Source: Spirochaetota bacterium
Lineage (GTDB): Bacteria; Spirochaetota; UBA6919; CBDBPB01
DNA: 64,000 nt
Direction: 5' to 3'
Assembly: GCA_965208615.1 (NCBI GenBank)
Contig: CBDBPB010000003.1
Coordinates: forward strand, 64,001 to 128,000
Shown: positions 1-64,000 of the stretch, piece after piece
Position numbering within the stretch: the first letter of the stretch is position 1
Layout: every line of letters begins with the position of its first letter
The notes under the pieces: generated by a model
What the model was told of the DNA's origin: nothing
Seen by the model: only the letters and a program-made list of their open reading frames with translations
Databases searched by the model: none
Position numbers and translations under genes: made by a program

Positions 1-95
1 TGATGACAAGTAATAATAATCCTGTTATAATTAAAGGTATAGATGATGAAGATTATATTTCTGTTATAATGCCAATGAAGATAGCTGATGATTAA
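1..95 (+). CDS. dnaN: 3' end of DNA polymerase III beta clamp (partial, window edge)
   Basis: Frame from position 3 reads MTSNNNPVIIKGIDDEDYISVIMPMKIADD*. The Y-x-x-V-I-M-P-M-K ending is typical of beta clamps. Not in the ORF track. Confidence 0.8.
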   Translation, partial: MTSNNNPVIIKGIDDEDYISVIMPMKIADD

Positions 96-136
96 TCTTA
101 TCCTACATAGCTTTGTGGATAGTATATTATTATAAT

Positions 137-871
137 ATGAAATGTATTATTTTATCTGATATTCACTCCAATTTAGAGGCTTTACAAGAAGTTATAAAAA
201 AGGTTGATAGTATTGGCTATGATAAAATAATATGTTTGGGGGATGTTGTTGGATACGGTCCCTTTCCTAATCAATGTTGCCAGTTATTGTTTGAAAGAAA
301 TCCGTTATTAATTATTGGTAATCATGATAGAGCCGCAATAAATATTGAAGAAAGTAGATGGTTTAACAGATATGCTGAACAGGCCGCTATATGGACATAT
401 AAAAACCTAAATCAAAGGTATAAAGACTTACTTAACAATCTAAAACCTATAAAAGTTATTAATTATTTAGATGGTCTTAATTTTGTTATGGTTCATGGGG
501 CTATTAGTCATGCCGATGACTATATTTTATCCAAAGATAAAGCACATTATAATATTACACTTCTTAAAAGTAATTTTTCGGATATACATATTTGTTTTTA
601 TGGTCATACTCACATAAAAAAGGTATGGGGATTCGATAATAATAACGACTATAATTTTAAAATAGATATAAAAAACTATTATTTAATTAATCCTGGTAGC
701 GTTGGACAACCGCGAGATAGGGATACAAAAGCATCTTTTATAATGTTTGATACACTATCAGGAGAGATAAAGTATCATTTGGTTGAATATGATATTGAGA
801 AAACAGTGTATGCGATTAAAGAGGCTGGTTTGCCGTCCTATTTAGCTGAGCGTCTTCTTGTTGGCGTATAA
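137..871 (+). CDS. Calcineurin-like metallophosphoesterase
   Basis: Motifs SDIHSN, LGDVVGYG, GNHD, HG, GHTH and NPGSVGQPRD. ATG at 137 is preferred over the TTG at 113. Confidence 0.9.
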   Translation: MKCIILSDIHSNLEALQEVIKKVDSIGYDKIICLGDVVGYGPFPNQCCQLLFERNPLLIIGNHDRAAINIEESRWFNRYAEQAAIWTYKNLNQRYKDLLNNLKPIKVINYLDGLNFVMVHGAISHADDYILSKDKAHYNITLLKSNFSDIHICFYGHTHIKKVWGFDNNNDYNFKIDIKNYYLINPGSVGQPRDRDTKASFIMFDTLSGEIKYHLVEYDIEKTVYAIKEAGLPSYLAERLLVGV

Positions 872-903
872 CATTATTAAAAAACAATATATTAGGAGAT
901 AAC

Positions 904-2151
904 TTGAACTTTATTGCTGATCTACATATACACTCACACTACTCAATAGCCACCAGTAAGAACTTAACTCCTGAATATATAGACTATTGGGCAATGATAA
1001 AAGGGATTAATGTTATTGGTACTGGGGATGCTATTCATTTGGGTTGGAGTAAGGAATTAAAAAATAAATTATTGAAGTCTAGTAATGGATTATACAGGCT
1101 AAAGGATGAGTATAAGCTGGATGAGGCTATTTCTATGGGTCATAAGGGCCTAGCAAAAGATGTATATTTTATGTTAACGGGTGAAGTTAGCTCTATTTAT
1201 AAAAAGAATGGTAAAGTGCGTAAGGTGCATAATATATGTGTATTTCCAGACTTTGATGCTCTTGATAAGGTGCAAAATAAACTTGATGCCATAGGTAATA
1301 TAAGATCAGACGGCAGACCAATTTTAGGATTAGACTCGAAAGACTTATTGGATATGGTATTAAAGTCTTCTGATAGTTCATTTCTTATACCGGCACATAT
1401 TTGGACTCCATGGTTCTCTGTTTTGGGATCAAGGTCTGGATTTGATAGCATAGAGGAGTGTTTTGAAGATTTAAGTCCTTATATCTTTGCGTTAGAGACT
1501 GGACTATCTAGTGATCCGCCTATGAATAGGCTGTGTAGTATTTTGGATAAATATAGATTTATATCCAATTCGGATGCACACTCCCTAAACAGATTAGGGC
1601 GTGAGGCTAATATATTTGATACTGATATGTCCTATAAGGGCATATATAACGCCTTAAAACACGGTGATGGGTTTATTAGTACTATAGAGTTCTTCCCACA
1701 AGAGGGTAAATACCACTATGACGGACATAGAAAATGTAATATTTGTTGGAGTCCATTTAAGACAATTGAGAATAATGGTATTTGCCCTGTTTGTAATAAG
1801 CAGGTTACTATGGGGGTTATGAACAGGGTAATAGAGTTATCTGATCGTAAGGAGCCTATAAAACTGGAGTCTTTTTATTCTATTACGCAATTATCTAGTT
1901 TATTGGCTGAGATTATGAATATAAAGTCTGATTTAGCTAAGACTGTTCAAAGGGAGTATTTTCGTTTAATTAGTGAGATGGGTTCGGAGTTTTATATACT
2001 ACTTTTTGCCAATTTGAGTGAGATAAAGCATTATGGTGGTGAGGCTTTATCCGAGGGGATACGAAGGTTAAGAAATGCTGAGGTGATAATAAAGAACGGC
2101 TTTGATGGTGAGTTTGGTCAGGTAAGGGTATTTCAAAATAAAGGTGATTAG
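904..2151 (+). CDS. PHP-domain endonuclease Q family protein (stand-alone)
   Basis: ADLHIHSHYS, GRPILG, PAHIWTPW, ETGLSSDP, SNSDAHS, GKYHYDGHRKC, CPVC zinc ribbon and GFDGEFG C-terminus. Confidence 0.85.
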   Translation: MNFIADLHIHSHYSIATSKNLTPEYIDYWAMIKGINVIGTGDAIHLGWSKELKNKLLKSSNGLYRLKDEYKLDEAISMGHKGLAKDVYFMLTGEVSSIYKKNGKVRKVHNICVFPDFDALDKVQNKLDAIGNIRSDGRPILGLDSKDLLDMVLKSSDSSFLIPAHIWTPWFSVLGSRSGFDSIEECFEDLSPYIFALETGLSSDPPMNRLCSILDKYRFISNSDAHSLNRLGREANIFDTDMSYKGIYNALKHGDGFISTIEFFPQEGKYHYDGHRKCNICWSPFKTIENNGICPVCNKQVTMGVMNRVIELSDRKEPIKLESFYSITQLSSLLAEIMNIKSDLAKTVQREYFRLISEMGSEFYILLFANLSEIKHYGGEALSEGIRRLRNAEVIIKNGFDGEFGQVRVFQNKGD

Positions 2152-2311
2152 GATTATTATTTAGAGATGCAATATTGGCTGAGATATGTTTATATATAAC
2201 TTGTAATTAACCATTACAAATTAGTATTGTTTTTTATATAAATTGGGTTACCTTTTGAATAAGTTATTCTTTAATTTAAAGTTAGCTTGTTAATTAAAGA
2301 GGTTAAACAAA

Positions 2312-3157
2312 ATGTATAAAGATAATATTAATAAAGTGTTTAGATTAGTCCTGCCAATAATTATAGTATTGCTTTTAGGTTGTGAAAAAGAAAAGATAGA
2401 CTTAAAAGTTTTATTTCTTGGGAATAGCCTTACCTTTTTTCATGATGTACCAGGAACGTTAAAGTCTATTGCTTTATTAGGAGGACTAAACATTAAGGTG
2501 GATAGCTACTCTCCTGGTGGATCAGGCATTACGACTAAAAAACATAACCCAGAGGCTGAAGAGAAGTTTAACTCAGATAGATGGGATTATATTATTTTAC
2601 AAGGACAATCATCTGAACATGAGAACTTCCTAACTAATAATTATTATGGATACATGCTCCAAGATTATAAAAATATAATAAATCGCTATAGAGCTAATGG
2701 GGCAAAGATAATTTTATATATGACATGGAATATTAATACAGAGGTTAAGTCATGTGGAGGAAACTGTCTTCCGTACGTATGTGGAGACTGTTATAACTAC
2801 ACATATACATGTAAAGAAGTCAGTTCTAACTACACAGGACTAGGACGTGAAACTAAAACCTATGTTGCTCCAGCGGGTCTTGCTTTTGAAAAAGCATATC
2901 TATTAGCAGGTTTTAATGGTAGAAACTCATTATTATTTGAGTATAACGACTATCATCAATCCAGATATGGCACGTATTTAGTAGCCAGTACGATATACAG
3001 CACTATTACTGATAAATCATCTGCTAATTATGATCTAAAGGCAATGGGTTATCGTAATGACGAACTACAAGTACTTAACAAGATTAAACACGTACCATGG
3101 GAGGTATATTCTAAGTATAAAAAGGATAATGAGGGTAGTGATATTAAGTTTAATTAG
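2312..3157 (+). CDS. SGNH/GDSL hydrolase-fold lipoprotein
   Basis: Signal peptide with lipobox LLLGC, block I VLFLGNS, WDYIILQGQS and a D-x-H block V (NDYHQS). Confidence 0.7.
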   Translation: MYKDNINKVFRLVLPIIIVLLLGCEKEKIDLKVLFLGNSLTFFHDVPGTLKSIALLGGLNIKVDSYSPGGSGITTKKHNPEAEEKFNSDRWDYIILQGQSSEHENFLTNNYYGYMLQDYKNIINRYRANGAKIILYMTWNINTEVKSCGGNCLPYVCGDCYNYTYTCKEVSSNYTGLGRETKTYVAPAGLAFEKAYLLAGFNGRNSLLFEYNDYHQSRYGTYLVASTIYSTITDKSSANYDLKAMGYRNDELQVLNKIKHVPWEVYSKYKKDNEGSDIKFN

Positions 3158-3162
3158 TTATA

Positions 3163-3723
3163 TTAGTTTTGAGGTGGATGATTTAGTTTAAAGGTTTTTC
3201 TAAACTTATTCAATTTAGGCTTTATAACAAACATACAATATGGATTATCTAGATTCTGATTATAGTAGTTTTTATGATAATCTTCTGCCTCATAGAAGTT
3301 TTTTAGATTAGTAATCTCTGTTACAATGGGATTACTATAATATTTTTGTACTGTCTTTTTAATATTTTCTACTATTTCTTTTTGTTTATCGTTATGGCAA
3401 AATATAACAGACCTATACTGAGTACCAATATCATTACCTTGTTTGTTAAGGGTTGTGGGATCATGTATTTGCCAGAAGATAGTTAAAATATCTTCACAGC
3501 TTATAACCTTGGAATTAAAACTAAGTTGAACAACCTCTGCATAATTAGTTTTACCAGTTATAACTTTATCATAAGTGGGGTTTTCTATTTCACCACCAGA
3601 GTAGCCTGGTATTACAGAGTATATACCTTTAACTTCGTTAAAAATAACCTCTATACACCAAAAACAACCACCACCAATGGTTATTTTGTCTATATCATCA
3701 GAATTATGTTTATAATTATCCAT
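3163..3723 (-). CDS. msrA: Peptide methionine (S)-sulfoxide reductase
   Basis: GGGCFWC active site, HDPTTLNKQGND, QYRS and FYEAEDYH. Confidence 0.97.
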   Translation of the reverse strand: MDNYKHNSDDIDKITIGGGCFWCIEVIFNEVKGIYSVIPGYSGGEIENPTYDKVITGKTNYAEVVQLSFNSKVISCEDILTIFWQIHDPTTLNKQGNDIGTQYRSVIFCHNDKQKEIVENIKKTVQKYYSNPIVTEITNLKNFYEAEDYHKNYYNQNLDNPYCMFVIKPKLNKFRKTFKLNHPPQN

Positions 3724-3808
3724 AGTTTTAAATTTATAAAATGCGTAGCTAGTAAATACTACTTAAAATAATAACTCAACTTATTACATAAACAAAGAAA
3801 ACTTTTAT

Positions 3809-4210
3809 TTAGTTTTTTATAAATTCTAAAGCTTCTGAGTTTATACAATATCTTAATCCTGTTGGAGCTGGTCCATCTTTAAACACATGTCCTAGATGCC
3901 CATTACAACGACTACATATAACTTCAACCCTAACCATATTATGACCATAATCTTTGATTTCGTCTAAACCTTTTTTTGATAGCGGCTTATAAAAGCTTGG
4001 CCATCCGCTACCAGAGTCAAACTTATTCTCTGAACTAAAAAGCTCATTCTTACATGCAACGCATATAAAGATACCATTTTCTTTTAGATCGTTATATTTG
4101 CCCAAAAAAGGCTTTTCTGTACCTTTTTCTCTTAGTATATGATATTGTTCAGAAGTTAAGAGTTTTTTCCATTCTTTATCGCTTTTGATTATTTTATCAT
4201 TATTGGACAT
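3809..4210 (-). CDS. msrB: Peptide methionine (R)-sulfoxide reductase
   Basis: KFDSGSGWPSF, HLGHVF and GLRYCINS, plus two CxxC motifs. Confidence 0.97.
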   Translation of the reverse strand: MSNNDKIIKSDKEWKKLLTSEQYHILREKGTEKPFLGKYNDLKENGIFICVACKNELFSSENKFDSGSGWPSFYKPLSKKGLDEIKDYGHNMVRVEVICSRCNGHLGHVFKDGPAPTGLRYCINSEALEFIKN

Positions 4211-4297
4211 ATTCTTCTATACCTTTTTTATAATAACGTTTTATAGCGGTTGATTACTGATATTAAATTTTTAATTAATATTCTTAGTTAAAGTGTT

Positions 4298-6361
4298 TTG
4301 TTAGTTGATAATTCTATATATAATAAAAATCTAAATACTAGAATATTAAGTAAGTTACAAAGTATTATTATGATAGATAAAAATAAAAAAATTAAGCATA
4401 CATCTACTGATGATATAATGAATTTCCAAATACTTTTTCAAAAAGCTCGCAATATGACTAGGTTTAAAGACTATAGTGATAAAGAGTTAAAAGAAAGTTT
4501 GATTAAGTTTATATTTTCTAGTGAGACTACACCGAGTAATAAGAAATCAAAAACAGATTCCAATTATAAAGATGAAAATAATCTAAACATAGAAAAAGTT
4601 TTTAACGAAATAGAAAAAGTATTTAAAGAAGAAAGAACTAAAAACGAAGCTATACAAAAATATAAAAATGAAATACTAGACTATAAAAAACAATCCCTTG
4701 AAGAAATTAAAACTAACCTTCCGCTAATATTTAATTCTGACAGCATAAATAAACTACTATTCAAATTGGCAAAGAAAATTAAAATATATAAGGATAACAT
4801 ATTTTGGGACTTTTATCAGTATAAGGATAAAGATTTTAAATTGTTTAAAAAAAGAGTAACTATTGAATATTATTCCCTTAAAACTAGTACCATAGAAAAA
4901 ATGTGGTATAGATTATCTGGTCAGAAGCAAAATAAAATTAAGCAAATGGATCCCTTTATGCATATCGTTATAGCACCCTTTCCTAATAGAAAGAAAAACT
5001 ATGGTACAAATACTTTTAAGGCTCGTTCTCAGGAAGAAAAATGGTTAGAGTTAGCTTTTGGTACCCATCAATCAAAGGATAAGGAATATACAATAAATAA
5101 CTATTCGGAGTTAAGCCTTAATAACATTATTAATAACTTATCAAAAGAGTTTGACTTTATTTTGTCTAATGCTAATATTAAAATAGCCATTAGCGAAGAA
5201 AATATAAATGAAGCTAATGAAGGATTAATTTTTAAGTTTATATCAGAAAGCTTTTTGGCTGTAATTAAAATATTTACTACTTTTGAACATATTGTATTTT
5301 CTGTTCCATTTACTGAGAATCATCCTCTTCATTCTATCCACTTATTATATTTTACTACATGGTGCTACGTTAAGTGGATTAGCTTTTTAGAAAAAACTTT
5401 GTATGAAAGAAAAAGTTATATTACTCCCTATGGTGAAACAGGAACTATTTGTCTGATTGACATTTTTAAAAAAATTAAGGAAAATATAAATGATGAATTA
5501 GAAAATAGTTCGAGTGATCTCAATAGTTTTTATGATCAATTTCATAAACACGAACAAATTATCAAAAATATAGATTTATATATTGACTCTATACGAGAGC
5601 TTAAAAAAAGATTTAAATCTTTAGTTAACTCATTGTTGGGGGATCTTATAAAAGATTATTTTGTGCAAAATGATATTATACTAAATTATAATATTGATAA
5701 CCATGGTAATATAACAATTGATAATGCTATCAAAATGGTAAAAGGAAGTCTTATAACTAAAATTATGTCTTTTTTTAAGCCTATAGAAGAAGAAAAACCA
5801 GTTTATATAAAACCTGATGTCCAAATACAAAAAGAACCGCTAAAACCTATGTCTATTTTTAAAGAGAAAATTAATTATTCCACTAAAAAAGATTATTCTT
5901 CTTATCGCAGAATATTAGAGGACTTATTTATTATTACTTTTGCTCTTAGTAAAGCTTTTAACGATAACTTTGATTTAAAAAATCAGTTTAAACCTATGTA
6001 TGATAAAGTGGATAAATATAGTTATTTAAAATCAAATACATTTTTCACTAGTCATAAAGATATTGATTTTGAACAAATTATGAAATTACAAGACTCCTTT
6101 GACGGGATGATAATAACAAAGGTCTTTGGAGAAGAGTTAATAAAAGAAATTAAGGAAAAAAAGGAACAAAGTAAAATAAATACAAAGATAAACGAAATAG
6201 AAGAATATTTAACTAAGTTTTATACTAAATTAAAGGATAGTTCTGGTATTCTTGGAATATTATCTCAAAATAGAGCTAATTATGAGAAATACACTGTTCT
6301 TTTGAATAAGTTCTATATTATTTATACAGAGTTTGAAAAAGTAACTAAAGAGATAAAATAA
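4298..6361 (+). CDS. Hypothetical protein (687 aa, K/E/N-rich, probably helical)
   Basis: Long uninterrupted ORF in AT-rich DNA. No motif recognised and the start codon is uncertain. Confidence 0.7.
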   Translation: MLVDNSIYNKNLNTRILSKLQSIIMIDKNKKIKHTSTDDIMNFQILFQKARNMTRFKDYSDKELKESLIKFIFSSETTPSNKKSKTDSNYKDENNLNIEKVFNEIEKVFKEERTKNEAIQKYKNEILDYKKQSLEEIKTNLPLIFNSDSINKLLFKLAKKIKIYKDNIFWDFYQYKDKDFKLFKKRVTIEYYSLKTSTIEKMWYRLSGQKQNKIKQMDPFMHIVIAPFPNRKKNYGTNTFKARSQEEKWLELAFGTHQSKDKEYTINNYSELSLNNIINNLSKEFDFILSNANIKIAISEENINEANEGLIFKFISESFLAVIKIFTTFEHIVFSVPFTENHPLHSIHLLYFTTWCYVKWISFLEKTLYERKSYITPYGETGTICLIDIFKKIKENINDELENSSSDLNSFYDQFHKHEQIIKNIDLYIDSIRELKKRFKSLVNSLLGDLIKDYFVQNDIILNYNIDNHGNITIDNAIKMVKGSLITKIMSFFKPIEEEKPVYIKPDVQIQKEPLKPMSIFKEKINYSTKKDYSSYRRILEDLFIITFALSKAFNDNFDLKNQFKPMYDKVDKYSYLKSNTFFTSHKDIDFEQIMKLQDSFDGMIITKVFGEELIKEIKEKKEQSKINTKINEIEEYLTKFYTKLKDSSGILGILSQNRANYEKYTVLLNKFYIIYTEFEKVTKEIK

Positions 6362-6405
6362 GTAGTTATAGCTTTTTTATCTAATTTTGTATATTAAAGG
6401 GGGAA

Positions 6406-7764
6406 ATGTTGTCTAAACTATGGCAGAGGGATAAATACGATAAACTTGATAAATCTATTGAGAAGTTCGAAGTTGGAGAGGACTATCTTTTAGATTCTAA
6501 ATTAGTAGAATATGATATATATGGTTCTATTGCTCATTGTAGGATGTTGACAAAAATTGGTATTTTGGATAATAATGAGTTTAGTAAAATTAAAACTGAG
6601 CTTATTAACATTTTGGATAAGCATAAAAAACAGGATTTTATAATATCTGTTGAAGATGAGGACATCCATACAAAAGTCGAAAACTATCTTACGGAAAGAT
6701 TGGGTGAGACTGCTAAAAAACTCCATACTGCACGGAGTAGAAATGATCAAGTTTTATTGGATATACGACTATATACAAAAAAAGAACTTATAACACTAAA
6801 AGAAGCTATATTAGATTTAGCCTATAAACTTTTTACTTTTGCTAAAAAGTATGAGTTCATCCCTATGCCTGGGTATACTCATATGCAACTGGCAATGCCG
6901 TCATCCATTGGAATGTGGTCTGGTGCGTTTATAGAGTCTATATTGGATGAGCTGTCTTTTATAAATTATGTTTATAATCTTAATGATCAGTGTCCCCTTG
7001 GATCTGGTGCGGGATATGGAGTCTCTATTCCAATTGACAGAGAAATGACTGCTAAGGATTTAGGTTTTAAAAAGTTACAAGTTAATTCGCTTTATTGTAG
7101 TAATTCTAGAGGTAAAATAGAGGCAAATACTATATCAGCCATAGTTAGCCTCGGATTAGTGATGAATAAAATATCGTCCGACCTTTTGCTTTTTACTACT
7201 AAGGAATTCGACTTCTTTGATATTGAAGAGGGAATTACTACTGGTAGCTCGATTATGCCTCAAAAAAAGAATCTTGATGTTCTTGAGTTGATAAGGGCTA
7301 AGATATCCTCTCTTATTGGGTTAGAGCTTTCTATAAAGAGTTTGATTACTAATTTGCCATCGGGATATAATAGAGATTTTCAGGATACAAAAAAGTTCCT
7401 GATTAACGCTTTTGAGATTATCCTGCCCATTTTATCCATTATGAGCCTGGTGATAGAGGGTTTAAGGCCTAAAGAGGATAAGTTAATCAAAGCTCACAAA
7501 AAGGAGATATATTCAACAAATGAAGCTTATAAGCTTGTACTAAACGATAAAATAGCTTTTAGGGATGCCTATAAACAAATTGCTAATAGTCTTGATAAAT
7601 TAGAATCATATAATCCCTATGACGTTGTTAAATCTACTAAGGTTATAGGTAGTACAGGGAATCTTAAGCTCGATGACTATTCTAATATTATAGAAAAAGA
7701 AAAGAACTTGGTATTAAATGAAAAATCTGTTATAGAAACGCACTTTAAAAAGCTATTGGAGTAA
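6406..7764 (+). CDS. argH: Argininosuccinate lyase
   Basis: EDIH, LHTARSRNDQV, MPGYTHMQ and the GSSIMPQKKN signature. Confidence 0.96.
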   Translation: MLSKLWQRDKYDKLDKSIEKFEVGEDYLLDSKLVEYDIYGSIAHCRMLTKIGILDNNEFSKIKTELINILDKHKKQDFIISVEDEDIHTKVENYLTERLGETAKKLHTARSRNDQVLLDIRLYTKKELITLKEAILDLAYKLFTFAKKYEFIPMPGYTHMQLAMPSSIGMWSGAFIESILDELSFINYVYNLNDQCPLGSGAGYGVSIPIDREMTAKDLGFKKLQVNSLYCSNSRGKIEANTISAIVSLGLVMNKISSDLLLFTTKEFDFFDIEEGITTGSSIMPQKKNLDVLELIRAKISSLIGLELSIKSLITNLPSGYNRDFQDTKKFLINAFEIILPILSIMSLVIEGLRPKEDKLIKAHKKEIYSTNEAYKLVLNDKIAFRDAYKQIANSLDKLESYNPYDVVKSTKVIGSTGNLKLDDYSNIIEKEKNLVLNEKSVIETHFKKLLE

Positions 7765-7826
7765 ACTTGCTAATCTAAATAACCTAACTTTAACAGATAA
7801 GGCTTATTAATAGTTTAGGATTATGT

Positions 7827-9125
7827 TTAGAAAAATATATCTCTTTCTTTAGCGGTTTTTGTTAGCTCATCCCTAAACTTCGGATGAGCAATATTTATTA
7901 ATGCTTTTGCTCTTTGTTTAAGGTTTTTACCGTGTAAGTATGCAATTCCGTATTCTGTTATAACATAGTGTACATCGGCTCTACTGGTAACCACCCCAGC
8001 TCCTTTATCTATGAATGCAACGATCTTGCTAATAGCCTCATTTTTAGTGGTAGAAGGCAGTGCTATTACAGGTTTACCTCCTTTTGACCTACTTGCACCT
8101 CTAATAAAGTCTACTTGTCCGCCGAATCCACTGTATATTCTTGTTCCAATGGAGTCTGATACAACTTGTCCTGTGATATCAACCTGTATGGCACTATTAA
8201 TAGCAACCATATTATCATTTTTACTAATATTAAATGGATCATTAATATAATCAATTGGATGTAGTTCAAACATGGGATTATTATCTATATATTTAAACAG
8301 CTTATTAGTACCTAATGCAAAGCCAGCAGTAATCTTACCCTGATGAAGATTCTTCTTTTCATTAGTAATAACTCCTTTTTGAATAAGGCCAATAATCCCA
8401 TCAGAAAACATCTCAGTATGAATGCCTAAGTCTCTTTTGTTTTCTAAGTAAAAAAGAACGGCATCAGGTATACCTCCAATGCCCATTTGTAGAGTAGAAC
8501 CATCATCAATAAGGTCAGCAACGTTTTTACCTATTTTCTTAAACAGATCAGACATATCACCCATTTTTAGCTCTGGTAGAGGAATAGAGTTGGGTACTAA
8601 ATAACTTATTTTACTAATATGTATAAAACTATTCCCCAAAACCCTTGGCATTTGATCATTTATTTCAGCAATAATGATTTTAGCAGACTCTGTAGCGGGC
8701 TTTGTAACCCCTACCTCAACACCATAACTACAAAAACCGTGTTCATCAGGGGGAGTAAGGGTAACCATTGCAACATCTATCGGTAATAAGTTTTGTCTAA
8801 AAAGTCGTGGAATCTCTCCCAAAAAAACAGGTATATAATTTGCATTACCCCTATTAACTGCATCTCGTACATTTCCTCCAACAAAAAGGGCATTCAACTG
8901 AAAATGATTTCTCATTTCTTGTCTTGTATAATCCGCCTTACCGGTTGTGAGTATATGTACAACCTCAACGTTATTAAGCTCATTAGCCCTATTAACCAAA
9001 GAATTAGCCAAGTGTTCGGGTGAGCCGCATCCACCACCAATATATATTCTATTTCCGGACTTTATGCATTTAACAGCATCTTCACCACTAACTACTTTAT
9101 TTTTATAGTTTTCAATCCAATTCAT
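7827..9125 (-). CDS. Acetyl-CoA hydrolase/transferase family (4-hydroxybutyrate CoA-transferase-like)
   Basis: LQMGIGGIP, GIHTEMFSDG, SGFGGQVDFIRGA, VITEYGIA and IAHPKFR. Confidence 0.92.
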   Translation of the reverse strand: MNWIENYKNKVVSGEDAVKCIKSGNRIYIGGGCGSPEHLANSLVNRANELNNVEVVHILTTGKADYTRQEMRNHFQLNALFVGGNVRDAVNRGNANYIPVFLGEIPRLFRQNLLPIDVAMVTLTPPDEHGFCSYGVEVGVTKPATESAKIIIAEINDQMPRVLGNSFIHISKISYLVPNSIPLPELKMGDMSDLFKKIGKNVADLIDDGSTLQMGIGGIPDAVLFYLENKRDLGIHTEMFSDGIIGLIQKGVITNEKKNLHQGKITAGFALGTNKLFKYIDNNPMFELHPIDYINDPFNISKNDNMVAINSAIQVDITGQVVSDSIGTRIYSGFGGQVDFIRGASRSKGGKPVIALPSTTKNEAISKIVAFIDKGAGVVTSRADVHYVITEYGIAYLHGKNLKQRAKALINIAHPKFRDELTKTAKERDIFF

Positions 9126-9148
9126 AATATATTTTATCCGACGAATTG

Positions 9149-10258
9149 CTAAATAATAGACTTAACCTTAAGACCGAATAAATCTCCGATAATTTTTTTT
9201 GTACAAAATCCTTTATGAGTATAGATTCCTTGAACAAATCCCAAGTCTTTTTGGATTAGTCCTTCTATTCCCACTTTTCCAATATCTATGAGATACGGTA
9301 AAATAGCATTTGTAAGAGCAGAAGTTGCTGTTCTGGAAACCATAGACGGAACATTGGGAACACAATAATGTATTACATTATGAATATTTATAACAGGATC
9401 TGTAATAGTAGTTGGACGACTGGTTTCTATACACCCGCCCTGATCAATAGAGAAATCCATTATAAGGGATTGAGGTTTCATAGTTTTGACCATATCTTCA
9501 CTAACCAAAAGTGGAGACTTTGCACCATGAATATATATACATCCAATTAAAACATCAGCAAATTGAACCATTTTACTTATATTATGAGGAGTGGCTGTAG
9601 CAGTGATTACCTGTTTATTTGTAATTGCCTCTATTTTTCTTAGATTATCAATGTTAATATCCAATATAACTACTTGACATCCTAAAGATATAAACGACAT
9701 AGTGGCATTTCTACCCACAACTCCACTACCTAAAATGACTATAGTTGCGGGTGGTACACCAGGAATGCCTCCTAATAAAATACCTTTACCACCATATTGA
9801 TTTTGTAAAAATTGAGCGGCAATATGTATACCAAGACGTCCAGCTATTTGGCTCATAGGGGATAGTATAGGAGGTCTACCAGATTCACTTCCTTCAATAA
9901 CCTCATAGCCGATAATAGTGATTTTTTTGTTGAGGAGTTTTTCTAAGGATTCTTTTTTAGCAACGGCCATATGGTGGAAACTAAAAACTTTTTGTTTGTT
10001 TACTAATAAGTTAATTTCTGTATCAGTAAGGGGGGATACCTTTAAGAGAATTTCACCTCTTTTAAAGGCCTCATCTGTGGAATAAACAATTTGTCCTCCA
10101 GCTTTAACAAAGTCTTCATCTGGATGACCACAATCATTACCAGCACCTGATTCAATAAAAACTCTATGTCCCAAATGAGTAAGGGAGGAAACTCCACTTG
10201 GGTTTAGCCCTACTCTGGACTCGTTAACCTGATTCTCTTTGACTATGGTAAAATCCAT
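9149..10258 (-). CDS. ald: Alanine dehydrogenase family protein
   Basis: NESRVG, PMSQIAGR, GKGILLGGIPGV, GSGVVG Rossmann motif, IDQGGCIET and HYCVPNVP. Confidence 0.88.
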   Translation of the reverse strand: MDFTIVKENQVNESRVGLNPSGVSSLTHLGHRVFIESGAGNDCGHPDEDFVKAGGQIVYSTDEAFKRGEILLKVSPLTDTEINLLVNKQKVFSFHHMAVAKKESLEKLLNKKITIIGYEVIEGSESGRPPILSPMSQIAGRLGIHIAAQFLQNQYGGKGILLGGIPGVPPATIVILGSGVVGRNATMSFISLGCQVVILDINIDNLRKIEAITNKQVITATATPHNISKMVQFADVLIGCIYIHGAKSPLLVSEDMVKTMKPQSLIMDFSIDQGGCIETSRPTTITDPVINIHNVIHYCVPNVPSMVSRTATSALTNAILPYLIDIGKVGIEGLIQKDLGFVQGIYTHKGFCTKKIIGDLFGLKVKSII

Positions 10259-10365
10259 ATAAATCTACTCATATAGTTTAGTATTACAAAGCATATATCA
10301 ATAGCCTTAATTTATAAGGCCTTAATATGCATTAAGTAACACCTTAATAACTAGAATAGATTTAT

Positions 10366-11553
10366 TTATTCAGATTTTTCCATATCTTCGTCGCGAGAAA
10401 TACCAATCTTTTTATAAAAAATATCTTCTACCGTATGTTTTATAACCTGCCATAATAACTCTTTACTTTTACACCTAGAAAACACCCCAAGAGGAACTTG
10501 AAATCCACCTTTATCCCTACGTCCTCCGCCATACGGTTTTCCTTCTTCGCTAACACCAAATAAATCTTTAATCCACTTATCAGGGTCAAGGGTATGGCTT
10601 ACTGTTCTTAAGGAGCCGTCAATGTAGTTATTTCCTATAATAGCATATACTACAACGGTTTCAATGCCTTCTCTGCGTAAGAGAAAGTCAGCGGCTTGAG
10701 CTATTCCGTCTCTATCTTCTTCTCTAACAAATCCTACTCCAGAAAAAAGAAAGGTACCCTTAATATCTTTATTTTGAAGAGCTGTTTGAATAATATCCAT
10801 TGTTTTTGCAGAAAGTGATTGATGTGAAATACTGTTTAAAAGATCTATATCAGCACGATGACTAAGATAAGCTGCTGCAATAAAATCAATTTCTTTAGCT
10901 GTAACAAAGTCATCGGTATCGCTTCTAATTCCGTACATAAGGGCAGTAGCTAATCTTGCCGCTTCAGGGTTACCAAGTTCAAGATCGACTTCACCTTGTA
11001 TGAGGTATTCTGTATATATAGCACATGTTGAACCAGCATTCTCTCTTATATCAGTAAAGATAGCCTCGTTTAAACCAAGGTTTTTATGATGATCAACCAA
11101 AATTAACGGAGTTATATTATTTGGAATGTTAATAGGAAGATAAGTATTAGGAGTATCACTAAAAACAAGATATTTATAAGGGGATAAGTCAAATCCATTG
11201 TTATAGTGAACAAGTTCTATTCCTAATTTTTTAACAAGAGCCTGATTTTCTTGATGACTAATTTCGTCAAAGTGCAAAATTGTTGACTCTATACCAAAAA
11301 ACGATGCAATATATTGAAATGCCAAAGAAGATGCAATACTATCCGGATCAGGGTAGCCTTTTATAATTACCAAGACTTTTTGATCTTTTGCTTTTTTTAT
11401 TGTTTCGAAAAAGATTTCAGGCTTTGATATATATTTTTTTTTATTATCAGCTTCCGAAAGAGAATTTTTATCTTTTAGATTTCCATTATTATCGCTTAAC
11501 TTCATTTTTACTAAGCTGTTGGTTTTTTCTTTCACTTTTTTGGGCATAAACAC
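10366..11553 (-). CDS. DHH-family phosphoesterase (DHH + DHHA1)
   Basis: PDPDSIAS, VDHH, GIRSDT, GSLRT and GGG motifs. Confidence 0.88.
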   Translation of the reverse strand: MFMPKKVKEKTNSLVKMKLSDNNGNLKDKNSLSEADNKKKYISKPEIFFETIKKAKDQKVLVIIKGYPDPDSIASSLAFQYIASFFGIESTILHFDEISHQENQALVKKLGIELVHYNNGFDLSPYKYLVFSDTPNTYLPINIPNNITPLILVDHHKNLGLNEAIFTDIRENAGSTCAIYTEYLIQGEVDLELGNPEAARLATALMYGIRSDTDDFVTAKEIDFIAAAYLSHRADIDLLNSISHQSLSAKTMDIIQTALQNKDIKGTFLFSGVGFVREEDRDGIAQAADFLLRREGIETVVVYAIIGNNYIDGSLRTVSHTLDPDKWIKDLFGVSEEGKPYGGGRRDKGGFQVPLGVFSRCKSKELLWQVIKHTVEDIFYKKIGISRDEDMEKSE

Positions 11554-11704
11554 ATCCTCAAAATAAGAAACTTTTTACAAACCTTATTAAAAATATAACA
11601 CTGTTGATCACAATATAAAATAGTTCGACAAATGTTATTTGTCAACTTTTTATTTAATTTATAGTAAAATGATTATTTTTTTTATATGGAGATTAAAAAT
11701 ATTA

Positions 11705-12151
11705 TTATTTTGGTCTAACTACCCATTGAACATCCCATAAAGACATATTCTTTTTTAAGCATATTATAGTACCGGTAGAAAATTGAATATTATTATCATT
11801 TTCTACTAGTCCGGTTAAACTAGACGCAAGTTTATTCATATATGGTAGATGGCCTACAAACATGATATCATCATTATTTTTTGATATAAAGTTACAAATA
11901 TAGCTAATATCATCGAGTGGTAATAAGCCATCTTTTTTTACTATTCCTAGTTCAGAGTTTATAGTTTTGGATAAGAGTTTAGCAGTTTGTTCAGCTCTTA
12001 GTTTACTGCTGTGATAAATTGCTTTTACTTTTATATTTTTATGGCTAATGAGACTAGCAATACTTTTTATTTCTGCTATACCCTTTTCTGACAATGGATT
12101 TTTATGAACAAAATCGCTAGCATTACCATGACGGACTAAATAAAGGTACAT
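11705..12151 (-). CDS. sixA: Phosphohistidine phosphatase
   Basis: LYLVRHG, HSSKLRAEQTA and VGHLP. Confidence 0.9.
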   Translation of the reverse strand: MYLYLVRHGNASDFVHKNPLSEKGIAEIKSIASLISHKNIKVKAIYHSSKLRAEQTAKLLSKTINSELGIVKKDGLLPLDDISYICNFISKNNDDIMFVGHLPYMNKLASSLTGLVENDNNIQFSTGTIICLKKNMSLWDVQWVVRPK

Positions 12152-12645
12152 TTCATCACCTAATATACTTTAGGATTTAGATAGAGTTAGTAACTGTTAA
12201 TATATATGAAACCAACACATAATACTTAATAAAATTAAGTATACTATCGTTAATAATCAAATATAAATAAAATAAACTTAATTTATAAAAAAAAATATTT
12301 TAATAGGCTATTATTTTATAAAATGTTATAGTGGGCTATAGTAAAAAGGTTTTAGTTTGGTTAATTTTGATAGATATAAAGAGTTTTATTATTTTCAATT
12401 CGCATAGAAAACATATAATGTCAATATAGAATATTCTAATAATCTGCCATATCTCTTATGGAAAGGCAAATCCCTTATCACTTAATAAAGGTATATAATT
12501 CTTAGCCAAAAAAAGAATATAACACTATTGTTAGATGAATTTTATATATATTGCTGGAGTTTAAATGTACAACTTGCTTACTTACATTGTTAAAACAATT
12601 AATAATAATTATAATATAAATAACGAGGATAAATATAATAAAAAG

Positions 12646-13464
12646 TTATTTCAACTTCTTTAGTTTAATATCCACTCTTCTAAGGGCTGTCTTTATCTTA
12701 GCCGAATAACCCTTACTAAGATTATCCGAAAAACTTTTACTAATATCTTTTAAATATTTATTATAATCCTTTTTAGCATCATTAAGAACACTTATAGCCT
12801 TATCCTTTTGATTAAGCTTTAAATAAGACATAGCCATATACTCTTTTACTAAACCCTTAGACTCCATAGCCAAAGGAAAAATATAAGAGTTAGCATATTT
12901 TGTGATAACACTATTATAACTTATATATGCAGTCTTATATGACTTCAATGCTTTATCATACTCACCTTTAATATAATGGTTATAACCTATATTTAAAAAA
13001 CCATTAGCCATGTTATATAAAGCCTCACCAGCAAATATAAAACCTTTTTCCTCAGAAGCCTTATTAAAGTATTCATTAGCTTTGTCATAATCCTTAAGTG
13101 AATAGTAAACTATTCCCATATTATATTGGGATAAATAACTATATATACTATTATCAGATACCTTAAGAAGGTTTTCAAATCCACTTTTCATCTTAGCTAT
13201 ATTCTTTTCATCAAAATATATTTTATCATCTTTCTTTGCTATATTATCAGTTTTATTAATAAGATCCTTTGTTGTAGCATCATAATATAAATTAGCCAGC
13301 TTAATATTCTGTCCTTTTGAATAAAAAACAAAAATAACTACCATGATAATAAGCAAAAGTACTGTAGAAAGTCCTGTTAGAACTAATTTTCTATTTTTCT
13401 CGATCCATGCAAGAGCCTTATTAGAAAACTCTATAAAAAAATCATGTTTTTCTTTCTTTGTCAT
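12646..13464 (-). CDS. Membrane-anchored TPR protein (YfgM-like architecture)
   Basis: One N-terminal TM helix after WIEKN, followed by TPR-like repeats such as YNMGIVYYSLKDYDKANEYF. Confidence 0.7.
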   Translation of the reverse strand: MTKKEKHDFFIEFSNKALAWIEKNRKLVLTGLSTVLLLIIMVVIFVFYSKGQNIKLANLYYDATTKDLINKTDNIAKKDDKIYFDEKNIAKMKSGFENLLKVSDNSIYSYLSQYNMGIVYYSLKDYDKANEYFNKASEEKGFIFAGEALYNMANGFLNIGYNHYIKGEYDKALKSYKTAYISYNSVITKYANSYIFPLAMESKGLVKEYMAMSYLKLNQKDKAISVLNDAKKDYNKYLKDISKSFSDNLSKGYSAKIKTALRRVDIKLKKLK

Positions 13465-13467
13465 AGT

Positions 13468-15273
13468 CTATTCCAGAGGATTATTTTTAAGTTTATCAAA
13501 GTCGATCAAATCACCAAGGGTAACCTTAGAACTATCCGAAGAGCTTTTACTATACTTTTCTATTGCCATTTGCTCAATCCTTCTTTCATACTCTTTCTTA
13601 CTAAGGGATATCTGTTGCTTTTTTATATCCACTTTTATAACAGAGCAGTCAACTACATCACCTATATTATATATATTTTCAACAGCCTCATCTCTTTTTT
13701 TCAGCATTTCGGATACATGTAAAAATCCATCAATATTATTTTCTATTTCAATAAAAATACCTATCTCTACAATTTTATTGATCTTACCCTTTATAATACT
13801 CCCTTTAGGATGGTTAGCTTTAAATATCTCCCATGGATTATCCAAAAGTTGTTTTAATCCTAAAGAAATTATTTGTTTTTCTTTATCAGTCTTAAGAATA
13901 ATGACATCTATTTTTTGTCCTTTTTTAAAACGCTTATCCTTTTTAAGATTGGTAATAGGCTTTTTTGTCCAATCAATATCTTTTACACGAAGAAGACCTG
14001 TAAGTTCATCATCTATCTCAATAAAAACACCAAAGTCAGTTACTGCTCTAATTACTCCTTCTATCTTTTTTCCTTCTGGATATTTTTCATAAACAAAATC
14101 CCATGGATTATCCAATATCTGCTTTAGACCAAGGGATAACTTACGATTTTCTTTGTCCATATCCAATATTGATGCTTGTATATGTTCACCCACTTTCAGT
14201 ATCTGTTTTGGATGAGATATTTTTTTAGTCCATGAAAGTTCATTTACATGGAGTAGTCCTTCAATACCGTCCTTAACCCTTACAAAAGCTCCATAGTCTG
14301 CGAGTTTAACTACTTCTCCAGAAATAACATCATTATTTTTATATTCTCTACTAAATACTTCCCATGGATCTTCACTAAGCTGCTTAATCCCAAGAGTAAC
14401 TTTTTGTTGATCTATATCGATTTTTAGTATTTTTACCTCTAACTCAATACCTTCAGAAATGTAATCACGACAATTACGTAAATGACTCCATGAAACCTCT
14501 TTAATTGGAATAAATCCATCAATGGCTCCAAGATCAACAAAGGCTCCGTAATCCAAAACATTTTTTACTTTTCCAGATATAATATCCCCTTCCTTGTTGG
14601 AGTTAAAGAACTTATCTTTTTCTATAGCTATTTTTTCCTCTAAGAACTCTCTTCTGGATAAGACTATATTATTCTTTTCAGCATCATATTTTGCAATTTT
14701 AAAGTCAAATGTTTTATTAATATATTCTTTTGGATTAGATACCCGTCGTACATCTAATTGAGAACCGGGTAAGAAAGCCTCAACTCTTCCACTCATCCCA
14801 ACAACATAGCCACCTTTTATTTCCTTTAAAATTTTTCCTTTAATAGGCATCTTTTCATCAAAGTTTTTGGCAATCAGTTTTTTAGTATCCACCTCATCAG
14901 CTTTTTCCTTACTAAGAATAACGTTACCATGGGCATCTTCTCTTGTTATAACCATGACTCTAACTTCATCACCAACCTTTACAGGAGAGTTAAACTCATC
15001 AGCATCAACCTTACCCTCAGACTTATACCCTACATCAATAAATATCTGATTTCCTTGGATATTGGCAACCTTACCATTAATAATGTCGCCATTTTTTAGC
15101 TCAGTAAATGACTTTTCATACATTTCTTCAAAAGATTCCATATCTATATTATTAAGCGCTCCTGTATCGAATGATTTTCTGTCTTCTTTAATAGACTTTT
15201 TTTTATTATGTCCTTCACCTATAGAACCCTCTTTCTTTTGAACAATAACAATTTTTTTCTTATCTTCCGCCAT
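13468..15273 (-). CDS. rpsA: 30S ribosomal protein S1
   Basis: Six S1 domains: IDVGYKSEG, AFLPGS, DYGAFVDLG, EGLLHVNELSW and recurring SLGLKQ. Confidence 0.97.
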   Translation of the reverse strand: MAEDKKKIVIVQKKEGSIGEGHNKKKSIKEDRKSFDTGALNNIDMESFEEMYEKSFTELKNGDIINGKVANIQGNQIFIDVGYKSEGKVDADEFNSPVKVGDEVRVMVITREDAHGNVILSKEKADEVDTKKLIAKNFDEKMPIKGKILKEIKGGYVVGMSGRVEAFLPGSQLDVRRVSNPKEYINKTFDFKIAKYDAEKNNIVLSRREFLEEKIAIEKDKFFNSNKEGDIISGKVKNVLDYGAFVDLGAIDGFIPIKEVSWSHLRNCRDYISEGIELEVKILKIDIDQQKVTLGIKQLSEDPWEVFSREYKNNDVISGEVVKLADYGAFVRVKDGIEGLLHVNELSWTKKISHPKQILKVGEHIQASILDMDKENRKLSLGLKQILDNPWDFVYEKYPEGKKIEGVIRAVTDFGVFIEIDDELTGLLRVKDIDWTKKPITNLKKDKRFKKGQKIDVIILKTDKEKQIISLGLKQLLDNPWEIFKANHPKGSIIKGKINKIVEIGIFIEIENNIDGFLHVSEMLKKRDEAVENIYNIGDVVDCSVIKVDIKKQQISLSKKEYERRIEQMAIEKYSKSSSDSSKVTLGDLIDFDKLKNNPLE

Positions 15274-15405
15274 AAAACCACCCCCGTTTATATTATTAAG
15301 TTAGCTTTATACATTTAAGTTAGATTTATTAGCATATTTAAATTGAAGGATTAGTTATTTTTAAGACCTTACAAACGGATAAGTATAAATTAGTTTCAAG
15401 ATAAA

Positions 15406-16275
15406 TTACATTAAAGAAACTAACTTTTCCCTAAACTCTTTAGCCTTCAATAAATATTCCATAATACTATGCTTATCATCGTTAATAAGCAAATCAGTAA
15501 ACTCACGCAGCTTATTCTGAAATCTATGAATAGCCTTAATCATATTATCTTTGTTAGACGTAAAAATATCTAACCACATTTGTGGATCTCCTTCAGCAAT
15601 ACGTGTAGTATCCAATAAGCCATTACCAAAAATACCACTTTTTATATCGTCATTATCCAAAGAGTACAACAACGTATACGAAAGACAACTGGCAACTAAA
15701 TGTGTAAGATGACTAGTCTCACAAACAACCCTATCATGATAAAAAGATGATAGCTTAATAGTTCTAGCTCCCAAAGCCTCCCAAAATAAACTAACCCTCT
15801 TAACCAGCTCCTTATTACTATGATCATCCTCAGTAACTATAACTAATGCATTCTTATAAAGATTAGCTGTAGCTGATTCAACTCCAGTTTTCTCAGAGCC
15901 AGCCATAGGATGTGAACCAATAAAATTACTATCTGAACCAAACTTTTTATAAATATTATTTACTACCTCAAACTTAGTACTTCCAACATCAGTAACCACA
16001 CAATTATTTTTTAAAAAAGAGCGTATCTTACCAAAAATACTAGGAATAACTTTAACAGGTGTACATACTATAACAATATCACAATTACTAATACCCTCAC
16101 TATAACTTAAAAAATACTCATCAATAGCATTAAGCTTAATAGCATGGTCTAACTTACTTTTGTCCCTACCAAAACCGATTACTTTTACACCGGATAATCT
16201 CTCCTTGCAAGCAAGCCCAATAGACCCTCCCAACATCCCTACACCAATTATAGCAATCCTGTTAACAAAATCCAA
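15406..16275 (-). CDS. tyrA: Prephenate/arogenate dehydrogenase
   Basis: IIGVGMLGGS, TDVGSTK, GSHPMAGSE, SHLTH and DTTRIA. Confidence 0.93.
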   Translation of the reverse strand: MDFVNRIAIIGVGMLGGSIGLACKERLSGVKVIGFGRDKSKLDHAIKLNAIDEYFLSYSEGISNCDIVIVCTPVKVIPSIFGKIRSFLKNNCVVTDVGSTKFEVVNNIYKKFGSDSNFIGSHPMAGSEKTGVESATANLYKNALVIVTEDDHSNKELVKRVSLFWEALGARTIKLSSFYHDRVVCETSHLTHLVASCLSYTLLYSLDNDDIKSGIFGNGLLDTTRIAEGDPQMWLDIFTSNKDNMIKAIHRFQNKLREFTDLLINDDKHSIMEYLLKAKEFREKLVSLM

Positions 16276-16288
16276 TTAAACCTTTCTC

Positions 16289-17305
16289 CTATAAAATCTT
16301 TCTACCAACAGCAAGAGCGATAGGTCTTAATTCGCCCATCAAAGAGTCAAAATGTAATGGAGTAAGACTTTGTTCTCCATCGACTAAAGCCTCTTCAGGA
16401 TTCTGATGAACCTCAATTAATAAACCATCAGCACCAGCGGCAATACTTGCCTTTGATAAAGTACTAACATAAGCTCTCTTACCACAAGCATGACTAGGAT
16501 CAATAATAATAGGTAAATGACTGAGTTCCTTTATAACAGGTACTGCATTTAAATCAAGGGTATTACGAGTGCTAGTCTCAAAAGTTCTAATACCCCTTTC
16601 ACAAAGAATAACATTATAATTACCCTGAGCCATAATATATTCAGCACTCATAAGCCATTCTTTTATAGTAGAACTAAGCCCTCTCTTTAATAATACAGGT
16701 TTATCAGTCTTTCCAACCTCACTAAGTAAACTAAAATTCTGCATATTCCTAGTACCTATTTGGAGTATATCAGAATATTTATATACCATGTCTACTTGTC
16801 TTGTGTCCATAACCTCGGTACAAATAGCTAACCCTGTTTCTTTACTGGCATTAGCCAATATCTTAAGGCCATCCTCACCATGACCCTGAAAAGAATAAGG
16901 TGATGTTCTAGGCTTAAAAGCCCCACCCCTTAATATAGTGGCTCCATATTTTTTTACCAGTTTAGCTGTATTAATAGTCTGTTCCTCAGTTTCTACAGTA
17001 CACGGTCCAGCAATAATAGCTATATTTTTATTACCTATAACATTATCTTTTATCTTAATCTTAGTATTGTCAGGATGAAACTCCCTACTGGCCAATTTGT
17101 AAGGTTTTAATACAGGCATAACCTTCTCTACACCGCTAATAGCCTCTATAGGTTTATCAGTTAAAAGTCTCTCATCGCCTATTACACCAATAATTGATCT
17201 TTCACTTCCTTCCGATATATGAGTTCTAAGGCCAAGAGACTCTATTTTGTCTTTAATATGCTTTACCTCATCCTTTGTAACATTAGGCTTTAATACTATA
17301 ATCAT
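16289..17305 (-). CDS. aroF: DAHP synthase, type I-beta with N-terminal regulatory domain
   Basis: IAGPC, RGGAFKPRTSPYSFQG, LLKRG, LCERGIRTF and DPSH. Confidence 0.95.
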   Translation of the reverse strand: MIIVLKPNVTKDEVKHIKDKIESLGLRTHISEGSERSIIGVIGDERLLTDKPIEAISGVEKVMPVLKPYKLASREFHPDNTKIKIKDNVIGNKNIAIIAGPCTVETEEQTINTAKLVKKYGATILRGGAFKPRTSPYSFQGHGEDGLKILANASKETGLAICTEVMDTRQVDMVYKYSDILQIGTRNMQNFSLLSEVGKTDKPVLLKRGLSSTIKEWLMSAEYIMAQGNYNVILCERGIRTFETSTRNTLDLNAVPVIKELSHLPIIIDPSHACGKRAYVSTLSKASIAAGADGLLIEVHQNPEEALVDGEQSLTPLHFDSLMGELRPIALAVGRKIL

Positions 17306-17318
17306 ATACTCCCCATTA

Positions 17319-18464
17319 TCAATTGGAATTAAGACCTTTAGGATAAGAACCTAAGGTTTTTACATCATAACAAATATGTCTTATTTTATTAATGGCATCC
17401 TTAAAAACGAGATTAGATGAATGAGCTTCAATATCTATAAAAAATAAATATTCCCATGCCTTTTTTCTGGAAGGACGAGACTCAATCTTAGTTAAATTTA
17501 AATTAGCCTCTTGAAAAGGAGCTAATATTCTCATCAATGCTCCAGGTTTATCTTTAACAGTACAAATAATAGAGGTTTTATAGTCTACCTCAGTAAGATT
17601 ATCCGAAACAGTAATAATCCTCTCACCATTACTTCCATCCACCTTATAGCTCTCTTTAGCAATTACTAAAAACCTTGTTGTATTAGTACTTGCAGTTTGG
17701 ATGTTCTTAGCTAAAATACCTAAGCCGTATATATCAGCAGCAGCCTCACCGGCAATAGCAGCAGAATACTTATCCCACTCTACAATTTCAGCGGCTTTTG
17801 AATTACTAGTAGTTTCTATTTTCTCTACACCAGGTAATTTGCTATTCAGCCATAATCTACATTGAGCAAATGATTGAGTATGCGAATACACTTTTTTTAT
17901 TTGACTAATATCATCAAGCTGGCTAAGTAAGCAATGTACTATTGGTAAATATATTTCGGCAATAATATTAAGATTAGTATCAATCAACGAATCAAGAGTT
18001 CGATTTACCATTCCCTCATAAGAGTTCTCTACTGGCACTATACCATATTCAGCGTGATTATTTTCTACATAGCTAAAGACGTCGGGTATTGTAGTCATAG
18101 AGTGTGTTTCAGTAAAGTTACCAAACTCTCTAAGGCAGGCCAAATGAGTATATGAACCCTTAGGCCCTAAATACGCAACACTTACATTACTTTGAACTTC
18201 TCTAGAGGCTAATATAACCTCTTTAAAAATACTGAGAAGATTATTAGATGGGAATGGTCCAGTATTATAGTTCTTTAAATTGGACAGAATAACCTTTTCT
18301 CTGTCTGGATGATAAAAAGGTAAGTTATATTTTATTTTAACATCGCGTATACTTAACGCAGTTTTTGTTCTTGCATTAAGTAAATCAACAATTTTTTTAT
18401 CTATATCGTCAATTTGTTTTCTATAAGTATCCAATTGCTCTAGGTTTTTGTTAGCCTGAGACAA
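17319..18464 (-). CDS. pheA: Chorismate mutase/prephenate dehydratase
   Basis: N-terminal AroQ domain (RKQIDDID), YLGPKGS, PVENS, NTTRF and ACT domain NLTKIESRP. Confidence 0.95.
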   Translation of the reverse strand: MSQANKNLEQLDTYRKQIDDIDKKIVDLLNARTKTALSIRDVKIKYNLPFYHPDREKVILSNLKNYNTGPFPSNNLLSIFKEVILASREVQSNVSVAYLGPKGSYTHLACLREFGNFTETHSMTTIPDVFSYVENNHAEYGIVPVENSYEGMVNRTLDSLIDTNLNIIAEIYLPIVHCLLSQLDDISQIKKVYSHTQSFAQCRLWLNSKLPGVEKIETTSNSKAAEIVEWDKYSAAIAGEAAADIYGLGILAKNIQTASTNTTRFLVIAKESYKVDGSNGERIITVSDNLTEVDYKTSIICTVKDKPGALMRILAPFQEANLNLTKIESRPSRKKAWEYLFFIDIEAHSSNLVFKDAINKIRHICYDVKTLGSYPKGLNSN

Positions 18465-18622
18465 AATATAACCTCTCCATAGGGTAAGATAGCATCACAG
18501 TACTTAATATATCATTACGGATTATAACTTAAAGAGGATTATCAAATTATACTTCTGATACAGCTTTACCGCTAGTATTATTTTTACCTCAATTTTTAGA
18601 AGTACACTACTAGAAGATTATT

Positions 18623-18651
18623 AATATATAAAAAAAAACATCTAATGTCAA
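18623..18651 (-). promoter_or_regulatory. Sigma70-type promoter for the pheA-aroF-tyrA operon
   Basis: Minus strand reads TTGACA-N17-TATATT about 160 nt upstream of pheA. AT-rich background lowers specificity. Confidence 0.55.
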
Positions 18652-18912
18652 TGGTTTTTATAAAAAGAGTTTATAATTATAATAAAGATTTTATTTCTTA
18701 GAATCGAATAACTTTAATTTATACTTATCGTTAGAAATAAAACTAGGACATTCCAAAATTTCAATGAAATCATATTGTTTACATTTAGAAATACACTTTT
18801 GACAAACCTTGTTTATAGCAAACACCATTGTATTATATCCCTAATAAATGAATATGTAAAAAAAGACTATAGATAACATAAATAAAAAATTATTTCGTTT
18901 AAGAGTATAGGT

Positions 18913-20022
18913 TTATATTTTTGACTGATGAGCAATAATTATTAATTCCGTCAGATAAGCAATTTTTGACATAGCCTCTTTATTTATTTTTTTTGCCTGC
19001 TCTTTTCTTAATTCTTTTAGTTTTTTATAATCCCTTTTCCTTATATGATATGGAGCTTCTTCCATATACAAAAAAACATCAATATCTTTTGATGTATATC
19101 TATTATTTAAAATTAGATTAAGTGCTTTATAAAGATTTTTTCTTTTAGTTTTAAGTTTATTGCCATATAGCTTCGTTTTTTTACCTTTTTTTAAAAGCCA
19201 CTTTTTATATTTTTCTGTTATATAATTAGGCATATCCTCAAAATATTTTTTAATAACTATTTTAAACTTAGGATCAGACGGTTTAATTTTTTTTCTTTTT
19301 CTTAAAAGCCACTCTTTATATCTTTTTTTTATCCTCTTAGAAGCCATAGACAAATAATCTATAATGGCTTTATCCCCTTTAGCATTTACAATAAAAGATA
19401 TTGCAAAAATAATAGTACTAATAGCTTGATCATTTTTTTCTGTTTGTAATCTTTTGATTAAGTTGTCCATGTAGTTTTTTTCATCTTGAACCAAAAGGCA
19501 ATAAGTACTAGCCTGTTCTTGTACTAGTCCCATCCTAGGTATATAGAGAAATACCGAAAACTTAGGATAATTAAGAATATTATTAACGGCTATCCATGTA
19601 TTTGCACCCTTAACTCCTAACCAATGAACTGCTTTAAAATATTCAGTAAAATAGACTGTATTATTTGCGTATGGAAAAACAAAATGACCAATAGCATCAG
19701 CCGCAATCTGTAAGTCTTTTTTAGTTTTGGAGTGCTTAATTAATAACGATGAACCATTATATAAAAAAAAGTTATTTTGATTAAAATCCTTAAGCTTTTC
19801 TCTAAGCAAAGGTAAATATATCTTTTTATTTGAATCCACTAAGGACCAAAACTTTTTTATCTCTTTATACTTTTTATTTATAAGTTTTTTACTTGCCTTA
19901 GCTAACTTAAAGTTATAAGTACTATTTAACTTACCCTCAAAAAGCTCTCTATTTGCAAATAGAGGAAAGACTATAAATAAAAATAAAATTACGAAACTAA
20001 ATAACCTAATAAAATTCAACAC
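18913..20022 (-). CDS. Hypothetical secreted basic protein
   Basis: Signal peptide ending in PLFA, Lys-rich, with an internal duplicated YKxWLL(R/K)K segment. Confidence 0.7.
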   Translation of the reverse strand: MLNFIRLFSFVILFLFIVFPLFANRELFEGKLNSTYNFKLAKASKKLINKKYKEIKKFWSLVDSNKKIYLPLLREKLKDFNQNNFFLYNGSSLLIKHSKTKKDLQIAADAIGHFVFPYANNTVYFTEYFKAVHWLGVKGANTWIAVNNILNYPKFSVFLYIPRMGLVQEQASTYCLLVQDEKNYMDNLIKRLQTEKNDQAISTIIFAISFIVNAKGDKAIIDYLSMASKRIKKRYKEWLLRKRKKIKPSDPKFKIVIKKYFEDMPNYITEKYKKWLLKKGKKTKLYGNKLKTKRKNLYKALNLILNNRYTSKDIDVFLYMEEAPYHIRKRDYKKLKELRKEQAKKINKEAMSKIAYLTELIIIAHQSKI

Positions 20023-20049
20023 TATATTTCTTCTTTGATAATTTTTATA

Positions 20050-20682
20050 TTACTTATGTGCCTTACTAATAATAAAGCTTTCTTTTACAAGGCTAACCAA
20101 CTGCCTTGCTTTCTCTTGAACTCTTTGAGTATTGCTTTCAAGAGAAAAGGGACCTATTCTAACATAATATAAAAGTTCACCTTTTTTGTTTTTACCAGTA
20201 AATATATAGGCAGGAAAACCTTTCTTCTTTAACGAGGATAGAGTATTATGGGCATTATTTTTTTCTTTATAAGTGGATACCTGAATAGCATAAGGATTTT
20301 CTTTAGTTAGTCTTTCATCACTATATATAGGTTTTTGTTTTATTCCCTTGTTATTTATTGGCTTATTTATTTGGGGATTTATATTATTTTGTTTTTTTTG
20401 CAGTGTATCATAGTTCATTTCTGCCAAGTTAGTAACTTGTTCTACTTCTTTTAGATATGAATGTGTAATATTATTATTGGTTATCAGTTTTTTGAGTCTT
20501 TCTTTTTCTGGAGTATTATCCTGTTTTATTGCAAGATAATTAGTACTACTACCGAGCCAATATCCGATTAAAAAGAAAAGCGTAAGACAAAATAATGATG
20601 TAGCTATAATCCAAAATACTCTAGTTAGATCCAGGTTAATAATATACATACCATGTTTCTTATCCTGATTTTGTTTATCCAT
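20050..20682 (-). CDS. SPOR-domain membrane protein
   Basis: N-terminal TM helix and C-terminal YAIQVSTY...LKKKGFPAYI...YYVRIGPF. Confidence 0.88.
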   Translation of the reverse strand: MDKQNQDKKHGMYIINLDLTRVFWIIATSLFCLTLFFLIGYWLGSSTNYLAIKQDNTPEKERLKKLITNNNITHSYLKEVEQVTNLAEMNYDTLQKKQNNINPQINKPINNKGIKQKPIYSDERLTKENPYAIQVSTYKEKNNAHNTLSSLKKKGFPAYIFTGKNKKGELLYYVRIGPFSLESNTQRVQEKARQLVSLVKESFIISKAHK

Positions 20683-20703
20683 GACTTCCCCTTTAACATA
20701 ATG

Positions 20704-21351
20704 TTAATTTAATATATCTTTTTCAATCTCGATAATTAAACTTTCAGTTTTTTTTAATAATTTATTAATATTACCGTCATTAATCATACAATAGTCGGAA
20801 TATTCCTTAGTTAATTTGATATTATATTGACTTTTTAGTCTTTGGTTAATATTATCCTTAGTAATTTTATCCCTTTTAATAGCCCAATTTATAATCTGTT
20901 TCTCAGTTGCGGATACATAAATAATCTTATGACAAAATAGATTTAACCTCATCTTGTGCAAAATAGCGGCATTAATAAGGATTTTATTATGTTTATTTTT
21001 TTCTATTATTGTTTTGATTTCTTTTACAATAAAAGGATGAACAATATTTTCCAGTTGTTTTAGGGATTTCATATTATGAAATACAATATTACCGAGTTTT
21101 TTTCTATCGACGTTGTCATAATCGTTTAGAATAGATATACCAAATTGCTTAATAATATCATTTTTCTTTTTTTCAAGGGCAATATGTCCAATACAATCAG
21201 CCTCGATAATGTAATAGCCATTTTTAGCAAATATATTAGCAATAGTAGACTTTCCACTAGCGTATAAACCAGTTAGACCTATTATTAATTTATTTTTGAA
21301 TATATCATAATTTAGTTTAATGAGCTTCATCCCAGTTTTCACCGTAGGCAA
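20704..21351 (-). CDS. coaE: Dephospho-CoA kinase
   Basis: IIGLTGLYASGKST P-loop, VDRKKLGNIVF and LENIVHP. Directly downstream of polA. The true start may be further 3'. Confidence 0.92.
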   Translation of the reverse strand: MPTVKTGMKLIKLNYDIFKNKLIIGLTGLYASGKSTIANIFAKNGYYIIEADCIGHIALEKKKNDIIKQFGISILNDYDNVDRKKLGNIVFHNMKSLKQLENIVHPFIVKEIKTIIEKNKHNKILINAAILHKMRLNLFCHKIIYVSATEKQIINWAIKRDKITKDNINQRLKSQYNIKLTKEYSDYCMINDGNINKLLKKTESLIIEIEKDILN

Positions 21352-24115
21352 GGGATATTTTAATAGGTATCAATAAATTAGTAGCAGACTCCATTGTATT
21401 AATAATCATATTTTTCATTAGATTTACTTCACTTTTATGCACTTCAAAAACCAATTCATCGTGCACTTGGATAGTCATAAAGCTTTTCAATTGTTTTTCA
21501 CGAATTTGCTTATCAAGCCTTACCATGGCAATCTTAATAATATCAGCAGATGTACCTTGAATAGGGGTATTTAGAGCTAAACGCTCGCCAAACTTGCGTT
21601 CAGGAATACTATTACTATTAAGTTCAGGTATATAACGAATTCTATTAAATAATGTAGTAACAAATCCGGATTTATAAGCGAGTTCTTTTTGAGTTTCTAT
21701 ATACTCCCTTACCCCCTTATACTCGTCAAAATATCTATCAATAAAGTTTTTTGCCTCTTTAGCACTAACTTTTAAGTTTTTAGATAAAGCATTAGCTCCT
21801 ATACCATAAATCACAGAAAAGTTAATAGTTTTAGCAATACGCCTTTCATCATTGGTAATATGGCTTTTACCAAAGATCAACTTTGCTGTTTGACCATGAA
21901 TATCCTTATCATTAGTATAGGCCTCTATTAACCTTGGATCTTTTGAAACATGAGCAAGTATCCTAAGCTCAATCTGGGAGTAGTCTGCACTCATTATAAT
22001 AAAGTCATTTTTTGCTATAAATCCTTTTCTTATATTACGGCCAATGTCTTCTTTTATAGGTATATTTTGCAGGTTAGGGTTATTTGATGATAGACGTCCT
22101 GTTTGGGTGATAGCCTGGTTAAACGATGTATGCACTCTATTATTTTTATCAGCAAGTTTTGCTATAGAGTCAAGATAGGACGACTTTAATTTATTTAATT
22201 TTCTATATTCGAGAAGATTATAGGGTACTTCGTGTTTATCCGATAAGGACTCTAATACAGATACATCAGTTGAATATCCTGTTTTAGTTTTCTTACCCGG
22301 TTTTAGTTTTAGCTTATTAAAAAGTACATCGCTAAGCTGTTTGGGCGAGTTAATATTAAACTTTATACCAACAAGATCATGTATATAATTTTCAAGAGCT
22401 TTTAACCTTTCATCAATAGTCAAGGACATATTTCTAAAGTGTTTAATATCAATGAGTACTCCATTAATTTCCATTTTTGCAAGGACAAAAATTAAAGGTA
22501 GCTCAACATCATAATACAAGCTATGCAACATAGAGTTATCTAATAAGGATTTTAACTTTTCATAAAGACGCAGGGTTATATCAGCATCCTCACAGGCGTA
22601 GTTTAGTACCTTATCAAAGGTTATATCCAAAAGAGTCTGATTTTTACCAACTATATCACTATATTTTACCGTATCATAATTAAGGAATTCCTTAGCTATA
22701 TAGTCCATTCCATGACTATACCTACCAGGATTTAAAAGGTAAGATGCAATCATAGTATCAAAGATAACACCATTGAGATTTATATTGCATTCTCTTTTCA
22801 GGACAATATAATCATATTTAATATTTTGTCCTATTTTTTTAATATTATCGTCCTCACAAATATATTTTAGGTCATCATAAACGCTATCCCAAGTCAGATT
22901 ATAGTTATCCCACTGACTGCTCCATATACTAAAGGGCTGATCATTATTAAATAAGTCATTATTATTTATACTCTTAGGCATTATGGGCATAAAGTAAGCA
23001 ACTTTAGGTTTAGTAGAAAAGGAAATACCTATAATTTTAGCTTTCATAGGGTCTTCTGAGTTAGTTTCGAGGTCAATGGATAATAACTTATGATTTTTAA
23101 TTTCTTCAATTAGTTTTTTAAAGTCCTCAAGATTAAGGATTGGACTATAGTTAATATTACTATATAGTTTTTCATTTAATTCTTTTTTGTAGTTAGTTAT
23201 GTTAACATTACTATTTATTTCATTGTATGATTTATGTTTAAGAAAGATTTCATCTCTTAGTATGGTGAATAGTTCATAATGTTCTAGTAGTGCAATTCCT
23301 TCTTTGCTATGGAGGCTTGGATTAGCAAAGTTATTTAGGCTAAAGTCAATTGGAACATGACGATCAATAGAAACTAGTTTTTTACTAAGAAAAGCATTTT
23401 CTTTATCATTTATAAGGGAGTCTTTTAGTCTTTTTTTAATAACTTTATCAATGTTATTATAAATATTATCCACGCTATCGTATTCGTTAATTAGCTTCAG
23501 TGCCGTCTTAGGACCAATACCCTTTACACCAGGTATATTATCAGAGCTATCCCCCATTAGTGCAAACAAATCTATGATTTTATCAGGATAAACGCCCCAT
23601 TTTTCTTTAACTTTATTTTCGTCGTATTTTACTAACTCACTGACTCCTTTTGACGTAGTTAAAACTTTAGTATTACTTCCCACCAGCTGTAATATATCCT
23701 TATCCCCAGTTATTATGTATAAGTCGATATTTTGGTTTTTATATTTTTCACAGATAGTACCAATGATATCATCTGCCTCATAGCCGTTTTTTTGTAGCAT
23801 AAAGAGTTTAAACTTATCAATTAGATCGATTATCAATGGAATCTGTATTTTTAGGTCATTAGGCGGATCAGATCTATTTGCCTTATACTCGCTATACATA
23901 GTATGTCTAAAAGTGGCTACAGGGCTATCCAGAGCTATAACAAAGTAATCCGGATTATAGTCCTTAAAGAATTTTATCAACATACGAACAAAGCCAAATA
24001 TAGCTGATGTAGGTTCACCTTTTGAAGTTCGTAATGGCGTATTTATAAAGGCATAAAAGGCTTTAAAGATTATAGTAAAGCCATCCATTATAAATAATTT
24101 TTTTTTATTTTTCAC
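21317..24115 (-). CDS. polA: DNA polymerase I
   Basis: 5'-3' exonuclease (EADDIIG, GDSSDNIPGVKGIGPKTA), 3'-5' exonuclease (DLET, YACEDAD), ADYSQIELR, AKTINFSVIYG and QVHDELVFE. Confidence 0.98.
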   Translation of the reverse strand: MKNKKKLFIMDGFTIIFKAFYAFINTPLRTSKGEPTSAIFGFVRMLIKFFKDYNPDYFVIALDSPVATFRHTMYSEYKANRSDPPNDLKIQIPLIIDLIDKFKLFMLQKNGYEADDIIGTICEKYKNQNIDLYIITGDKDILQLVGSNTKVLTTSKGVSELVKYDENKVKEKWGVYPDKIIDLFALMGDSSDNIPGVKGIGPKTALKLINEYDSVDNIYNNIDKVIKKRLKDSLINDKENAFLSKKLVSIDRHVPIDFSLNNFANPSLHSKEGIALLEHYELFTILRDEIFLKHKSYNEINSNVNITNYKKELNEKLYSNINYSPILNLEDFKKLIEEIKNHKLLSIDLETNSEDPMKAKIIGISFSTKPKVAYFMPIMPKSINNNDLFNNDQPFSIWSSQWDNYNLTWDSVYDDLKYICEDDNIKKIGQNIKYDYIVLKRECNINLNGVIFDTMIASYLLNPGRYSHGMDYIAKEFLNYDTVKYSDIVGKNQTLLDITFDKVLNYACEDADITLRLYEKLKSLLDNSMLHSLYYDVELPLIFVLAKMEINGVLIDIKHFRNMSLTIDERLKALENYIHDLVGIKFNINSPKQLSDVLFNKLKLKPGKKTKTGYSTDVSVLESLSDKHEVPYNLLEYRKLNKLKSSYLDSIAKLADKNNRVHTSFNQAITQTGRLSSNNPNLQNIPIKEDIGRNIRKGFIAKNDFIIMSADYSQIELRILAHVSKDPRLIEAYTNDKDIHGQTAKLIFGKSHITNDERRIAKTINFSVIYGIGANALSKNLKVSAKEAKNFIDRYFDEYKGVREYIETQKELAYKSGFVTTLFNRIRYIPELNSNSIPERKFGERLALNTPIQGTSADIIKIAMVRLDKQIREKQLKSFMTIQVHDELVFEVHKSEVNLMKNMIINTMESATNLLIPIKISLAYGENWDEAH

Positions 24116-24331
24116 AATTTACTCCTAATTAGACATAATAATTAAAGTCTATTAGTTAGTTTATAAGGCTGTTAATTGGTAGTTTATTAATTATAGTAAA
24201 TTATTTTTCTTAAGCTTAATAGTTTTTTTATTTTCTTATTGTTAGTTGCCAATAAGCAGTATTGAACTTGTTTTAGTTTTATATCATGGTTATCTTAGAG
24301 GTATAAATTCAATATAACACTTTTCAATTAG

Positions 24332-24508
24332 AACATTTTTGTAAAAGCTTTAAAAAAAGGTGAAACTCGTACTGAAGACGAAAAGTCCTGGACTACTGCT
24401 TATAGTGATCTACAAAAGGCTATTGTGGAGGAAGATGGCAGTTTTATAAAAAAGAAGAATGCAAAAGACCTATCTGGAAAAGACTTAGCTAATATCTACA
24501 TACCTTAA
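24332..24508 (+). pseudogene. Remnant of a parallel beta-helix-type protein N-terminus
   Basis: Start-less frame after an in-frame TAG (24329-24331) reads NIFVKALKKGETRTEDEKSWTTAYSDLQKAI..., resembling the I-Y-V...G.SW..A..DLQ.A motif. Confidence 0.4.
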
Positions 24509-24509
24509 T

Positions 24510-25988
24510 TTATAAAGGTTTACTTAATTTAAGTCTATTAAGTGCAGGCTGTATTAGATTTGGATGTACACCTCTAATTTGTTTTACTAAAACATTCATC
24601 ATATTTTTAATATCCCACTGGGCTTGATCGGTCATTCGTAGATTTATAAGGTGATATAGCTCCCAAAGACTAAACTCACCAATTACTCTACGATAATGTC
24701 CATTAGTAACTGTATAGTGGGCTGTAAAAGGGCATAACTTTTCTAATAACCTAAACATATCAAAACTTTTGTCCATAGCCGTATTATAAATATTTGTTAA
24801 GTTAGCCTCTTCTATTTTAGGCGGGACTATATAATCATTATCCACTGTTGGATATTGCCATGTAAAGTTAACTTTTCTGTGTCGTAAAAATTGATGCCAT
24901 AAGCTTTCTGATATATTAAATTCAGCTTTATACATAATGCTTTCAAACGAGTTAGGAGGGGTATCATAGGTGCTAAAATTATGGATGATTTTATTAAATA
25001 AGCTTATTTTATCATTATAGCTTTTTTTCTTAATATTGTTAGATACACCGGATATACTATTATTACTTTGTTCATAGAGCATAGTTTTTAGGATAATATT
25101 TAATGCCGTCTCTTCGGGGTTAGGATTATTTTTTCCTGTAAAGTCCAATAACAAAGCCATAGGTTTTGTTTTATTATTTTCTATTTTGTAATTATTAATT
25201 TCGTTAATTATAATTTCTTTTGATTTGATTGTAAAGTCGTTTACATTGGCATACTTAACCAGAGTAGGTAAAACAGACATAACTTCTTTTTTAATAGCCT
25301 CACCGTTAATACGTACTTCTGTGTATTCACTGGATAGTAAATTAGTTATTGTATTCTCTATAGCTCTTGCATTAGCGGTTATCCCTAGATTAGTAAAGGT
25401 AGATAGGGTTAATACATAGCGTGCATCTTCGAATGATAGTTTTTGTATACGGTTATGATATGAGCTTTCATTTTCATTAGTGGGTTTAGTTTTTTGGTAG
25501 TGGGATATTAATAATTTTAGTAGGTCTTGATATATGTTATATATATCATTTTGGAAGGTTAGATATTTATTTTTGAGTTTACTATTTTTATTTAGTTCTT
25601 GTGGTATATAGAAGTCGCCTTGTTTGGGCATTTGATATCTTTGGGAATACTCTATGGGGGATATATATAAGTTAGACCTCTCTAATATGGCAGAAAATAA
25701 TCTGGATACCTTTTCTATACCAAGATGGACTGTAGCAAGTTCAGCTACTGAGGCGTGTCCATAGTTTAGTACCCATTTTTCGTGGAACTCTTTAGCCTTA
25801 TCTTCTGTTACCTGTAATAGGTTATCCCTAAAGCTGTTTGGACTACGGCTTACATAAGCAAATATTACTGCTATTACTTCCTCTGGCAGGTTGGATATGC
25901 TATATATATTTTCGTTTAGGTTGGATACATAATTTAGTAATTGTTGTTTATTATTGTTCATATAATTTAGCTTTATTACTTTATTCAT
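24510..25988 (-). CDS. thyX: Tandem-domain flavin-dependent thymidylate synthase
   Basis: AYVSRS, YGHASVAE, EYSQRY and DARYVL in domain 1; QFLRHR, HLINLR and AQWDI in domain 2. Confidence 0.85.
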   Translation of the reverse strand: MNKVIKLNYMNNNKQQLLNYVSNLNENIYSISNLPEEVIAVIFAYVSRSPNSFRDNLLQVTEDKAKEFHEKWVLNYGHASVAELATVHLGIEKVSRLFSAILERSNLYISPIEYSQRYQMPKQGDFYIPQELNKNSKLKNKYLTFQNDIYNIYQDLLKLLISHYQKTKPTNENESSYHNRIQKLSFEDARYVLTLSTFTNLGITANARAIENTITNLLSSEYTEVRINGEAIKKEVMSVLPTLVKYANVNDFTIKSKEIIINEINNYKIENNKTKPMALLLDFTGKNNPNPEETALNIILKTMLYEQSNNSISGVSNNIKKKSYNDKISLFNKIIHNFSTYDTPPNSFESIMYKAEFNISESLWHQFLRHRKVNFTWQYPTVDNDYIVPPKIEEANLTNIYNTAMDKSFDMFRLLEKLCPFTAHYTVTNGHYRRVIGEFSLWELYHLINLRMTDQAQWDIKNMMNVLVKQIRGVHPNLIQPALNRLKLSKPL

Positions 25989-26230
25989 AACAAATTATTC
26001 GGGATATTTCATTAATTATGAATTATTTTTTGTTTTATTTTGTTATTGATGGTTTATGTTCAAAGGGGTTTATTAGTATATTAAAATTTAATTTTTATTT
26101 TTTAAGGTTTGCTAAAATTGTTATATTTTTATTTTCTATATATGAATATAATTATATTGTTTATTTTTATAGATATTATATGATATTATTTTTGATATAG
26201 CAATCTAACATTAATTTTTAAGGAAATCAA

Positions 26231-27490
26231 ATGGCTAATAATGATGATCAAAAAGAGGCTGGGTCAAAGGAAGCTAAGGCCAGTAAAGAAAAAAAGCCTT
26301 TAAAGATTAAAAAACAAGAACCTAAAGATTTTGGTATTCCAGATTTATTAGTTACATCATCTCCACATATAAGGTCTAAGGACAGTATTAAAACTATAAT
26401 GTGGGGGGTATTTTTTGTTTTATTACCTGCGGCTATTTGGGGTATTATTCATTTTTCTTTAGGGGTTAATTTAGTATTATCGGGTTCTGTATTTTTTGAG
26501 TATGACGCTGATTTGGTTAAAAATGGATTTATTATTACTATTTTGACTAGTAAGGCGTTACATCATTTATTAGTGGGCATTATTTTTTCTGTTTTGACTG
26601 AGGGTATAATTAACTATATTAGAAAGCAAAGGGTAACCTATTTTGATGGTAGTGCCGCTCTTACTGGTATTTTATTAGCTATGACCTTGCCCCATACTGC
26701 ACCTTTATTCGTAACTGGGATTAGTTCTGTATTTGCTATTTCGGTTGTAAAACATTTATTTGGCGGATTAGGAAGTAATTTTTTAAATCCTGCTTTAGCT
26801 GGTAGAGTATTTGCTGGTGCTGCTTGGCCTGCTATTGTGTATAACCAAGAAAAATATGTTATAGATTCTACGTCATCGGCTACACCTCTTGAGCTAATGA
26901 AGAACGTAAAGATTTTGAGTGCAAAAAAAGAAGAATTAACTATGGATCTTAATAGTGCTACTGATAAGCAAGCTGATATTATTAATACTCAGATTAATGA
27001 TATGACCAGTAATATTAGTGGTTTTGAGAATGAGGTTGCTAATTATAATTGGTTTGATTTAATATTTGGTAATACTGGTGGGTCTATTGGTGAGGCATCA
27101 GAGGTTTTATTATTAGTTGGAGCTATTTATCTTTTTATTAAGCATTATATTACATTTGAGGTTCCATTTAGTTATATTGGCACGGTATTTATATTGAGTT
27201 ATTTTATTGGTGGAGTTGATGTTTTTGATTTAGGTTTTGCTTTGTACAGCATATTATCCGGGGGATTAATTTTAGGTGCTTTTTATATGGCAACTGATAT
27301 GGTCACAATACCTCTTTTGTGGAAGGGGCGTCTTATATTTGGCATTGGATGCGGTATAATAACGGTTTTTATTAGGTTGTATGGTGGTTATCCTGAGGGT
27401 GTTGCTTTTGCTATACTGCTTATGAACCTTGTTACTCCATTTATAGATAGGATAACTGTTCCGAGGATATTTGGTCATGCGAAACAGTAG
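26231..27490 (+). CDS. rnfD: Rnf electron transport complex subunit D
   Basis: SSPHIR, IMWGV, DGSAALTG, FGGLGSNFLNPALAGR, SATPL FMN site, GSIGE, MATDMVT and GGYPEG. Confidence 0.95.
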   Translation: MANNDDQKEAGSKEAKASKEKKPLKIKKQEPKDFGIPDLLVTSSPHIRSKDSIKTIMWGVFFVLLPAAIWGIIHFSLGVNLVLSGSVFFEYDADLVKNGFIITILTSKALHHLLVGIIFSVLTEGIINYIRKQRVTYFDGSAALTGILLAMTLPHTAPLFVTGISSVFAISVVKHLFGGLGSNFLNPALAGRVFAGAAWPAIVYNQEKYVIDSTSSATPLELMKNVKILSAKKEELTMDLNSATDKQADIINTQINDMTSNISGFENEVANYNWFDLIFGNTGGSIGEASEVLLLVGAIYLFIKHYITFEVPFSYIGTVFILSYFIGGVDVFDLGFALYSILSGGLILGAFYMATDMVTIPLLWKGRLIFGIGCGIITVFIRLYGGYPEGVAFAILLMNLVTPFIDRITVPRIFGHAKQ

Positions 27491-27529
27491 CTTTTATTTA
27501 TGTTTTTTTAGTCTGGAGGATTATTTATA

Positions 27530-28207
27530 ATGAGTACTATGACTGATTTTACTAGTCCATTTTTTAAAGAGAATCCTGTATTAACATTGTTATTAGGTTT
27601 ATGTCCTGCTTTAGCTGTATCCAATCAGGCTATTAATGGTTTGGGTATGGGGATTGCTACTACCTTTGTTTTAATTGGCTCTAATGTTGTAGTATCCTCG
27701 TTAAAGAAGTACATACCTGATAAGATTAGAATACCGTCATACATTATAATAATAGCCTCTTTTGTTACACTGGTAAAGATTTTGATGAAGGCGTATATGT
27801 ATGATTTATCTTTAGCCCTTGGTATATTCATCCCACTTATTGTGGTTAACTGTATGATTTTGGGTAGGGCAGAGATATTTGCTAGTAAGAACAGTGTATG
27901 GAGGTCATTTATAGATGCTCTGGGTATGGGAATATCATTTACTATTACCCTTACGATTTTATCTATACTCCGTGAGGTACCTGGTAGTGGAGAGATTACA
28001 TTTAAGTTAAACTATGGCGAAGAGGTGTTGGGAACGGTTTATGATTTAAAGCCATATTTTACTATGATTGGTTTAGAGATAAAGGGTAAGGCATCATCCA
28101 TATTGGTATTTATAATGCCTGCTGGAGGGTTTATTGTACTGGGTTTATTTTTAGCTTTATTTAACAGGTTAACCACTAAGACTGAGAGTAAAGGTGGACA
28201 CTGTTAA
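27530..28207 (+). CDS. rnfE: Rnf electron transport complex subunit E
   Basis: ENPVLTLLLGLCPALAV, IRIP and FIPLIVVNCMILGRAE. Confidence 0.95.
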   Translation: MSTMTDFTSPFFKENPVLTLLLGLCPALAVSNQAINGLGMGIATTFVLIGSNVVVSSLKKYIPDKIRIPSYIIIIASFVTLVKILMKAYMYDLSLALGIFIPLIVVNCMILGRAEIFASKNSVWRSFIDALGMGISFTITLTILSILREVPGSGEITFKLNYGEEVLGTVYDLKPYFTMIGLEIKGKASSILVFIMPAGGFIVLGLFLALFNRLTTKTESKGGHC

Positions 28208-28260
28208 TTTATACATTATTGTTTGGAGAAAAGTGATATATTAATATAGACGAGGTTATT

Positions 28261-28872
28261 ATGGAATATTTATCAGTTTTTGTTGCCGCTATATTTGTTA
28301 ACAATTATGTATTAACAAAGTTTCTTGGTATATGTCCGTTTATAGGGGTTTCAAAGAAGTTGGACTCTGCAATAGGTATGGGTTTTGCTGTAACTTTTGT
28401 AATGACATTAGCCGCAACAGTTACTTATTGGGTGTATAAGGTTTTGGTATATTTTAATATTGAGGTATTTGATACTCTGGCATTTATTTTAGTGATTGCA
28501 TCTTTAGTCCAGCTTGTCGAAATGATCATAGAAAAGTTCACACCTCATTTATATAAGAGTTTGGGTATATTTTTACCGCTTATAACCACTAACTGTGCGA
28601 TATTAGGTTTAGCTCAGTTAAACATACAATATTTACAAGAGCCGTCCTATAGGTTTAATTTTATAAAGAGTGTTGAGCAGGGTTTTGCATCGGGTATAGG
28701 TTTTACTTTGGCATTAGTTTTGATGGCCGCTGTAAGAGAGCGTTTAGAGTTTGCCAATATCCCAAGAGTATTTAAGGGAGCACCTGTTACATTTATTGCT
28801 GCTGGTCTTATGGCATTGGCTTTTCAGGGTTTTGCTAATTTAGTATCCCTTAAGGTATCTTTAGGGAATTAG
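28261..28872 (+). CDS. rnfA: Rnf electron transport complex subunit A
   Basis: NNYVLTKFLGICPFIGVSKK and LGIFLPLITTNCAILG. Confidence 0.96.
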   Translation: MEYLSVFVAAIFVNNYVLTKFLGICPFIGVSKKLDSAIGMGFAVTFVMTLAATVTYWVYKVLVYFNIEVFDTLAFILVIASLVQLVEMIIEKFTPHLYKSLGIFLPLITTNCAILGLAQLNIQYLQEPSYRFNFIKSVEQGFASGIGFTLALVLMAAVRERLEFANIPRVFKGAPVTFIAAGLMALAFQGFANLVSLKVSLGN

Positions 28873-28931
28873 CTTTTTTTATTAACTTTATTTATAAAGA
28901 TAGTTATAATTTAGAAAAGGGGTAAGTTAAG

Positions 28932-29795
28932 ATGATTATTTTATGGTCTGTTTTATCTGTAGCCTTATTGGCATGGTTATTCGGTTTTGGATTAGCTGTG
29001 GCACATAAAAAGCTGGCTGTTGAGAAAGATCCTAAGATAAAAGAGGTTGAGGATTCCTTACCTCAGGTTAATTGTGGTGCATGTGGTTATCCTGGATGTG
29101 CTGGATACGCTGATGCTGTTGTGGTAGAGGGAGTAGATATTAATTTATGTCCACCTGGTGGGGATAGTTTAATTAAAGTATTGGGGCATATTTTAGGTAA
29201 AGAGGTCAAAGAGACTGAAGAGAAGCTTATTGCAAGGATTTTATGTAGTGGTCATCTTGCTAATTCCAGGCAGAAGTATTTGTATAACGGGATTACAGAT
29301 TGCAATCAGGCTGTTAATATGTTTGGAGGATCAAAGGAGTGTCCTCATGGTTGTGTTGGTTTGGGGAGTTGTGTTAGGGCTTGTCCATTTGAGGCTATTT
29401 ACATAACCAAGGATTTGGATGTTATTGTTGATGAACAAAAATGTACTGGATGTGAATTATGTGTTCCTGTATGCCCTAAGGATATAATCAAGATGGTACC
29501 TGCAAGAACAAAGATTTTTAACTCTTGTAGTTCTACTGATAAGGGTGGGCCTGTAAAGAAGTATTGTAATGTAGGTTGTACTGCATGTAAGTTATGTGAG
29601 AAGGCGTGTAATTATGACGCTATTCATATAAAGGATTACTTAGCTATTTTTGACTATAACAAGTGTACTGAGTGTAATGATTGTACAGTTGTTTGTCCTA
29701 CTGAGTCTATCCAGTCGTGGATTCCTTATGCTGATATGTCTGATAGGTCAAAATTAGCTTTAGACGAAGAGGCTAATAAAAAGAAAGCTGGTTAA
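28932..29795 (+). CDS. rnfB: Rnf electron transport complex subunit B (polyferredoxin type)
   Basis: N-terminal TM helix, LPQVNCGACGYPGC, CPPGG and several CxxCxxCxxxC(P) clusters. Confidence 0.95.
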   Translation: MIILWSVLSVALLAWLFGFGLAVAHKKLAVEKDPKIKEVEDSLPQVNCGACGYPGCAGYADAVVVEGVDINLCPPGGDSLIKVLGHILGKEVKETEEKLIARILCSGHLANSRQKYLYNGITDCNQAVNMFGGSKECPHGCVGLGSCVRACPFEAIYITKDLDVIVDEQKCTGCELCVPVCPKDIIKMVPARTKIFNSCSSTDKGGPVKKYCNVGCTACKLCEKACNYDAIHIKDYLAIFDYNKCTECNDCTVVCPTESIQSWIPYADMSDRSKLALDEEANKKKAG

Positions 29796-29826
29796 AATAT
29801 TAGTTTATTTGTGTTGGATTTTTATC

Positions 29827-29854
29827 TTGACGATTTTATAAAAACTGTTATATT
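29827..29854 (+). promoter_or_regulatory. Promoter of the tRNA pair
   Basis: TTGACG-N16-TATATT with a TG extended -10, ending 12 nt before tRNA-Thr. Confidence 0.55.
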
Positions 29855-29866
29855 CTTGATATTAAT

Positions 29867-29939
29867 GCCGACGTAGCTCAATTGGTAGAGCAAGTGATTT
29901 GTAATCACTAGGTTGTTGGTTCAATTCCGACCGTCGGCT
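29867..29939 (+). tRNA. tRNA-Thr (TGT)
   Basis: Cloverleaf: acceptor GCCGACG/CGTCGGC, D arm GCTC/GAGC, anticodon arm AGTGA-TTTGTAA-TCACT and T loop TTCAATT. CCA is not encoded. Confidence 0.97.
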
Positions 29940-29942
29940 AAC

Positions 29943-30024
29943 GGGGAGATACCCAAGTGGTCAAAGGGGGCAGACTGTAAATCTGTTGACAACGTCTTCG
30001 GAGGTTCAAATCCTCCTCTCCCCA
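29943..30024 (+). tRNA. tRNA-Tyr (GTA)
   Basis: Acceptor GGGGAGA/TCTCCCC, anticodon arm GCAGA-CTGTAAA-TCTGT, long variable arm and T arm GGAGG-TTCAAAT-CCTCC. Confidence 0.96.
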
Positions 30025-30039
30025 ATAAGATTGCAGCTA

Positions 30040-30507
30040 ATGAATAAATTAGTCTTTTATATTTTTATTATACTCATCATAAATAGTTGCACTGAAGCTA
30101 TATCACCATCTCTTAAGCCTTCCACTGTTGAGAAAACTATTAAGCGATTTAATTATTGTTTAAACAAGATTGACAAGCCTCACATATTTGAAACTATTGA
30201 TCAGATCCTTATTGGAAAAGCAGAAGAAGAGCTTGACGAGCTTAATGATATAATTAGTCTTAGTAAGCGAAAACAAACTTCTTATAGGGATAAGCTTTTA
30301 CAGTATAGGGCTTATGCTAAGGCACTTAAGATCAAGATTACCGATATTCAAATAAATGGTAATGAGGCTAAGGTTTTAGCTATATTTTTTGATACCACCT
30401 TCCTTATCGAAGAGCTAAAAGTAATACATCTTAAAAAGCTAAGAGAGATATGGCGAATAGAGAGTATCATACCTGACAATAAAAAGGATATTAAAAATAA
30501 TGATTGA
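30040..30507 (+). CDS. Hypothetical lipoprotein (NTF2-like fold possible)
   Basis: Restarting at ATG 30040, after the tRNA, gives MNKLVFYIFIILIINSC, a lipoprotein signal. C-terminus has INGNEAKV...WRIESI. Confidence 0.7.
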   Translation: MNKLVFYIFIILIINSCTEAISPSLKPSTVEKTIKRFNYCLNKIDKPHIFETIDQILIGKAEEELDELNDIISLSKRKQTSYRDKLLQYRAYAKALKIKITDIQINGNEAKVLAIFFDTTFLIEELKVIHLKKLREIWRIESIIPDNKKDIKNND

Positions 30508-31327
30508 GGTTTTTAACGCTATAATACTTAGTATTATTCAGGGGTTAACAGAGTTTTTACCTATTAGCAGTTCTGGACATTTAGTTGTTGCTCAGAAGGT
30601 TTTCGACTTTAACTTTAAGGATAATCAGTTAATGAATGTTGTTTTACATTTGGGTACTACCTTTGCCATTATAATAGTGTTTAAAGATGAGCTTTTGGAT
30701 ATGTCTAAGGCAGTTTTATCCAAGAGGATATTTCATTTATTTAATATAAAGGTTATTAGAGAGGATCGGTCTTTATGGTTAATTTTTATGATCATTATTG
30801 GTACCATACCCACTGTTATAATAGGTTTATTGTTTAGGGATTTATTTAACTTAATGTATGGTAGTTTATTATTTGTATCTTTTGCATTTTTAGTTACTGG
30901 TTTTATTTTATTTTCTACGAGGTTTGTAAAGGAGCATAATAAAGATGACTATAATAACATTAGCATTTTGGATACTATTATTATAGGGTTTTTGCAAGGT
31001 ATTGCCATTACACCTGGTATATCAAGGTCAGGTATTACTATTAGTGGGGGGCTATGGAGAAAAATTAAAAGGGATAAAATTGGTAGATATTCTTTTTTAT
31101 TATCCTTGCCTGCTATTTTTGGTGCTAATATCATTAAATTTAAAGATGCTAATATTAGTGATCTTGAGTGGATGCCTTTAATTGTTGGGTTTATCGTATC
31201 ATTTATTGTTGGATATTGGGCTTTAAAGGTATTTCTTAATTTTGTTAATCGTGGTAAATTACATAATTTTTCATACTACTGTTGGACCATTGGAATTATA
31301 TCCCTAATCACGTATTATACCATTTAA
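30500..31327 (+). CDS. uppP: Undecaprenyl-diphosphate phosphatase
   Basis: QGLTEFLPISSSGHL, HLGT and PGISRSG. Confidence 0.96.
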   Translation: MIEVFNAIILSIIQGLTEFLPISSSGHLVVAQKVFDFNFKDNQLMNVVLHLGTTFAIIIVFKDELLDMSKAVLSKRIFHLFNIKVIREDRSLWLIFMIIIGTIPTVIIGLLFRDLFNLMYGSLLFVSFAFLVTGFILFSTRFVKEHNKDDYNNISILDTIIIGFLQGIAITPGISRSGITISGGLWRKIKRDKIGRYSFLLSLPAIFGANIIKFKDANISDLEWMPLIVGFIVSFIVGYWALKVFLNFVNRGKLHNFSYYCWTIGIISLITYYTI

Positions 31328-32115
31328 CCTATATAGTAGTCAGAATTTTGTTCTTCACACGGGGTTATCTCTCTAAACACGATAACTACCCCTGTAATAT
31401 TACCTTTGGAGTCTTTCATCTGAGCCGCACTTTTTTCAATATCGCGTTTGATACCATATTTTGTAAGTAACTTACTTTTAAAAACTATTCCAGCAACCAG
31501 CCCCTCTCCTATTATCACTTTTTTAGGTGTAGCATCCTTAAAATCTTTTACTTCATCAACTCCTTTAAATATCTCTTTAACCTGTTTACCTCTAACGTCT
31601 TTCTCATTCCAATCGGTTAAGTGTGCGGCAACAGGATTCATAAAAATAATCTGACCTTTTATATCAGTAACAATAACTCCATCGCTTATGGCAGAAAGTA
31701 CTGTTGAAAACCATAGTTCTCGTTCTTTTAGTTTTAAGTCCATTTTGTGGTTATACAGTGCTAGTTCAATAGTGGCATATAATTCTCTATCTTTAAATGG
31801 TTTAATAATATATCCAAATGGCTCAGTAATCTTAGCTCGTTCTAATATTTCATCATCTAAGTAAGCGGTAAGATAAACAACTGGTATATTAAATCCATTT
31901 TTAACTTTATCAGCCAGTTCAATACCATCTATATCTCCTTGTAGTACAATATCCATAAGAACTAGCTGAGGCCTAGATTTCTCTATTTTTGCTATGGCAT
32001 TCTCACCAGATGATACAATACCAATAACGGTATAACCCATTCTCTGCAGGCTAATTTGAATGGCATTAGCAATAATCCACTCGTCCTCTACAACCAATAT
32101 CTTTGCATCAGTCAT
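31324..32115 (-). CDS. Response regulator (REC + PAS, no output domain)
   Basis: ILVVEDE, LVLMDI, VYLTAY, PFGYIIKPF, then a PAS domain (DGVIVTD...FMNPVA...VIVFRE). Confidence 0.9.
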   Translation of the reverse strand: MTDAKILVVEDEWIIANAIQISLQRMGYTVIGIVSSGENAIAKIEKSRPQLVLMDIVLQGDIDGIELADKVKNGFNIPVVYLTAYLDDEILERAKITEPFGYIIKPFKDRELYATIELALYNHKMDLKLKERELWFSTVLSAISDGVIVTDIKGQIIFMNPVAAHLTDWNEKDVRGKQVKEIFKGVDEVKDFKDATPKKVIIGEGLVAGIVFKSKLLTKYGIKRDIEKSAAQMKDSKGNITGVVIVFREITPCEEQNSDYYIG

Positions 32116-32118
32116 ATT

Positions 32119-35100
32119 TTATATCCTCTTCATATACTTGGACTTCTTAAAGCAAATAATAAATTCAGTTCCCTTATCTCTTTTACATGTAATACTACCA
32201 TGGAGTTGCTTTTCAACGAGGTTAGTAACAAGTTTTAATCCTAGAGAATTACTATTTCTAAAATCTAAATCTTTAGGCAGTCCCACACCGTTATCATTAA
32301 CGATAAGTTGAACCTCATCTTCGGATAATAAATGAAAGTCGACTAAAACATTTCCCTTTAGGTCATTAGGGAATGCATGCTTCATAGCATTAGATATTAA
32401 CTCACTAATTATAAGTCCACTGGGAATAGCAATATCAATTTCTAAATATATATGTTCCACATTAATATCCAAAGCCACCTTACCAGGGCTAATATCATAA
32501 AAACCAAACATCTCATTTCCAAGGTCTTTAATGTAGTCATGAAAGTCTATATTAGCTAAATCCTTAGACTGATAAAGCTTTTCATGGACTAAAGACATAG
32601 CCTCAATACGGTTTTCACTATCTTTAAACATATCCACATGCTCTTTATCCTTAATATAGTCTGATTGGAACTTTAAAAGGCTAATAATAATTTGAAGATT
32701 ATTTTTTACTCTATGATGAATTTCTCTCATAAGAAGTTCTTTTTCTTTTAGTGATGCTTTTATTTTATCCTCATTATTTTTTCTTTCGGTAATATCAGTA
32801 AAAGAGGTAACCACTGCATATGGATTTTTTGATTTACCCTTAAAAAGAGGTTTAGAATTAACAGATATCCATTTTAATACCTTATCGGGCCTATTAATGC
32901 CCATAACTACATTAAATTTAGCCTTACCTGTTTTCAAACAAGTTATACTGGGATGCTCTTCTTTTTTAAGACTTTCTCCATCTTCTTTAATAATGTTTAG
33001 TTTGTTATGGAAAAACTCATCCATTTTATCATAGCTAAGACCTAATATCTTTTCAGAACTTTTATTACATGTTTGTATAGCTCCACTAGCCTTCTGGAAA
33101 ATAATGCCCTCAGACATAGAAGTTATAATTGTATGATAACGATTTTCACTTTCTAGCAAGGCCTCTTCAGCTTTTACTCGTTGTTTTTCACTTTTATAGG
33201 CTTCAATGATATTTGAACACATAATTATGTATGGTTGTATAAAGTTTATAGTTTGTTTATCATAGCCATCTTTTTTATTCGCTAGAACACAAACACCCAA
33301 TACTTTTTCTCCGCGTAAAATAGGCAGTAAAATAAAAGAGGTAATCTTAGGATGTCCTTGTGGGAAGGCATTATTTATATCTTTTTCCAGCGGATTATTA
33401 TAAATTAGAGGATTAGTGGTTAATACAACGTTACCAAAAAGGTTATCCAAGTTATGGAACTCAAATTCATCAGTAATGGCTTTTTGATTAAGTTTTTCAG
33501 TTTTTCTATTCCTAATGCTGTTTGTAATAGCAATACTTTTTAAAAAAGGTTTGTTATTTTCTGTATAAAGGAGTTCTACAATAAAACCGTAAAAACTTTT
33601 TGTTAGGGATATAAGGTTAGTTAACAAATCATTAAAGAGTTCCCACGGATTAGAGCTAGTAATAAATTGTGCCTGAGTTCTATTGATTACATCTAATAAG
33701 GCATGACTATTCTCTAATTCTTCAGTCATGCGTTTACTAATGGTAATATCCCTTGCTACAGCATAAATAAGCCCTTCTTCTGTATAGGGAGCCGCAGTAA
33801 ATGCTAACCACTTGTATGAGCCGTCCTTACAAATAAATCTGGCTTCTAAATATCTTACTGGTTCTCCATTAGATAACTTTCTTAATGAAAAAGTCATTGT
33901 AGTAATATCCCCTGTATGTATGAAATCGGTTAGGGGACTGGACATTAGCTCTGATTCTGACATACCAACTATTTTTTCAAATGCGGGATTTATACGTTTT
34001 ATATAGCTATCTATGCCTATAATACAGAGCATATCCAATGAGAGATTAAAAAACCTATCTCTTTCTTCTTCGGCCTGTTTACGTTTGGTAATATCGTGTA
34101 GGGATACAATATAGGCTGGTTTATTTTCCCAAAAGGTTTCTACTGATTTGGCGTCCACCACAGATAAGGATGTATCTTTTTTTATAACGTTTAGTTCGAG
34201 TCCGCCGAAATAAGACGGGATACCAACAGATTTTCCTATCATTTTATTTGGTTGTTGCTGGAATATGTTTTCGGTAGCTGGATTAGCAAATAATATTCTT
34301 CCTTCTTTGTTCAGGACTAATATACCATCTGTAGTGGTATTAAGTATTACTCTATATTTTTCTTCACTTCTTTTAAGGGCAACAGCGGCTTCTTCACGTT
34401 CGGTAACATCCCTAAAACTGCTTCTATAGCCTAACCACTTATTATTACTATCATAGATAGACTGGTATGAAGCGGCTAACCATCTTATGCTGTTATTTTT
34501 ACGTCTTATTCTAAAGACCATTTCGCTTGCGGATGCACCATTTAATGCCTCAGTAAATGCCCTATTCATTTTAGGCTGATCCTCATGATAGATAATAGAG
34601 ATAGGAAAGTCTTTCATATTTTTGCATTCTACTGTATTATAGCCGGTAATGCGTTCTACTGCTTTATTTATCCAGACTAGTCTACCATTAGGATAAACCC
34701 ATATTTCCATATCATAGGTATAGTCAGCTATAGCTCTAAATCGTTTTTCACTTTCTCTCAATGCATTTTCTGATCGTTTACGTTCTCTTATTTCGATTTT
34801 GAGCTGATCAACGGTTTTTATAAGGCCTATAGTTCTATCTTTAACAAGATCTTCTAGTTTATTTTGATATTCTGTAAACTTTTTTTCAATATCTTTTCTT
34901 TCCAGCACTTCTTGGGTTAGTTTTTTGTTTGAATCAACTAATTCTGTGGTACGTTCTTTAATTCGCTCTTCTAGTTCATCACGCACTTTTTTTAACGCCT
35001 CAGATGCTTCTCTACTGCTGGTTACATCCAACATATACCCTTCATAGTTAACAACTTCACCACTATTATTACGATTTACTATTATAAAGCTATATATCCA

Positions 35101-35622
35101 TCTAGTAGTTTTATTTGGTAAAACTATTCTATAATCCTGTTCAAAAGTGTTTTCCGACCTACTATAGTTTATCATACCAGAGGTAATTTTTTTAAAGTCG
35201 TTGGGACATATAATATCCGAATATTTTATTTTATTACTAATTAGCTCTTCTGCCTTATAACCGAACTGATCAATATTTGCCGATATATATTCTATTAGCC
35301 AATTATCTTTATTATTATAGAGCTTAAATCTTATTACTGGTCCTTCTATAAAGAGTTTTTCGTTTATCATATTCTTTTTATCAGCTATAGAAGGTTGTTT
35401 AGGGCTAAGGCGGTCTATTTTTAATAACATTTTTTTAATAAAAAGGGATATGCCAATAGAAATCGTTAAAACTGATAATCTTAAGCATAGCTCTATAACA
35501 GCGGGATATATAATTTCATTTAGGAGGGGTTTACCACTAATAGAATAGCTTATTAACGAATCAATGATCCAATAAGCTAATCCGAGTATAATCCCAGCAA
35601 TGGGGATAATAATATTTTTCAT
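32119..35622 (-). CDS. Multi-PAS/GAF sensor histidine kinase (HisKA_2/HWE-like)
   Basis: Two N-terminal TM helices, about five PAS domains, a GAF domain (PQGHP), EIHHRVKNNLQII H-box, ELISNAMKHAF and DNGVG. Confidence 0.93.
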   Translation of the reverse strand: MKNIIIPIAGIILGLAYWIIDSLISYSISGKPLLNEIIYPAVIELCLRLSVLTISIGISLFIKKMLLKIDRLSPKQPSIADKKNMINEKLFIEGPVIRFKLYNNKDNWLIEYISANIDQFGYKAEELISNKIKYSDIICPNDFKKITSGMINYSRSENTFEQDYRIVLPNKTTRWIYSFIIVNRNNSGEVVNYEGYMLDVTSSREASEALKKVRDELEERIKERTTELVDSNKKLTQEVLERKDIEKKFTEYQNKLEDLVKDRTIGLIKTVDQLKIEIRERKRSENALRESEKRFRAIADYTYDMEIWVYPNGRLVWINKAVERITGYNTVECKNMKDFPISIIYHEDQPKMNRAFTEALNGASASEMVFRIRRKNNSIRWLAASYQSIYDSNNKWLGYRSSFRDVTEREEAAVALKRSEEKYRVILNTTTDGILVLNKEGRILFANPATENIFQQQPNKMIGKSVGIPSYFGGLELNVIKKDTSLSVVDAKSVETFWENKPAYIVSLHDITKRKQAEEERDRFFNLSLDMLCIIGIDSYIKRINPAFEKIVGMSESELMSSPLTDFIHTGDITTMTFSLRKLSNGEPVRYLEARFICKDGSYKWLAFTAAPYTEEGLIYAVARDITISKRMTEELENSHALLDVINRTQAQFITSSNPWELFNDLLTNLISLTKSFYGFIVELLYTENNKPFLKSIAITNSIRNRKTEKLNQKAITDEFEFHNLDNLFGNVVLTTNPLIYNNPLEKDINNAFPQGHPKITSFILLPILRGEKVLGVCVLANKKDGYDKQTINFIQPYIIMCSNIIEAYKSEKQRVKAEEALLESENRYHTIITSMSEGIIFQKASGAIQTCNKSSEKILGLSYDKMDEFFHNKLNIIKEDGESLKKEEHPSITCLKTGKAKFNVVMGINRPDKVLKWISVNSKPLFKGKSKNPYAVVTSFTDITERKNNEDKIKASLKEKELLMREIHHRVKNNLQIIISLLKFQSDYIKDKEHVDMFKDSENRIEAMSLVHEKLYQSKDLANIDFHDYIKDLGNEMFGFYDISPGKVALDINVEHIYLEIDIAIPSGLIISELISNAMKHAFPNDLKGNVLVDFHLLSEDEVQLIVNDNGVGLPKDLDFRNSNSLGLKLVTNLVEKQLHGSITCKRDKGTEFIICFKKSKYMKRI

Positions 35623-35899
35623 TTTAATGCTAATCCCATTTGCAAAGGTACTATTTTTAGTATATAATAAAGTTGCTATAAAAAACCAACTAAAATACTA
35701 TAGATATAGTAGTAAAGTCGTAAAAAGGGTGGGATTATAAAGCTGTTCCCAAAAGGGATATACGCATATATTGTTAGTTGGATATAAGGTGTTTTTATTT
35801 ATTTTGTATAGTGGGCAAAATACCCACTAAGAACATTTAATAACAAGTATCCGGATATTTTTAGCGTTATCATAAATATTCTAAGCAAAATGACAACTT

Positions 35900-38221
35900 T
35901 TAGCATTTTGTTACTTTATTTATATTCTCAATAGCATCCTTTAAATCGGTAAATGTTTTTTTATCCGTAACCTTAATATGATTTATCAACCAGCTTTCTA
36001 AGAAAATAAGAACCTCAATCGATAAGTTCACCTCGCCTTTACTAAAATATTCCTTAAACTCCAGCACTTTCTTAGTAAACTCATCATGTTGTTTTTTGTG
36101 TTCATCGTAACCAGAATAATCAAGCTTTTTAATTAATTTTTCTTCATATGAAAAATGAATAACTGTATAATCAAATAGCTCGTTTAATATCTTCTCCATA
36201 ACTCCAAAACCTTTACCAACAACCATATTACTATAAAGCTCATTTATTAGATTTATAAGTCTTATATGCTGGCTATCAACGGACTGTACATCGGTTACTA
36301 AATCGCTATTCCATTTAACTAAGCTATCTACTTTTTTATCTTTAAGTTCTTCTTTTTCATAGAAATCTATTTTCTTTTTATCCTTAGGTACAACTTTTGA
36401 AGTCTTTTCCTCTTCTTTAACTTTAAAACTTGATATTTCATTATTTAGCATACTAATATTAGTACTATTTATAGAACCAAGTTTTGCAAGGCTTAAAACA
36501 GAGCCTTTCATATCATTACTAGTTTTTGTAATCTTCTCTACCGTTGATAATCCTTTAAAGGATGCATTAGTTATCCTTTTCAAAGCATCACTACTTTCCG
36601 AAATAGAAATCTTCATTTCTATGGTATCAAATTTTACCTCTTCTGTAATGGATTGTAAATCAGAAACAATAGCCAATATACTACTAGTCTCATTACTAAG
36701 GTTGTCCATATTGGTGGATACTACATCAAAAGCCTGTGAAACCTCATTAACTTCGTTATTAACCTCTAAAAAAGCATCCCTACTTTCATGGCTTAGCTTT
36801 GTAACAAGCTTAATTTTCTCTACACTAGAATTTAATGTTTCACTTATACTCTTAACATTGGTTGCAGTAGATGTTGCTAGTTTCCTTATCTCATCAGCTA
36901 CAACGGCAAATCCTTTACCTGAATCTCCAGCATGAGCCGCTTCTATAGCTGCATTCATAGCAAGAAGATTAGTTTTAGTGGCAATGTCATTAATAATTTT
37001 AATCATTTCGAGCATATCTTCAGAGTTTTTTGATATATCCAAAATAAGATTATTGGTTTCTTTAATTTTCTCTCCACCAATATAAGTTCTCTCAATCAGC
37101 TGGCTTGTTGCTTCACGCTTCTCTTTTGAGATCTTTGCAACATCCTCAATAAATTTAACCAGTTGAGTTATTGAGTTAGAAGACTGCTTTACAACTTTAC
37201 CTTGCTTAATAATCTCTTTTGGTAAATGTTTAAAGCTTTCAAAGTTTTTATCCGTAACCTCAGACAGCTTACTAATATTTTCTGCCAATGACTTAAAAAG
37301 ATTATTTACAAAAACAATACTATTACTAATCTCTATTAAAGAAGCTGATGTTTTCTCACTATTCTCGGATAATAACTCTCCAATTTTTTGTCCCTCTATT
37401 AATACATGTTTAATCCTTACTATAATAGCTGTTAGTTTATCCATAAAAAGATCAAAGTAATTAGAAAGTAAGCCAATTTCGTCTTTATAAGGATAGTCAA
37501 TCTTATTAGTTAGATCTCCTTCTCCTTCCGAGATGTTCTTTAATATTTTAGTAGTTTTTCTAATTGGATTAACAACATAATAAACAATAATAAAAAGACT
37601 ATAAGCCGTTACAAATAGTATTAGGATTATAAAAGAGACCAAAACTCGCCTATTAATTAGGTTTACAACACCTGTAAAATCACTAGAGGATTGTTGATTC
37701 ATATCATTATAGACCTTTCTTAGGCTTTCGAAAACCTTGATAGGCTCTTGATCTTCCAAAGTAAGCTGATCAAGTATTTCCTTAGAGGTTTTTTGATTGT
37801 AGATTAAGGTTTTCGTTAATTCTATTTTATCCCTATAATAAAGTACGATTTTCTTTATTTTATTTAGTATATCTAATTCCTTTTTAGTTATACTATTATG
37901 GCTCGAATACTGTTTTAAATCTTTTGTAAAGTTAGTTACCTCTACCTCAAAGCGCTTTTTATGTTTATTATCCTTTGTCAGAATGTAGTTATAAAAGTGG
38001 TATATAAAACTATCATAAAAAAAATAGCTTTTGAGTTGACTAAAACTACTTTTTCTTACTTCAACTTCTCTTTGCTTCTCCCAGATAGAAACAGCTTGAT
38101 TTAATCTATCATAAAGCAAAAACCACATTCCAATAAGAATACCTGCATTAAAAATAGTCAGCAATATAACCTTTTTATATATCTTTATATTTTTAAACCA
38201 ATTAAACATATACTTCCTCAC
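35900..38221 (-). CDS. Methyl-accepting chemotaxis protein with C-terminal hemerythrin domain
   Basis: TM-periplasmic-TM-HAMP, [31 protein letters not shown] and hemerythrin ligands DSQH, HFSYEE, HKKQH, NHIKVTD. Confidence 0.93.
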
Positions 38222-38351
38222 AAAAACTTGCTATGATAATAGTATTATTTTGAAGATAAAAAGTCAAAATTAATTACGTAATAACCTTATATTATTTTTT
38301 TTAATAAAATGTTATAAATATGACTTATTTTAGAAAAAATTAAAAAACTAC

Positions 38352-38380
38352 TTGACAAAACTATAAAATTAGAATAAGTT
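38352..38380 (+). promoter_or_regulatory. Putative promoter upstream of ccoN
   Basis: TTGACA-N17-TAAGTT. The same pattern recurs at 44758-44786. Confidence 0.4.
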
Positions 38381-38796
38381 AAATCCTAAATAAGATTTAT
38401 ACACCCTTAAAAAGAGTATGTACTATAGTAATAAATATACACTTTATTGGGGTTTATATTTGCCAAACTGATTTTTAATAACTTTATAAAAGCCTCTATA
38501 ATAATTTGTTAATCTAAGAGAGTCAAGATTATTATTTTTTATTTAACGATAGTATTACATATATAGATAAAAATAGAATCTGACTGAGATTACCCAGCTT
38601 TGAATAATCTAGTAGATCTATTTTTGTATTACTAATATGCTATACTTAGAAGCAATAAGTTTTTCTTTGCCTTTTATGGAGTAAGGTTTATACAAAAATA
38701 TGCTTAAAAAATTAAATTCATATAATTTCTAATATTTATTAATTCAGAAAATACCCTCGTTGAGGGTAAAGGAAAACTTTTTGATGGAGTAACGTA

Positions 38797-40170
38797 ATGA
38801 ATGACACAACTTATGATAATTCGGTTGTGAAGTGGTTTGCTTTTTCGGCAATATTCTGGTTAATTATAGGACTTTTAGTTGGTCTTGTAATTGCTTTGCA
38901 AATGGTTATACCAGACCTAAATCTTGCACCTTGGCTCTCTTATGGTAGACTAAGACCTGTTCATACCAATGGGTTAGCCTTTGGATTCGGGCTTGCAGGA
39001 ATATTTTCTTGTAGCTACTATATTTTGCAAAGGTTAACAAAAACACGACTTGTTTTTCCGACATTAGCTAAAATACATCTTTGGCTTTTTAATGGGGCAA
39101 TAGCTGCAGCTGCTCTAAGCCTATTTTTAGGCTATAACTCTTCTAAAGAGTATGCTGAGCTTGAATGGCCATTAGATGTTGGTGTAGTAATTATTTGGGT
39201 GATATTTGCTGTTAATGTATTTGCTACATTAATTAAAAGAAAAGTTAAGCTGATGTATGTAAGTCTATGGTATTTAATAGCTATGACCGTTGCTGTTGCT
39301 GTTTTATACATTATTAATAACTTGGCAGTTCCAGTAACCTTATTTAAATCATATTCACTATTTGCTGGTGCCAATGATGCAAATGTAGAATGGTGGTATG
39401 GTCATAATGCTGTTGGGTTTGTTTTTACTGTACCAATCCTTATGATGTTCTATTATTTTCTTCCTAAGTCTACGAACTTACCAATTTATAGTCATAGACT
39501 TTCGATGATTGCTTTTTGGTCATTAGTTTTTGCTTATTTATGGTCAGGTGCACACCATCTTATGTTAACCCCACTACCTGAGTGGATTCAAACTATGGCT
39601 ATGGCATTTACAATATTCTTAATAGCTCCGTCATGGGGTTCTGTAGTTAATGGTTATTACACTATGGGCGGTAACTGGGATATGATGAGAAGTAACTATT
39701 TAGTTAAGTTTTTTGTATTGGGTATTACCTTTTATGGTCTTCAGACTATTCAAGGCCCAACTCAAGGACTTAGAACCTTAACTCAGTTTTTTCATTATAC
39801 AGAATATATACCAGGACACGTTCACATGGGTACCATGGGTTGGGTAACCATGGTTATATCTGCCTCTCTTTATTATATTATTCCAAAGATATATAACAGA
39901 GAGATTTATAGTATAAAGCTTGCTGATACTCACTTTTGGCTAATTCTAATTGGACAACTTCTTTATACCGTTTCTTTATGGGTTGGAGGTATTGTTCAAG
40001 GTATAGAATGGCAGAATGCTACTAACATACAAGCTTTTATTTTATCAGTTGGAGAAATGTATCCATACTGGTATGTCCGTGTTATAGGTGGAGTTGCCTA
40101 TTTCTTGGGAGTGCTTGTCTTTGCTTATAACCTAATAAAGACAGCTAAAAGTGAACCTAAAACTGCATAA
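38797..40170 (+). CDS. ccoN: cbb3-type cytochrome c oxidase subunit I
   Basis: GRLRPVHTN, KEYAELEWP, WWYGHNAVGF, GAHHL and GHVHMG. Confidence 0.97.
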   Translation: MNDTTYDNSVVKWFAFSAIFWLIIGLLVGLVIALQMVIPDLNLAPWLSYGRLRPVHTNGLAFGFGLAGIFSCSYYILQRLTKTRLVFPTLAKIHLWLFNGAIAAAALSLFLGYNSSKEYAELEWPLDVGVVIIWVIFAVNVFATLIKRKVKLMYVSLWYLIAMTVAVAVLYIINNLAVPVTLFKSYSLFAGANDANVEWWYGHNAVGFVFTVPILMMFYYFLPKSTNLPIYSHRLSMIAFWSLVFAYLWSGAHHLMLTPLPEWIQTMAMAFTIFLIAPSWGSVVNGYYTMGGNWDMMRSNYLVKFFVLGITFYGLQTIQGPTQGLRTLTQFFHYTEYIPGHVHMGTMGWVTMVISASLYYIIPKIYNREIYSIKLADTHFWLILIGQLLYTVSLWVGGIVQGIEWQNATNIQAFILSVGEMYPYWYVRVIGGVAYFLGVLVFAYNLIKTAKSEPKTA

Positions 40171-40184
40171 TTTTTGAGGAGGAA

Positions 40185-40949
40185 ATGATGAATGCAATAT
40201 ATTCTAAGCCAATTGTTTTTGCTATAGTAGCAGCAGTTGTAATTTTGATTGGTACCATAGCTAGTACCCTTGCTCCAATGCTTTTTCCATCTACTCAACC
40301 GGCAGGGCATGTTGGTAAGGCTATATATGTTCGTCCATATAGTCCTGTGGAACTAGAGGGTCGTGATATTTATATTAGAGAAGGGTGTAATAATTGCCAT
40401 ACCCAAACAGTTCGTCCATTAAGACACGAGGTTATTTTGTATGACCCTATTTATAAGCAATATACTGACCCAAGAGAGTCTGCTTATGATAGACCATTTT
40501 TGTGGGGATCAAAACGTACTGGTCCTGATCTTATGAGTGTTGGACGACGTAAACCTGCTGCTGGATGGCATTATAGACACATGGATGATCCAAGATCTAT
40601 TGATCCTAAAGATGTTTATAAAAACTCCAATATGCCTGCTTATGGCTGGTTAGCTGGTAATGAGCTTGATATTAGTAATACTTATGCAAAAATTAGTACC
40701 CTTAGCTATGGCTGTACTGATGAGCAGATTCTTGCTAATAAGGCTTGCACAAAAGAAGAAGTTCAAAAAAAGATTGCTGACTTTACTAAAGAAGTTACTT
40801 CTGATAACTACGTTGCTAAAAAAGATCGGGATAAAGTTACTCCAGAAGCTAATCGTGCTAAGTTAACTGAAATGGATGCCATAGTCGCTTACCTATTAAA
40901 ACTAGGAAGGGATATGGGTGAAGTTTATAAAAAACAACAGAGTAAATAA
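40185..40949 (+). CDS. ccoO: cbb3-type cytochrome c oxidase subunit II
   Basis: GRDIYIREGCNNCHTQ, WGSKRTGPDL and SNMPAY. Confidence 0.96.
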   Translation: MMNAIYSKPIVFAIVAAVVILIGTIASTLAPMLFPSTQPAGHVGKAIYVRPYSPVELEGRDIYIREGCNNCHTQTVRPLRHEVILYDPIYKQYTDPRESAYDRPFLWGSKRTGPDLMSVGRRKPAAGWHYRHMDDPRSIDPKDVYKNSNMPAYGWLAGNELDISNTYAKISTLSYGCTDEQILANKACTKEEVQKKIADFTKEVTSDNYVAKKDRDKVTPEANRAKLTEMDAIVAYLLKLGRDMGEVYKKQQSK

Positions 40950-40955
40950 ATAAGA

Positions 40956-40987
40956 TAAAAGCTATAGACTTTAGTCTATAGCTTTTA
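40956..40987. terminator. Perfect inverted repeat between ccoO and ccoQ (terminator or RNA stability hairpin)
   Basis: TAAAAGCTATAGACT-TT-AGTCTATAGCTTTTA, with 15-bp arms. Confidence 0.5.
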
Positions 40988-41006
40988 AAGCTTATTGAGG
41001 TGATCG

Positions 41007-41147
41007 ATGAGTATAGAAAAATATATAGCATTTGGTTTTTTGGTTTTATTGGTTATTGTACTTGCTCTTATAATTGGCTATTATTTTGGGTCAAAAAGAA
41101 AGAAAAAAGTAGAAGACCCTAAATACCGAATGCTCGATGATGACTAA
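41007..41147 (+). CDS. ccoQ: cbb3-type oxidase small subunit (46 aa, missed by ORF track)
   Basis: GAGGTG RBS; MSIEKYIAFGFLVLLVIVLALIIGYYFGSKRKKKVEDPKYRMLDDD*. One TM helix and a CcoQ-like tail, located between ccoO and ccoP. Confidence 0.85.
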   Translation: MSIEKYIAFGFLVLLVIVLALIIGYYFGSKRKKKVEDPKYRMLDDD

Positions 41148-41165
41148 AAACTTAGGAGGATTAAA

Positions 41166-41654
41166 ATGTCTGAAGAACAAGACTTTGATGGTATTAAAGA
41201 AAATAATAATAAATTGCCTACTGGGTGGTTAATTTTTTATATAGCTGCAATTGTTTTTGTGATTGTATATATTCTTATGTATACTGAAGAGCTTAGTGGG
41301 TATTCTTGGAATAACGACCACAAAAAAGAAATGAAAGCTGAAAAAGCTAAGCAAGTTGAACAAGATAAAAGTACTGCTACTGCTGCACCAAAGACAGATA
41401 CTGGTGATGCTAACGCTATTGCTGAGGGAGATAAAATCTATAAGTCTACATGTATGGCTTGTCATATGGCCGATTTAAAAAGTGGACTTTCTAATCTTCT
41501 TACCCCTAAGCTTAAATATGGCAATTCTGTTGAAGAGATTACTAAAACCGTTATGAATGGTACTGATAATGGAATGCCTCCTCATAGCTTTTTAGGCAAA
41601 GAAAAGATTGCTAATGTAGTTGCTTTTATCATGTCTAAGAGAGAACAAAAATAG
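41166..41654 (+). CDS. ccoP: cbb3-type oxidase subunit III, short mono-heme form
   Basis: FDGIKENNNKLPTGW N-terminal motif, TM helix, a single CMACH and a GMPP axial Met. Confidence 0.88.
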   Translation: MSEEQDFDGIKENNNKLPTGWLIFYIAAIVFVIVYILMYTEELSGYSWNNDHKKEMKAEKAKQVEQDKSTATAAPKTDTGDANAIAEGDKIYKSTCMACHMADLKSGLSNLLTPKLKYGNSVEEITKTVMNGTDNGMPPHSFLGKEKIANVVAFIMSKREQK

Positions 41655-41706
41655 TCTTTAGTTATAAAGGATAAGGCAAAGGTGAAAGTTAACTTCACTT
41701 TTGCCA

Positions 41707-41755
41707 TTAGCATTTATCTACCTGTTATTACTTATATTAAGTAGATAAATGCTAA
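41707..41755. repeat. 15-bp perfect inverted repeat downstream of ccoP
   Basis: TTAGCATTTATCTAC-N19-GTAGATAAATGCTAA, preceded by another hairpin (GGCAAAGGTGAA...TTCACTTTTGCC, about 41675-41705). Confidence 0.6.
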
Positions 41756-41864
41756 GTATACCTATAGTTTTTAATTGTGTTATCCTATTTATAAGGGTTT
41801 AATGATAAAAATATATTGGCGTATACTAAACTTAATAAATTTTAATAAATTAAAGGATACTTAA

Positions 41865-42233
41865 ATGTATAATCGAATTAACAAAAATAAAAAGCTACTT
41901 TGGATAGGTATGGTTATAGTTAGTTTTACTATTATGTCCATATCGATTGAAAACCTTGTTTTAGCTAATAAGTATGTTGGTAATGCTAAGGCTATAGCAA
42001 AAGGAAAAAAAGTGTATATGGCTAGTTGTGCTATGTGTCATATGGCTGATTTAAAAAGTGGACTTTCTAATCTTCTTGCTCCCAAGCTTAAATATGGCAA
42101 CTCGGCTAAAAGTATTATGAAAGTTATTAAAAATGGTACTAATATGGGAATGCCTCCACAAAGCTTTTTAGGAAAAAAGAAGATTTCGCAGGTAACCGCT
42201 TATATTATATCCGTTAGAAAAAAGAAAAAGTAA
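41865..42233 (+). CDS. Exported mono-heme cytochrome c, paralog of the CcoP heme domain
   Basis: Signal peptide, CAMCH and GMPP. The heme region is nearly identical to ccoP. Confidence 0.9.
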   Translation: MYNRINKNKKLLWIGMVIVSFTIMSISIENLVLANKYVGNAKAIAKGKKVYMASCAMCHMADLKSGLSNLLAPKLKYGNSAKSIMKVIKNGTNMGMPPQSFLGKKKISQVTAYIISVRKKKK

Positions 42234-42608
42234 TTTTAACTAGTTAAACCTACTCTTTATTTTTTAGGTGTAGATTAACCATCTAATGGAGCATAAACTA
42301 TAAACCGTTTTGCTTCATTAGAATATATTTATATACTTAATTTAAGAATTATTATTAAATATTTATCTTCCTAAAATCTTCTTTGCTTTTTGCCTTTTTT
42401 TTATACCCTTAAAATAATAACTGCGACAGACTATTACGACTAGTTTATTGCTCATAAATTATACTAGCTTAACTCAAAGCTGATATTTTAGCATATTCTT
42501 TATAACACAAATAAAATAAATGGTTTTTAAAGTTTTACTAAAATCCGAATTACAAATAGCCAATTCTATTGATTAATATAAGGCTGATTTTATCCCTGGA
42601 GAGACAAC

Positions 42609-43964
42609 ATGAAGAAAGAAGAACTTAAACAGACTGTTAAAGAAATTATCTATTGGATAGAAACTTCTAATAATACACAAATAGCTAATACCATACTTTA
42701 TTTGCACTATGTTGATCTTGCAGAAATTATACACCATCTTTCTGAAAAGAATAGAAAGTATATTTTTGAACTCCTTGACGCTGATACGGCATCCCAGGTA
42801 CTATCCGAGTTGGACAACTTTGTAAGAAATCAGTTTGTTGAAGACTTGGATACTAATCGTATTAGTGAAATTGTTGATGAGATGGATTCTGATGATGCCA
42901 CTGATTTTATATCTCAATTACCAAAAGGTACTGCTACTAAGGTATTAAACTCTATAGATGTTGTTGACTCTAGCGAAGTTAGAGAACTTTTATCTTATCC
43001 AGAAGATACCGCAGGTGGAATCATGGCTAAGGAGTTCATCGCTGTTGAGGAGAACAGTACTATAAGGGATGCTATTCATACTATTAGAGCCAAATCCAAT
43101 GAGGTTAGGGATGTTTATTACATTTTTGTTGTAGATAAAAATGGAGTCTTAATTGGATTTTTATCCATTAAAAAGTTAATTCTTACTAGTCGTAAAGAAA
43201 AGGTTACTGAGGTTATGAATAGGGAGGTTGTTTCTGTTAACACTAACCTGGATCAAGAAGAAGTAGCTAATATTGTTAGAAAGTATGATTTAGTATCAAT
43301 TCCAGTTGTCGATAATAATGGTGTCTTAGTTGGACGCATTACTATAGACGATATTATAGATGTTGTTGATAAAGAGGCTACCGAAGATATACACAAAATG
43401 GCTGGTATTAATGAGGATGAAGAACTTAGGGATACATCATCAGTTAACATACTAAAAACGCGTTTACCATGGTTAATAACAGGGCTACTTGGCGGAATTG
43501 TTGCCGCTGTTGTTTTGAGTAGCTTTGAACATTCCTTTAACCAGATTATAATGTTAAGTTTTTTTACACCTGTTGTTATGGCTATGGGAGGTAGTATTAG
43601 TATACAGTCATCAACTTTAGTTGTTAGAGGTCTTGCAACTGGCGAAATAACATTTATTGGCATATATAAGCATATTTTTAAAGAAATGAAAGTAGCATTA
43701 CTAAATGGTATGGCTTGTAGTTCTATCCTTGTGATAATTGCAGGAATATGGACTAACTGGAATATGGGGATATTACTAGGAGCCGCATTATTTTTAATTA
43801 TCAACATTGCAGGGCTTATTGGTACAGTTATTCCCCTTATTTTTAAGAAGATTAATATTGATCCCGCATTAGCTACTGGACCCTTTATAACTATTATAAA
43901 TGACATAATAGGTTTAATTATATATCTTACAGCGGCTAATATATTTATAAAAGATATTGCTTAA
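42609..43964 (+). CDS. mgtE: Magnesium transporter
   Basis: MDSDDATD, YPEDTAGGIM, CBS pair, RLPWL, AMGG and DPALATGPFITIINDI. Confidence 0.96.
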   Translation: MKKEELKQTVKEIIYWIETSNNTQIANTILYLHYVDLAEIIHHLSEKNRKYIFELLDADTASQVLSELDNFVRNQFVEDLDTNRISEIVDEMDSDDATDFISQLPKGTATKVLNSIDVVDSSEVRELLSYPEDTAGGIMAKEFIAVEENSTIRDAIHTIRAKSNEVRDVYYIFVVDKNGVLIGFLSIKKLILTSRKEKVTEVMNREVVSVNTNLDQEEVANIVRKYDLVSIPVVDNNGVLVGRITIDDIIDVVDKEATEDIHKMAGINEDEELRDTSSVNILKTRLPWLITGLLGGIVAAVVLSSFEHSFNQIIMLSFFTPVVMAMGGSISIQSSTLVVRGLATGEITFIGIYKHIFKEMKVALLNGMACSSILVIIAGIWTNWNMGILLGAALFLIINIAGLIGTVIPLIFKKINIDPALATGPFITIINDIIGLIIYLTAANIFIKDIA

Positions 43965-44027
43965 TAATAGATCTTTGATCAAAAAAATATATATTAAACA
44001 AAAATAATTAATACGGAGGATAAAATA

Positions 44028-44663
44028 ATGTCTGAAAGATTAGACTTTCTAATACAAACACGACCTGAGGCGGCTACTGCATATATGACTTTTCTTAAAG
44101 AGTCTGGACGTCATTTGGATGATAAGACTCGTTTTCTTATTTCTTTAGTTACTAAGGTGATTTCTGGTGCTAATAAAGGGCTTAAGCAGTATGTACCCCA
44201 TGCTATACGTGCTGGAGCCAGTGGACAAGAGCTTATTGATGCTGTTTTAATGTCTTTTCCTGCCGCTGGACTTACTAAAGTTCTTAATGCTATTGAAGTA
44301 TTACAAGAGATGAACTTGCCAGAACTTAAATTGGAAAACCTAAAACGAAAACCACAGTGGATTACCTTAATCTCTGTTAATGAGATTTTAGAAAATAAAT
44401 TAACGACAAAAAATACTGCCGGAAGAAGTTTTATTATATATAAATCCGATGATAACATAAAAGTCTATGATAGACAATGTCCACACTTGGGTAATAGGCT
44501 GCCAACAAATATAGATGATCATATACTAACCTGTAAGGTTCATAAGTGGAGCTTTGATCTTAAAACTGGTCTCTGTATAGGCAAGGCCACTAGAAATCTA
44601 CGTGAATATAACTCTAGAATAAATAATGAGATGTTGGAAGTTGAAGTAATACCACTAGATTAA
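44028..44663 (+). CDS. CMD/AhpD-like domain fused to a Rieske [2Fe-2S] domain
   Basis: N-terminal LDDKTRFLISL...AIRAGASGQELIDAV and C-terminal CPHLG...CKVHKWSFDLKTG. Confidence 0.8.
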   Translation: MSERLDFLIQTRPEAATAYMTFLKESGRHLDDKTRFLISLVTKVISGANKGLKQYVPHAIRAGASGQELIDAVLMSFPAAGLTKVLNAIEVLQEMNLPELKLENLKRKPQWITLISVNEILENKLTTKNTAGRSFIIYKSDDNIKVYDRQCPHLGNRLPTNIDDHILTCKVHKWSFDLKTGLCIGKATRNLREYNSRINNEMLEVEVIPLD

Positions 44664-44926
44664 TTTATTTTAAGTTAGTTAAAATGTTAAATATACTTGT
44701 TATACTAATAAAAATAGCTTATATATCACTAAATAAGCATTAGACTTTTGCTCTTTCTTGACAATTGCTGATAAATTCATTAAGTTAAATATATCTTATT
44801 ATACTACTATAAGTTAAATAGTATTAAGATATTATAATTTTATTAGTCATATAATACTTTTTAGTATTATTTTTATTGAAAACTTATTATAAGTACAAAT
44901 AATATTAATTGATAAACGGCGATTTA

Positions 44927-45760
44927 ATGTTTAAACTACAAGAGTTTATTAGTAAAGACCGTATATTTTTTAACGTAAAAGGGAATAGTAAAAGAGCTGT
45001 AATAAAAGAAACCGTTAGACGTATTTGTGAAATAGAAAATATTACTAATGATTGTGATACCTTGCTTAAACTTATTCTAAAGCGAGAAAAACTTGAAGCT
45101 ACTGCTATAGGAAAAGGTTTTGCTATTCCCCATTGTAATTTTAAAGGGTTTAATGGTATTAAGATTTATGTTTCTTTTCCAGAAATACCTGTAAACTTTA
45201 GAGCTAAATATAATGATTTGGTTCGCGTGATGTTTGTTATTATATCCGATAACAACTCAAACGAAATGTATTTAAAAGCTTTATCCTATCTTATGTATTT
45301 TATTAAAAATACCCATTCTATAGAAGACCTTATTAGTATAGATAGTCCTCAAAAGTTTTTAGCCATAGTTAAAAAAAGTGATAATGACCTTAATTACATA
45401 TCATACAAAAGCTTACACTTATTAACCTCCCTTTTAATATTAGAGGATGAAATTAATACTTATTCTCATGAAATTACCATAGAAAAAGGTAAAAGGCAGG
45501 GTAAGAACGAACTAGATAATGACTTACACTATCAAAAACTTTGTAAGTCTAAAGAAAAACTAGTATTAGACATAGATTATCGTCTTATGTCTATTTATAA
45601 CCAGCTTAAGGCTAAGTATGGTGGATTAATTACCTCAAAGATTAAGGATAAGTCTTGTGAATATTGTAATGTTCAACTTCCTGTTCATATGATAAGAGAA
45701 GCTAGTCGTAAGAATCAGATCATCCAGTGTACTATGTGTTCTAAAATCCTTATTATCTAG
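44927..45760 (+). CDS. PTS EIIA (PtsN/fructose-type) domain fused to a C4 zinc-ribbon domain
   Basis: ILKREKLEATAIGKGFAIPH (phospho-His) and C-terminal CEYCNVQLP...IIQCTMCSKIL. ATG 44927 is preferred over TTG 44909. Confidence 0.8.
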   Translation: MFKLQEFISKDRIFFNVKGNSKRAVIKETVRRICEIENITNDCDTLLKLILKREKLEATAIGKGFAIPHCNFKGFNGIKIYVSFPEIPVNFRAKYNDLVRVMFVIISDNNSNEMYLKALSYLMYFIKNTHSIEDLISIDSPQKFLAIVKKSDNDLNYISYKSLHLLTSLLILEDEINTYSHEITIEKGKRQGKNELDNDLHYQKLCKSKEKLVLDIDYRLMSIYNQLKAKYGGLITSKIKDKSCEYCNVQLPVHMIREASRKNQIIQCTMCSKILII

Positions 45761-45841
45761 ATTTAGAAATCAATACTTTGATGGAGTTCTTATTGATTTT
45801 TTAGGTTTCTTTTATTAAAAAATCTTAACTAAGAGATTATA

Positions 45842-47170
45842 ATGAAATTATATACGTTATTATTGCTAATTATAATAGGTTTTGAGGTTCAACTATTTTC
45901 TCAAGAATCAGCTAATATGATGCCCAATGAAAAAAGGCTGTTTATCATTATTAATTCGATGAGAAAAGATAAAAAAATCCCTCCTTTTAGGTTTTCACCT
46001 AAGTTATACGTTTTGGCAAAAGAACATAGTAAAAAAGCCTCTTTAAGCAGGAGTATTAAAAATAAAGATAATAAACTTATTTATATTAGATCGATTTTAG
46101 CTGATGGAACTAACTATATAAAACAAACAGAAAAAGCTATTCGTAGTAACACTAATCACTATTACACTATTCTAAACCCTAATATTAGAGAATCTGCTAT
46201 TGCTATTGAATATAACAAAAAGTTGGGTTTATACTATATAAGTCATGCTTTAGGGCGTGGTCCTATTTCTAATGATTCTTACTATCTTCAGGAAAAAGAA
46301 TTTGATGAGCTTTTATCCATTGTGGACATAAAAAACTCTATGGATCGTACTGATAGAATTAGATTTGGCTTGAACAGGGTATCTATTATAAAAAATCTAA
46401 AGCCTTTTATTGATCATCCCAAAAATATATATTATACAAAGTTATCGGCTGGGTCTATTATTATTTATTTAAAAGATAGCCGTTCTCCTGAGAATTATTT
46501 AAAGGTTTCCTTTTCTGATATGTCACAGAAGTTTAAGGGGGTTTATAATATAACGTATTATTTTAAAGAAAGGACCTTTTTAAAAGAATATGGTTTATTA
46601 AAAGATATTTTTGGACTAAAAAAAGCTATTCCATTGTCTTGGAGTGGCTATCCTTATCACTTTAGAGTTGAGGATAATAAATTAAAATTCTACATTCATA
46701 AAATGGATAAAACTAAAAAACAAGCCTACTGGATTACTGATGATAAAATTGTTGAATTTAGATGGCAGGGAACAGAAGGAGTATATGTTAGTATAACTAA
46801 AACAAATTATGGTTATCATTATGTTAATCTTTTTAAGGCTCAATATAATTTAAAATATCCTCTTAGAAAGCAGGTTTATCTTAGACTTTTGGCGGAATAC
46901 TTAATACGAATGGACAACTTTAATATAATTGACTTTCTTAAGAGTTATGCAATAAGGTTTTATGGGCCAAATAAAGTGGAGACTGCTACCTTAAGAAATA
47001 ATACTTTTAAAATAAACTATTTTTATTATTATAAAGACGGCTTACATATTAGAGAAAATCTTTTAGAAAATAACACTATAAGTAATATATGTAAAACTAG
47101 TAATAACTCTAAAGGCAAGCTAATATCAATAGAGCTTAAAAGAAATAAGAAAAAAGGGGGATATAAGTGA
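45842..47170 (+). CDS. Secreted protein with a degenerate N-terminal CAP (SCP) domain
   Basis: Signal peptide; LFIIINSMRK...L..LAKEHS...HYYTILNP. The rest is unrecognised. Confidence 0.6.
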   Translation: MKLYTLLLLIIIGFEVQLFSQESANMMPNEKRLFIIINSMRKDKKIPPFRFSPKLYVLAKEHSKKASLSRSIKNKDNKLIYIRSILADGTNYIKQTEKAIRSNTNHYYTILNPNIRESAIAIEYNKKLGLYYISHALGRGPISNDSYYLQEKEFDELLSIVDIKNSMDRTDRIRFGLNRVSIIKNLKPFIDHPKNIYYTKLSAGSIIIYLKDSRSPENYLKVSFSDMSQKFKGVYNITYYFKERTFLKEYGLLKDIFGLKKAIPLSWSGYPYHFRVEDNKLKFYIHKMDKTKKQAYWITDDKIVEFRWQGTEGVYVSITKTNYGYHYVNLFKAQYNLKYPLRKQVYLRLLAEYLIRMDNFNIIDFLKSYAIRFYGPNKVETATLRNNTFKINYFYYYKDGLHIRENLLENNTISNICKTSNNSKGKLISIELKRNKKKGGYK

Positions 47171-47883
47171 TTTTAACACCAAATGCTCTTGTAATGTACG
47201 CTAAGATACCAGAGCCTGGGAAGGTTAAAACAAGACTAACTAAAGGAGAAAATGCTTTATCCGAAGATGAAGCTGTTAATATATATAGAGCTGTGTTAAG
47301 CGATCTAATAGCTCAGTTTTCTAAAAGTCCTAATTATGACTTTTTCATTTGTCCAAAGGCTGAGATGTGGAGACTGCGAAAAGAAGTTGAAGGAGACTAT
47401 TTTCTTTTAGAAGATCAAGGAAAAGGAGATTTGGGTGATTCTATATATAAGACATTTAGATGGCTTATTGAAAGGGAATATGCCCATGTATGTATTATAA
47501 GCTCCGATGCTCCATTTTTATCAACTGGCCTTTTAGATATGGCGTTCAAAGCTTTAGAAAGTGATAGTTCATTTGTTTTGGGTCCTGATCATAGTGGAGG
47601 TTGTTATTTGATTGGAGCCAATGAGCCTTATCCTGTATTTTGTGATATTGCATGGAGTCATGGTGAAGATTTTAACATTCTTAAGAATCGCATTAATGGC
47701 AATAAAATACCTTTATCTATTTTACCTGTGTGTCATGACTTAGATACAGTTAAGGATTTAGCTTATGCCTATGATATAATAAATAAAAACCCTGGAAGCT
47801 TTAAGAAAACAATACCTCAAACGTATGAGTATATTAAAATGTTTCACGTGAAACATCCCAACCTTTTTAAAAAACCTCTATAA
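47167..47883 (+). CDS. GT-A fold transferase, DUF2064/TIGR04282 family
   Basis: YAKIPEPGKVKTRL, QGKGDLG, ISSDAP, VLGPDHSGGCYLIG and DLDT. Confidence 0.88.
   Translation: MILTPNALVMYAKIPEPGKVKTRLTKGENALSEDEAVNIYRAVLSDLIAQFSKSPNYDFFICPKAEMWRLRKEVEGDYFLLEDQGKGDLGDSIYKTFRWLIEREYAHVCIISSDAPFLSTGLLDMAFKALESDSSFVLGPDHSGGCYLIGANEPYPVFCDIAWSHGEDFNILKNRINGNKIPLSILPVCHDLDTVKDLAYAYDIINKNPGSFKKTIPQTYEYIKMFHVKHPNLFKKPL
47840..47855. promoter_or_regulatory. parS centromere-like site (ParB binding)
   Basis: Exact match to the canonical consensus TGTTTCACGTGAAACA. The palindrome extends to 18 bp (47839-47856). Confidence 0.88.
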
Positions 47884-47910
47884 AACTAACTTAAAATAAA
47901 CAATAAATAG

Positions 47911-48513
47911 TTAACGTAAAAATGATGGCTGGTTAATTTTTAAATAGTTATATATATTATTATCATATTTAAAAGTTAACTCATAAGCCTTTAAAGCTAA
48001 ATTAAACCTGCTTTCTAATGATACTGCTCCACTAATCTTTATCTCTTTAGTAATCCTAAAGTAGTCATCAGGATTAGTTATAATAACCACATTCTTAAAG
48101 TTTTTAGCAGACGCTCTAATAAGAGTAACTCCACCAATATCTATATTTTCAATGATCTCACTATTTGATACGTTTTTCTTTTTAGTTACCTCATCAAAAG
48201 GATAGAGGTTAACTATAACCATATCTATTGGCTTGATATTATTGGTTTTAAGCTCCTCCATATGAGATGGATTATCTTTTACAGCTAAAATACCTCCGTG
48301 TATAGACGGGTGAAGTGTTTTTACCCTACCTCCTAATATCTCACTAAAACCAGTATAGTCCTCCACAGTAGATATTGGTATTCCATTCTCTTTTATCAGC
48401 CTATAAGTACCCCCAGTAGACACCATATTAATAGAAAGGCTATTTAAGTCCCTTGCCAGGTCTACAATATTAGTTTTGTCTGATACGCTAATTAAAGCTT
48501 GTTTAATATTCAT
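47911..48513 (-). CDS. purH: IMP cyclohydrolase (PurH N-terminal half only)
   Basis: ALISVSDK, STGGT, GGRVKTLHP, VNLYPF, ENIDIGG and SAKNF. Ends at 200 aa. Confidence 0.88.
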   Translation of the reverse strand: MNIKQALISVSDKTNIVDLARDLNSLSINMVSTGGTYRLIKENGIPISTVEDYTGFSEILGGRVKTLHPSIHGGILAVKDNPSHMEELKTNNIKPIDMVIVNLYPFDEVTKKKNVSNSEIIENIDIGGVTLIRASAKNFKNVVIITNPDDYFRITKEIKISGAVSLESRFNLALKAYELTFKYDNNIYNYLKINQPSFLR

Positions 48514-48534
48514 GTTTTATCCTTAAATAATAAA

Positions 48535-49239
48535 TTATTTTAACTTTTTTAATGCTATCTCTGCATCACTCTTTCTTATATAATTAGGGACTACACTATT
48601 ATAATTAAGTCTTTTTGAAGGATTATTAATAGATGCCAGTCCAACATATATACCATGGGGTTTATTATATTCCTCAGGGGGGAGTATAATAAGGTTATCC
48701 ATAGTGCTTTTTAATAAGCTATGGTATAGCAATGCCCCAGTACCACAGATTATCGACTTTTGATTTAAACTCTTAAGCTTATCAATAAGGTCATCCATAG
48801 TAATATCCAAATCTTTTTCTAATATATTATTGTTTTGGTAAATGGATGTATATACCCTTTTTTTACGTCCATCAATCATTGGTATAATAACAGTATTTTT
48901 ATCTAATGCAAAGGGTAAGACAGCTTCTCTTAAAACATCCAGAGAGCTAACAGGTATAATATCACATCCAATAAACTGGGCTAATGCCCTTGCAGTACTA
49001 ACTCCAACTCTTATCGACGTAAATGCTCCTGGACCTATATCCACAGCAATTATATTTATGGAGTTTTTATCAATATCGCTAATCTTAAGGCTATAGCTAA
49101 TGATATCCATAATGTTAGGGGAATGGGTAATCCCATTATCAACTTCAAAAGAAGTTATAACCTTATTTTTGTTTAGTAGTGCAACACTTAAGTTATTAGT
49201 AGCACTCTCTATTGCCAAAGTAATCATTCTTTCTTCCAT
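48535..49239 (-). CDS. tsaB: tRNA t6A modification protein
   Basis: LAIESAT, HS, GPGAFTSIRVG, VSSL, IDGRKKRVY and PNYIRKSDAE. Confidence 0.93.
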   Translation of the reverse strand: MEERMITLAIESATNNLSVALLNKNKVITSFEVDNGITHSPNIMDIISYSLKISDIDKNSINIIAVDIGPGAFTSIRVGVSTARALAQFIGCDIIPVSSLDVLREAVLPFALDKNTVIIPMIDGRKKRVYTSIYQNNNILEKDLDITMDDLIDKLKSLNQKSIICGTGALLYHSLLKSTMDNLIILPPEEYNKPHGIYVGLASINNPSKRLNYNSVVPNYIRKSDAEIALKKLK

Positions 49240-49264
49240 AAACCTTATACTACTTTAGAGTTAA

Positions 49265-49522
49265 CTATACTTTGGTCTTTTTCTTTTTCATAACCTGCCA
49301 GCCAGAAATAGAATCGTTAAAAGCTATATAATAACGATAACCAGCAGTTTTTACTTGAATCCAAAGATTATCCCTAGTTATTTGACTAAATATATCCCCC
49401 CAATCAGGTTTTACCTTATCATCGTTAATAACGTTGTTAAAACTGCTCCAAAGAATATTTAGCTTATTTTGTACGTCATCAGGAAAACAATTTATACTTT
49501 GTTTAAATTCATCTATTAACAT
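49265..49522 (-). CDS. Small hypothetical protein
   Basis: GAGGT RBS, co-oriented just upstream of tsaB. Confidence 0.6.
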   Translation of the reverse strand: MLIDEFKQSINCFPDDVQNKLNILWSSFNNVINDDKVKPDWGDIFSQITRDNLWIQVKTAGYRYYIAFNDSISGWQVMKKKKTKV

Positions 49523-49775
49523 ATTATTACCTCTTTATAAAAAGTTATTTAAAATTAAGATAAACCATTATTTTTGTAAAGTATTTTATAAATAGTAGTA
49601 TATTTTTAAATATTATTTTTAGTTTAAGGGCTTATTAGGATAATAATAATTAAATATCCAAATTTGACTAATAAAACTAAAAGAAAACTGGAACTTATTA
49701 AAAAAATTATTTATATTTTCAAACCATTATAAAAAATTATTATTAATTTTAAAACCTATTTAAGGGTAGTATAAA

Positions 49776-50312
49776 ATGGTAAAAAAGCTATACGACCGCC
49801 TTGAGGCTAAGTTAGGGGATATTACCAAAGAAAAATGTGATGCCATAGTAAATGCCGCTAACTCATCCCTAACTGGAGGAGGAGGTGTAGATGGGGCTAT
49901 CCACTCTGTAGGAGGAATAGAAATACTAAGGGAATGCAGAGAAATTAGAAAAACACAATATCCCAATGGATTACCAACAGGTGAAGCCGTAATTACTGGT
50001 AGTGGCAAGCTAAAAACTAAATACGTTATACATACAGTTGGACCTATATGGAGTGGTGGAAAATTATCAGAAAAAGAACTTTTAGAAAATTGTTATAATA
50101 ATTCCCTTGAGTTAGCGGTTAAGCATAAAATAAGAACAATAGCCTTTCCATCAATATCAACTGGTATATACGGCTACCCTATGGATAAAGCCGCTAAAGT
50201 CGCTTACAAAACGGTTATAGAGTTTTTATCCAAAAACAGTTTTATTGATCTGGTAACCCTAGTCTTTTTTAGTCAACAGGATATGGATGTATTTTTAGAA
50301 GCTATAACCTAA
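49776..50312 (+). CDS. Macro-domain O-acetyl-ADP-ribose deacetylase (YmdB-like)
   Basis: GDIT, AIVNAAN, GGGGVDGAIH, VIHTVGP and ISTGIYGYP. Confidence 0.94.
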   Translation: MVKKLYDRLEAKLGDITKEKCDAIVNAANSSLTGGGGVDGAIHSVGGIEILRECREIRKTQYPNGLPTGEAVITGSGKLKTKYVIHTVGPIWSGGKLSEKELLENCYNNSLELAVKHKIRTIAFPSISTGIYGYPMDKAAKVAYKTVIEFLSKNSFIDLVTLVFFSQQDMDVFLEAIT

Positions 50313-50338
50313 CCTTTATAAATAAGCTAAATTAAACT

Positions 50339-50695
50339 ATGAAAAAACAAATGATTTTAAGAGTAAAAGAAAAGTTCGACTCAGCCCATAAATTGAACGA
50401 CTATCATGGTAAATGCTCTAATCTACACGGACATACATGGCAAGTGGAAGTTTATATTAAAATAAAAGAAATTCAACCTAATGGAATTAGTATAAAGTTT
50501 GAAGAGATTAAATCTTTCCTAAAAGACTTTTTACCAGACCATCAATACCTTAATGATTATCTTAATATGCACTACCCTACTGCAGAGAATCTTGTTATAC
50601 ATTTATTTAATGGAATAAAAAAACGCTATGAAAACCTTTTAAAGGTCGTCCTTTGGGAGACTGAACAAAATGGAGTCGAATATTCAGAAGTATAA
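50339..50695 (+). CDS. queD: 6-carboxytetrahydropterin synthase
   Basis: FDSAH, CSNLHGHTW, PTAEN and LWET. Confidence 0.92.
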   Translation: MKKQMILRVKEKFDSAHKLNDYHGKCSNLHGHTWQVEVYIKIKEIQPNGISIKFEEIKSFLKDFLPDHQYLNDYLNMHYPTAENLVIHLFNGIKKRYENLLKVVLWETEQNGVEYSEV

Positions 50696-51248
50696 TATAA
50701 CGAATATATTTTACTCCATACAGGGTGAGGGCTTTCATAGCGGAAAGCCAGCTATTTTTATAAGGTTTTCCCAGTGCAATTTAAAGTGTAGGTTTTGTGA
50801 TGAGCCATCCCAACCTACAGTAGAATATGATAGTAAAAAAATTATTAGTAAAATAAATAAATTTAGTCCATGTAAGTTTGTTGTATTAACCGGAGGAGAA
50901 CCCAGTATACAGTCAGGATTAGAACAGCTTATTACTAAGCTAAAGAAAAATGATTTTTTTGTATCTGTAGAGACCAACGGTACGAATATAATAAAAGGCT
51001 ATCCTGATTGGATAACCGTATCTCCTAAAACAGATGATTTTTACTATGGGGATGAGTTAAAACTTGTTTATGATAAACAAAATATAAAGGAGTTTGAGCA
51101 TCTTCCATTTAAGCATTTTTATATTCAGCCTATGAATCTTGAAAAAGATATTGATTTTACGTCTTTAGGAAAATGTATTAAGTTAGTTAAAGATAATCCG
51201 AAGTGGAAACTGTCTATTCAGCTTCATAAGTTTTTAAGGATTAGTTAA
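50670..51248 (+). CDS. queE: 7-carboxy-7-deazaguanine synthase (radical SAM)
   Basis: IFYSIQGEG, CNLKCRFCD, LTGGEP, VETNG, VSPK and QLHK. Confidence 0.93.
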   Translation: MESNIQKYNITNIFYSIQGEGFHSGKPAIFIRFSQCNLKCRFCDEPSQPTVEYDSKKIISKINKFSPCKFVVLTGGEPSIQSGLEQLITKLKKNDFFVSVETNGTNIIKGYPDWITVSPKTDDFYYGDELKLVYDKQNIKEFEHLPFKHFYIQPMNLEKDIDFTSLGKCIKLVKDNPKWKLSIQLHKFLRIS

Positions 51249-51307
51249 CTTGTTTTCAGTTTAGAAAAATATTATATTTTAGTCTTATAATAATTTTGAG
51301 GACACCT

Positions 51308-52315
51308 ATGAAAGAAATTGCTATTATAGGAGCAGGTAGTTTTAGTATGGCTCTTGCTCATCTTCTTAGTAATAAAGGCCATAAAATAACAATATGGTCT
51401 CATAGTACTGATATTGCTGAGTACATTAACAAAAATCATAAAAACCCAGTCTTTCTTAAGGATGTTAAACTACCTTCTAATAAGGTAAAGGCAGTTACAT
51501 CCCTAAGTGAGGTATTAGATAAGCCATTTTTATTAATTGCTATTCCAACACAGTTTATTAGGGATACTTTATCCAAGGTTAATATTAATAGCAAAACTAT
51601 TATTATTAACTGTGCTAAAGGTATTGAAACTAACTCTCTCAAAACTATATCTGAGGTATTAGAAGAAATATTCCCTTTTGAGTATCATAATAATTTTGCT
51701 TTTATATCTGGTCCAAGTTTTGCTTTGGAGCTTGCTAAAAAACAGCTTACAGCGGTCAGTGTTGCAAGTAAAAGTCAAAAAGTTAGTACTATAGTACAAA
51801 AGCTGTTTTCTACTAAATATTTAAGGGTATATACTAGCCATGACATAATAGGTATAGAGGTTTGCGGCTCTCTAAAAAACGTTATAGCCATAGCTTCTGG
51901 AATAGTTGATGGTCTTGGATTAGGACATAATACAAGAGCGGCATTAATTACCAGAGGACTAGCGGAAATAACCAGACTGGGTATAAAAAAAGGAGCTAAT
52001 CCGCTAACATTTTTAGGACTTGCTGGTATAGGAGACCTCGTATTGACTTGTACAGGGGATCTTAGTAGAAATAGACATGTGGGAGTTGAATTAGCATCAG
52101 GTAAATCGCTATCTCAAATACTCTCAGAAATGACTATGATTGCAGAGGGTGTTAAAACTACTGAGTCTGCATATGAATTATCAAAACAGTTAAAAGTTGA
52201 AATGCCAATAATAGAACAAATGTATCAAATATTATACCATAATAAATCACCAAAAAAAGCTGTGGAAGAACTAATGACCAGACATCTAAAACCAGAAATA
52301 GACTTTATTAATTAA
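51308..52315 (+). CDS. gpsA: NAD(P)H-dependent glycerol-3-phosphate dehydrogenase
   Basis: IGAGSF, KGIE, SGPSFA, LKNVIAIA, GDLVLTC and SRNR. Confidence 0.96.
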   Translation: MKEIAIIGAGSFSMALAHLLSNKGHKITIWSHSTDIAEYINKNHKNPVFLKDVKLPSNKVKAVTSLSEVLDKPFLLIAIPTQFIRDTLSKVNINSKTIIINCAKGIETNSLKTISEVLEEIFPFEYHNNFAFISGPSFALELAKKQLTAVSVASKSQKVSTIVQKLFSTKYLRVYTSHDIIGIEVCGSLKNVIAIASGIVDGLGLGHNTRAALITRGLAEITRLGIKKGANPLTFLGLAGIGDLVLTCTGDLSRNRHVGVELASGKSLSQILSEMTMIAEGVKTTESAYELSKQLKVEMPIIEQMYQILYHNKSPKKAVEELMTRHLKPEIDFIN

Positions 52316-53087
52316 TCTCTAAATAAATAGGACAATGATCAGAACCCATAACCTCATTGAGGTGTCCAACGTTTTTTATCCTATTAACTAAATCGGGACT
52401 TATAAAAAAATAGTCTATTCTCCATCCAATATTACGATTTCTTGCCATAGACCTGTAAGACCACCAACTATAACTATCACTTATATGAGGATTAAAATGC
52501 CTAAATACGTCAACATATCCCTCGGATATGATTTTATCAAGTTCTTTTCGCTCAACAGGTAAAAAACCAATATTATTTTCATTTTCTTTTGGTCTGGCAA
52601 TGTCCATTTCAGTATGAGCAATATTATAGTCCCCACAAGCAATGATACTTTTTCCAGTAGCCCTTAAGGAATTTAGGTGAGATAAAAAATATTCATAAAA
52701 CTTAAGCTTTTTAGAAAGAACATCCTCCTCCCCTACTCTAGGATTACCATTAGGAAAATATATATTCAATAAAACAAAATCATCATATTCAGTTTGTATT
52801 ATTCTACCATCTTCTTTAAATATATCCACCGTTTTATTAAATTCATAACAAACAGATATAGACTCCATTTTAGAATATGTAACAACACCAGCATAACCCT
52901 TTTTCAATCCATTATGCCAATAACTATGATAGCCATGAGGACGCTGTAAAGCTTTGTCAAGCTGATTAGAAAATGCTTTTACCTCCTGTAGGCAGATAAT
53001 ATCACCATCTACTTTATCGAACCAATCAAGAAAACCTTTTTTAACAACAGCTCTAATACCATTGACATTCCAAGAGTAAATCTTCAT
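52308..53087 (-). CDS. xth: Exodeoxyribonuclease III
   Basis: SWNVNGIRA, LQEVK, GDYNIAH, YSWWSYR, GWRIDY and SDHCP. Confidence 0.96.
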   Translation of the reverse strand: MKIYSWNVNGIRAVVKKGFLDWFDKVDGDIICLQEVKAFSNQLDKALQRPHGYHSYWHNGLKKGYAGVVTYSKMESISVCYEFNKTVDIFKEDGRIIQTEYDDFVLLNIYFPNGNPRVGEEDVLSKKLKFYEYFLSHLNSLRATGKSIIACGDYNIAHTEMDIARPKENENNIGFLPVERKELDKIISEGYVDVFRHFNPHISDSYSWWSYRSMARNRNIGWRIDYFFISPDLVNRIKNVGHLNEVMGSDHCPIYLEIN

Positions 53088-53159
53088 ATTTCTTTACTAT
53101 ACTCCTTTTCATATATTAAAATTATACGAAAGATAAAACTATTAAGCAGTTATAACAGT

Positions 53160-54497
53160 TTAAAATACTAAATCAGAAGGAATCTTTCTTTTTTCCATTT
53201 CATCCATCAATACTTTTGCCTCATCAAAGTTAGTAATCATACTACGAAGCAAGCTATAGGTCATAATATTAGGCGGTATACCTTGTTTTTCCATTTCTAT
53301 TGTAATATTCTTTGCTTCTTTATAATCGGGAGCTTTATCAAGAATAGTGTAATATATATTCAAATTTGGATGTATGTTATTGTTAGCCATATTATTAAGT
53401 AGCTCTTTTCCTTCTTGATAACTAGGAGCCATAGAAATTAAATTACTATATATTGAGGTATTAGGCTTAATATGCTTTTCTAATAGCTCATCCAAAAGAG
53501 ATCTGGCATTATAATAGCTAGATGATTTAGTAATTAGCAAGTTATAGGTATGAGCATTGGGAATATTATTATTTTTCTCCATTTCTCTTAGCCAATATCT
53601 CCCAGTGTTATAGTCGGCTGACTTATCAATTAAAAGGTTATATGTACGAGTAGTAGGCAAAAGATCGCTTTCTTTGATCTGATTAGCAAATCTTACACTA
53701 GTATTATAATCTGGTATACTTTCTATTAGATGATTCCACTTTTTTACCAATAATTTTTTATCAATATTAACTCTTTTTGCCAAGTCAACAAACATATCAG
53801 TGGCATGCTCTGATAGTCTAATAGCCTCTTCAGTTCTCCCTATGGTATACATAGTATATATAAACCAGTCAGGATATTCAAGGTCTTCACGGATTTCTGG
53901 TTTAATATCCTTTAGTGTATGTATATCAAGATCTTCTTCCATTTTTTTACAAAGGCCTTCATTTTTTCTATCTAAAAGGTTTATAGCCTCAAAATCAAAA
54001 TCTCTAACTACAGTTCTAAGAACGTTATAGTCAACAATAACCTCATTAGTTCTACAGCATCCAGCGGCTCTAACAGATTTTCTTGCACTATCCCCAACCC
54101 AATGTTTACTATGATCCGGCAGGCTGACACACATATCTATTCCAGAGTCTATAGCAATCCTTAAAGGAGATATAGACTTTTTACTAAGACCAGTATAGTT
54201 TGCCATTTCCTCCTGGAATTTATGAGCCATAATAGTTGCCAAACAACAAATAGCAGGTATTTTTCTTTCTTTACTGGTCATAACAAGCCATCCATCACCT
54301 GTAAACTGTATAATAGCATCATCCAGTGATAGTTTTCTAATATGAGGTACAATTTGTTTAACTAAATATTTATTAAACTTATTTTGTTCTTGTATAGTTC
54401 GTTTAATAGCGGCCTCTGTTGACTTAATCATATCAATGCTTAAACAATAGATTACACCTATCCAGCCTTCTTCTTGGGAATAATCAATACGCTTCAT
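53160..54497 (-). CDS. Class III nucleotide cyclase domain fused to PPR-like helical repeats
   Basis: Cyclase motifs SIDMIKST, FTGDGW, LRIAIDSG, WVGDSARKSVR and NEVIV, plus six 32-aa repeats of type TYNLLI...EM...I.PN. Confidence 0.8.
   Translation of the reverse strand: MKRIDYSQEEGWIGVIYCLSIDMIKSTEAAIKRTIQEQNKFNKYLVKQIVPHIRKLSLDDAIIQFTGDGWLVMTSKERKIPAICCLATIMAHKFQEEMANYTGLSKKSISPLRIAIDSGIDMCVSLPDHSKHWVGDSARKSVRAAGCCRTNEVIVDYNVLRTVVRDFDFEAINLLDRKNEGLCKKMEEDLDIHTLKDIKPEIREDLEYPDWFIYTMYTIGRTEEAIRLSEHATDMFVDLAKRVNIDKKLLVKKWNHLIESIPDYNTSVRFANQIKESDLLPTTRTYNLLIDKSADYNTGRYWLREMEKNNNIPNAHTYNLLITKSSSYYNARSLLDELLEKHIKPNTSIYSNLISMAPSYQEGKELLNNMANNNIHPNLNIYYTILDKAPDYKEAKNITIEMEKQGIPPNIMTYSLLRSMITNFDEAKVLMDEMEKRKIPSDLVF
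53172..53747 (-). repeat. Six tandem 32-aa PPR-like protein repeats (aa 251-442)
   Basis: Aromatic anchors W254, Y286, Y318, Y350, Y382 and Y414 are spaced exactly 32 aa apart. Confidence 0.8.
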
Positions 54498-54740
54498 TTT
54501 AAGTAAGACCTCAGATAATCTAATTTTAAAAAAGCTATAACTATAAATTATAGCTTGTTAACACAATATTATTTAACCTTAAAACGGTTATGATAAACAA
54601 ATCTAATAATAAATACAAGATAAGAATTCTCAAGTAGATAATATATAAAGGCCTAACAGAAATATTCATTATCTTTTACTATATAAGTAAAGCTAAAACA
54701 GATAAATAAACTAATATATTATATAGATTGCCAAAAAAAA

Positions 54741-56357
54741 CTAAGCGTGTTCAATATCACAGTGTTGGGATATCTCATTACTAAGGGTAAAGATATCAGT
54801 TTTATTTAGTAGGTGAACATCGTTTTTACCATTAATTCTGGCAATATTTTTAAGTTCCTCTTTTGTGGCATTATAAAAGTTTACAAATCTTTTTGTAGAC
54901 TCTTCTATACTAAACCGTTTTCGTAATTCGTTATCCTGAGTGGCAATTCCAACAGGACACCTACCAGTATGACATATCCTATACTGCTGACAGCCTATTG
55001 ATATCATGGATGCAGTTGCTAAAGCAATAGCATCAGCACCCAAAGCTAAAGCTTTTGCAATATCACTACTATCCCTAAATCCACCAGTAACACATAGACT
55101 AACCTTTGAGCCTATATCATCCATATACCTACGAGCACGGGATATAGCAAAAATAGGCGGTAGACAAACATTATCCTTAATATAATTAGGAGCAGAACCA
55201 GTACCACCACCACGACAGTCAATAGTTATAAAATCAGGATTTAAACTCAAAACTCTTTCTAAGTCTTTTTCAATATGTCCTGCGGAAAACTTAATGCCAA
55301 TAGGCTTAGGAGTTAATTTTCTTAAGTTGTCCATTTTGTGTTTTAAGTCGTCCAAACAATTAATTCCCTTATGTCTTCCTGGAGCAATAAAGTCACTATT
55401 TTTAGGGATACCTCTTATTAGTGCAATATCATCAGTAATTTTTTCTTTTGATAAGTGTCCACCCATACCGGGTTTTGCCGCCTGACCAATTTTAATCTCT
55501 ATTGCATTTGCTTTTATAATAGCGTTTTCGTTATAAGAAAATGGAGCAGTACCTAATTCATAAACATATATATTAGCATTTTCTTGTTCTTCGGGCAGCA
55601 TTCCCCCTTCACCAGAGCATATCATTGTACCAACAAGGCTAGAACCTTTAGCCATAGCAATTTTAGCCTCTTTTGATAGTGCACCATAAGACATGTGGGA
55701 TACATAAAAAGGTATATCCAATATTAAAGGATACTTACTACTTTTTCCGATAACAGTTTTGGTATTGACTGCTTCATCAGCGTTTAGAGGCATTCTATAA
55801 AGCTGGGCTCCCTTAAATAAAATGTAACTCCAATTAGGAAAGGGTTTTTTTGTTCCCATAGGAGTAGTTTCAGAAGTAGATCCCTTAGCCAGACTTTGTA
55901 TTTTTGCATAGTTAGGCTCAAGATCATCTTTATACCTAGCCCAATCCTCCAGATACTCATTGCTATGCCTATTCTCAGACAACAGATTTTTATCCTTAGG
56001 GATTAGGGATACATAAACATCATCACCATTTATCTTAATATCATAGGCGTCAACGCCATCATCATAACCAGGAGGAGCATCGCCAGTAAAAGGATCAAAC
56101 TCATACTGATGCCATGGACATACAACATATCCATTTTCAATATTCCCATCAGCTAAAGGCCCATCCTGATGAGAACATACACTAGATATAGCACCTAATT
56201 GTCCTTTGTACTTAAAGATAGCAATTTCTTTATTATTTAGTACAAACTTTTTACCTTTTCCTTCTTCAAAGTCGCTAACTTTAGCAAGATAAATAAAATT
56301 ATCAAGTTTATCCAAGCTGTTTGAGGCATCTTTATTAGAGGGTTTATCATTGGTCAT
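54741..56357 (-). CDS. Rieske domain fused to an FMN-binding glutamate synthase-like domain
   Basis: CSHQDGPL...CPWHQYEFD, then MSYGALS, SGEGG, EIKIGQAAKPGMGGHL, GGTG, KALALGAD and CQQYRICHTGRCPVGIATQ. Confidence 0.9.
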   Translation of the reverse strand: MTNDKPSNKDASNSLDKLDNFIYLAKVSDFEEGKGKKFVLNNKEIAIFKYKGQLGAISSVCSHQDGPLADGNIENGYVVCPWHQYEFDPFTGDAPPGYDDGVDAYDIKINGDDVYVSLIPKDKNLLSENRHSNEYLEDWARYKDDLEPNYAKIQSLAKGSTSETTPMGTKKPFPNWSYILFKGAQLYRMPLNADEAVNTKTVIGKSSKYPLILDIPFYVSHMSYGALSKEAKIAMAKGSSLVGTMICSGEGGMLPEEQENANIYVYELGTAPFSYNENAIIKANAIEIKIGQAAKPGMGGHLSKEKITDDIALIRGIPKNSDFIAPGRHKGINCLDDLKHKMDNLRKLTPKPIGIKFSAGHIEKDLERVLSLNPDFITIDCRGGGTGSAPNYIKDNVCLPPIFAISRARRYMDDIGSKVSLCVTGGFRDSSDIAKALALGADAIALATASMISIGCQQYRICHTGRCPVGIATQDNELRKRFSIEESTKRFVNFYNATKEELKNIARINGKNDVHLLNKTDIFTLSNEISQHCDIEHA

Positions 56358-56468
56358 CTGATAGACTCATATAATAGTTCTAATACAGTTAATTGTTATA
56401 TAGCAACTAAGTTAATTATCTACTTAATATTATGGGCAAAATGACGTAATTAATCTTTTTAGTTATAA

Positions 56469-57887
56469 TTATGTTCTATATTCTAGAGTTTCATGAGTTT
56501 CTGATTTAATTATCTGTAAATCTGTTAGTTCCCTAATAAAAATACTAAGCCTATTTACATTACCATTTATATCAAAAATAGGTATTACAATAAGCAATAC
56601 CTTAATATCAAGAATCTCAGCATTAATATAAACAACCTTTCCACTATGAAAAACCTCTTCTATTTTATCTATAACATCCTTAGGATTATCAATAGATAAA
56701 AAGTCATCAATATGAAACCCAATTAAGTTACCTTCTCTTTTACTAAAGAACTCACAAGCAATATAGTTAGCTTCTAAAATAGTTCTTTGTTTATCAACTA
56801 AAATAGTAGGATCAATAGGGTTTCTAAGTATAGCTTTAATTGAAGTTTCTCTTTTCTCTAAAAGCCTTTCAACTCTGCTTAAGTCTTTATTATCTTGGAT
56901 TAAGTTTGCAGTATATAGTTCTAGTTTAGTAGTATAATTATTTAGTTGCTCTTCTTTTTTCTTAAAACTGGAGATATCTCTAATAATAGCAATACCTTCA
57001 TCAGCTTTATTTTTTACTATTCTTATCTCATAATCATAGAGTTTATCTTTTAGCATAAGTTGATAATCAAAGATTTGTAAATGTCCAGTTTCTAAAGCTA
57101 TTTTTACATAATCTATAATTTGTTTTGCAACCTCTTTTGGCATAACATCAAAAATCTTTTTACCCAAAAAGTCCGAAGGTGGAACAAAAGGAGATAATGT
57201 ACTAACAGGCTTTAACTTTAACATAGTACCATCAGCTTTTACCCTAAAAACCATATCAGGCAAAGCTTTAAAAACAGCATCACCAGTGGTACTCTTTGAA
57301 CAAAGAATCTCTAATAACTTATCATATCTAATTTTTGATTCAAACTTGCTTAACAAGTCTTCAGGGGATAGTGAAGCTTCTTTTATTAAATCCGACTTAA
57401 ACTTGGACCATCTAATAGGATTACCTTTTTCAAGTTTCTTATCCAAAAGTTTAACAATGCTATGTCCCAAAGGAGTTAAACGAACAGCAACCCTACGCCT
57501 TTTTTTTCTACTCTTATATAAAAACCTAAACTTTTCAAGTTTTCTAATAGCTCTAAGATGAGATTCATAGGCTCTAAGACCTGATTCACCTTGTTCAATA
57601 ATCTCAAAATCACTATCAGGAGAAGGAGCAAGTAATAAAACACGTCTTTCATGCTTTCCTAATCTTACATTAGAAAAGTTTTCAACTTCGAGTTTCACAG
57701 CCTTATTACAATAACTACACGGAAGATATTTAGAAATGACTAGTAAAATTTTATCTTTATCAAAAGGTATATTATTAAAAAGCTTTGCTAGCTTATAGGA
57801 TATTAACTCCATAGGCCTACAGACTTTTTGATCAATATCGCAAAGCATTTTTTCAGTATTAAAAGCGTTTATTTGTGAAGATAGCAT
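56469..57887 (-). CDS. Putative winged-helix plus two PAS domain protein
   Basis: RAIRKLEK.RFLY...VAVRLTPLG (MarR-like wing), PAS1 ALPDMVFRV...IIRDIS and PAS2 DPTILVD...FIRELTD. Confidence 0.65.
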   Translation of the reverse strand: MLSSQINAFNTEKMLCDIDQKVCRPMELISYKLAKLFNNIPFDKDKILLVISKYLPCSYCNKAVKLEVENFSNVRLGKHERRVLLLAPSPDSDFEIIEQGESGLRAYESHLRAIRKLEKFRFLYKSRKKRRRVAVRLTPLGHSIVKLLDKKLEKGNPIRWSKFKSDLIKEASLSPEDLLSKFESKIRYDKLLEILCSKSTTGDAVFKALPDMVFRVKADGTMLKLKPVSTLSPFVPPSDFLGKKIFDVMPKEVAKQIIDYVKIALETGHLQIFDYQLMLKDKLYDYEIRIVKNKADEGIAIIRDISSFKKKEEQLNNYTTKLELYTANLIQDNKDLSRVERLLEKRETSIKAILRNPIDPTILVDKQRTILEANYIACEFFSKREGNLIGFHIDDFLSIDNPKDVIDKIEEVFHSGKVVYINAEILDIKVLLIVIPIFDINGNVNRLSIFIRELTDLQIIKSETHETLEYRT

Positions 57888-58339
57888 CGTAATATGACTC
57901 CTTAGGTAAAAGTAACACCTGTATAACTTAGATTTATATTATTATATAACACAATTAACATTTTTATTATCTTAATTTTTAGAAGTCATAACCTAATTTT
58001 AAATAGTTAATATAAAACCAATTCTAACAAGTTGTAATTAATATCTTTATTTCTTTTATAGAATATAAGTTAACCTATAAGTAATAATATATCAAATTAA
58101 AATAAAAAATAAATGCATATTCTTTAACTAAAATATAAAGTCATATTTATAAAAGGAAATATTCTAGTTAAAAGCAGGTTCTCCATGCATAATTGAATAG
58201 GGAATAATCCAGAATAAATGGTTTTCCTTTTTGATATACTAAATTATTTCAAGCTTATGGCTACTTTACTTTATTCTAAAGTAAAAATGTAAAGAAATTT
58301 ATACAAAAAAGTCAAGTAAAAACTTACATATTATTTAAG

Positions 58340-61300
58340 TTAACCTTTATTTTCACACATCCAGTAACCGCAGAAATAGCAATCAGCCTTAGAAACTTGA
58401 GTTTTAAACGAATTAACGTTTGTAGTTTTTAGTTTACTTTTTAATTCTTCTATAAGAACTTTCATTTCACTTTTCATCATAGCAAAATCAACAGAAGAAA
58501 TAATATCAACACTCTTATTTATGTCAAGAAAGTGTAGGATAGTATGTTCTACCTTAGTAATCATCTCGGATACTGCAATGTAGTACAGTTTAAGCTGTAA
58601 ATTATGTTCTGCTATTTTTTTTTCTAGGTTTTTGTTATTCGTAATTTTATTAGTTTTGTAATCCAATAAAGTAAGTCCTTTATCTTTGTCAAAATAGACC
58701 TTATCTATTGCACCCTGTAAATAAATATCCCCAAACTTATATATAAATTCAAACTCATTATAATGTTCTAACGGATACGTTATTTCGCTTTGTTTTATTT
58801 TGTTATAAAAGTCAGAGTCAATAAACGTTTTTATCATGGATTTAATATAATCCATTATTTTTTGTCTATCTTCTTTTTTGGATAAGGCAGATAGCTTTTG
58901 ATCGTTTAAATAAGAGAGAACAATACCTTTTAAATTATTACTACTAGCACTAAATTTCTCTAATACTTTATGTACCATATTACCAATAAGATTCATAGGA
59001 ATATTAACAGATAAATCATCATCCAAACGGCCTCCTAGTTTAGATTCAATAGACTCTCTAATCTGGGAGATAAATTTATAATAAAACTTTCTTTGACACT
59101 TCTCATAAACAACTAGGGCTGTTGGTGATAATATCTTTAACGGAGAGGTATATAAAGCATTTATCAACATAGACGATTTTAATACATCAAAATTCAACAG
59201 TTTTTTATTTATATTGTTAACTTTTTTAAAGTCACCTTTAACATCCCAAGTAACCCTAAATAAGGTATCACCATTATATCCCTTAAAGTTGTAATCTTTA
59301 TTAGTATTTATAGCCTCTTCTAATTGTTTATTCTCCTTAGTAAAAACATAAATAAAATAGTTAAGCCAGCTAACACTATAACTATAATCAGACTTAATAG
59401 TAATTTTCTTATTCTTAGATAAACTAACTTTTCCAGAGAGAATTAAATAATCCTTAGCACGAGTAACTCCAACGTAAAATAATCTTTTACTTTCTGCAAC
59501 TTCTTTTCTTTTTTCCAACATCTTTAAATAATCATACAAATATGAGTTAACAAATTTTCTATTTTCATCCGAATAGCATTTTAAACCAATACCCAAGTCT
59601 GGATGGATTAATAAATTATTATTATTATAAACATTTTTTTTATCAATATTAGCTAAAATAACTATTGGGAACTCCATTCCCTTAGCCTTGTGGATAGTCA
59701 TAATATTAACATTATTACTATCATAATGGGATGGGGGATTTTCTTGATAGTCAAAGTTATTAAGGTTTTCTATATAGTCCAACAGCTCTTTAATAGAAAA
59801 GAACCTGTTCTGTTCTAATTTTCTGACCTTTGATATAAAATAATCAACATTATGTTTTTTTTGTTCTCCACTAGTGTGGGATAGTAAAACAGCAGTATAT
59901 CCGGTATTATTTATGGCTAGTTTAAGGAGTTCATGGATTTTAAGTTTATCTTTTTTATTAATAATATCTTCTAATACTCCTTTAAAAAAGATTAGTTTTT
60001 CTTTATCTTTGGAGTCAATGTATTCGTTATTATTTATATCAAAAAACCCCTTTAGTAGGCTAGTAGAATTATCTTTATAATTTACAAGCCAAAAAAGGCC
60101 ATTATCAGAAATACCGCAAAATGGAGACCTTAATATTCCGCATAAGTTAATAGAGTCTATGTTATCAACTATTTTCAAGAAAGTTAAACAATCCACAATC
60201 TCTTGTAGTTTATAAAACTCCCTAGATGATACAATAGTATATGGTATACCATAATCTAGTAAAGCTCTTTCGTATGTGGATACATTAGTCAATGCTCTAA
60301 ATAATATTGTAATATCTCTATAGTTAACCTTTCTATTTAGTTGATTTTCCTCCACGATGGATATTATTTTTTTAGCTATTTGATTCGCCTCTTTTTCTTT
60401 ATCTTCTTGGTGGAGCATTATTTCTACATTACACGAAAGGTCATTCTCTCTCTCTCCTTTTACAGGATTACAATAGTCTACCTCAAAATCATCAAATTTC
60501 TCATCCATTAGCTTAGAAAACAGTATATTGGTAAAATCGACCAATCCTTTTTGACTGCGATAATTTATATCTAAGCTATAATGTTTATTACTGTTAAGGC
60601 TGATACTATTTATGAGATTATGAAAAACAGAGATATCCGCTCCTCTAAACTTATAAATGGACTGTTTAGAATCCCCAACAACGAATAAATTGGGATGACT
60701 ATCCCCTAGGCTGACCATGTTGGATATAATATCCCTTTGGATTTTATCAATATCCTGAGATTCGTCAACCATTATATATTTATACTTATTTTTTATCTCA
60801 TGTTCTATTACACCCTCGTATGCCTCATCAGATAACAGTTTAAGAGCGAGGTACTGGAGATCATCATAAGTTAATAGTGAATGGTTAAGCCAATTAGAAA
60901 GAATAATATTATCCCCACTTTTAGCTCTGACAGCTAAATTGTTATATAAAGAGATTAGGCTTTTTACCGTTGTATAAATACCTAATTCACTTTTTATATT
61001 CCCATTGTCGATTAGGAACTCTGGCATCCAAAATTTAAGGGGTTCTAGTTGTATAAAAAAATCATTAAACTCTTTTTCTGTCCAATATTTTTTATCTGTT
61101 TTGTTAAATTTTCTGTTTTTGTATATTTTTTTAAAATCGGGATGAATGTCACCATTTAAGAGAGAGTTAACTATACTTTTGATATTGCGTAAGTATTTAC
61201 TAAAAGGTGCATTACCATAATCTGAGAGATTAATATTACAAATATAGTCACAAAACTTTTTAATAGGTTTTAGTTTGATAATTTGTTTTAGTCTATAGGT

Positions 61301-61969
61301 TTTTTCATTTTTTATAAAGGTTTTTAGGTAGTTCAGATAGTCATCTTTAGTATTATACTTTTTATATAGCGGAATAATCTTTTTATCTATATCAAAGTGA
61401 TGAAAAAAAAGATTGCTTAACATATTCCTAAGGTTAGGAAAGCCATATTCCATCAGAAGAGATTTTACGTTATCAGTAAGATTATTGTTTTCTGTACTAT
61501 CTTTTTCTATCCACTTTGAAAGAGAGTCTTTTATAAATCTATGAAGTTCATATTTTAACTCAGGTTCTTCAATTATACTGAAATCGGGATTTATACCAAG
61601 TTCAATTGCGAAGTCCCGTATGATTTTAGAACAAAAACCGTGTATGGTGGATATATTTGCATGTCTAAAGTCTTTTTTAACTTTTTTCCAATATTGTTTT
61701 TCTTTTCCTATGGCAATTTTAGTTAGGATAAACTTGATAATTCTGGATTTCATTTCTTTTGCGGCTTTTTCAGTAAAGGTAATGGATAGAATTTGATTAA
61801 CAGTTGCCTTTTTTTGTTCAAGAATGTGCATATATCTTTGTGTAAGTACTTCTGTTTTACCTGTACCAGCAGATGCACTTACATAAAGGTGTTTATCTAT
61901 TTCATAAACAGCTTTTTGCTGAGTTAAATTAAGGTTTTTAGTTATGGTATTTTTTACATGAGTCAACAT
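58340..61969 (-). CDS. AddA/UvrD-like SF1 helicase with C-terminal PD-(D/E)XK nuclease
   Basis: ASAGTGKT, TFTEKAA, STIHGFC, VDESQD, VGDSKQSIYKFRGA, NYRS, MTIHKAKGMEFP, YVGVTRA; nuclease GAID...LDYKT...QLKLY. Confidence 0.92.
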   Translation of the reverse strand: MLTHVKNTITKNLNLTQQKAVYEIDKHLYVSASAGTGKTEVLTQRYMHILEQKKATVNQILSITFTEKAAKEMKSRIIKFILTKIAIGKEKQYWKKVKKDFRHANISTIHGFCSKIIRDFAIELGINPDFSIIEEPELKYELHRFIKDSLSKWIEKDSTENNNLTDNVKSLLMEYGFPNLRNMLSNLFFHHFDIDKKIIPLYKKYNTKDDYLNYLKTFIKNEKTYRLKQIIKLKPIKKFCDYICNINLSDYGNAPFSKYLRNIKSIVNSLLNGDIHPDFKKIYKNRKFNKTDKKYWTEKEFNDFFIQLEPLKFWMPEFLIDNGNIKSELGIYTTVKSLISLYNNLAVRAKSGDNIILSNWLNHSLLTYDDLQYLALKLLSDEAYEGVIEHEIKNKYKYIMVDESQDIDKIQRDIISNMVSLGDSHPNLFVVGDSKQSIYKFRGADISVFHNLINSISLNSNKHYSLDINYRSQKGLVDFTNILFSKLMDEKFDDFEVDYCNPVKGERENDLSCNVEIMLHQEDKEKEANQIAKKIISIVEENQLNRKVNYRDITILFRALTNVSTYERALLDYGIPYTIVSSREFYKLQEIVDCLTFLKIVDNIDSINLCGILRSPFCGISDNGLFWLVNYKDNSTSLLKGFFDINNNEYIDSKDKEKLIFFKGVLEDIINKKDKLKIHELLKLAINNTGYTAVLLSHTSGEQKKHNVDYFISKVRKLEQNRFFSIKELLDYIENLNNFDYQENPPSHYDSNNVNIMTIHKAKGMEFPIVILANIDKKNVYNNNNLLIHPDLGIGLKCYSDENRKFVNSYLYDYLKMLEKRKEVAESKRLFYVGVTRAKDYLILSGKVSLSKNKKITIKSDYSYSVSWLNYFIYVFTKENKQLEEAINTNKDYNFKGYNGDTLFRVTWDVKGDFKKVNNINKKLLNFDVLKSSMLINALYTSPLKILSPTALVVYEKCQRKFYYKFISQIRESIESKLGGRLDDDLSVNIPMNLIGNMVHKVLEKFSASSNNLKGIVLSYLNDQKLSALSKKEDRQKIMDYIKSMIKTFIDSDFYNKIKQSEITYPLEHYNEFEFIYKFGDIYLQGAIDKVYFDKDKGLTLLDYKTNKITNNKNLEKKIAEHNLQLKLYYIAVSEMITKVEHTILHFLDINKSVDIISSVDFAMMKSEMKVLIEELKSKLKTTNVNSFKTQVSKADCYFCGYWMCENKG

Positions 61970-62263
61970 ATATACAATTTACTATTTTAAAGTTAGTTTA
62001 CAAAGTAAAACTGATAGTTATCAGTAAACGTTCCAGGAGTATAATAGAAGTCTATAACTGCTATCTTTTATAGATTAAAGCATAGTAATAAATAGTATTT
62101 ATTTTATAAAAAAACTGTTTTATTTAAAAAAATGAATATTTTTTACTAACTTTATAGGAGTTAATTAAACTATTAAAGATTTTTTTATATTTATCTTATT
62201 ATTACAAGACAAGTTATTGATAATAGCTATATACTAAATATCTTTAAAATAAGCTGGTGAAAT

Positions 62264-62653
62264 ATGAAAAAACGTATAATGTATTCCTCATTTTTTATAA
62301 TACTATTTTTATTAGGCTGTAATCATAGTCGTTTTGACCATCTAAGGGATTATGAGGCTCAAAAAGATGTACTTTCTTTAATAGAAGTTCTAAAAAAGGA
62401 TAAAGATGACTATATTCGTGCTCAAGCGGCTCAATCTCTTGGCAGGCTTAAGAGTCGGAAGGCTATTCCTGCATTAATTGATTGTATAAAGGATAAAAAC
62501 TGGACAGTTCGGTATTTTTGTGTTCAATCCATCGGAAAGATTAAAGATAAAAGAGCAATTAATCCTCTTAATAATCAAAAGAAGATAGAAAAGGATGAAA
62601 ACGTCTTTAGGGAAATAGATAAGGTCCTAAATAGTATTAAAAATTCCAAGTAA
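62264..62653 (+). CDS. HEAT-repeat lipoprotein
   Basis: Lipobox FLLGC and HEAT repeats IRAQAAQSLG, AIPALI and VRYFCVQSIG. Confidence 0.85.
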   Translation: MKKRIMYSSFFIILFLLGCNHSRFDHLRDYEAQKDVLSLIEVLKKDKDDYIRAQAAQSLGRLKSRKAIPALIDCIKDKNWTVRYFCVQSIGKIKDKRAINPLNNQKKIEKDENVFREIDKVLNSIKNSK

Positions 62654-62663
62654 AGGAGAAAAG

Positions 62664-63284
62664 GTGATTGAGTTAAGAACATACATATTCACTGATTCAT
62701 TACAATTACAGCTTGCTTCATTTTTAGCTACGGTATCAAAGGGTTATTTACCTGTTGCAGAACAGGCATCTTTGTATATAGAGATATCCCCTGGTATTGC
62801 TATAAATAGGTTAACTGATGTGGCATTAAAATCTACAGGTGTACGTCCTGGTATACAAATAGTAGAGCGTCAGTTTGGTATATTAGAGGTACACTCTGAT
62901 GATAAGGGTGAGGTATTAGCTGCTGGGGATGCAATTTTAAAGGAGTCTGGTCTTGATCAGGAGGATCGTCTTAAGCCAAAAGTATTAACCAGTCAACTAA
63001 TAAAGAATATTGATGATTATCAAGCACAGCTAATAAATAGGGTTAGACACGGTAATATGGTTTTAAGAGGGGATACGTTATTCTTTATGGAGATAGATCC
63101 AGCTGGATACGCCTTTTTCATAGCTAATGAGGCTGAAAAGGCCTGTCGTCTTAATATAGTTGAGGTGGTTGGACATGGACGCTTTGGTCGTATGTATATT
63201 GCTGGAGATGAGGCGGATATAGTAATTGCTCAAAAAGCAGCTGAAGAGGCAGTTAACTCTATAACCGGCAGAAAAATTAAATAA
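62664..63284 (+). CDS. Bacterial microcompartment tandem-domain shell protein (BMC-T, double-stacking type)
   Basis: ELRTYIF.DSLQ.QLASF, EISPGIAINR.TD.ALK, VERQFGILEVH, ANEAEKA and GRFGRMY. Confidence 0.92.
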   Translation: MIELRTYIFTDSLQLQLASFLATVSKGYLPVAEQASLYIEISPGIAINRLTDVALKSTGVRPGIQIVERQFGILEVHSDDKGEVLAAGDAILKESGLDQEDRLKPKVLTSQLIKNIDDYQAQLINRVRHGNMVLRGDTLFFMEIDPAGYAFFIANEAEKACRLNIVEVVGHGRFGRMYIAGDEADIVIAQKAAEEAVNSITGRKIK

Positions 63285-63300
63285 AAAATGAGGTAAAAAA

Positions 63301-63603
63301 ATGGCAGAAGGATTTTCTGATGCTTTAGGTATGATTGAAACTAGAAGTTTTGCAGCTATGGTAGAGGCCAGTGATGCAATGGTAAAGGCGGCAAAGGTTG
63401 ATTTAGTTGGCTTTGAAAAAATTGGTGGTGGATATGTAACTGCAATAGTAAGAGGAGATGTAGCAGCCGTAAAAGCCGCTACTGAGGCTGGTAGTAAAGC
63501 CGCTGAACGAGTTGGTGAGGTTATATCTGTTCACATTATTCCAAGACCCCATAGAAATGTTGACGAGGTACTTCCTCTTGGACGGGAAAAAATTAAAAGT
63601 TAG
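63301..63603 (+). CDS. Bacterial microcompartment hexameric shell protein (BMC-H)
   Basis: [35 protein letters not shown] and HIIPRPH. Confidence 0.96.
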
Positions 63604-64000
63604 ATTTTTTATTAGTTTTATTTTTATATTGGGCTATATATTTATTTGTAATCTGAGTTTTTCTCAGAATAAGGATAAGTTAAACTTAAATATTACTAAA
63701 GAAGCGTCTAAGAACGAGGATAAAGATAAAGCCAAGAACGAAAATAGTAATAAGTTAAAATTAGATACTCTTAAAACTAAGAAGTCTAAGGATGATAAAG
63801 ATAAAGCCAAGAACGAAAATAGTAATAAGTTAAAGTTAGATACTCTTAAAACTAAGAAGTCTAAGGATGATAAAGATAGTAAAGAGTTAAAGCTTAAGTC
63901 TGTAAAGCCTAAGAAAGAGCCTTCTTGGATAGAAATCTATGGAGGCGGTGGTTATTTATTAGAGTTAAACAATAAGGGTTATGAGTTATATTTTTCTATT
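63578..64000 (+). CDS. Secreted hypothetical protein (partial, runs off the window)
   Basis: TTG start with a GAGG RBS inside the BMC-H 3' end (in-frame ATG at 63557 is an alternative). [30 protein letters not shown] signal peptide; open to the window end. Confidence 0.65.
63719..63878 (+). repeat. 75-bp in-frame tandem repeat, about 2.1 copies
   Basis: Units start at 63719, 63794 and 63869 (partial). One synonymous mismatch; encodes [25 protein letters not shown]. Confidence 0.92.

Follow-up and report, generated by a model that had tools for sequence, protein, structure and literature searches.

A rare prokaryotic protein family couples a class III cyclase-fold domain to pentatricopeptide repeats: a candidate RNA-gated signalling enzyme

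The window analysed here is a 64,000-nt stretch of a contig from a Spirochaetota bacterium (assembly GCA_965208615.1, contig CBDBPB010000003.1). It holds an ATG-initiated gene for a 445-aa protein, at the coordinates that an earlier reading of the sequence had given it (Table 1). The gene lies between xth, encoding exodeoxyribonuclease III (TIGR00633, 303 bits), and a gene for a Rieske plus glutamate-synthase-like (GltB-like) protein, the two neighbours originally named, in surroundings of housekeeping character (gpsA, xth and an AddA-like gene). Neither a TM helix nor a signal peptide is apparent, because the highest 19-residue Kyte-Doolittle mean over the full-length protein is only 1.24; the gene product is a soluble protein, as had been expected. 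The whole-protein AF2 model (pLDDT 91.7, pTM 0.83) comprises an N-terminal globular domain, a helical linker and a C-terminal repeat array. A gap of 243 bp precedes the gene and contains a promoter-like site, found by a consensus scan that returned 19 sites against 10.4 expected and is no evidence of function. Among the sequencing runs searched, no RNA run contained the stretch, and one DNA-type run, possibly that of the source sample, did.

Table 1. Features of the gene and its upstream gap; positions are those of the window.
Feature	Position	Strand	Basis
Whole gene (445 aa + stop): cyclase-fold domain, helical linker, six PPR repeats	53160..54497	-	ORF list; protein-collection identity P0001; AF2
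Predicted class III nucleotide-cyclase-fold domain, aa 13-200	53898..54461	-	Foldseek, family profile vs PDB, PADLOC PycC, Atlas feature score
D22, first metal-binding Asp (motif IDMIKST; family IDLIGST)	54432..54434	-	54/54 in alignment A2
D68, second metal-binding Asp (FTGDGW)	54294..54296	-	54/54 in A2; HMMER alignment to RhoGC
Q64, presumed position of base-specifying Lys (K in 52/54 of family)	54306..54308	-	A2; 4 residues before metal Asp
H132, second base-specifying position (D 48, E 4, H 2 of 54)	54102..54104	-	A2
R139...R143: Arg at transition-state Asn position; conserved catalytic Arg	54069..54083	-	RhoGC-type alignment; A2
Linker, aa 201-250, two helices (209-218, 222-240)	53748..53897	-	DSSP on AF2 model
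Six 32-aa PPR repeats, aa 251-442; position-5/last pairs NT, NN, NN, SN, YN, SD	53172..53747	-	Pfam, PDB phmmer, Foldseek
Promoter-like site TTGAGA-16-TATTAT, 10/12, in the upstream gap	54606..54633	-	Consensus scan only

Two other readings of the gene were rejected. Eukaryotic contamination was ruled out by a 99.4%-complete bacterial genome, by bacterial housekeeping genes on both sides and by a GC content like that of the surroundings. Legionella and Ralstonia are where bacterial PPR proteins were first noted; a secreted eukaryote-like effector was provisionally set aside here, as no signal peptide was seen, the gene has no secretion context, and the family occurs in archaea and in MAG lineages that live freely.

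The combination of cyclase and PPR repeats, for which an architecture search had been proposed, is real and recurs across bacteria and archaea. A set of 1.84 billion representatives contains 148 clusters of the family, and 185,579 species genomes contain 57 loci; its hosts span over a dozen bacterial phyla and several archaeal lineages. Fusion to PPR repeats is near-obligate: 97 of the 107 members of at least 330 aa have these repeats, numbering from 2 to 17 in a protein. Where near-identical proteins differ in repeat number, the difference could have arisen in assembly. Rare members carry FG-GAP or LRR arrays instead, a substitution that fits a design of output enzyme plus sensor array. The contig of the closest relative (L001) has the focal gene alone in common with the window, and viral contigs scanned with alignment A2 gave 19 pattern matches and no relative. 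In the full-text literature searched, with supplementary domain-architecture tables (e.g. those of defence-system surveys) outside it, we found no description of a cyclase-PPR fusion in prokaryotes. The family is therefore rare and undescribed in the literature searched, in agreement with the original statement that no characterised example was known.

For the N-terminal domain, Foldseek aligned the AF2 model to many solved class III adenylyl/guanylyl cyclase domains with prob 1.00 and TMt of 0.7-0.82 (including 7yz9 at 0.79, 6aoa at 0.82 and 3r5g at 0.78). All non-PPR matches among the best 50 listed were adenylyl/guanylyl cyclases, which rejects a GGDEF domain or a polymerase palm as the identity of this domain. 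The profile of the family N-domains also found class III cyclases as its best matches in the PDB (E=0.01-0.08), with cyclases overall at only E=0.01-1.6, and the nearest Atlas feature clusters were small Guanylate_cyc proteins (score 0.97). The Pfam profile PF00211 (Guanylate_cyc) did not match the window protein at E<=10, nor any of the 54 family N-domains at E<=1.

Residue conservation was counted in alignment A2, which holds these 54 N-domains. D22, D68, G67, G69, W70, G135, S137 and R139 are invariant (54/54), and R143 (53/54), T27 (53/54) and S26 (52/54) nearly so. We equate the IDMIKST motif, by inspection, with the class III ‘DIxGFT’. HMMER pairs the family FtGDGWL with TIGDAYL of RhoGC, placing D68 on the metal Asp, and a profile alignment of vGdSaRravRa with vGDTVNTASRM places R143 on the catalytic Arg and R139 on the position of the transition-state Asn. 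Of the cyclase motifs originally claimed, D22, D68 and R143 thus stand, together with the class III fold, and a Guanylate_cyc profile match is lacking. In the predicted structure, then, the domain is a class III cyclase fold with its metal and triphosphate motifs intact.

Two departures from the class III pattern concern the active site. All 54 N-domains have Arg where class III cyclases have the ribose-holding Asn, and the chemistry may differ as a result. Class III cyclases specify their base through a residue pair, Lys/Asp for ATP and Glu/Cys for GTP. With Q64 taken to be the Lys position, and the register of H132 set by the conserved G-D-S-x-R-x-x-x-R motif and not by HMMER's own gapped alignment, the pair at 64/132 is K/D in 48, K/E in 4 and Q/H in 2 of the 54 N-domains. 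Such correlated change is as expected if the base of an NTP is bound there. The window protein, with Q64/H132, has neither Lys/Asp nor Glu/Cys; its spirochaete clade may therefore use a different substrate from the members with the ATP-type pair. The active sites of class III cyclases are built across a dimer, and a homodimer prediction for two N-domain copies (A2) gave a score of 0.40, where the mark was 0.42 and controls scored 0.00; it weighs neither for nor against dimerisation.

In its C-terminal array, the window protein scores 61.4 bits against Pfam PPR_2 (cut-off 30), 51.0 against PPR_3 (cut-off 25) and 31.4 against the NCBIfam PPR model TIGR00756 (cut-off 20). In the PDB, phmmer matched aa ~260-444 to designed PPR proteins at E = 1.2e-32 to 2e-31, and Foldseek matched designer PPR-RNA complexes (5orm, E=4.5e-9). 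The AF2 model shows six helix pairs over aa 247-436, and the repeats start at 251, 283, 315, 347, 379 and 411. The six PPR-like repeats originally described are present and score above the Pfam cut-offs; both here and in 355 complete repeats of the family they have a period of 32 aa, and not the 35 residues of PPR proteins. PPR_2 matches in the 2.46-Mb home genome are confined to this gene, and 14 control genomes contain none (0/14).

PPR proteins reportedly read bases through the residue at position 5 and the last residue of each repeat, a code said to go back to Barkan in 2012 and Yin in 2013. Across the family, the pairs at these positions are ND 120, NN 100, SN 62, SD 24, TN 10 and TD 6, together 322 of 346 resolved, in counts made with a repeat HMM whose seed had N/S/T at position 5 and which aligned many repeats only partly (N- 72, S- 23, -- 22 and others). 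In 11 proteins whose repeats are nearly identical, variability among the 32 positions is highest at 5 and 32 (0.50 each), by a small margin over surface positions at 0.46 and 0.42. Judged by these residues, the family forms a coherent PPR set with canonical code positions across bacteria and archaea, and their family-wide occurrence supports base-specific binding of single-stranded nucleic acid as a candidate function of the arrays. Decoded putative targets vary by member (e.g. UAAUYYUU, YUUUUG and UGYGUGA), which led us to reject a target shared across the family. In the window protein, four of the six repeats have canonical pairs (NN, NN, SN, SD; the others are NT and YN), and the decoded target, ?YYA?G, is a degenerate 6-nt site that is uninformative for a genome search.

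These repeats might instead form a protein- or ligand-binding solenoid, like the TPR modules found in other bacterial cyclases, attached to a sensor-coupled cyclase and reading no RNA. Long-form family members end in a TPR-like domain, the PPR region of the window protein has a pI of 6.5, and several residues at position 5 in the window clade are non-canonical, the five closest relatives often having Q, H, K, I, D or G there. Two members carry the JGI label ‘class 3 adenylate cyclase/TPR repeat protein’, which favours the same account. The comparison of PPR with TPR profiles that had been suggested came out for PPR, however, with E~1e-32 to RNA-binding designer PPRs; the 322 canonical pairs, and the concentration of variability at the code positions between near-identical repeats, also count against a solenoid of this type. 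We regard it as unlikely.

We found no partner for the enzyme in its genomic context. No neighbour is conserved: even the most widely shared neighbour family is present at just 5 of 58 loci, and the most frequent Pfam family among flanking ORFs appears in 3 of 85, with neither cNMP_binding nor TIR among the Pfam families listed. Among these immediate neighbours, 3 of 85 match any PADLOC model at E<=1e-5. The proposed search of the neighbourhoods for defence islands and cNMP effectors accordingly revealed neither an adjacent effector nor an island context at the loci, and at the window the positions beside the gene, where a Pycsar system would have PycTM or PycTIR, are taken by xth and the Rieske/GltB-like gene. 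PADLOC PycC models do match the window protein (PDLC02369, E=1.4e-6; PDLC00763, E=1.9e-4); among the family N-domains, 16 of 54 reach PDLC02369 and 1 of 54 PDLC00763 at E<=0.01, and solved PycC is absent from the PDB profile matches at E<=10. The link to Pycsar and anti-phage defence that had been suggested is thus weak.

Potential receptors are unevenly distributed among carriers. The home genome has 10 matches to cNMP-binding domains and 8 to Guanylate_cyc. In ten carrier genomes, MAGs of unstated completeness, seven had no cNMP-binding domain (positive were 0/5 archaeal and 3/5 bacterial genomes) and two had Guanylate_cyc; one of those with neither is a 4.6-Mb single chromosome.

From the fold, motifs, PPR identity, code usage, distribution and absence of partners, we infer an RNA-binding sensor that gates an enzyme, and propose a product and a physiological role for it. 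The protein would be a soluble, stand-alone signalling enzyme, with a class III-type nucleotide-cyclase domain at its N-terminus to provide the output and the C-terminal array of 32-aa PPR repeats as the sensor. The array would read a short single-stranded RNA by the usual code positions, ssDNA being a less likely ligand. Binding of the target RNA would pair or release two cyclase domains and so switch on the enzyme, which would convert an NTP to a cyclic nucleotide and pyrophosphate. In the home genome this product could feed the abundant cNMP-binding proteins; many other carriers show no such receptor. The gene itself would be an accessory, horizontally mobile, single-gene module. We put forward this prediction, a cyclase gated by single-stranded RNA through its PPR array, tentatively and at a little short of even likelihood.

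The same array could guide a palm-type two-metal enzyme to RNA. The substrate of the cyclase fold would then be the RNA held by the array, or the end of that RNA (nucleotidyl transfer, tailing and 5' triphosphate sensing are examples), and no free cNMP would be released. In known PPR fusions (PPR-DYW, PRORP and PPR-SMR) the second domain acts on RNA, and such an activity would be consistent with the universal Arg in place of the ribose-binding Asn, with the seven of ten examined carriers that lack cNMP-binding domains and with the absence of a conserved partner gene. Against it, the triphosphate and metal motifs, like the base-specifying pair, resemble those of a cyclase acting on free NTPs, rare relatives join the same N-domain to FG-GAP or LRR arrays, which do not bind RNA, and we know of no precedent for such RNA chemistry in a class III fold; we consider it distinctly improbable. 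A pseudo-cyclase, whose N-domain has lost catalysis and serves an RNA-binding regulator as a dimerisation or nucleotide-sensing module, would account for the missing transition-state Asn, the missing Pfam match and the loss of the K/D pair in the window clade, but is very improbable given that both metal Asp residues, the catalytic Arg and the G-S-T loop show little or no variation between phyla or between domains, which would be unexpected once catalysis was lost.

For the RNA-gated cyclase, the lack of a linked receptor or effector and the many carriers without a cNMP-binding domain suggest that the enzyme itself could be the effector. In its boldest form, this would be a reprogrammable, protein-encoded prokaryotic RNA sensor, each member having its own PPR-code target, with a cyclase that drains ATP or another NTP on recognising a foreign phage or plasmid transcript: single-gene abortive immunity, built on code-bearing PPR arrays native to bacteria and archaea. 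We think it doubtful that this whole picture will hold.

PPR proteins have been seen as an essentially eukaryotic, organellar invention. The count given in a passage of a 2010 genome paper comprised only 12 bacterial PPR proteins (PMC2824747). Were code-bearing arrays native to bacteria and archaea, this would bear on the origin of eukaryotic PPR proteins, and the family offers concrete test material for hypotheses on that origin. If the arrays bind RNA, these proteins would be the first cyclases with an RNA-sequence input read by protein repeats, and would join guide RNAs (type III CRISPR) and structure-sensing CD-NTases as a third means of linking the recognition of nucleic acid to signalling by nucleotides. 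The natural 32-aa repeat could serve as a new scaffold for designer RNA-binding proteins, and the cyclase output could make a compact RNA-to-cAMP reporter.

Class III cyclases with sensors (CyaC, Rv1625c, CyaB and rhodopsin-guanylyl cyclase) have the fold, the metal Asp pair and the catalytic Arg in common with the family, which also follows their scheme of fusing a sensor to a cyclase; 48 of the 54 family members also have the Lys/Asp pair. The family differs from them in escaping PF00211, in having Arg for the ribose-binding Asn, and in its PPR sensor and N-terminal cyclase, and the window protein in its Q/H base positions. Rv0386, a mycobacterial cyclase with TPR, has Gln/Asn instead of the Lys/Asp pair, which recalls Q64/H132. 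Cyclases of its type likewise place an N-terminal cyclase before helical repeats, whereas the window protein has neither ATPase nor HTH, and PPR rather than TPR.

The organellar PPR proteins and the designer PPRs (dPPR, cPPR) form the same helix-turn-helix superhelix, and their repeats likewise carry N/S/T as the fifth residue and N/D as the final one. The 32-aa period of the family, whose repeats lack three residues at the end of helix A, is close in length to that of plant S motifs. Its hosts are prokaryotic, including archaea, and the partner domain is a cyclase and not DYW, NYN or SMR. PycC is also a small soluble class III-type cyclase, and a PycC model gave the sole sequence match in a profile library. 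Both have two conserved metal Asp residues and unusual specificity residues (PMC11224242); only the family has a PPR array, and its loci have no PycTM or PycTIR, conserved neighbour or defence context.

In type III CRISPR Cas10 and RNA-activated CD-NTases, recognition of RNA triggers cyclic-nucleotide synthesis by a two-metal nucleotidyl transferase. The family described here would differ from both in using protein repeats rather than a guide RNA, in making presumably a 3',5'-cNMP rather than oligoadenylate, and in having no co-encoded effector. Its members, which belong to a different family, are nevertheless predicted to work alike, with RNA as the trigger of synthesis.

Across the family to which the window protein belongs, the N-domain is almost always fused to a variable array of PPR repeats, in which the specificity-determining positions follow the nucleotide code, and these features fit a design in which an output enzyme is joined to a sensor array. 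This pairing of a conserved cyclase-type domain with a variable, code-bearing array leads us to favour, tentatively, a cyclase gated by RNA (possibly ssDNA). Binding of the target RNA by the array would promote dimerisation and thereby activate the cyclase, the most economical route for a class III enzyme. Alternatives to the RNA-gated cyclase are kept alive because the Asn presumed to hold ribose is missing and receptors are absent in many carriers.

The original prediction of six PPR-like repeats stood as to identity and number, and we correct the repeat length to 32 aa (starts at residues 251, 283, 315, 347, 379 and 411), three residues fewer than the canonical PPR motif, at the end of helix A. 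In the C-terminal half, Pfam PPR_2 and PPR_3 scored above their gathering cut-offs (61.4 bits against 30 and 51.0 against 25), NCBIfam PPR also passed, and no TPR model matched at E<=10 in the profile scan. Searching the PDB by phmmer returned designed PPR proteins (E=1.2e-32 to 2e-31) and maize PPR10 (1.8e-18). The confident AF2 model (pLDDT 91.7, pTM 0.83, with a 25-sequence alignment as input) predicts six helix pairs from residue 247 to 436, and its best Foldseek matches were designer PPR proteins, several complexed with RNA. Within the window's own genome PPR_2 matches were confined to the cyclase-PPR gene, and the same search was positive in 0 of 14 control genomes.

Among 355 complete family repeats, position 5 was N in 223, S in 98 and T in 20, the last position was N in 164 and D in 135, and positions 3, 4, 7 and 31 were almost fixed; these counts are somewhat biased, the repeat HMM having been seeded with repeats that had N, S or T at position 5 and P at position 31. 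In the PPR code, the pairs ND, NN, SN, SD, TN and TD specify U, C/U, A, G, A and G, respectively. Where both positions were aligned, these pairs accounted for 322 of 346 repeats (ND 120, NN 100, SN 62, SD 24, TN 10, TD 6), and the decoded targets vary widely among members. Positions 5 and 32 were the most variable of the 32 (0.50 each) in 11 proteins with repeats at least 60% mutually identical, by a small margin over surface positions (0.46 and 0.42); in P0103, one of the three most repetitive proteins, they do not vary. The window protein's own pairs are NT, NN, NN, SN, YN and SD. The five relatives closest to it (49% identity) retain six repeats and a conserved C-terminal end, and their position 5 is often non-canonical, so that RNA reading is better supported for the long forms, most of which carry a conserved C-terminal TPR-like domain, than for the window protein. 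We consider it unlikely that the repeats are a protein-binding solenoid.

The N-terminal half is, on its model, a class III cyclase fold of a divergent branch. The model matched many solved adenylyl and guanylyl cyclase catalytic domains at target-normalised TM scores of 0.7-0.82 (Foldseek), bearing out the predicted cyclase type, though Pfam Guanylate_cyc matched neither the window protein nor any of the 54 family N-domains in our alignment. Against the PDB, a profile of those 54 domains ranked class III cyclases best, yet at E=0.01-1.6 only. The sole matching library model was the PADLOC PycC model PDLC02369 (E=1.4e-6 for the window protein; 16/54 members at E<=0.01), and in the ESM Atlas residues 1-205 adjoin clusters of ~210-aa Guanylate_cyc proteins (score 0.97, 184 features in common).

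Both metal ligands, D22 and D68 in the window protein's numbering, are invariant in the 54 N-domains, as is R139. Conservation is almost complete in the G-S-T loop that follows D22, and 53 of the domains keep R143, so the metal-binding and catalytic residues first picked out in the window protein extend to its family. Aligning the family profile to rhodopsin-guanylyl cyclase (HMMER) paired FtGDGWL with TIGDAYL and vGdSaRravRa with vGDTVNTASRM. The latter pairing sets R143 on the catalytic Arg and R139 on the Asn position, which we take to be the residue normally holding ribose in class III cyclases; all catalytic and base-specifying roles here are assumed from the class III literature. A Lys/Asp base-specifying pair in these enzymes denotes ATP. 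The family has K64/D132 in 48/54 domains, K/E in 4/54 and Q/H in 2/54, the D132 equivalence being taken from the motif register and not from HMMER's gapped alignment. Q/H belongs to the window protein and to its closest spirochaete relative, and Q and H also occur in 6/6 short-form proteins (those lacking the TPR-like domain) of a further alignment, A1. This correlated change from K/D to Q/H suggests that the window clade may use an NTP other than that of most of the family. From its conserved residues, the domain is probably catalytic. An RNA-directed palm enzyme, to which the missing Asn leaves some room beside the cyclase-like fold, seems to us doubtful; a pseudo-enzyme, set against the retained metal ligands and R143, seems improbable.

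Searching with the whole window protein (word-indexed) identified 29 proteins at E<=1e-3 among 4690 candidates, and an exhaustive phmmer search with residues 1-200 against 1.84 billion cluster representatives identified 148 at E<=1e-3, 123 at <=1e-10 and 53 at <=1e-30. The pooled set comprised 170 proteins. Among the 107 of at least 330 aa, 97 had one or more detectable 32-aa repeats and 93 two or more, with a maximum of 17. A Pfam scan covering 7 of the 10 repeat-less exceptions, plus P0014, P0151 and P0159, found the same N-domain with FG-GAP repeats (P0146), NUDIX (P0088 and P0122; 24.9 and 23.9 bits, cut-off 21.1) and LRR plus FG-GAP (P0151); these rare architectures may show what the N-domain does. 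P0055 had a weak APH match, P0139 weak TPR matches, and a HEAT-repeat match in P0159 looks spurious. The ~140-aa TPR-like domain (motif around ALRLxLDYPHL) closes most long forms and is absent from the window's short-form clade; in P0014 a further ~130-aa C-terminal domain without a Pfam match lies beyond it and could be a fused effector. P0007, P0011, P0016 and P0018 have identical N-termini, five to eight repeats and differing code pairs, reflecting either rapid repeat turnover or near-identical 96-nt repeats collapsed in short-read assemblies.

Among 185,579 species genomes, 58 of 260 pattern-matched stretches encoded a relative, giving 57 loci. Carriers include Armatimonadota, Chloroflexota/Dehalococcoidia, Acidimicrobiia, Planctomycetota, Ignavibacteriota, Bacteroidota, Acidobacteriota, Elusimicrobiota, Verrucomicrobiota, Thermodesulfobacteriota and Spirochaetia, and, in the archaea, Ca. 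Argoarchaeum, Methanophagales, Methanotrichaceae and Micrarchaeota. The gene is sparse, occurring in 2/41 genomes among the window's relatives (its own counted) and 5/81 sampled genomes in the phylum of an Armatimonadota carrier. A quick maximum-likelihood tree computed from the 54 N-domains (L051, L054, L055 and L056 were excluded for having stops, a truncation or a poor end) contained lineage clades, with 17 Armatimonadota (SH-aLRT 99) and 5 Acidimicrobiia (100), as well as cross-phylum pairs such as a short-branched Acidobacteriota/Fidelibacterota pair. The near-identical domains of that pair (L017 and L037, Pyrinomonadaceae and Fidelibacterota MAGs; branches 0.097 and 0.14, SH-aLRT 100) reflect either gene transfer between the two phyla in the very recent past or an error of binning. 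The pair made up of the window protein and its closest relative lies next to an archaeal pair (support 81).

Coordinates of the cyclase-PPR gene and other features in the window
Feature	Position	Strand	Details
Cyclase-PPR ORF	53160..54497	-	445 aa, ATG start; ORF list
Exodeoxyribonuclease III	52308..53087	-	TIGR00633, 303 bits
Rieske + glutamate-synthase-like gene	54741..56357	-	other flank of cyclase-PPR ORF
Methyl-accepting chemotaxis protein	35900-38221	-	773 aa; C-terminal bacteriohemerythrin domain (NF033749, 130 bits)
Sensor histidine kinase, multi-PAS	32119-35622	-	1167 aa; four PAS S-box stretches, 218 bits summed
Macro-domain-like ORF	49776-50312	+	by eye; first of three in 49776-51248
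QueD-like ORF	50339-50695	+	by eye
Radical-SAM QueE-like ORF	50670-51248	+	by eye
ORF	13343-14092	+	249 aa
ORF	13468-15273	-	601 aa

The gene lies, as first described, between an exodeoxyribonuclease III (xth) and a glutamate synthase-like gene, with glycerol-3-phosphate dehydrogenase, a PAS protein and an AddA-like helicase nearby. Its GC content (0.28-0.35) is the same as that of its flanks; a 243-bp gap upstream contains a promoter-like site (consensus scan), and a search for a terminator-like site for this gene found none. The highest 19-residue hydropathy mean is only 1.24, so the protein is soluble, in agreement with the lack of a TM helix originally reported. Elsewhere in the window, the chemotaxis protein is likely an O2- or iron-sensing chemoreceptor, and the 249-aa ORF, nearly all within the opposite-strand 601-aa ORF, is probably a spurious shadow ORF. 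The genome (2.46 Mb, 9 contigs, 99.4% complete) encodes a DNA polymerase I with at most 61% identity to any entry of the protein collection, its named matches being uncultured Spirochaetota or Leptospirales MAGs, so the host is a deep-branching member of the uncultured spirochaetes.

The defence islands and cNMP-binding effectors sought around homologs did not emerge. When every ORF lying up to 10 kb from the 58 loci was clustered, the largest neighbour family occurred in 5 loci. Among 85 directly flanking ORFs (45 loci, omitting eleven for which a simple ORF-calling routine recovered no single ORF with the FTGDGW motif), the top Pfam family reached 3/85 (TPR), PADLOC matched 3/85, and the listed Pfam families held no cNMP-binding, TIR or nuclease theme. 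The window's own genome has 10 cNMP_binding and 8 Guanylate_cyc matches, unusually many cNMP signalling components for a genome of 2.46 Mb. In ten other carrier genomes of unreported completeness, where absence is not proven, cNMP_binding matched 0/5 archaeal and 3/5 bacterial genomes, and Guanylate_cyc 1/5 of each; one carrier with neither is a 4.6-Mb single chromosome.

A possible role in conflict or defence would be in line with the sporadic distribution, the transfer between phyla, the variability of the arrays and the PycC-like signal in the sequence; the lack of effectors and defence neighbours and the clades spanning whole lineages speak against it. A search for relatives on viral contigs found none.

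The full-text literature searched, including PMC11224242 (on PycC), PMC4758236 and PMC2824747 (a 2010 genome paper with a bacterial PPR count), yielded no description of a prokaryotic cyclase-PPR fusion, in keeping with the original statement that no characterised example was known. The family's N-domain resembles PycC in sequence, but the family falls outside Pycsar on both effector and context. By sequence and predicted fold its repeat-bearing members are PPR proteins, set apart by their 32-aa period and prokaryotic hosts. As an RNA-gated cyclase, the protein would work like sensor-coupled class III cyclases, and its nearest functional analogies are Cas10 and the RNA-activated CD-NTases.

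Follow-up and report, generated by a model that had tools for sequence, protein, structure and literature searches.

The six 32-aa repeats of P0001, the product of an open reading frame lying in a 64,000-nucleotide window of Spirochaetota DNA (the whole stretch that was analysed), are PPR by sequence and by predicted fold, and the 32-aa repeat to which they belong (PPR32) is a real prokaryotic PPR subclass. PPR repeats are RNA-reading modules familiar chiefly from plant organelles. The initial annotation described the repeats correctly and overlooked the N-terminal half of the protein, which is modelled as a class III nucleotide cyclase and possesses the two metal aspartates. The description that suits P0001 best is that of a cyclase whose PPR32 tail has eroded.

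Repeat array, cyclase domain and locus of P0001

The unit starts proposed initially (aa 251, 283, 315, 347, 379 and 411; nucleotides 53747-53172) are exact on the ORF translation, and the pairs given for position 5 and the last position (N/T, N/N, N/N, S/N, Y/N and S/D) are those read from the units. The description of the array as a shortened 32-aa PPR variant is likewise upheld by its period, by PPR profiles and by the predicted fold. The self-score at period 32 is 1.43, a value reached by none of 2000 shuffles (best shuffle -0.12), while every other period between 25 and 41 stays below -0.5 and period 35 gives -1.01. P0001 lies above the cut-offs of the Pfam and TIGRFAM profiles PPR_2 (61.4 bits for a cut-off of 30), PPR_3 (51 for 25) and TIGR00756 (31.4 for 20), designer PPRs are its top matches in the PDB (phmmer, E 1e-32), and the alignment of 32-aa with 35-aa unit profiles has a probability of 99.7. 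The six units are mutually identical at merely 2-14 of 32 positions and no DNA tandem repeat covering the array was found, which rules out an assembly artefact as its origin.

When aligned to designer PPRs, each repeat shows a 3-residue gap, and the residue that follows the gap is the Lys conserved at the helix A-B turn. Canonical positions 10-12 are therefore missing, in agreement with the earlier proposal of three residues lost near this turn; the gap position is based on the designer-PPR alignments together with the majority residues of the family units. In the AlphaFold2 model of the repeat region (pLDDT 95), helix A covers residues 1-10 and helix B residues 14-26 of each unit. According to passages of the dPPR study, helix a there occupies residues 1-14, Lys13 marks its end and a Lys13 to Ala change abolishes binding (PMC4837458). 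The equivalent of Lys13 in the 32-aa unit is position 10, which in the predicted model is likewise found at the end of helix A.

The superposition that had been suggested as a check could be carried out on this model: the predicted repeats match PPR10 (Z 17.7) as well as designer PPRs, the repeats alone aligning with cPPR 4pjr over 163 residues (Z 18.6, rmsd 2.1) and with the RNA-bound designer PPR 5i9g at Z 18.9 and rmsd 5.7. Searching 48,161 chains without bias puts synthPPR 4ozs, PPR10, dPPR and the PPR domain of PRORP1 in the top rows (Z 16.5-17.9). PilW scores Z 12.1 and CTPR 9qhc, the best chain titled TPR, Z 10.8; a TPR identity of the repeats is rejected, PPR chains clearly outscoring the latter.

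Residues 12-200 match the class III cyclase CyaB 3r5g over 185 aligned residues (VIA-align, Z 19.6, rmsd 2.5), with similar fold scores for RhGC 6sir, Cya2 2w01 and Rv1625c 7yz9 (Z 19.0-19.6, rmsd 2.2-2.8) and with a sequence identity to these cyclases of 11-17%. No Pfam model, Guanylate_cyc included, matches this domain at 1e-5. PADLOC returns weak PycC matches (E 1.4e-6, 26 bits, and E 1.9e-4), and the uridylate cyclase 8jsz reaches just E 0.16 in a profile search of the PDB. The same kind of search aligns both metal aspartates and both base-selecting positions with CyaC and RhGC. None of the 53 aligned domains departs from D22 or D68, the loci behind this alignment having been found with patterns that include Asp68. 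A homodimer prediction of the cyclase domain scored 0.43 against 0.46 for a control and speaks neither for nor against a dimer.

The active site is peculiar in two respects. Both cyclase motifs were matched in 81 of 136 family proteins, and in all 81 the usual catalytic Asn is replaced by Arg (Arg139 in P0001), the catalytic Arg143 being kept. Some active cyclases lack this Asn. In the same 81 proteins the base-selecting pair is Lys/Asp in 73, Gln/His in 6 and different in 2. Gln64/His132 of P0001, in which His132 stands where most relatives have Asp, is neither the Lys/Asp (adenylyl) nor the Glu/Cys (guanylyl) pair; in engineered RhGC, the pair that selects adenine is Lys497/Asp566, as reported in the Pucsar preprint (bioRxiv 10.64898/2026.08.12.744502). 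From its Gln/His pocket, P0001 may act on something different from ATP, which is the predicted substrate of the Lys/Asp relatives.

Table 1. Features of the P0001 gene; positions refer to the window.
Feature	Position	Strand	Content or evidence
Whole ORF, 445 aa (P0001)	53160..54497	minus	class III nucleotide-cyclase domain, helical linker and six 32-aa PPR units
GAGGT, ribosome-binding-site-like motif, 10 nt upstream of ATG	54508..54512	minus	sequence; putative function
Class III nucleotide-cyclase domain (predicted), about aa 12-200	53898..54464	minus	fold match to CyaB 3r5g; weak PADLOC PycC match
Asp22, first metal-binding aspartate	54432..54434	minus	invariant in 53/53 aligned domains; aligned to CyaC aspartate motif
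Motif QFTGD, Gln64 (base-selecting position) to Asp68 (second metal aspartate)	54294..54308	minus	alignment; Lys at the Gln64 position in most relatives
His132 (second base-selecting position), Arg139 (usual catalytic Asn position), Arg143 (catalytic Arg)	54069..54104	minus	alignment; RhGC 497/566 compared
Helical hairpin linker, aa 209-240, cyclase to repeats	53778..53873	minus	AlphaFold2 helices 209-218 and 222-240
PPR32 unit 1, aa 251-282	53652..53747	minus	position 2 K; 5/last N/T; position 10 S
PPR32 unit 2, aa 283-314	53556..53651	minus	position 2 R; 5/last N/N; position 10 K
PPR32 unit 3, aa 315-346	53460..53555	minus	position 2 H; 5/last N/N; position 10 K
PPR32 unit 4, aa 347-378	53364..53459	minus	position 2 S; 5/last S/N; position 10 M
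PPR32 unit 5, aa 379-410	53268..53363	minus	position 2 N; 5/last Y/N (outside canonical pairs); position 10 K
PPR32 unit 6, aa 411-442	53172..53267	minus	position 2 M; 5/last S/D; position 10 M

The gene is single-copy, its own genome having no paralogue. Its same-strand neighbours, an exonuclease-III-like gene and a Rieske/glutamate-synthase gene, are of the housekeeping kind, and a two-gene Pycsar system at this locus is rejected, there being no linked effector gene. Split-off gene ends apart, no family of neighbours is shared by more than 4 of 61 PPR32 loci, and a cNMP-binding domain is found in 0 of 99 immediate neighbours at E 1e-6. PADLOC matched 9 of 108 chosen neighbour proteins, three of which belong to one defence island, L060, whose copy of the gene is split; so few matches and the housekeeping context of P0001 do not establish a defence role. 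Elsewhere the P0001 genome has 8 Guanylate_cyc and 10 cNMP-binding matches, and the latter indicate that unlinked receptors exist. A promoter scan of the locus was uninformative (16 sites against 11.4 +/- 3.7 in shuffles) and a terminator scan found none there.

PPR32 family: members, fusions and code residues

A compact bacterial PPR subclass had been suggested initially, and the searches indeed gave a prokaryotic period-32 family: among 258 proteins taken from the listed matches, the best period is 32 in 176, 35 in 73 and another value in 9. The search with the repeat region of P0007 is represented by its best 120 of 3232 matches and the profile search by its best 150 of 33,890, and the family counts are lower bounds. 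With the whole protein as query, 29 matches were obtained among 4690 candidates, 28 of which combine a cyclase with period 32. The 61 loci found in GTDB genomes include Chloroflexota, Armatimonadota, Actinomycetota, Planctomycetota, Acidobacteriota and archaea; a quick tree spreads PPR32 over 16 phylum-level groups, archaea again included. A phage collection searched with the repeat region gave no match. The best ESM Atlas matches (0.78) fall in cyclase-named clusters and are taken as leads only.

Among the listed matches, 175 period-32 proteins stand above the score floor, 120 being cyclase fusions and 55 having no cyclase; they carry a median of 9 repeats, with at least 10 in 66 of the 175. 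A TPR-like C-terminal block is present in 98 of these 120 listed fusions, and an upstream Walker A motif in 32 of the 55 listed non-cyclase proteins. Pfam and PADLOC find TIR, SEFIR, SIR2 and weak nSTAND3 matches in non-cyclase PPR32 proteins, and a Schlafen domain in one cyclase fusion. When 43 more non-cyclase proteins were scanned, TIR was found in 5, SIR2-type domains in 4, restriction-nuclease models in 2 and other defence models in 2; 3 were matched through their repeats alone and 27 by nothing.

The claim that the repeats retain base-recognition code residues holds for the alphabet of the family, and position 5 is not conserved in the closest orthologues of P0001. Canonical 5/last pairs (scored as ND, NN, NS, SN, TN, TD, SD and NT) occur in 739 of 875 unique units; these units come from 122 proteins, after removal of 12 proteins with 35-aa repeats of eukaryote type, and the count may be inflated by the repeat-profile seed pattern, which demanded polar residues at both positions. 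In later sets the count is 274 of 380 units for non-cyclase proteins and 82 of 99 for cyclase fusions; 35-aa PPR units chosen without the polar constraint give 130 of 153, a share that the family equals with its 739 of 875. Position 5 of the family is N in 62%, S in 18% and T in 5% of units and the last position N in 46%, D in 41% and S in 5%; position 2 is hydrophobic in 72% (V 44%, I 11%, F 10%), and position 10 is K/R in 75%.

Near-identical sibling repeats (243 pairs, 70 proteins) vary most, among the 32 positions, at the last one (0.354) and at position 5 (0.305), mostly through D/N and N/S/T changes. After clustering, with pairs in 23 of 52 clusters, the code positions still rank first and second, narrowly (0.312 and 0.309 against 0.304 for position 19). 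They vary more than the average position in 18 of 23 clusters (p=0.011) and prevail over helix-B surface positions by 16 to 6 (p=0.052), whereas the last position does not clearly outdo the helix-B cap control, position 13 (12 to 8, p=0.50). D, N, S or T at the last position is compatible with a helix N-cap. At the DNA level (66 pairs, 21 genes), 22 changes concern position 2, 18 position 9 and 16 position 5; in this ranking the last position takes second place, and position 5 shares the fourth and is unexceptional. The mutual information of position 5 with the last position is unremarkable, position 32 being sixth-ranked.

Conservation between orthologues depends on the clade. In ten Aquicultor-like orthologues (51% identical), positions 5 (0.75) and 10 (0.79) are conserved against a mean of 0.54 and the C-terminal code string is stable; position 5 is above the mean in Armatimonadota too (0.63 against 0.44), and in Acidimicrobiia (0.56 against 0.50). 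One clade has K/R at position 10 almost without exception. In the later repeats of an Acidimicrobiia clade, K/R is conserved at position 5 together with E at position 2, which is a non-RNA-code pattern. These residue patterns give moderate support, short of conclusive, for a working RNA code in the family.

The reading we favour, with a confidence that falls just short of even, is that of a stand-alone one-gene signalling enzyme in which an N-terminal class III cyclase is switched by RNA through a 32-aa PPR solenoid. The family solenoid would bind single-stranded RNA in the PPR fashion via positions 2, 5 and last and the Lys at 10 standing for Lys13. RNA binding would switch the cyclase, probably through dimer geometry, like the sensor in NLR-like relatives, and the cyclic nucleotide would act on receptors encoded elsewhere. 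The parts of this scheme that were computed are both folds, the 3-residue deletion, the metal aspartates, the code alphabet of the family, the absence of a linked effector and the recurrence of the repeat as the C-terminal part of Walker A, TIR and SIR2 proteins. More tentatively, and with some doubt, prokaryotic PPR32 could be seen as a re-programmable RNA sensor, in which repeats would duplicate and exchange their 5/last residues in the manner of TALE variable di-residues and foreign RNA would trigger the fused cyclase, TIR, SIR2 or nuclease; P0001 would then be a diverged branch with a different cyclic nucleotide.

There is a smaller, though real, chance that the solenoid senses a phage or host protein as the TPR sensors of Avs and NLR proteins do, its polar residues at 5 and last being inherited or structural. 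JADA, a phage protein, activates PaAvs5-3, whose sensor is annotated as PPR, in the passages seen of its description (PMC12931631), and the TPR-like block ending most listed cyclase fusions, the Acidimicrobiia residues at 5 and 2 and the P0001 lineage point the same way, this lineage having a polar position 2, a drifting position 5 and a groove charge per repeat of 0.33 against 0.82 for the family. A protein sensor would nevertheless have to account for an N/S/T alphabet at position 5 that toggles between sibling repeats, for which helix capping offers no explanation, and for the prevalence of K/R at position 10.

The P0001 lineage

The Gln/His proteins, P0001-P0006, form one clade in a quick tree (SH-aLRT 100), and two of them are labelled Spirochaetota by their sources. 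All six have 445-449 aa, the same terminal motif and no C-terminal TPR-like block, which most relatives of P0001 possess; a frameshift truncation of P0001 is rejected, the six orthologues having a common end. Just three residues remain after unit 6 of P0001, which is consequently without a capping helix. In 41 genomes, its own and 40 relatives, strong matches to P0001 occur in its own genome and in G002 alone, with two weak ones (E 7e-6 and 8e-4). The GC content of the gene, 32.1%, is near that of the genome, 31.3%, and gives no sign of recent transfer.

Within this lineage, position 5 has a conservation of 0.37 against a mean of 0.38 and ranks 19 of 32 (five proteins, P0004 being omitted as a near-copy of P0002): across the orthologues it reads N/Q/K/T/N in unit 3, S/N/N/H/D in unit 4 and Y/H/N/I/I in unit 5. 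The last position is conserved (0.72, rank 3), which helix capping could explain. Canonical pairs occupy 24 of 36 units of the clade and 5 of 6 in P0001 itself. Position 2 of the P0001 units (K, R, H, S, N, M) is hydrophobic in one of six, compared with the 72% of the family, and Lys occupies position 10 in three of six. In designer PPRs, position 2 clamps the base and is important together with Lys13, as stated in passages of PMC4837458, and for one designer PPR binding took at least 10 repeat-base contacts according to the consulted part of PMC11662938. A cyclase dimer could double the RNA contacts of P0001. P0001 belongs to an old, truncated lineage with relaxed repeats, and its RNA binding would most likely be weak or scarcely sequence-selective.

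Has the lineage then lost its function? A vestigial enzyme or sensor, with the repeat tail in decay and the cyclase either a pseudoenzyme or unregulated, seems unlikely to us. It would fit the replacement of the catalytic Asn by Arg, the rare Gln/His pair, the lack of the TPR block and the incomplete canonical pairs, and some conflict-system cNMP cyclases are inactive according to part of the text of PMC7159879. Against it, the six orthologues retain intact ORFs with the same end, and both base-selecting residues have changed together while the metal aspartates and Arg143 were kept, which looks like a selected substrate change.

The target of about Y-Y-Y-A-N-G, one base per repeat, that the initial annotation read from P0001 is very unlikely: five canonical pairs, the match with RNA-bound 5i9g and the conserved last position speak for it, but it is unsupported because position 5 drifts, position 2 is polar in five of six units, Lys10 is present in half of them, unit 6 has no following helix and the array, with its six repeats, falls short of the 10 contacts that a designer PPR needed. 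P0001 is a poor start for the programmable scaffold also envisaged, for which the consensus-like relatives P0007, P0008 and P0042 are better starting points; by the code, the C-terminal string of P0042 would read about A-Y-A-U-Y-U. P0001 matters more as a natural variant, with its eroded repeats and its Gln/His pocket, than as a scaffold.

Relation to known systems

P0001 shares with P-class and designer PPRs (PPR10 4m57/4m59, dPPR 5i9d-5i9h, cPPR 4pjr/5orm) the helix-turn-helix superhelix, the profiles and the 5/last residues. It differs from them in having repeats of 32 and not 35 aa without positions 10-12 and with a shorter helix A, in being prokaryotic and in its cyclase fusion; it is thus P-class PPR-like by fold and outside the class by length. 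Shortness as such has precedents, since passages of several studies describe S-type motifs that measure 31-32 aa (PMC12733224, PMC12787238, PMC11094755, PMC8809517), one of which indicates that they obey nearly the same code as P-type motifs (PMC11094755). P-L-S triplets and the E and DYW domains of the PLS class are absent from P0001, whose units are uniform and which ends three residues past unit 6. S motifs are typically shortened at their C-terminal end; the P0001 repeat, in contrast, keeps a P-type tail and is shortened in helix A.

To class III cyclases, P0001 is related by its predicted fold, the two metal aspartates and the catalytic Arg, and it departs from them by the Arg in place of the catalytic Asn, the Gln/His pair and the PPR tail. 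The points in common with Pycsar and Pucsar are a weak PycC profile match and a patchy distribution, but none of the genes recognised next to PPR32 loci encodes a cNMP-binding TIR or transmembrane effector. The passages seen on Pycsar and Pucsar cyclases mention no PPR tails, and the text of the Pucsar preprint, as far as it was available, makes no mention of PPR (bioRxiv 10.64898/2026.08.12.744502); its figures or Table S1 might list the PPR32 cyclase clade under a TPR label. Similarly, Kaur et al. place cNMP cyclases among conflict-system domains, PPR being unmentioned in the part consulted (PMC7159879).

The layout of the SIR2 or TIR relatives, with Walker A and PPR32, resembles that of Avs5 (Sir2-nSTAND3-repeat) and NLR-like proteins, whereas P0001 has no STAND NTPase, which is found just in relatives sharing its repeats. 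P0001 is a divergent class III cyclase, and represents neither a Pycsar system nor an Avs protein. Passages on PaAvs5-3, which do not state its repeat length, report that it blocks the ssRNA phage PP7 besides being activated by JADA, and that the TPR-type PaAvs5-2 also blocks PP7 (PMC12931631). A PPR annotation is also mentioned for bacterial HNH fusions, again with no repeat length in the passages seen (PMC12738770).

In the literature searched, outside which most subscription papers lie, we found no published description of a 32-aa prokaryotic PPR or of a cyclase-PPR fusion. PPRs are held to be essentially eukaryote-specific save for few transfers, bacterial PPR genes being rare transfers, Ralstonia included, and PPRs otherwise absent from bacteria, according to passages of PMC3858423. 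PPR32 bears on the origins of PPRs and, with its code alphabet intact, on the survival of the code after helix A shortening. If the repeats gate a cyclase, TIR or SIR2, prokaryotic immunity would possess natural RNA sensors that read sequence, and RNA-triggered enzymes would have a ready-made design.

The Ralstonia PPR matches are about 30% identical in tblastn and take about 204 codons per 180 query residues, which is consistent with longer, 35-type repeats. Among plasmids, the matches amount to 123 records, 122 from Ralstonia and 1 from Rahnella.

Conserved and divergent repeats

Ten Aquicultor-like orthologues of the cyclase-PPR32 family (P0036-P0053 group; 51% identical) keep a C-terminal string of code residues at position 5 and the last position, S/N, N/x, S/N, N/D, N/N, N/D, as exemplified by P0042 (aa 753-944). 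Together with a near-invariant Lys10, this string suggests a conserved target, which, as read from the code pairs, is predicted to be approximately A-Y-A-U-Y-U.

An Acidimicrobiia-type clade (loci L022, L023, L024, L035, L054 and L055, and protein P0073) displays another combination, with K/R at position 5 and E at position 2 conserved jointly in four later repeats; these residues could possibly form a salt bridge or reflect a different mode of ligand binding. The repeat also varies in length, and variants have a period of 30 residues in P0064, P0122 and P0257 and of 33 in P0069 and P0162.

NLR/Avs-like proteins and additional domains

PPR32 arrays are also borne by 15 NLR/Avs-like proteins (P0054, P0062, P0074, P0106, P0139, P0142, P0146, P0151, P0154, P0156, P0159, P0164, P0165, P0187 and P0235). 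Their N-termini are of TIR, SEFIR, SIR2-type or nuclease nature, most contain a Walker A motif, and their arrays, in which the code pairs are canonical, run to as many as 17 units. For testing RNA-triggered immunity, these proteins are probably the most suitable.

Among cyclase-PPR32 proteins, P0127 carries an extra N-terminal Schlafen AlbA_2 domain (aa 26-156) and P0014 an extra, unannotated C-terminal domain (aa about 680-778). A split cyclase-PPR32 gene lies in a defence island (L060:4048-13651), flanked by a TmtA-like gene, an SMC/LmuB-like ATPase and a SIR2-TIR-like gene.

Other features of the window

No output domain was detected in the PAS ORF, and the 206-aa ORF has no Pfam match at 1e-5. 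The tandem repeat sits within a Lys/Asp-rich ORF starting at 63512, itself without Pfam match. The segment with the BMC shell gene is the start of a probable microcompartment cluster.

Further features, in window coordinates
Feature	Position	Strand	Description
PAS ORF	56469-57887	minus	472 aa, PAS domains
BMC segment	62264-63603		HEAT-repeat protein, 206-aa ORF, BMC shell gene
Tandem repeat	63719-63878		75-bp unit, 2.1 copies, 98% identical
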